DNA of 16,729 bases from Verrucomicrobiota bacterium (GTDB lineage Bacteria > Verrucomicrobiota > Verrucomicrobiia > Verrucomicrobiales > DEV007): positions 1 through 16,729 of the forward strand of contig JASFYY010000028.1 of NCBI GenBank assembly GCA_045046875.1, written 5' to 3'. The notes under the pieces were generated by a model. It saw nothing but the letters and a program-made list of their open reading frames with translations. It made no database searches and was not told where the DNA came from. This document shows positions 1-16,729 of the stretch, piece by piece (the stretch's first letter is position 1; every line of letters begins with the position of its first letter). The position numbers were made by a program, and so were the translations under genes.

Positions 1-170
1 TCTCACTTCCACCACGTGGCATGGATTGGCAATCCGTGTTCCCCCCAAACCATCCCAACCCCACGCAATACCATTACGTCTCACTTCCACCACGTGGCAC
101 GGATTGGCAATCCGTGTTCCCCCAAACCACCCCAACCCCACGCAATACCATTACGTCCCACATCCACCAC
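1..170 (+). repeat. Tandem ~78-bp repeat (2 full copies plus a partial third), each full copy carrying a GTGG-led REP-like palindrome
   Basis: Copies at 1-78 and 79-155, with a partial copy at 156-170. Each full copy has GTGG followed by CAYGGATTG-G-CAATCCGTG (20-38; 98-116, perfect in copy 2). The array may continue left of the window. Confidence 0.85.
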
Positions 171-243
171 AACATCCCCCCCAAAAAATGTCCCGCATTC
201 TAAAACCAACCATTAATCGCTCCTCATTCCAACATCCCACACC

Positions 244-1506
244 ATGAAACCCAATACCATCCGCGTAGGCATCATCGGAACCGGCAACCGTGGCATCACT
301 TGCATCGGTCGCCAGATCGCGGCACAAGCCGACGAACTCAACATCACCATCACCGCTCTCTGCAACCGCACCCAAAAGCGGATGGCAGTCGCCCTCAGCG
401 ACCTCAACGAAGCCGCCAAAGCTGCGGGCAACCCTCCCTTCACCCCCACCTTTTACAGTGATCCCAAAGCGCTGATCAATGACGACCAAGTCGATCTCAT
501 CGTCATCACCACCGCCACCGCGTCCCACCTCGAAGCAGCCATTCCCGCGATCCTGTCTGGCAAAAAAGTCTATCTCGACAAACCCATCGCGCACACCATC
601 GAAGATTCAGTCGCCATTCGTAAAGCGGAAGCCCGGGCGAACAACCCTATCATCATGGGATTCACCCGACGTTACGAAAAACCCTGGACCGATCTGCACG
701 ACTTGGTAAGCAATGGCATCATCGGAGATCTCAAAATGATGCTGATCCGTGCGGTGCTGCCCTACAGTTTTTATTTCCAAACCTGGCACCGCACCCGTGC
801 TCTGAGCGGTGGAGCTCTCAACGACAAGGGGTCCCACTACACCGACGTCTTCAACTGGTTCGCCGGTGAAAGTCGCTGCCTGCAGACCAACGCTTTTGGC
901 GGCCGTAATGTGTTCAAAGAACGCGATGATGCCCCTGAATTCTGCTCCGAATGTGACGACCGGGAATGTGCCTACCGCGCAGAACACGTTCGCCCCGATA
1001 CCCAGGATCAACACCGTGGAGCCGTCGACGATGCCATCGCAGCTAACGCCGATGCTTCGCAACGAAAAGACAATTGTGTTTATAAAAAGGGAGCGGACAT
1101 TTTGGATCACGCATCGATTCACTATCAATATGAAAACGGCATCGTCGCTTCGATTTTCTACAGCATCTACGGCCCCCAGGCAGAAGATGAAGAAACGCTC
1201 GAACTGGTCGGCACCAAAGGACGCATCATTCTGACCCGTCTCAAAGGCGAAATCGATGTGATCACCGACTATGGCGAAAAAAGCCATCAAGTCATTCACT
1301 GCAAAGCCGAAGCTTTCGAAACCTCGCACTTCGGCGCTGACCGCCAACTGGTGCAGGACATCGCCGCTTTTGCCCGCGGCAGCCAATCTGTGGTCAACGG
1401 CTGGTTTGGCATGGAAGCCACCCGCATGGCCATCGCGGCTATCGAATCCATCGACCAAGGCGGACAAACCATTCGCATGAGCGACTTAGCAGACAGCTCT
1501 GCCTAA
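244..1506 (+). CDS. Gfo/Idh/MocA family NAD(P)-dependent oxidoreductase
   Basis: N-terminal Rossmann motif IRVGIIGTGNRG, DLIVITT..H, KKVYLDKPIA (EKP-like motif), GFTRRY, and SGGALNDKGSHYTD catalytic region. 420 aa. Confidence 0.93.
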   Translation: MKPNTIRVGIIGTGNRGITCIGRQIAAQADELNITITALCNRTQKRMAVALSDLNEAAKAAGNPPFTPTFYSDPKALINDDQVDLIVITTATASHLEAAIPAILSGKKVYLDKPIAHTIEDSVAIRKAEARANNPIIMGFTRRYEKPWTDLHDLVSNGIIGDLKMMLIRAVLPYSFYFQTWHRTRALSGGALNDKGSHYTDVFNWFAGESRCLQTNAFGGRNVFKERDDAPEFCSECDDRECAYRAEHVRPDTQDQHRGAVDDAIAANADASQRKDNCVYKKGADILDHASIHYQYENGIVASIFYSIYGPQAEDEETLELVGTKGRIILTRLKGEIDVITDYGEKSHQVIHCKAEAFETSHFGADRQLVQDIAAFARGSQSVVNGWFGMEATRMAIAAIESIDQGGQTIRMSDLADSSA

Positions 1507-1573
1507 ACAGCTCTCCCTTTTGCGGTTCAGGCAGCTTTGTTTGAACCGTGTCCCCCCTTCGCGCCCAAATAAA

Positions 1574-2971
1574 ATGCCCTCCAATCCCCCTCTTACTCCC
1601 GACTCCCCTTGGTATAAAAACGTCACACGCTACCAGTGGCTGGTTCTTTTCATCGCCTCGCTCGGCTGGATGTTTGACATTTTCGAAGGACAAATTTTTG
1701 TCACCACGATGAAAGAAGCCATGCCCTCCTTGTTGCCGGAAGGCACCCCGGAAGGAACCGTTGCCCGTTACAATGACACGGCATTCGCCCTTTTTCTTGC
1801 CGGAGGCGCTGTTGGCGGGGTCTTTTTTGGCATGCTCAGCGACCGTATCGGACGGGCCAAAACCTTGCTGATCACCATTCTGGTCTATTCCATTTTCACC
1901 ACTCTGACCGCCTTTGTCACCGCTCCCTGGCAAGTCATTGCCCTGCGTTTTCTGGTTGCTTTGGGGGTTGGTGGAGAATGGGCGGTTGCCGCCGCCATGG
2001 TAGCTGAAGTTTTCCCCGGTTTTGCCCGGGTCAAATCACTCGGCATCTTTCACGCCACCTCGGCACTCGGCTCCTATCTGGCAATTGCCGCAGGTTTCTT
2101 TATCGTCTCCAATGAAGCCCTGCGCAACCACCCGATCGACGGACTGAACTGGCGCCTATGTTTTCTGATCGGCGCCCTACCAGCTCTTCTCACCATCTGG
2201 ATTAGAATGAAACTCAAAGAACCCGAATCCTGGGTCAAAGCGCAACAGCGTGCTAAAACAGACCCCACCCAAAGCACCGGACGTTTATGGGATTTGTTCA
2301 GTCCACAACTGCGGCGACGAACCGCTACCGGCGTATGCCTCGCCGCAATCGGCCTGGCCACCTTCTGGGGAGTCAAAGTCCGCAGCCAGGAACTAATGCG
2401 CCAGGCAGCAGAACGCCAAATCATTGCCTCCGCAGTGATTCCTGAAACACCTTCGAATCATGATGATGATTCCACTCTCGACCACCACTACCAAACGCTC
2501 AAACGCTGGGAGATGACCGGGCTGTTTCTCATCATGACCGGCGGCATGATCGGCATGCTCTGTTTTGCCCCGCTCAGCGAACGCATCGGACGGCGCGGAG
2601 CTTTCCTCTTTTACCACCTTGGCGGTTTTCTCTCCGGAGTGCTACTGTTCACCTTCTTTGATCGACAATCGATTGCTTTCTACTGGCTGGCGCTACCTGT
2701 ATTTGGTTTTCTGGTCAGTGGCATGCATGCCGGATACGCCGTTTATTTCCCCGAGCTGTTCCCTGCCCGGCTACGCGCCACCGGAGCCGCGTTTTGTTTT
2801 AACGGCGGGCGTTTACTCGCCGTCCCGGTTCTACTGCTGCGTGGTTTCATGCGTGACGACCTCGGTTGGTCGTTGAGTAAAACCAGCGCCACCTTGAGCT
2901 GCCTCTTTTTACTCGGAGCCGTCGTGCTGTTATTTGCCCCGGAAACCAAGGGCGAAGAGCTGCCCGAGTGA
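1574..2971 (+). CDS. MFS transporter (sugar/organic-acid type)
   Basis: MFS motif A in both halves (GMLSDRIGRAK, APLSERIGRRG), plus GVGGEW and ELFPARLRATG. About 12 hydrophobic segments and a C-terminal PETKG. ATG at 1574 is preferred over the TTG at 1520. Confidence 0.93.
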   Translation: MPSNPPLTPDSPWYKNVTRYQWLVLFIASLGWMFDIFEGQIFVTTMKEAMPSLLPEGTPEGTVARYNDTAFALFLAGGAVGGVFFGMLSDRIGRAKTLLITILVYSIFTTLTAFVTAPWQVIALRFLVALGVGGEWAVAAAMVAEVFPGFARVKSLGIFHATSALGSYLAIAAGFFIVSNEALRNHPIDGLNWRLCFLIGALPALLTIWIRMKLKEPESWVKAQQRAKTDPTQSTGRLWDLFSPQLRRRTATGVCLAAIGLATFWGVKVRSQELMRQAAERQIIASAVIPETPSNHDDDSTLDHHYQTLKRWEMTGLFLIMTGGMIGMLCFAPLSERIGRRGAFLFYHLGGFLSGVLLFTFFDRQSIAFYWLALPVFGFLVSGMHAGYAVYFPELFPARLRATGAAFCFNGGRLLAVPVLLLRGFMRDDLGWSLSKTSATLSCLFLLGAVVLLFAPETKGEELPE

Positions 2972-2979
2972 ACTTCCCC

Positions 2980-3906
2980 TCAATCAAAACGAAAACCCTC
3001 GGCAGAAGGGTCGGCATGCCGCTCCACAAAATCCTTAAAACCCTGCCTGATTTTGCTAGTGATAGGTCCTGGCGCGGCAGGCAAGTCCACCCCGTCCACG
3101 CTCGCTATCCCTTGCACCTCGCGCAAGCTACCCGATAGAAACGCTTCTTGTGCTTTTTTCAAATCCCCCAAGGGCAAGTCTTTTTGCAACACCTCAATGC
3201 CCAGCTCACCGCACACATCCAATACCACCGAGCGAGTCACGCCTGCCAGGCATCCGCTAGCGAGCGTTGGCGTGATCAATTGTCCGTCGATCACCACAAA
3301 AATATTCGAACCGGTGCCTTCGCACAACATGCCCGCGTTGTTGGCAAATATCGCCTCATCAGCGCCCTGCTTTTTAGCCATCTTCAAAGCGATCACATTC
3401 TCGCCATACGATATCGATTTCACTCCGGCCAAAGCGCTGTTCTCGTTACGTGTGAACGGCACAGTGATGACTCTGCCCACTTCTTTGTAACTTGGAACTG
3501 CCGAGGCGGCGACTAACATCGTGTGCTCCGCTGTACCACGATCCGAACCTAGCGGGGAAAGCCCCCCTGTGATCGTCACTCGGATTCTAGCGCGATCATC
3601 AAATCCGTTCGCCTCCATCACCGCTCGCATCGCTTCGAGCAACTCTTGCTCATCGGGCAGGTGCAATCCTAGTTTGCTGGCAGAATGTTTCATTCTCACA
3701 AAATGACGCGCAGCGGCAAAAGGCTCCCCTTTGTAAGCGTTAAGCGTTTCAAAAATACCGTCCCCGACCAGAATCCCATGATCAAAAGGCGATACTCGCG
3801 CCTCATCGGCACTCATCAATTTCCCATTGCGCCACACTTGCGGGGTATCCACCCCACCGGCTTCACTTGAGGACTTGGTTTTTGATTCTTTTTCCGTAAA
3901 CTGCAT
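2980..3906 (-). CDS. Class IV PLP-dependent aminotransferase (branched-chain amino-acid aminotransferase / ADC lyase family)
   Basis: Motifs DHGILVGDGIFETL, GVKSISY (PLP lysine), EGTGSNIF and LAGVTR. IlvE, PabC and DAAT cannot be told apart by eye. Confidence 0.92.
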   Translation of the reverse strand: MQFTEKESKTKSSSEAGGVDTPQVWRNGKLMSADEARVSPFDHGILVGDGIFETLNAYKGEPFAAARHFVRMKHSASKLGLHLPDEQELLEAMRAVMEANGFDDRARIRVTITGGLSPLGSDRGTAEHTMLVAASAVPSYKEVGRVITVPFTRNENSALAGVKSISYGENVIALKMAKKQGADEAIFANNAGMLCEGTGSNIFVVIDGQLITPTLASGCLAGVTRSVVLDVCGELGIEVLQKDLPLGDLKKAQEAFLSGSLREVQGIASVDGVDLPAAPGPITSKIRQGFKDFVERHADPSAEGFRFD

Positions 3907-3974
3907 GAGTGGATCTGTTTTTTTGGGCTTTGGTAACCTGACGCAAAAGAGAGCAGATTGCCACTGTAATTTGC

Positions 3975-4886
3975 ATGACCGCTGCTGTTCTCACCACCAT
4001 CCTGTTTGCCCTGTCCGCTATTTGTGGTCAGCGCATCGCCATGGAGATGGGTAGCCTGCGCGCCAACTTCTGGCGGCTGCTGATCGCTACCAGTGTTCTG
4101 GGGCTGCTAGTGCTGTTGTTCTGGCGCGACTCCCTCCACCTCACTACCTTTGGCTGGCTTTTTCTCAGCGGCGCGGTGGGTTTTGGCCTCGGTGATATCG
4201 CCCTGTTCTATGCCTTCGAACGCATCGGCACCCGCTTGACTATTTTGATGAATCTCTGCCTCGCACCGATTTTTGCCGCCGTCGTCGAATTCCTCTGGCT
4301 GGGAAACGGCCTGCTGTCCCACCAATGGGTCGCCGTCGCAGTCATCCTCTTTGGAGTGGGGCTCTCAATCAACCCGGCAAAAACCGGTCGCAACACCTTG
4401 CGCCGTGGACGTTTTGCCCCCGGCATCATCGCCGGCATCATCGCGGGTTTTGGCCAGGGCTGCGGTGCGGTCATCAGTCGCCGCGCACAGCAAGCCGAAG
4501 AACTCATCGGCATGGATGTCAATGGTCTCAGCGAAGCTTTTCAACGGGTGCTGGCCGGCTTCATCATTGTGGCCATCCTCTTCGCACTGCGCCGCCCCTC
4601 CCGGCCTGCGGCAAAAATCATCAGCGACCAACCTGTGCTGACACCCCGCAAACTGTCCTTATGGCTAGTCGGATCCGCCCTGTTTGGTCCGGTCATCGGC
4701 GTGAGTTGTTTCCAGTGGGCGTTGCAATCGATGGAAAGCGCATTGGTGCTGTCCGTGGTATCCACTGCTCCCATCCTATTAATTCCAATGACCTGGTATC
4801 TGGATGGCGAACGGCCTCCAATCAAAACCCTCGTTGGAGCAATCATTGCAGTGCAGGGTGTGATCTATCTGCAACTGTATTCATAA
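3975..4886 (+). CDS. DMT/EamA family transporter
   Basis: 303 aa with ~10 TM segments in two repeats. LSGAVGFGLGDIALFYAFERIG and FGPVIGVS motifs are typical of EamA proteins. Confidence 0.9.
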   Translation: MTAAVLTTILFALSAICGQRIAMEMGSLRANFWRLLIATSVLGLLVLLFWRDSLHLTTFGWLFLSGAVGFGLGDIALFYAFERIGTRLTILMNLCLAPIFAAVVEFLWLGNGLLSHQWVAVAVILFGVGLSINPAKTGRNTLRRGRFAPGIIAGIIAGFGQGCGAVISRRAQQAEELIGMDVNGLSEAFQRVLAGFIIVAILFALRRPSRPAAKIISDQPVLTPRKLSLWLVGSALFGPVIGVSCFQWALQSMESALVLSVVSTAPILLIPMTWYLDGERPPIKTLVGAIIAVQGVIYLQLYS

Positions 4887-4913
4887 AAAATACCACCGTC
4901 CACTGAAGTCCCC

Positions 4914-6467
4914 CTACAACTGCCCCTCGACCGGTATCAAACGAAAAAAGAAATCAGAGATTCTTTGCGAAAACTTTCGTGCCGGTTGCCGGCTTACCAC
5001 CCCTTCGCTCGACTTCCAACGCAAACGCTGGTGCTCATCCAAATACACCTGCCAGGCATTTTCAGGAGACATCAACTGCTCTATTTTTTCCGCCAATTGA
5101 TTGGCCAGACCCGGTGAATCAATCAACATCCCGTTTTCCGTATTGATCTCCACAGAGCGGGGATCGAGATTCAATGAGCCGATGTAACAGAGGTCACGGT
5201 CTCTCACGATCATTTTTGCGTGCAGTGAAATGAAGTCAGCCTTCACCGGAGAATTATCACTCGAATGGCGAATCTTAGCAGAAGGATCATGGCGAAATTC
5301 ATACAGTTGTGCTCCCGCCTGTAAAATCCGACGGCGGTATTTTTTATAATGGCTGTGGGTGAGAGTATGATTGTTCGAAGCTAAGGAACCCGTAAGGAGC
5401 TTTATACTCACTCCTCGATCAGTGGCAGCTTTCACCTTCTGCAAAAGCTCTTCCGTAGGAATGAAATAGGGCGATACAATCAAAACCTCGTGTTTGCTAG
5501 GCAACCCCACTTCGGAAAGCATATCCAGTAGACGAGGCGCATCGCCCGTAGTTACTACCGGACTATCCTGCAAAAAACTCGCGCTACCATAATGCATAAG
5601 TGCGGGAAGGGATTGCAGCTCTTTTGTCCAATTTTTGCGCTCAAGCGGATGAGACGACATTTTAGCCGCGGAAGACTGCAAGGCCAAATTAACCGTTTTG
5701 CGAAACTTTACAATATCGCCGGCTGTCCCCTTTTCGCTGAACATATGACCGGGCACAGCGAGTTTTTGATTCCAGTATTGATCAAAAGCAGCCGATACTC
5801 TGGGCACCACTTTTCCGGTAGCCATCACATCCATATCACAGTTATTAAATTCCTGCGACAAGCCAAAATAAGCATCTCCTATATTCCTCCCTCCGACAAT
5901 CGCGAAGCGATTATCAACCACAAACAACTTATTGTGCATCCGGCGATTCAATTCTTTAAAATACAGCACAAACTCCATCATCGCTCCAATCCGGCTATGG
6001 CGAAAATCCGGATTATAAATTTTAAGCTCAATGTTAGGGTAACGCGACAAAGCCGCGATGGAGTGATTCTGGGCGGTCAAAAAAAGATCATCCACCAAAA
6101 TCCGAACCCGAACCCCACGGTCAGCCGCCTGTAACAAACGCTCAAACAATAACAGCGAACTTTCATCCGAGTCCCAAATGAAATACTGGATATCAATCGA
6201 TGTGGTTGCATGATCAAGCAAAGCCAGACGCCAATTCAAAGCGTCTCTATTATGATGCAATAACAAAAAGGCCGATTGATCTTTATCCTTTCCCGCAAGA
6301 ATGGCGCGACTGCTATCGACCAATGTGCCCTCAGGCGCGGGAGCCAAGGACAGCATAGGAGCGTGCTCTGGCAAGTCTTTGCGCGAAGCACAAGAAACCG
6401 CCAATAGCAACAGGTCAGCCGCCAGCACAAATCGGGATAAACAGGCGCACAAACGAAGTTTCGACAT
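4914..6467 (-). CDS. Phospholipase D family protein (ClsC/YmdC-like), probable lipoprotein
   Basis: Two HKD motifs (RRMHNKLFVVD..GGRNIG and SLHAKMIVRD..GSLNLDPRS..NTE) and SIDIQYFIW. Possible lipobox LAVSC. ATG at 6467 is used; a TTG at 6482 is the alternative start. Confidence 0.92.
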   Translation of the reverse strand: MSKLRLCACLSRFVLAADLLLLAVSCASRKDLPEHAPMLSLAPAPEGTLVDSSRAILAGKDKDQSAFLLLHHNRDALNWRLALLDHATTSIDIQYFIWDSDESSLLLFERLLQAADRGVRVRILVDDLFLTAQNHSIAALSRYPNIELKIYNPDFRHSRIGAMMEFVLYFKELNRRMHNKLFVVDNRFAIVGGRNIGDAYFGLSQEFNNCDMDVMATGKVVPRVSAAFDQYWNQKLAVPGHMFSEKGTAGDIVKFRKTVNLALQSSAAKMSSHPLERKNWTKELQSLPALMHYGSASFLQDSPVVTTGDAPRLLDMLSEVGLPSKHEVLIVSPYFIPTEELLQKVKAATDRGVSIKLLTGSLASNNHTLTHSHYKKYRRRILQAGAQLYEFRHDPSAKIRHSSDNSPVKADFISLHAKMIVRDRDLCYIGSLNLDPRSVEINTENGMLIDSPGLANQLAEKIEQLMSPENAWQVYLDEHQRLRWKSSEGVVSRQPARKFSQRISDFFFRLIPVEGQL

Positions 6468-6541
6468 AGGGTTTCCTAGCAAAGCAGGCTATCAAAGCAA
6501 GTGCAACCAAGTTCAGTGATCCCGCACCGCACCCAAGACCG

Positions 6542-8275
6542 TCAATTCAAAGCCACCAAAACCCTCACCGTCCCCGAAACCGGACGATTGCCTTCACTGG
6601 TAAGCAACAGATTGACCGTGCGGCCGTCGTCACTCAGTAACAACTGCCCACTGGCCATCGATTCGTTGTTGGGCTCTCCACTGCGGCCAAGCAGGTCAGC
6701 CGAGTTCACCAGCCGGTCTTCGGAAAAAATCACTCCGACAACCGGGTGGTCAAAAGTCATCGACGCTTCGAGCGTAGACTCAAGTTTACCATCCTTTCCC
6801 GGCTTGAACTCCAGCAAATAAGAACGCAAATGCCCCTTCTCAGTAAGCACCTCACCATTTTTGTTCCCATTCATCGAAACAAAATGCCCCTTTGACAAGG
6901 TATCCACCTCCAGTTGTTCGTTGTCAGCCAGCTTGAACTGGTCACGCTCCACCGTGACTCGCACCCGGTTATTTTCTGCCACCCGTTTGCTTTGATGCCC
7001 CGGCACAGCCACTTCGACCGTCCCTGTATTGGCCGCGACTCCAGACATCAACTCCCACGCCTTGGAAAAAGGGCGTGAATTAAAAGGGATATCCACCAGT
7101 TTATCACGGTCAAGATCAGCGCGAACGGCTTCAAAATGGTACAAGCGGCGTTTTTCTCCTTCGGCGGAATCTTGCAATTGTATTTCAGCATCGCCACTCA
7201 AAACTACCAGCTCAGCTTCTTTGTCATCCCTGACATCAATACCAAGCGTCGATCCCGAGCCATCCAGATTCAAACCCTTGGTTTCAAAAATAAAATTACG
7301 CTTGTTCCCGGCATTACCCCGGGTCACTGCCAGACCAGACAAAACATTTACCGTCCGCTTGCCTTTGATTTCAAATTCCGCCGGTCCCTCCACCGCCATC
7401 TCCGCACCTTCACGGAAACGCAGATGCACCGTGCCACTTTCCAAATGATAGAGCCCCTTCACCAGTCCGCCTTTTGAATCTGGAATCTGGCCCTCTTGCG
7501 CACTCCAAACTACATCACCCCCTTCAGCGACCACTTGTGCCCATTGCGGACTGAACAAAGACGCCGGCCGGGACTCCGGTTGCACATTCCACAACACCAA
7601 GCCAGTCAAAACCACTGCAGCCGCAGCTGCCAAAGCAGGCTTGAATAAAGCCGGCCAAACTTTACCCGGCCTTGCTGCTTGCTGTGGCAATGAGCCCGTA
7701 TCGGACAACGAGATGGATACCTCACGATTTGAACTCACCGGCTCCGCATCAGCCACCGGCAAATGCGCGTCCCACTCGATGATCTTCGAAGCCAGATCAT
7801 CAACAAAATGGTCTTCTTCAACTTCCGCCCACATCCGGGTCGATAGCGATTGCACAAAAGCCTCCTCACTTTTTGATGCAGACAGCGCCTGGGTCAGCAG
7901 CTCATCGAACTCAAGCTCATCACGCAGTTTTCTGACTTCAGCAGGTTGTTCTTGTAAAAAACGCAAATCAGAAGACAGGGCACCCTGTTCTAAGCTGCTC
8001 CCATCCACCACTTGCTGACGCAAGCGTTTGAAGTCATTATTTCCCAATGCGGCGACATTCAACTGCTCTGTCAAACCTGCTTCAAACACATCTTTTCCGC
8101 CACTAATAAAAGCCTGACGCAAAGATTCAGCAAAAAACAAAGCCTCGCGGACTTCCGCCCCACGCTTCTGATCAGCTGAACACAAACGAGCCAGCTCAGA
8201 ACGTTCATCCCCATCACTTTCCCCATCAAGCAAACGGGCCAGTAATTCTTCAAATCTTTCCTTTGAGTTATTCAT
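6542..8275 (-). CDS. Transmembrane anti-sigma factor with FecR-like periplasmic domain
   Basis: ATG 8275 overlaps the sigma stop codon (ATGA) and follows a GGAGGTG Shine-Dalgarno. N-terminal helical region (FEELLARLLDGE), one TM segment (ALAAAAAVVLTGLVLW), then a FecR-like LESGTVHLRFREGAEMAVEGPAEFEI. Confidence 0.82.
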   Translation of the reverse strand: MNNSKERFEELLARLLDGESDGDERSELARLCSADQKRGAEVREALFFAESLRQAFISGGKDVFEAGLTEQLNVAALGNNDFKRLRQQVVDGSSLEQGALSSDLRFLQEQPAEVRKLRDELEFDELLTQALSASKSEEAFVQSLSTRMWAEVEEDHFVDDLASKIIEWDAHLPVADAEPVSSNREVSISLSDTGSLPQQAARPGKVWPALFKPALAAAAAVVLTGLVLWNVQPESRPASLFSPQWAQVVAEGGDVVWSAQEGQIPDSKGGLVKGLYHLESGTVHLRFREGAEMAVEGPAEFEIKGKRTVNVLSGLAVTRGNAGNKRNFIFETKGLNLDGSGSTLGIDVRDDKEAELVVLSGDAEIQLQDSAEGEKRRLYHFEAVRADLDRDKLVDIPFNSRPFSKAWELMSGVAANTGTVEVAVPGHQSKRVAENNRVRVTVERDQFKLADNEQLEVDTLSKGHFVSMNGNKNGEVLTEKGHLRSYLLEFKPGKDGKLESTLEASMTFDHPVVGVIFSEDRLVNSADLLGRSGEPNNESMASGQLLLSDDGRTVNLLLTSEGNRPVSGTVRVLVALN

Positions 8276-8820
8276 CCCGCGTTCACCTCCCCGATTCGCT
8301 GTTGCACACACTTACGCAAAGCCTTGCGCACCCGTTCCAAACTTTTGCGGATTGCCGCTGCAGACATATTCATTTGCAAGGCAATATCCGGAGCCGACTG
8401 TTCGTTTTCATAACGGGCCTGGAGCATAGCCCTGCTTTTATCCGGCACTTTTTCCAAACATTCCTTCAGCGCCAATGCCTTTGCCTGCGCGCGATCCCCC
8501 TTTTCTTCCACTTCGTTTTCCGGTAGTGAAGAAGAAGCCACCAGCACCTCGGTGAGGTGGTCAGATAAAATACGTTTGCGGCGCGCATCCTTACGCCGCT
8601 CGTTGATCACCAAATTGCGGGCAATGCCGCGCACCCAGGCACCAAAATCACGACTTTCGTCAAAATCAGCCATTCTCTGATAGGCAATCACAAATGCCTC
8701 CTGCGCCAAATCATCCACCCACATCGGCGCTACCCCCAGACTCCTCACAAACCCGCGTAAACCCGCATGGTTTTCACGCACGTATTCTATAAATTTTTCA
8801 GATGAAAATTCGCCAGCCAT
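8272..8820 (-). CDS. ECF-type RNA polymerase sigma-70 factor
   Basis: Region 2 (VDDLAQEAF, DFGAWVRGIARN) and region 4 HTH (IALQMNMSAAAIRKSLERVRKALRKC). 182 aa, resembling the PVC-expanded ECF groups. Confidence 0.95.
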   Translation of the reverse strand: MAGEFSSEKFIEYVRENHAGLRGFVRSLGVAPMWVDDLAQEAFVIAYQRMADFDESRDFGAWVRGIARNLVINERRKDARRKRILSDHLTEVLVASSSLPENEVEEKGDRAQAKALALKECLEKVPDKSRAMLQARYENEQSAPDIALQMNMSAAAIRKSLERVRKALRKCVQQRIGEVNAG

Positions 8821-8954
8821 CAGTTATCAGGGTTTTTCTTGATCGCCCCGTTCATACCCTCTTGTTTGCATATCATCGACTGTGACAATTTTTTGCCCAA
8901 AAAGCACGCAAAACAGCATTTTTTCACTTTTATTAACTTTTTTACAAAAAAACC

Positions 8955-8984
8955 TTGACCCATTTATTGCAAAAAAGGTAGCAT
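8955..8984 (+). promoter_or_regulatory. Putative sigma70 promoter for the 9092 ORF
   Basis: TTGACC (8955-8960), 18 bp spacer, TAGCAT (8979-8984), with an A/T-rich UP-like tract upstream. Confidence 0.35.
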
Positions 8985-9091
8985 ATTTTAATAGAACACA
9001 ATGTAATTACACATTTTCCAAAAGATCAGGTTCAGCTCGGCTTGCGAACATTGATTTCTGGAAGAAGGAAAAACTCAACTAACCACAATTA

Positions 9092-9376
9092 ATGAGTATC
9101 ATCAAAACCGCATTTTTCTTACTGGTTCTCGTTTCCATCGCGATGGGAGGCATTTATGTGAAAAATAATGCATCTCTACATGGAGGAGCTAATCGCATTG
9201 CGCAAATAGCACCCATCATTATTGGAAATAATGGAGCAGTCAGATTCCCCAATCGGGTTCCTTCACCTGAAACCGTGTATCAGATCCAGACAGCCGTCCA
9301 AACAGACGATGCCCAGGCTCTGAATGACCTTTTGGTCAAACACCGTTTCTACGTGCTTCCTGGAAGAACGAACTAA
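9092..9376 (+). CDS. Small hypothetical protein with N-terminal signal/anchor helix
   Basis: 94-aa ORF with an ATG start and hydrophobic N-terminus (AFFLLVLVSIAMGGIYV). It fills an otherwise empty intergenic gap. No family recognised. Confidence 0.5.
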   Translation: MSIIKTAFFLLVLVSIAMGGIYVKNNASLHGGANRIAQIAPIIIGNNGAVRFPNRVPSPETVYQIQTAVQTDDAQALNDLLVKHRFYVLPGRTN

Positions 9377-9627
9377 GGCGCCCACATATACCCAAAAAGG
9401 GATCTTAAAATAAGATTCACAGATACATGCCGAGTTCCCGGTTCGGCGATGTGTGAAATTATTTCGACAAAAATAGCCCCTCTCTCATATTGACAACTGC
9501 TTGACATCAGGCGGCTGGCAATTTTTTTGTTTATAGGCCCTGCGTTTTTTGCTTTCGATCTTGGCAAGAGCTCTTTACATTCACTTCCGTAGTTTCTACT
9601 CCGCCGCAAATCCCCTTCTCAAAGCCC

Positions 9628-11949
9628 ATGAAGATCCGCCCCCCTTTTTTTGAATTTCCAACATTGTTAGCAGCCTCCTTCACTTTGATCGGCTTCTCCC
9701 CTTGCTTGATCGCCCAGGATGATCCTGACGATGTCGACCCTTTCACTGTCATCGACACCCCTCCGGTCGTGATTAAATCCAACGGCGCCCTCTTTGAAGA
9801 AGGGCGGATTGAAAAACTCACCGAAAAATCACTACCCTCTCTAGTAACCATCACCCATTCCAGCCGTGAAGGCAAAGTGCGCGGCACCGGCACCGGATTC
9901 ATCATTTCAGCTGATGGCCTGATCGCTACCAATCTGCACGTCATCGGCGATAGCCGTCCGATCCAAGTAGAGCTTCACGACGGTAGCACTTACGATGCCG
10001 TAGCAGTGCACGCCTGGGATCGCCGCGCCGATATCGCCATTCTCAAAATAGAAGCCAAACAAAAACTGCAAGCTCTGGAAATCGGCGACTCGGATAAAAT
10101 CAAACAGGGGCAAGCCATCGTTGCTTTTGGCAATCCCCGGGGTTTGCAATTCAGTGTCGTCAACGGAGTGGTTTCAGCCATCCGCAAACTAGAAGACGAT
10201 TTCACCATCGAAGGTGGTGCGCCCGACTTCCCTATGATCCAGGTAGCCATCCCCATTGAGATGGGCAACAGCGGAGGCCCCATCGTCGACCTCGATGGCA
10301 AGGTGCTGGGCATCGTGACGATCAAATCCCTGGTAACGCCTAATCTGGGTTTTGCCACCCCTGTCAACATTCTCAAGTCAATGATCGACAAACCTAACCC
10401 GGTTCCGATGAAAAGCTGGCTAACGATCGGCAACCTCGATCCCAACCAATGGCAGCCCATCATGGGCGGCGAATGGAAACAGCACGCAGGCATCATCACC
10501 ATCGACGCCTACGGCAGCGGATTTGGCGGACGCACCCTGTGCCTGTCTGAGCGCACCGTGCCCAAGCTGCCCTACGATGTGACGGTCAAAGTCAAACTTG
10601 ATGACGAAAGCGGTGCCGCAGGCCTGGCCTTTGCCTCCGATGGTGACGAAGTGCATTACGGCTTTTATCCCAGCAACGGCCAACTGCGTCTCACTCGCTT
10701 CGAAGGTCCCGACATCTATTCCTGGAAGATCCTCAAACAAGTTGAATCCGATGCCTATCAACCCGGCGAATGGAATCAAATCCGTGCCCGCATCGACAAA
10801 GACAAGATCAGCTGCTTTGTCAACGATCAGTTAGTTTTCGAAGTCAACGACGATCGCCTGCGCGGCGGCAAGGTCGGTTTGTGTCGTTTCCGTAAGCCGA
10901 CTGCCCATTTCAAAGCCTTCCAAGTGGGCTCGGACCTGGCAGAAAAACCCGTCGCCAAGGAATTGATGAGCGAGCTTTCCAAACAGATCAATACCTTTTC
11001 CCGCAATGGCGGTGACCGCCGTAAAGTCGCTGCCGCACTAGCCTCCCACGTCGTGCCCAGTCGGAAGCTATTAAGCCAGAAAGCCGCCGAGCTCGAAAGC
11101 CGGGCACTCGAACTGCGCAAGCTCACCGATATGATGAATGAAACCGACATCCAGCAAAGATTACTCAAGATTCTCGCGCTTGAAGAAAACCAGATCAATC
11201 TGCTCGAAGCGGGTCTATTGATTGCCAAACTCGCTAATGTTGAACTCGACATCGACGGTTACCTATTGGAATTCAAACGGCTTGCGGCAGCGGCTCGGCA
11301 AACCCTGTCCGAAGAATTTTCGGATCAGGAAAAAGTCGAGCGGTTAGGACGTTTCCTATTTCAAGAAAGTGGTTTTCACGGCAGTCGCGGAGAATATTAC
11401 CACCGCTCCAACAGCTTCCTCAATGAAGTGCTCGATGACCGCGAGGGCATTCCCATCACCCTCTCCGTGGTATATATCGAACTCGCCCGCATGCTCGACA
11501 TCCCCCACGTTTACGGCATCCCCCTGCCCGGACATTTTGTGGTGGGCTATCGGCCGACAAAAAAACAACTACAGATGTTCGACACCTTCGAAGCGGGCAA
11601 GGCCATCAGTCAAGTTGAGGCCGCCGACTTGGTAATGGGAACCACCGGCCAAACCCTCGACCCGCGTTCGCTCGAACCCGCAAGCAAACATAACATCGTG
11701 CTGCGCATGCTCAGTAACCTGATCAATGTTGAAATCAATAGCGATGACCCGACCAAATCCCTGCCTTACTTCGATTTGCTACTCGCCATCGAACCCGACC
11801 GCGCTCCGGAACGTTTCGAACGTAGCCGGGTGCGCTTCCAAGCCGACGACCGCGATGGCGCCATTGCCGACCTGCAATGGATGGTTGATAATGAACCCGC
11901 AGGTGTGAACATCGACATGATCCGCCAACTGCTGGAGCGCTTGCAGTAA
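9628..11949 (+). CDS. Exported trypsin-like serine protease fused to DUF1080-like, SirB1/transglutaminase-like and TPR domains
   Basis: Signal peptide. Catalytic triad in ATNLHV / DIAILKI / GNSGGP. DUF1080-like beta domain (GEWNQIRARI..ISCFVND..GKVGL), SirB1 motifs (NSFLNEVLDDREGIPITLS, PGHF, RMLSNL) and C-terminal TPR-like helices. Confidence 0.88.
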   Translation: MKIRPPFFEFPTLLAASFTLIGFSPCLIAQDDPDDVDPFTVIDTPPVVIKSNGALFEEGRIEKLTEKSLPSLVTITHSSREGKVRGTGTGFIISADGLIATNLHVIGDSRPIQVELHDGSTYDAVAVHAWDRRADIAILKIEAKQKLQALEIGDSDKIKQGQAIVAFGNPRGLQFSVVNGVVSAIRKLEDDFTIEGGAPDFPMIQVAIPIEMGNSGGPIVDLDGKVLGIVTIKSLVTPNLGFATPVNILKSMIDKPNPVPMKSWLTIGNLDPNQWQPIMGGEWKQHAGIITIDAYGSGFGGRTLCLSERTVPKLPYDVTVKVKLDDESGAAGLAFASDGDEVHYGFYPSNGQLRLTRFEGPDIYSWKILKQVESDAYQPGEWNQIRARIDKDKISCFVNDQLVFEVNDDRLRGGKVGLCRFRKPTAHFKAFQVGSDLAEKPVAKELMSELSKQINTFSRNGGDRRKVAAALASHVVPSRKLLSQKAAELESRALELRKLTDMMNETDIQQRLLKILALEENQINLLEAGLLIAKLANVELDIDGYLLEFKRLAAAARQTLSEEFSDQEKVERLGRFLFQESGFHGSRGEYYHRSNSFLNEVLDDREGIPITLSVVYIELARMLDIPHVYGIPLPGHFVVGYRPTKKQLQMFDTFEAGKAISQVEAADLVMGTTGQTLDPRSLEPASKHNIVLRMLSNLINVEINSDDPTKSLPYFDLLLAIEPDRAPERFERSRVRFQADDRDGAIADLQWMVDNEPAGVNIDMIRQLLERLQ

Positions 11950-11987
11950 ACACTGCCCTTCAGCATTTTCCTTTCAACCTTATCAAC

Positions 11988-13589
11988 ATGGATTCCTCCC
12001 CGCTCACTCGCAGAAAATTTGTCGAAACCTCTCTGGCCGCCGGACTGCTCGGTGCCATCCGGCCGCTGTCCCGCGCCCAAGCACAGAATGAGAAGCAAAG
12101 CTCGTCTTACCAACTTTACTGGGGAGATTTGCACAACCACAACGCCATCGGTTATGGCAAAGGCTCGTTAGAGAGATCGATAGAAATCGCCCAGGAACAC
12201 CTGGATTTTTTCGCTTTCACCGGGCATGCTTCATGGCACGACTTGCCCAAGATGCCCGGTGACCGCCACATGAAGTGGGTCAACGGTTTTAAAGTCCACA
12301 GTGATCACTGGAAAAAAACCCGTGGCCTCATTCAAGAAGCCAACAACGATACGTTTGCCGCCTTGTTGGGATACGAATGGCACTCCAGTCAGTTTGGCGA
12401 CTACTGCATGATCTTTCCAGATGATCAGCCCGACCTCTATTTGCCCGATCATGTGGAAAAATTGCTGAAGTTTTCCGGTGAAAAAAACGCTCTGGCCATT
12501 CCTCACCACCTGGCCTACGCCCGTGGCTGGCGCGGCGCCAACTTTGACCACTTCAAAGCCTCGGCTTCGCCGGTGGTAGAGATTTTCTCCGAACACGGCT
12601 GCAGTGAATCGGTCAACGCCCCCGGTGATTTCATCCGCCACTCGATGGGCGGCCGCTCCACCCACAACACCGTTGAACGCCAACTGGCTCAAGGTTTGCG
12701 TTTTGGTTTTGTCGCCTCAACCGATGATCATCGGGGTTACCCAGGAGCTTACGGTGAAGGCCTGGTTGCGGTGTGGGCCAGTGACCCCTCCCCCGCAGCC
12801 ATCGTCGATGCGGTGCGCAAACGCCGCACTTACGCCATCACCGGCGACCGCATTGAAGTGGATTTTACTCTTAACGATCAAGCCATGGGCTCCGAGCTGA
12901 AAGCCACCAATGACCGCCAGATCGACATCAAGGTCAGCGCTCCGGACAGCATCAAGATGATCGAACTGATCCGCAACGGCCGGATTATCAAACGTCACTT
13001 CCCGGAAGACAGTGCCAGTCTGCCCGCAGCCCTGCCCGGTCAGGTGCAATGCCGCCTGCGTTACGGCTGGGGGCCGTGGGGCGATCTCAGTCTCGGCCGC
13101 ATCTGCGATTGGGATATGGACATCCACCTGGACGGCGGACATTTTGTCAATGCCATCCCCTGTTTCCAATCCGCCCCTTTCGATAGCAAACGACGGGATC
13201 GATTAAGAGTGGTGACCCCCTCCCACCTCAAACTGGAATCTCACACCACCCGGGTCAAAGCTTTTGCCGAAGACCCCACCAAGGCGATTGTGCTGGAAAT
13301 CGACGCCAAACGCCCCGACGCCTCCCTGACCATTGACCTGCACAGCCCCACCGCAGAAAAACTCACCACCCCCTTAAAGGATCTACAACAGGACAATCAA
13401 ATCCATTTCACCGGCACCTTCACCGCCGAAAGTTTTTCCCTGCAACGTTTGGTCGCCCCCTCGGAACGCAGCGCCACCATCCGCTGGCAAGATCAACGCC
13501 AAGATCCCAAACAAGCGGAATATTATTACGTCCGAGTGCAACAACACAACGGCCACATGGCCTGGTCCAGCCCAATTTGGGTGGGGTGA
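11988..13589 (+). CDS. Tat-exported PHP-fold metallohydrolase (DUF3604 / CehA-McbA-like)
   Basis: Twin-arginine signal LTRRKFVETSLAAG...AQA. PHP ligand motifs WGDLHNH, FTGH, GYEW, IPHH and STDDH. C-terminal YYYVRVQQ..GHMAWSSPIWV. Confidence 0.85.
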   Translation: MDSSPLTRRKFVETSLAAGLLGAIRPLSRAQAQNEKQSSSYQLYWGDLHNHNAIGYGKGSLERSIEIAQEHLDFFAFTGHASWHDLPKMPGDRHMKWVNGFKVHSDHWKKTRGLIQEANNDTFAALLGYEWHSSQFGDYCMIFPDDQPDLYLPDHVEKLLKFSGEKNALAIPHHLAYARGWRGANFDHFKASASPVVEIFSEHGCSESVNAPGDFIRHSMGGRSTHNTVERQLAQGLRFGFVASTDDHRGYPGAYGEGLVAVWASDPSPAAIVDAVRKRRTYAITGDRIEVDFTLNDQAMGSELKATNDRQIDIKVSAPDSIKMIELIRNGRIIKRHFPEDSASLPAALPGQVQCRLRYGWGPWGDLSLGRICDWDMDIHLDGGHFVNAIPCFQSAPFDSKRRDRLRVVTPSHLKLESHTTRVKAFAEDPTKAIVLEIDAKRPDASLTIDLHSPTAEKLTTPLKDLQQDNQIHFTGTFTAESFSLQRLVAPSERSATIRWQDQRQDPKQAEYYYVRVQQHNGHMAWSSPIWVG

Positions 13590-13602
13590 TAATGGGGAGA
13601 GA

Positions 13603-13613
13603 AATACACCCAG
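13603..13613 (-). repeat. Short att-like copy of the tRNA-Arg 3' end
   Basis: AATACACCCAG at 13603-13613 is identical to 16655-16665 (13/14 when extended by 3 nt). It begins 14 bp after the last backbone gene ends. Confidence 0.6.
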
Positions 13614-13645
13614 AAGATGATATTCCGTTTTGAGAATCATGAGCC

Positions 13646-13930
13646 ATGAACAAAAAAGGTGAAAATTTTATGCCGTGGGAAGATGTTGACCGCTGTCGCA
13701 AAGACAAGCGCATCCAAACAGGTCGCATCGCAGTGGAGACGGTTGCCACCTTCAAAGCTGATGCTGAAGCAACATGCCTCGAGTGCGGGAAAGTCTCAGA
13801 TGAATTGCAGTGGTTCTACTTCCGCAGCCCTGCATTCACTTGGAAACACTTATGCGGGCGTAAAGGCGTCATGGTCGTCTGTGATAATTGTAGGCGACAG
13901 GTTGCGTTTTTCTTAACCATAATGAGTTGA
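13646..13930 (+). CDS. Small Cys-rich hypothetical protein (CxxC...C...CxxC, putative zinc ribbon)
   Basis: CLECG...WFYFRSPAFTWKHLCGRKG..VCDNCRRQVAFF. 94 aa; the start could also be the Met at 13670. Confidence 0.7.
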   Translation: MNKKGENFMPWEDVDRCRKDKRIQTGRIAVETVATFKADAEATCLECGKVSDELQWFYFRSPAFTWKHLCGRKGVMVVCDNCRRQVAFFLTIMS

Positions 13931-14022
13931 AAACCGAGTTAGTTAAAAGCGGTCGCGCTCAAGGTGACGTTAGGTTCGGATCACCGAATGGCAATATTGA
14001 CCACATGCTAAGAGAGAGGGGT

Positions 14023-14119
14023 CCTTGAAAACAAAGAGCTTACTATACGGGGAGGAAAATTGGTAAAGGTGGAGTTCTCTAATTCTGATAATCCTCTAAT
14101 TCAAGGACTGCCCCCTTCT
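14023..14119 (+). repeat. Direct repeat copy A
   Basis: 14023-14088 matches 16319-16384 at 64/66 nt. After 17 extra bp (14089-14105), GACTGCCCCCTTCT (14106-14119) matches 16385-16398. Confidence 0.95.
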
Positions 14120-14330
14120 GCGCCCCCTTCTGTGCCCCCTTCTGCGGAAGCGGGGCGGGTGCGGTATTCAGCTGTGAGTTTGCCTCGCTCCATGAAATTA
14201 ATTTCACTTAGTTTATCGAGAAGGCGTTTGATATCTTTGGATGAATTTTGTTTCATAGCGGTCTATGACATTGTCAAGACTAAGTAAAAAGCGGGCATTA
14301 ACCAATATTTAATTTTTCTGTTTTACACCC
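14101..14330 (-). mobile_element. IS remnant: putative left end plus truncated accessory ORF (DUF6788-like, ISKra4/ISLre2-type elements)
   Basis: Minus-strand 51-aa ORF at 14256-14101: MKQNSSKDIKRLLDKLSEINFMERGKLTAEYRTRPASAEGGTEGGAEGGSP. MERGKL..EYR.RP recalls the small ORF preceding such transposases. Upstream, GGGTGTAAAACAGAAAAA (from 14330) resembles a GGGTG-type terminal IR. No transposase is present. Confidence 0.55.
14109..14144 (+). repeat. Three tandem 12-bp units YGCCCCCTTCTG
   Basis: tgcccccttctg / cgcccccttctg / tgcccccttctg at 14109, 14121 and 14133. Confidence 0.9.
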
Positions 14331-14409
14331 CTAGTGTGCAATTGTAATGATTGGTGATTGACATGGGTTTCAATAATCGTTTATCTATCTGTGTAAGATG
14401 ATATAAGTA

Positions 14410-14736
14410 ATGAAGGAAGCAAGATTCCATAGCGGGCGAAATATTTTTCGAACTGCCGGTAGATACTTGGCTGTGGTGGTCTTGCTGTATGTCGTGTTGG
14501 CGACTTCATTGTCGCAATTGCATGATCAGGCGCACGCCGAACAAGGAGATTCTCACAAGGATTGTGTGATTTGCCTGATCTTAGCAGGTTCAGTCGAAAT
14601 GCCTGATTTTCCTTTTGGTCAGGTGACCGCACTGGGCAAAGTAGGAGAAATTGAGTTTTGCCCAGTCGCGCTTTCACTTCCAAGCCAGATGTTCTGGTCG
14701 GTGATGGCAGCTCGCCCTCCTCCAACTGTGTCCTGA
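14410..14736 (+). CDS. DUF2946/CruR-like leader protein (TM helix, His cluster, CxxC, C-terminal RPPP)
   Basis: Hydrophobic segment at aa 20-34, then HDQAHAEQGDSHKD-CVIC (C52, C55), and R102-P-P-P105 followed by only three residues before the stop. It lies directly upstream of an outer-membrane metal-uptake candidate. Confidence 0.78.
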   Translation: MKEARFHSGRNIFRTAGRYLAVVVLLYVVLATSLSQLHDQAHAEQGDSHKDCVICLILAGSVEMPDFPFGQVTALGKVGEIEFCPVALSLPSQMFWSVMAARPPPTVS

Positions 14737-14744
14737 CACAGTTG
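14723..14744 (+). promoter_or_regulatory. Perfect inverted repeat over the leader ORF stop codon (candidate attenuator hairpin)
   Basis: CAACTGTGTC (14723-14732), CT, GACACAGTTG (14735-14744). It begins within the last Pro codon of RPPP. Confidence 0.6.
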
Positions 14745-14937
14745 ATCACTTTTGATCCCTCCCTGCAGTTCTGGGAGTTGAATCATGTGCTCCACTTTTG
14801 GAGTCGTGTTGAAATGGCTGCGCTAGTCATGGTGCTGGTTTCCACATCTGGAAGAAAAAGCCATATAACGAAGAGCATAAGGTGTGCCCTCTTTTAAAAT
14901 AACTTTAATAATAACTATGAATTTTTTTCACAAGACA

Positions 14938-16242
14938 ATGAAGGCCTTAATTAATGCTGTGTGTGTTCTGCTGGTAGCGATGAGCTTGCTTGTATTACCG
15001 TTGTGTGCAGAAGAGGTTGAGCACGAGAGTGCACATGCACATCAGAGCGAGCATGAACACGATCATGAAAAGCATGCGCATGTAGAGGGGGTTTTGGAAT
15101 CCATTCAGGATTCAGATTTTTATGTTGATGATTCGTTGTCCGAGCGCACCGGCCTTGGTCGGTATCTATTTGGACATATACATGCCTACACGGTTTTTGG
15201 GGATTCAACGGCGAATCCTGCTGATTTGGCACTTGGCGATCATGATCCTAATAATCAGGTAGGTGTGCAGGCGATCGAGCCAAGTCTGACTTTACAGGCA
15301 GGATGGTTGCAGGGGTATATCAATGTGTCTGGTGTCACTGATGGTTCAGGTGATTTTTTCTACGGTATTGAAGAGGGTTTTCTGAAGTTGGTGGATCTGC
15401 CTTATGGCTTTGAGTTGCGCGGAGGTCAGTTTTTGAATTCTATGGGTTTCCAAAATGCTAGGCATAACCATGATTGGAAGTTTGTCGATCAAACTTTGGT
15501 TAATGGTCGCTTTTTGAATGAAGGAGAATTGTTCACTCAAGGGGGCGAAATCAGATGGAAGCTTCCAGTATTGGAGGATTCACAGATGATTGTTTCGGTT
15601 GGTGGAATGCCGGCTCATTCTCACGGAGAGGATGCTCATGATGAAGGTGGCGAGTTTGAATCGGAAGGTGCTGATTTCACCGATACCTTGAGCGGAGCGA
15701 ATTGGGTGAGTCGTTTTAAGATGGATGAAGAGAGGACAGTGATCGCTACGGTATCTGGGGTATGGGGGCGTAATAAGTTTGGTCGCACTAATCAAGTTTA
15801 TGGGGTGGGGTTCGAATATCTATGGAAACAAGATGTTCACGGAGGTAAGTATTTACGATGGCGCAATGAGGCAATGTATCGAAATATCAAAGCTGTGTCG
15901 GGTCATTTGCCAGGCGAGGCCCCTCAGGCTGGGGGTCAAAAGAAGAGTTTAGCTGATTTTGGGGAATTTGGAATCTACTCGATGTTGCTTTATGGTTTTA
16001 ACGAGCATATTGAAACTGGCGTGCGTGGTGGCTGGGTTGCGGGCATTGATCAGATGGTATTGGAGCAGAGATTTCGCATGTCTCCAGTAATCACATGGTA
16101 CCTGAATGAAAAGAAAACGTTGCAGACGAGGTTGCAATATAACTTGGATTATTTAAGTGGGAGTGGTGCAGAGCATTCGATCTGGTTGCAGATCGGATTC
16201 AACTGGGGGGCGAGAGGGGCTCATCATGGGCACGCACATTGA
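14938..16242 (+). CDS. His-rich outer-membrane beta-barrel, putative Zn/Ni/Co uptake porin (family often labelled zinc-regulated outer membrane receptor)
   Basis: Signal peptide MKALINAVCVLLVAMSLLVLPLCA. His tracts at the N-terminus, internally and at the C-terminus (GAHHGHAH). Family-like motifs HDP, IEEGF..LP.G..LRGGQF..G.QN..H.H.W.FVD, and terminal amphipathic strands (TRLQYNLD, IWLQIGFNWG). Alternative starts at 14917 and 14884. Confidence 0.8.
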   Translation: MKALINAVCVLLVAMSLLVLPLCAEEVEHESAHAHQSEHEHDHEKHAHVEGVLESIQDSDFYVDDSLSERTGLGRYLFGHIHAYTVFGDSTANPADLALGDHDPNNQVGVQAIEPSLTLQAGWLQGYINVSGVTDGSGDFFYGIEEGFLKLVDLPYGFELRGGQFLNSMGFQNARHNHDWKFVDQTLVNGRFLNEGELFTQGGEIRWKLPVLEDSQMIVSVGGMPAHSHGEDAHDEGGEFESEGADFTDTLSGANWVSRFKMDEERTVIATVSGVWGRNKFGRTNQVYGVGFEYLWKQDVHGGKYLRWRNEAMYRNIKAVSGHLPGEAPQAGGQKKSLADFGEFGIYSMLLYGFNEHIETGVRGGWVAGIDQMVLEQRFRMSPVITWYLNEKKTLQTRLQYNLDYLSGSGAEHSIWLQIGFNWGARGAHHGHAH

Positions 16243-16318
16243 AATTTGATTCACGACTGGTCAGCGCGGCGAGTTTTCGACTGTATTGAATCGGTGAATG
16301 GTCGGGAGAAGGGTCAGC

Positions 16319-16398
16319 CCTTGAAAACAAAGAGCTTACTATACGGGGAGGAAAATTGGTGAAGGTGGAGTTCTCTGATTCTGAGACTGCCCCCTTCT
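16319..16398 (+). repeat. Direct repeat copy B
   Basis: 64/66 identity to 14023-14088, followed directly by GACTGCCCCCTTCT. It lacks the 17-bp segment of copy A and has only one 12-bp-type unit. Confidence 0.95.
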
Positions 16399-16400
16399 TC

Positions 16401-16646
16401 AATTTTGTATTCAATCGAATCCAGCGAAGCCTCCCGCGTTTTGACGCCCCTCAAATAAAGAAACAAGTCTCCATTCACAAAATCAATCAGATCCGGCCCA
16501 GTGAGAGCGGCATCGTAGTCCAGCTTCCCCTCATAATCCTTCGGCGCCGCCCACACCGACCAGCGATACGTTTCATCAAGAATAAAAGTCATAGGACTCC
16601 CCCACCAGCTCTACCTTCTGAGCTTTTTGAAGGTTTGTTCGAACAT
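16401..16646 (-). pseudogene. hsdM: Type I restriction-modification methyltransferase (HsdM) N-terminal relic
   Basis: ATG at 16646 gives MFEQTFK. A second frame gives KAQKVELVGESYDF, and a third gives ILDETYRWSVWAAPK..GKLD..AALTGPDLIDFVNGDLFLYLRG..SIEYKI. These match, in order, the recalled N-terminus of a common HsdM family, with an internal deletion, frameshifts and a 3' truncation at repeat B. Confidence 0.8.
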
Positions 16647-16656
16647 AAACAAACAA

Positions 16657-16702
16657 TACACCCAGTAGGAATCGAACCTACATCTATGGTTCCGGAAACC
16701 AC
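16657..16702 (-). tRNA. 3' half of tRNA-Arg(CCG): att-site fragment, not an intact tRNA
   Basis: Minus strand reads GTGGT-TTCCGGA-ACCAT (anticodon arm, CCG at 16695-16693), AGAT, GTAGG-TTCGATT-CCTAC (T arm), TGGGTGT-A (acceptor 3' strand). The 27 nt upstream contain no D-arm and no acceptor 5' strand. Confidence 0.85.
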
Positions 16703-16729
16703 CGGAGAGGGTTGCTGGAATGCGGATTC

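Follow-up and report, generated by a model that had tools for sequence, protein, structure and literature searches.

Does the short peptide encoded directly ahead of a histidine-rich outer membrane channel in this Verrucomicrobiales genome sense a metal while it is being made, and, if so, which metal, and with what effect on the channel? The locus lies in a window of 16,729 nucleotides (contig JASFYY010000028.1, assembly GCA_045046875.1). A preliminary description, made from the letters of the window alone, proposed a metal-sensing ribosome-arrest leader that is analogous to, but distinct from, the copper-responsive leaders CruR and CutF.

Anatomy of the Leader

The leader is a 108-residue upstream open reading frame (14410-14736, plus strand), recognized from the list of open reading frames and by homology as a divergent DUF2946/CutF-like protein. 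Behind a basic N-region lies a hydrophobic signal or anchor helix (residues 19-37; 14464-14520, plus strand), as evidenced by hydropathy (Kyte-Doolittle 19-mer mean of 2.05), an AlphaFold2 model with a helix at residues 11-45, and retention of the hydrophobic block across 28 aligned homologues. Conservation points to a putative metal site comprising H38, H42, H49, C52, and C55 (14521-14574, plus strand). Conservation within a six-member clade likewise marks a putative arrest segment, W96-x5-R102-P-P-P (14695-14724, plus strand), whose RPPP codons occupy 14713-14724. The spacer from C55 to R102 is 46 residues long and is predicted by AlphaFold2 to be disordered. Helix, histidines, CxxC motif, spacer, and terminal RPPP are thus all present as first described.

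The genome itself provides a control for chance. Among its 28,501 stop-to-stop frames of at least 70 residues, 56 terminate in R[AGPSD]PP, and only one, the leader, pairs this terminus with a CxxC motif 43-49 residues upstream.

Conservation and Family Membership

Porin loci were collected (187, partly redundant) and searched with a leader profile seeded with motif-picked upstream open reading frames and five database proteins. A leader homologue is found in 33 of the 187 loci, every one directly upstream of the porin and on the same strand, and the search displays a clean gap in E-values, from 4.5e-5 to 0.18. All 28 aligned homologues keep C52, the arginine, and the Pro-Pro pair. The distance from Cys to Arg in 26 non-redundant leaders is 44 (10 leaders), 45 (13), 46 (2), or 48 residues (1); it falls within 44-46 in 25 of them, while the sequence of the spacer is unconserved. 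Co-occurrence with the porin, the RxPP motif, and spacer length were the checks that the preliminary description had proposed, and the position of the homologues together with the fixed spacing supports the view that an arrest leader of the cis type has been conserved alongside a metal porin. The homologues belong to Verrucomicrobiales, in agreement with the suspected PVC host.

The motif and the putative metal site vary across the family. The 26 porin-linked homologues carry RAPP (16), RGPP (6), RPPP (2), or RDPP (2). At least three histidines are present in 25 of the 26, the second Cys is absent from 16, and family-wide only the first Cys of CxxC is kept. The His3-Cys2 site proposed earlier therefore holds for the window leader and not for the family. 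In the six-member clade that includes the window leader, H38, H42, C52, C55, G60, W96, R102, P104, and P105 are invariant; five members have RPPP, and RAPP in the sixth, the same-genus orthologue, shows that the third Pro is dispensable. DNA is available for three clade members (L001, L003, and L124), with a porin downstream in all three, and two further clade leaders share their source with porin homologues, which is only suggestive of porin linkage. A search of 401 order-level genomes yielded no additional RPPP-clade locus. A metagenome scan with a single protein found no relative, whereas an alignment-based scan did, and a word-indexed search with a two-sequence leader alignment matched just the clusters of its two inputs. 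Verrucomicrobiota proteomes avoid both RAPP and RGPP, with mean biases of 0.15 and 0.10 in the available source data of PMC12992588.

Whether the leader belongs to DUF2946 depends on which protein is queried. The window leader does not match the Pfam DUF2946 model (PF11162) even at an E-value of 1, a profile search found no DUF2946 match anywhere in the genome, and Pfam, NCBIfam, and Rfam returned nothing for leader, porin, or gap. The same-genus orthologue (36% identity over 75 residues, E 1e-11), which lies upstream of the orthologous porin, passes the curated DUF2946 cut-off with 26.1 versus 23.7 bits. A proposed DUF2946 search was thus negative for the window protein and positive for its orthologue. 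Eight of the 28 aligned homologues match DUF2946 at an E-value of 1 or less, only one of them above the cut-off, and the Atlas look-alikes of the leader include DUF2946 clusters at 0.95. Of the DUF2946 traits, the leader has the CxxC motif, a spacer of 46, and an N-terminal hydrophobic segment, with RPPP in place of RAPP. The available text of PMC9426467 gives the Cys-to-Arg spacing of DUF2946 as 45 ± 1-2 and describes this spacing as functional in CruR. Because the orthologue passes the cut-off and the spacing matches the family value, the leader is homologous to DUF2946. Judged from sequence, it belongs to the CruR/CutF superfamily as a divergent member, not as an analogue, and the label "analogous but distinct" is abandoned.

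The Downstream Porin

The gene behind the leader encodes a porin of 441 residues, 25 of them His (14917-16242, plus strand; best start at 14917), in keeping with the His-rich β-barrel first described. An AlphaFold2 model (pLDDT 85.6) displays a 16-strand barrel with no plug. Neither a Pfam or NCBIfam family nor a sequence relative in the PDB was found for this protein; the best structural match is the OprP phosphate porin (PDB 2o4v; Z 27.4, rmsd 3.7, 300 aligned residues), which has the same 16-strand fold. With 12% identity to OprP, the porin has His-rich loops and an HxH motif (H183 and H185, invariant in 108 sequences) where OprP has an arginine ladder, and the modeled OprP-like fold reveals no substrate. 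A TonB-dependent receptor, with 22 strands and a plug, was considered for this gene and ruled out by its length of 441 residues, its 16 long strands, and best matches to 16-strand porins. The porin is single-copy in this genome.

Genomic Evidence for the Metal

Gene neighbors suggest zinc. A ZnuA/AztC-type binding protein is encoded in 106 of the 187 porin loci, an ABC ATPase in 63, and a permease in 60, and a ZnuA/AztC-type gene lies directly behind the orthologous leader-porin pair. No copper-handling gene occurs in the annotated neighbor clusters of the porin loci. Like CruR, which is the first gene of a copper-homeostasis operon, the leader is a first gene, but its context is of the zinc type. 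Across the phylum, 38 of 401 genomes yielded leader homologues. Among 30 leader loci that were read, 21 precede a receptor with ZnuD as best NCBIfam match, five precede this porin family, and three precede other TonB receptors; the ZnuD-like matches are partial sequences below the cut-off, and in one of the 30 loci the frame was mis-picked. The His-rich leader class thus precedes both porins and ZnuD-like receptors in other Verrucomicrobiota lineages.

A second line of evidence comes from porin loci that lack a leader. Of 103 such non-redundant loci, 82 carry a TAATGCAA-N5-TTGCATTA palindrome scoring 13 or more with a matrix trained on 72 of the 82 sites, and none of 123 control stretches inside porin genes passes. 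The palindrome shares a TGCAA-N5-TTGCA core with the predicted Desulfovibrio znuABC-zur box, ATGCAAC-N3-GTTGCAT, in the available text of PMC545781. A strict pattern has six sites in five relatives: three head zigA, one lies ∼6 kb upstream of the porin, and two are low-scoring, such that three of the four high-scoring sites head zigA (two zigA calls are above the NCBIfam cut-off and one is from an internal start). The palindrome is accordingly read as a candidate Zur box. A Fur-family gene (alignment A4) in 10 of the 187 porin-znu loci is called Zur-like from its position there; it scores below all NCBIfam cut-offs, with Fur models outscoring Zur models.

Several of these observations bear on a CruR-type arrest leader with a different ligand, that is, manganese, cobalt, nickel, or copper. 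CxxC is invariant in the window clade and is the copper motif of CruR, the second-best match of the binding protein is MntC, the binding-protein and ATPase neighbors also match MntC/MntA models, and cluster A-I binding proteins include carriers of Mn or Fe. Moreover, His-only CutF-like clusters are linked to Ni/Co genes in the available text of PMC9973294. These points are met by the ties of the same porin family to the Zur-type box and zigA, by the ZnuD-like targets, by neighbor clusters devoid of copper-handling genes, and by the single Cys and three or more His of most homologues, and a different ligand is rather unlikely. The preliminary description had favored a metal other than copper; znuABC-type neighbors, ZnuD-like targets, and the Zur-type box support this and single out zinc, which is likely the ligand of the leader. 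From these genomic associations zinc appears to be the best-supported metal, with Mn, Co, Ni, and Cu remaining as candidates for the leader itself.

Leader and Zur-type Box

At leader loci the box is missing: none of 24 has it between leader and porin, none of 21 has it upstream of the leader, and a search upstream of 52 leaders revealed no new palindrome. The best box scores at the window locus are -2.5 and -4.1, versus 13-29 for real sites; the best score genome-wide is 17.4, and no site precedes an evident zinc gene. An orthologue of the Zur-like gene (E <1e-47) was recovered from 27 of the 31 family genomes outside the window's genus (one of the 27 contributed to the query) and from none of the six genomes within it, five of which are >90% complete. 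Searches of the window genome, which is 94.7% complete, found no Zur-like orthologue, no strong box, no close zigA (best 31% identity), and no ZnuD-like receptor (best E 2.6e-6).

The porin tree (126 rows) places the window sequence in a group of five (support 89) nested within a group of 36 rows (support 97), 30 of them with the box. Three of the five rows have a leader; the other two (L002 and L111) have neither leader nor box, suggesting that unregulated states persist in this clade. Given that the window's genus has neither a Zur-like regulator nor, at its porin loci, the box, the leader may stand in for Zur there. Loss of the regulator at the level of the genus amounts to one event. The remaining 21 leader loci of the tree belong to a distant group. 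Among 29 other leader-bearing genomes, 24 have Zur-like matches of 1e-10 to 1e-25 and five have none. Leader and box are not exclusive, because one genome (G157) has box, leader, and regulator together ahead of a ZnuD-like gene; in another (G023), the box is present and a Zur-like orthologue was not found.

Promoter, Hairpin, and Gap

A putative -35 hexamer, TTGACA (14358-14363, plus strand), is assigned to a leader promoter from its conservation in all three clade loci with DNA, where it precedes the leader start by 45-52 nt; its background in the genome is 1.4% per 100 nt. No clean -10 element was seen nearby. At the other end of the leader, a 9-bp hairpin spans the stop codon and is followed by a weak U-run (14723-14744, plus strand). 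Its folding energy is -12.4 kcal/mol versus -4.7 ± 2.0 for shuffled sequences, a value reached in 2 of 1000 shuffles of a window picked post hoc. A shorter hairpin begins at the same codon in a clade relative (L124), and RNAalifold over 14 distant leader ends gave no useful consensus.

The intergenic region (14737-14916, plus strand) has an A/T-rich start region with neither a Shine-Dalgarno sequence nor a Zur-type box. The gap, first put at ∼200 nt, is 180 nt to the first ATG and 201 nt to the second (14938). It had also been described as structured; as a whole it does not fold beyond shuffled controls (z -0.54 for 14737-14950 and -1.53 for 14690-14950), and only the stop-codon hairpin stands out. 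No C>G bubble was seen near the leader stop, and hence no rut site; control regions at porin stops are equally C-rich. The genome encodes EF-P and Rho, the latter by a match to the full rho model and not to the Rho_N model alone.

This layout bears on a CutF-type leader, in which metal would be sensed on the periplasmic side during co-translational export, EF-P would relieve the stall at PPP, and metal would alter translation of the porin. CutF carries a PPP motif, requires its signal sequence, and is EF-P dependent, according to the available text of bioRxiv 2025.02.05.636593. The hydrophobic helix is conserved in all leader homologues, the ∼50 residues behind the cluster would span the tunnel plus the membrane, and the clade is nearly uniform for RPPP. 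However, a CutF leader works through a stem-loop that hides the downstream ribosome-binding site near the stall. Here the porin start lies 180 nt from the leader stop, has no Shine-Dalgarno sequence, and is predicted to be mostly unpaired, and therefore a stalled ribosome cannot melt a start-site hairpin. Unfolding of the stem-loop is thought to be confined to short gaps in the available text of PMC9973294, and an importer activated by its own metal makes little sense. A CutF-type leader is accordingly unlikely.

Proposed Mechanism and Remaining Alternatives

In the preferred reading (rough probability, 0.55), the leader acts in cis, arrests its ribosome in the manner of CruR, and thereby keeps expression of a zinc-uptake porin on under zinc scarcity. 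A single transcript would begin ahead of the leader, as the conserved TTGACA suggests, and the helix at residues 19-37 would target the nascent chain to the membrane. The leader very probably stalls the ribosome; if the stall resembles the one mapped by toeprinting in CruR, the P and A sites would hold the final Pro codons of RPPP. The His/Cys cluster would then be ∼50 residues out, just clear of the tunnel, and the ribosome would sit over the 5' arm of the stop-codon hairpin and block Rho. Transcription would next read across the 180-nt gap into the porin. When zinc folds the His/Cys segment, the resulting pull would free the stall, the ribosome would terminate, and transcription would end before the porin. 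A metal-off response through such transcription attenuation is quite likely. In the window's genus the leader would thus take the part that Zur, through its box, plays at this porin in sister genera; periplasmic and cytoplasmic sensing would both be compatible with the CruR-type reading. Set against this mechanism are the lack of a visible rut site, an intergenic fold that is not significant, and the separation of the porin from znuABC; set against zinc are the CxxC of CruR and the MntC-type matches mentioned above.

Alternatively, the peptide might be a small metal chaperone that is anchored in the membrane and works in trans, or stalling might only monitor secretion, with the porin transcribed from its own promoter. 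The leader does have what appear to be a membrane anchor and metal ligands, and the porin occurs without a leader in the two clade loci noted above. On the other hand, every homologue found is a first gene immediately upstream of an outer membrane uptake gene, and the spacer is fixed in length, free in sequence, and predicted to be disordered. An independent promoter at 14737-14937 had been named in the preliminary description as evidence against control by the leader, and no promoter match was found in the gap. Action in trans or as a secretion monitor is very unlikely.

Genomic Setting

The locus lies in a variable islet behind a tRNA gene. The 3' 46 nt of a tRNA-Arg(CCG) gene (16656-16701, minus strand; matching the terminal tRNA-Arg of contig C142 at 100% identity) form one boundary, and contigs of four runs extend into the remainder of this gene. 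A tRNA-Arg 3'-end remnant (13603-13616, plus strand), matching 16655-16668 at 13 of 14 positions, forms the other; GC content drops here from 56 to 46%, and a related strain (run X4) has a longer degenerate tRNA end at the same point. The islet (13603-16668) spans 3.07 kb with a GC content of 46% versus 51% for the genome, approximately the 6th percentile of equal-sized windows. Within it, two copies of a dispersed ∼100-nt repeat, with 12 nhmmer matches in the genome, flank leader and porin: the left at 14010-14120 (plus strand; 66-nt core 14023-14088) and the right at 16305-16393 (plus strand; core 16319-16384, 97% identical). Next comes a partial gene (hsdM; 16402-16592, minus strand) for the M subunit of a type I restriction-modification system, recognized by its tblastn match to annotated N-6 DNA methylases (62% identity, E 6e-18). 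The earlier reference to mobile DNA is partly borne out by the islet; no integrase was found among the open reading frames of the window.

In contigs from two other runs, promoter hexamer, leader, and porin stay together while the sequence to either side of the cassette differs. The znuA-type genes of the window genome lie on other contigs, away from the porin; by the porin tree, the leader-porin module is native to the genus, and it has been relocated away from znuA. The best data matches for the cassette come from hydrothermal-vent metagenomes in two studies; no RNA data set is among the matches listed, which does not bear on expression. A strain variant (P0121) has two amino acid changes in the leader. 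That the window copy of a genuine leader type is a passenger on a decaying islet that regulates nothing useful, as its hsdM fragment, repeats, strain variability, and lack of znuABC could suggest, is very unlikely, given intact leader and porin frames with all conserved residues, the cassette kept together across runs, three leader differences in strain run X2 that are all synonymous among the differences listed, and a porin that is the sole copy in a genome in which no ZnuD-like receptor was found.

Relation to Known Arrest Leaders

CruR of Bordetella pertussis (Bp2923) is the closest characterized relative in design. In the available text of PMC9426467, it shares with the leader an export signal, CxxC, a spacer of 45-46 residues, a terminal RxPP, and a position as the first gene before an outer membrane uptake protein, with a gap of 162 nt versus 180 nt; arrest by CruR is shown in the available text of PMC12992588. 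The leader differs in having RPPP with an invariant W at -6, versus RAPP, and additional conserved His; in its target, a plug-less 16-strand porin versus a TonB-dependent transporter; in a zinc-type versus a copper context; and in its Verrucomicrobiales host, with no C>G bubble seen at the leader. CutF of Rhodobacter capsulatus likewise shares a signal sequence, a Cys motif, a C-terminal PPP, and the broad family, as described in the available texts of PMC9973294 and bioRxiv 2025.02.05.636593. In contrast, its motifs are CxxxC and G-P-P-P without the -1 Arg, and it melts a start-site hairpin over a short gap to turn a detoxifying oxidase on, whereas the target of the leader is an importer across a long gap with no occluded Shine-Dalgarno sequence. 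The secretion monitors ApdA, ApdP, and SecM have the RxPP core in common with the leader; unlike it, they have no metal site and precede sec/yidC genes. A Zur regulon acts by repression at the DNA level, and its box is absent from the window locus, with box and candidate regulator not found in the genus.

RPPP represents no new chemistry, because A-to-P mutants of the Apd peptides arrest and the PPP of CutF is EF-P dependent (available text of bioRxiv 2025.02.05.636593). In the available text of PMC12992588, the ApdP mutant gives near-full arrest in Bacillus subtilis, near wild type (2.4 versus 1.9 units), and arrest is partial for the ApdA mutant and for the ApdP mutant in Escherichia coli. 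The available source data of the same study contain at least nine rows with the same architecture and downstream annotation, one annotated as DUF2946. These rows are listed only, with neither "zinc" nor "RPPP" in the main text, and RPPP falls outside its RAPP/RGPP screen; by shared name alone, the receptors in these rows would belong to this porin family. The leader-porin pairing is therefore already visible in published data. The loss of box and regulator in the genus is new and supports zinc independently. A literature search, with most subscription papers outside its scope, found no zinc-sensing arrest leader and no exchange of Zur for a leader.

Implications

The leader is real and probably zinc-responsive. 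Both characterized metal leaders sense copper; one that responds to zinc would add a second metal to the mechanism, in the form of a short, testable construct. According to the available text of PMC9426467, neither Cu nor Zn has a known riboswitch, a gap that leaders made of protein may close. The label "zinc-regulated TonB-dependent receptor," which is widely used, appears to cover a plug-less porin.

The exchange of box for leader on one porin family provides independent genomic evidence for the ligand and would be a natural case of a transcription factor replaced by translation arrest. A tentative and somewhat doubtful extension is a nascent-peptide zinc sensor able to take over from a DNA-binding repressor: the genus would have lost Zur and its boxes, a W-x5-RPPP leader would have come to precede a porin once under Zur control, stalling alone would govern zinc uptake, and leader and box would be interchangeable modules of one regulon.

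Structure of the islet and its repeats

Both the leader, a candidate arrest open reading frame, and the porin lie between two copies of a dispersed repeat of ~100 nt with complementary ends (window positions 14010-14120 and 16305-16393). The genome yields 12 nhmmer matches to this repeat, including those on contigs C99 (5), C15, C162 and C105, and numerous variant copies are present in the related sequencing runs. On C99 the copies stand between unrelated accessory genes, which from their translations we take to encode a PIN-like toxin, an alcohol dehydrogenase and a Na/Pi transporter-like protein, in an arrangement resembling a cassette array or MITE. The left copy in the window ends in three tandem 12-nt units (14109-14146), and 24 nt are absent at these units in one strain contig.

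The variable islet (13603-16668) also holds a 94-aa open reading frame with two CxxC pairs (13646-13930, forward strand), which gives only weak zinc-finger matches and is skipped by a contig of run X2. Adjoining the islet on its left, a 533-aa protein (11988-13589, forward strand) has a visually recognised twin-arginine-like signal at its N-terminus; its CehA/McbA-like metallohydrolase domain scores slightly under the cut-off. The final 28 nt of the window (16702-16729) are not tRNA, and contigs of four runs continue at this point into the full tRNA-Arg; these 28 nt represent either the end of another integrated element or an assembly join.

Leader variants and proposed layers of control

Members of the distant leader group share a conserved V-x-G-stop ending, which forms the 5' arm of a predicted RNA helix across the stop codon. 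When the helix was tested on an alignment of this group (L109, L139, L150, L156, L159, L162, L168, L172, L182 and others), 85.7% of cells were paired, in a structure drawn from the tested sequences themselves. Two-sided changes occur at 3/13 pairs, and the covariation was matched by 4 of 500 shuffles of the sequences from which the structure was derived. The window's genome carries a pair of Rho-like genes (C89:51332-52543 and C4:34035-35129), one of which passes the TIGR00767 cut-off and the other misses it.

Leader homologues upstream of ZnuD-like receptors (L195-L224) end in RGPP (10), CGPP (9), RAPP (7) or HAPP (4), with the same spacing, 43-48. CGPP is absent from the main text of PMC10987492, and its sequence may represent an arrest core so far undescribed.

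Two close porin relatives, L002 and L111, have neither leader nor Zur-type box; L111 shares its upstream neighbour gene with the leader-bearing L003, yet no leader lies in between. Both elements precede the ZnuD-like receptor of L195, in genome G157, where a strong Zur-type box (score 27.8) is followed by a HAPP leader. As read from this arrangement, L195 is a putative case of one gene under two control layers, box and leader.
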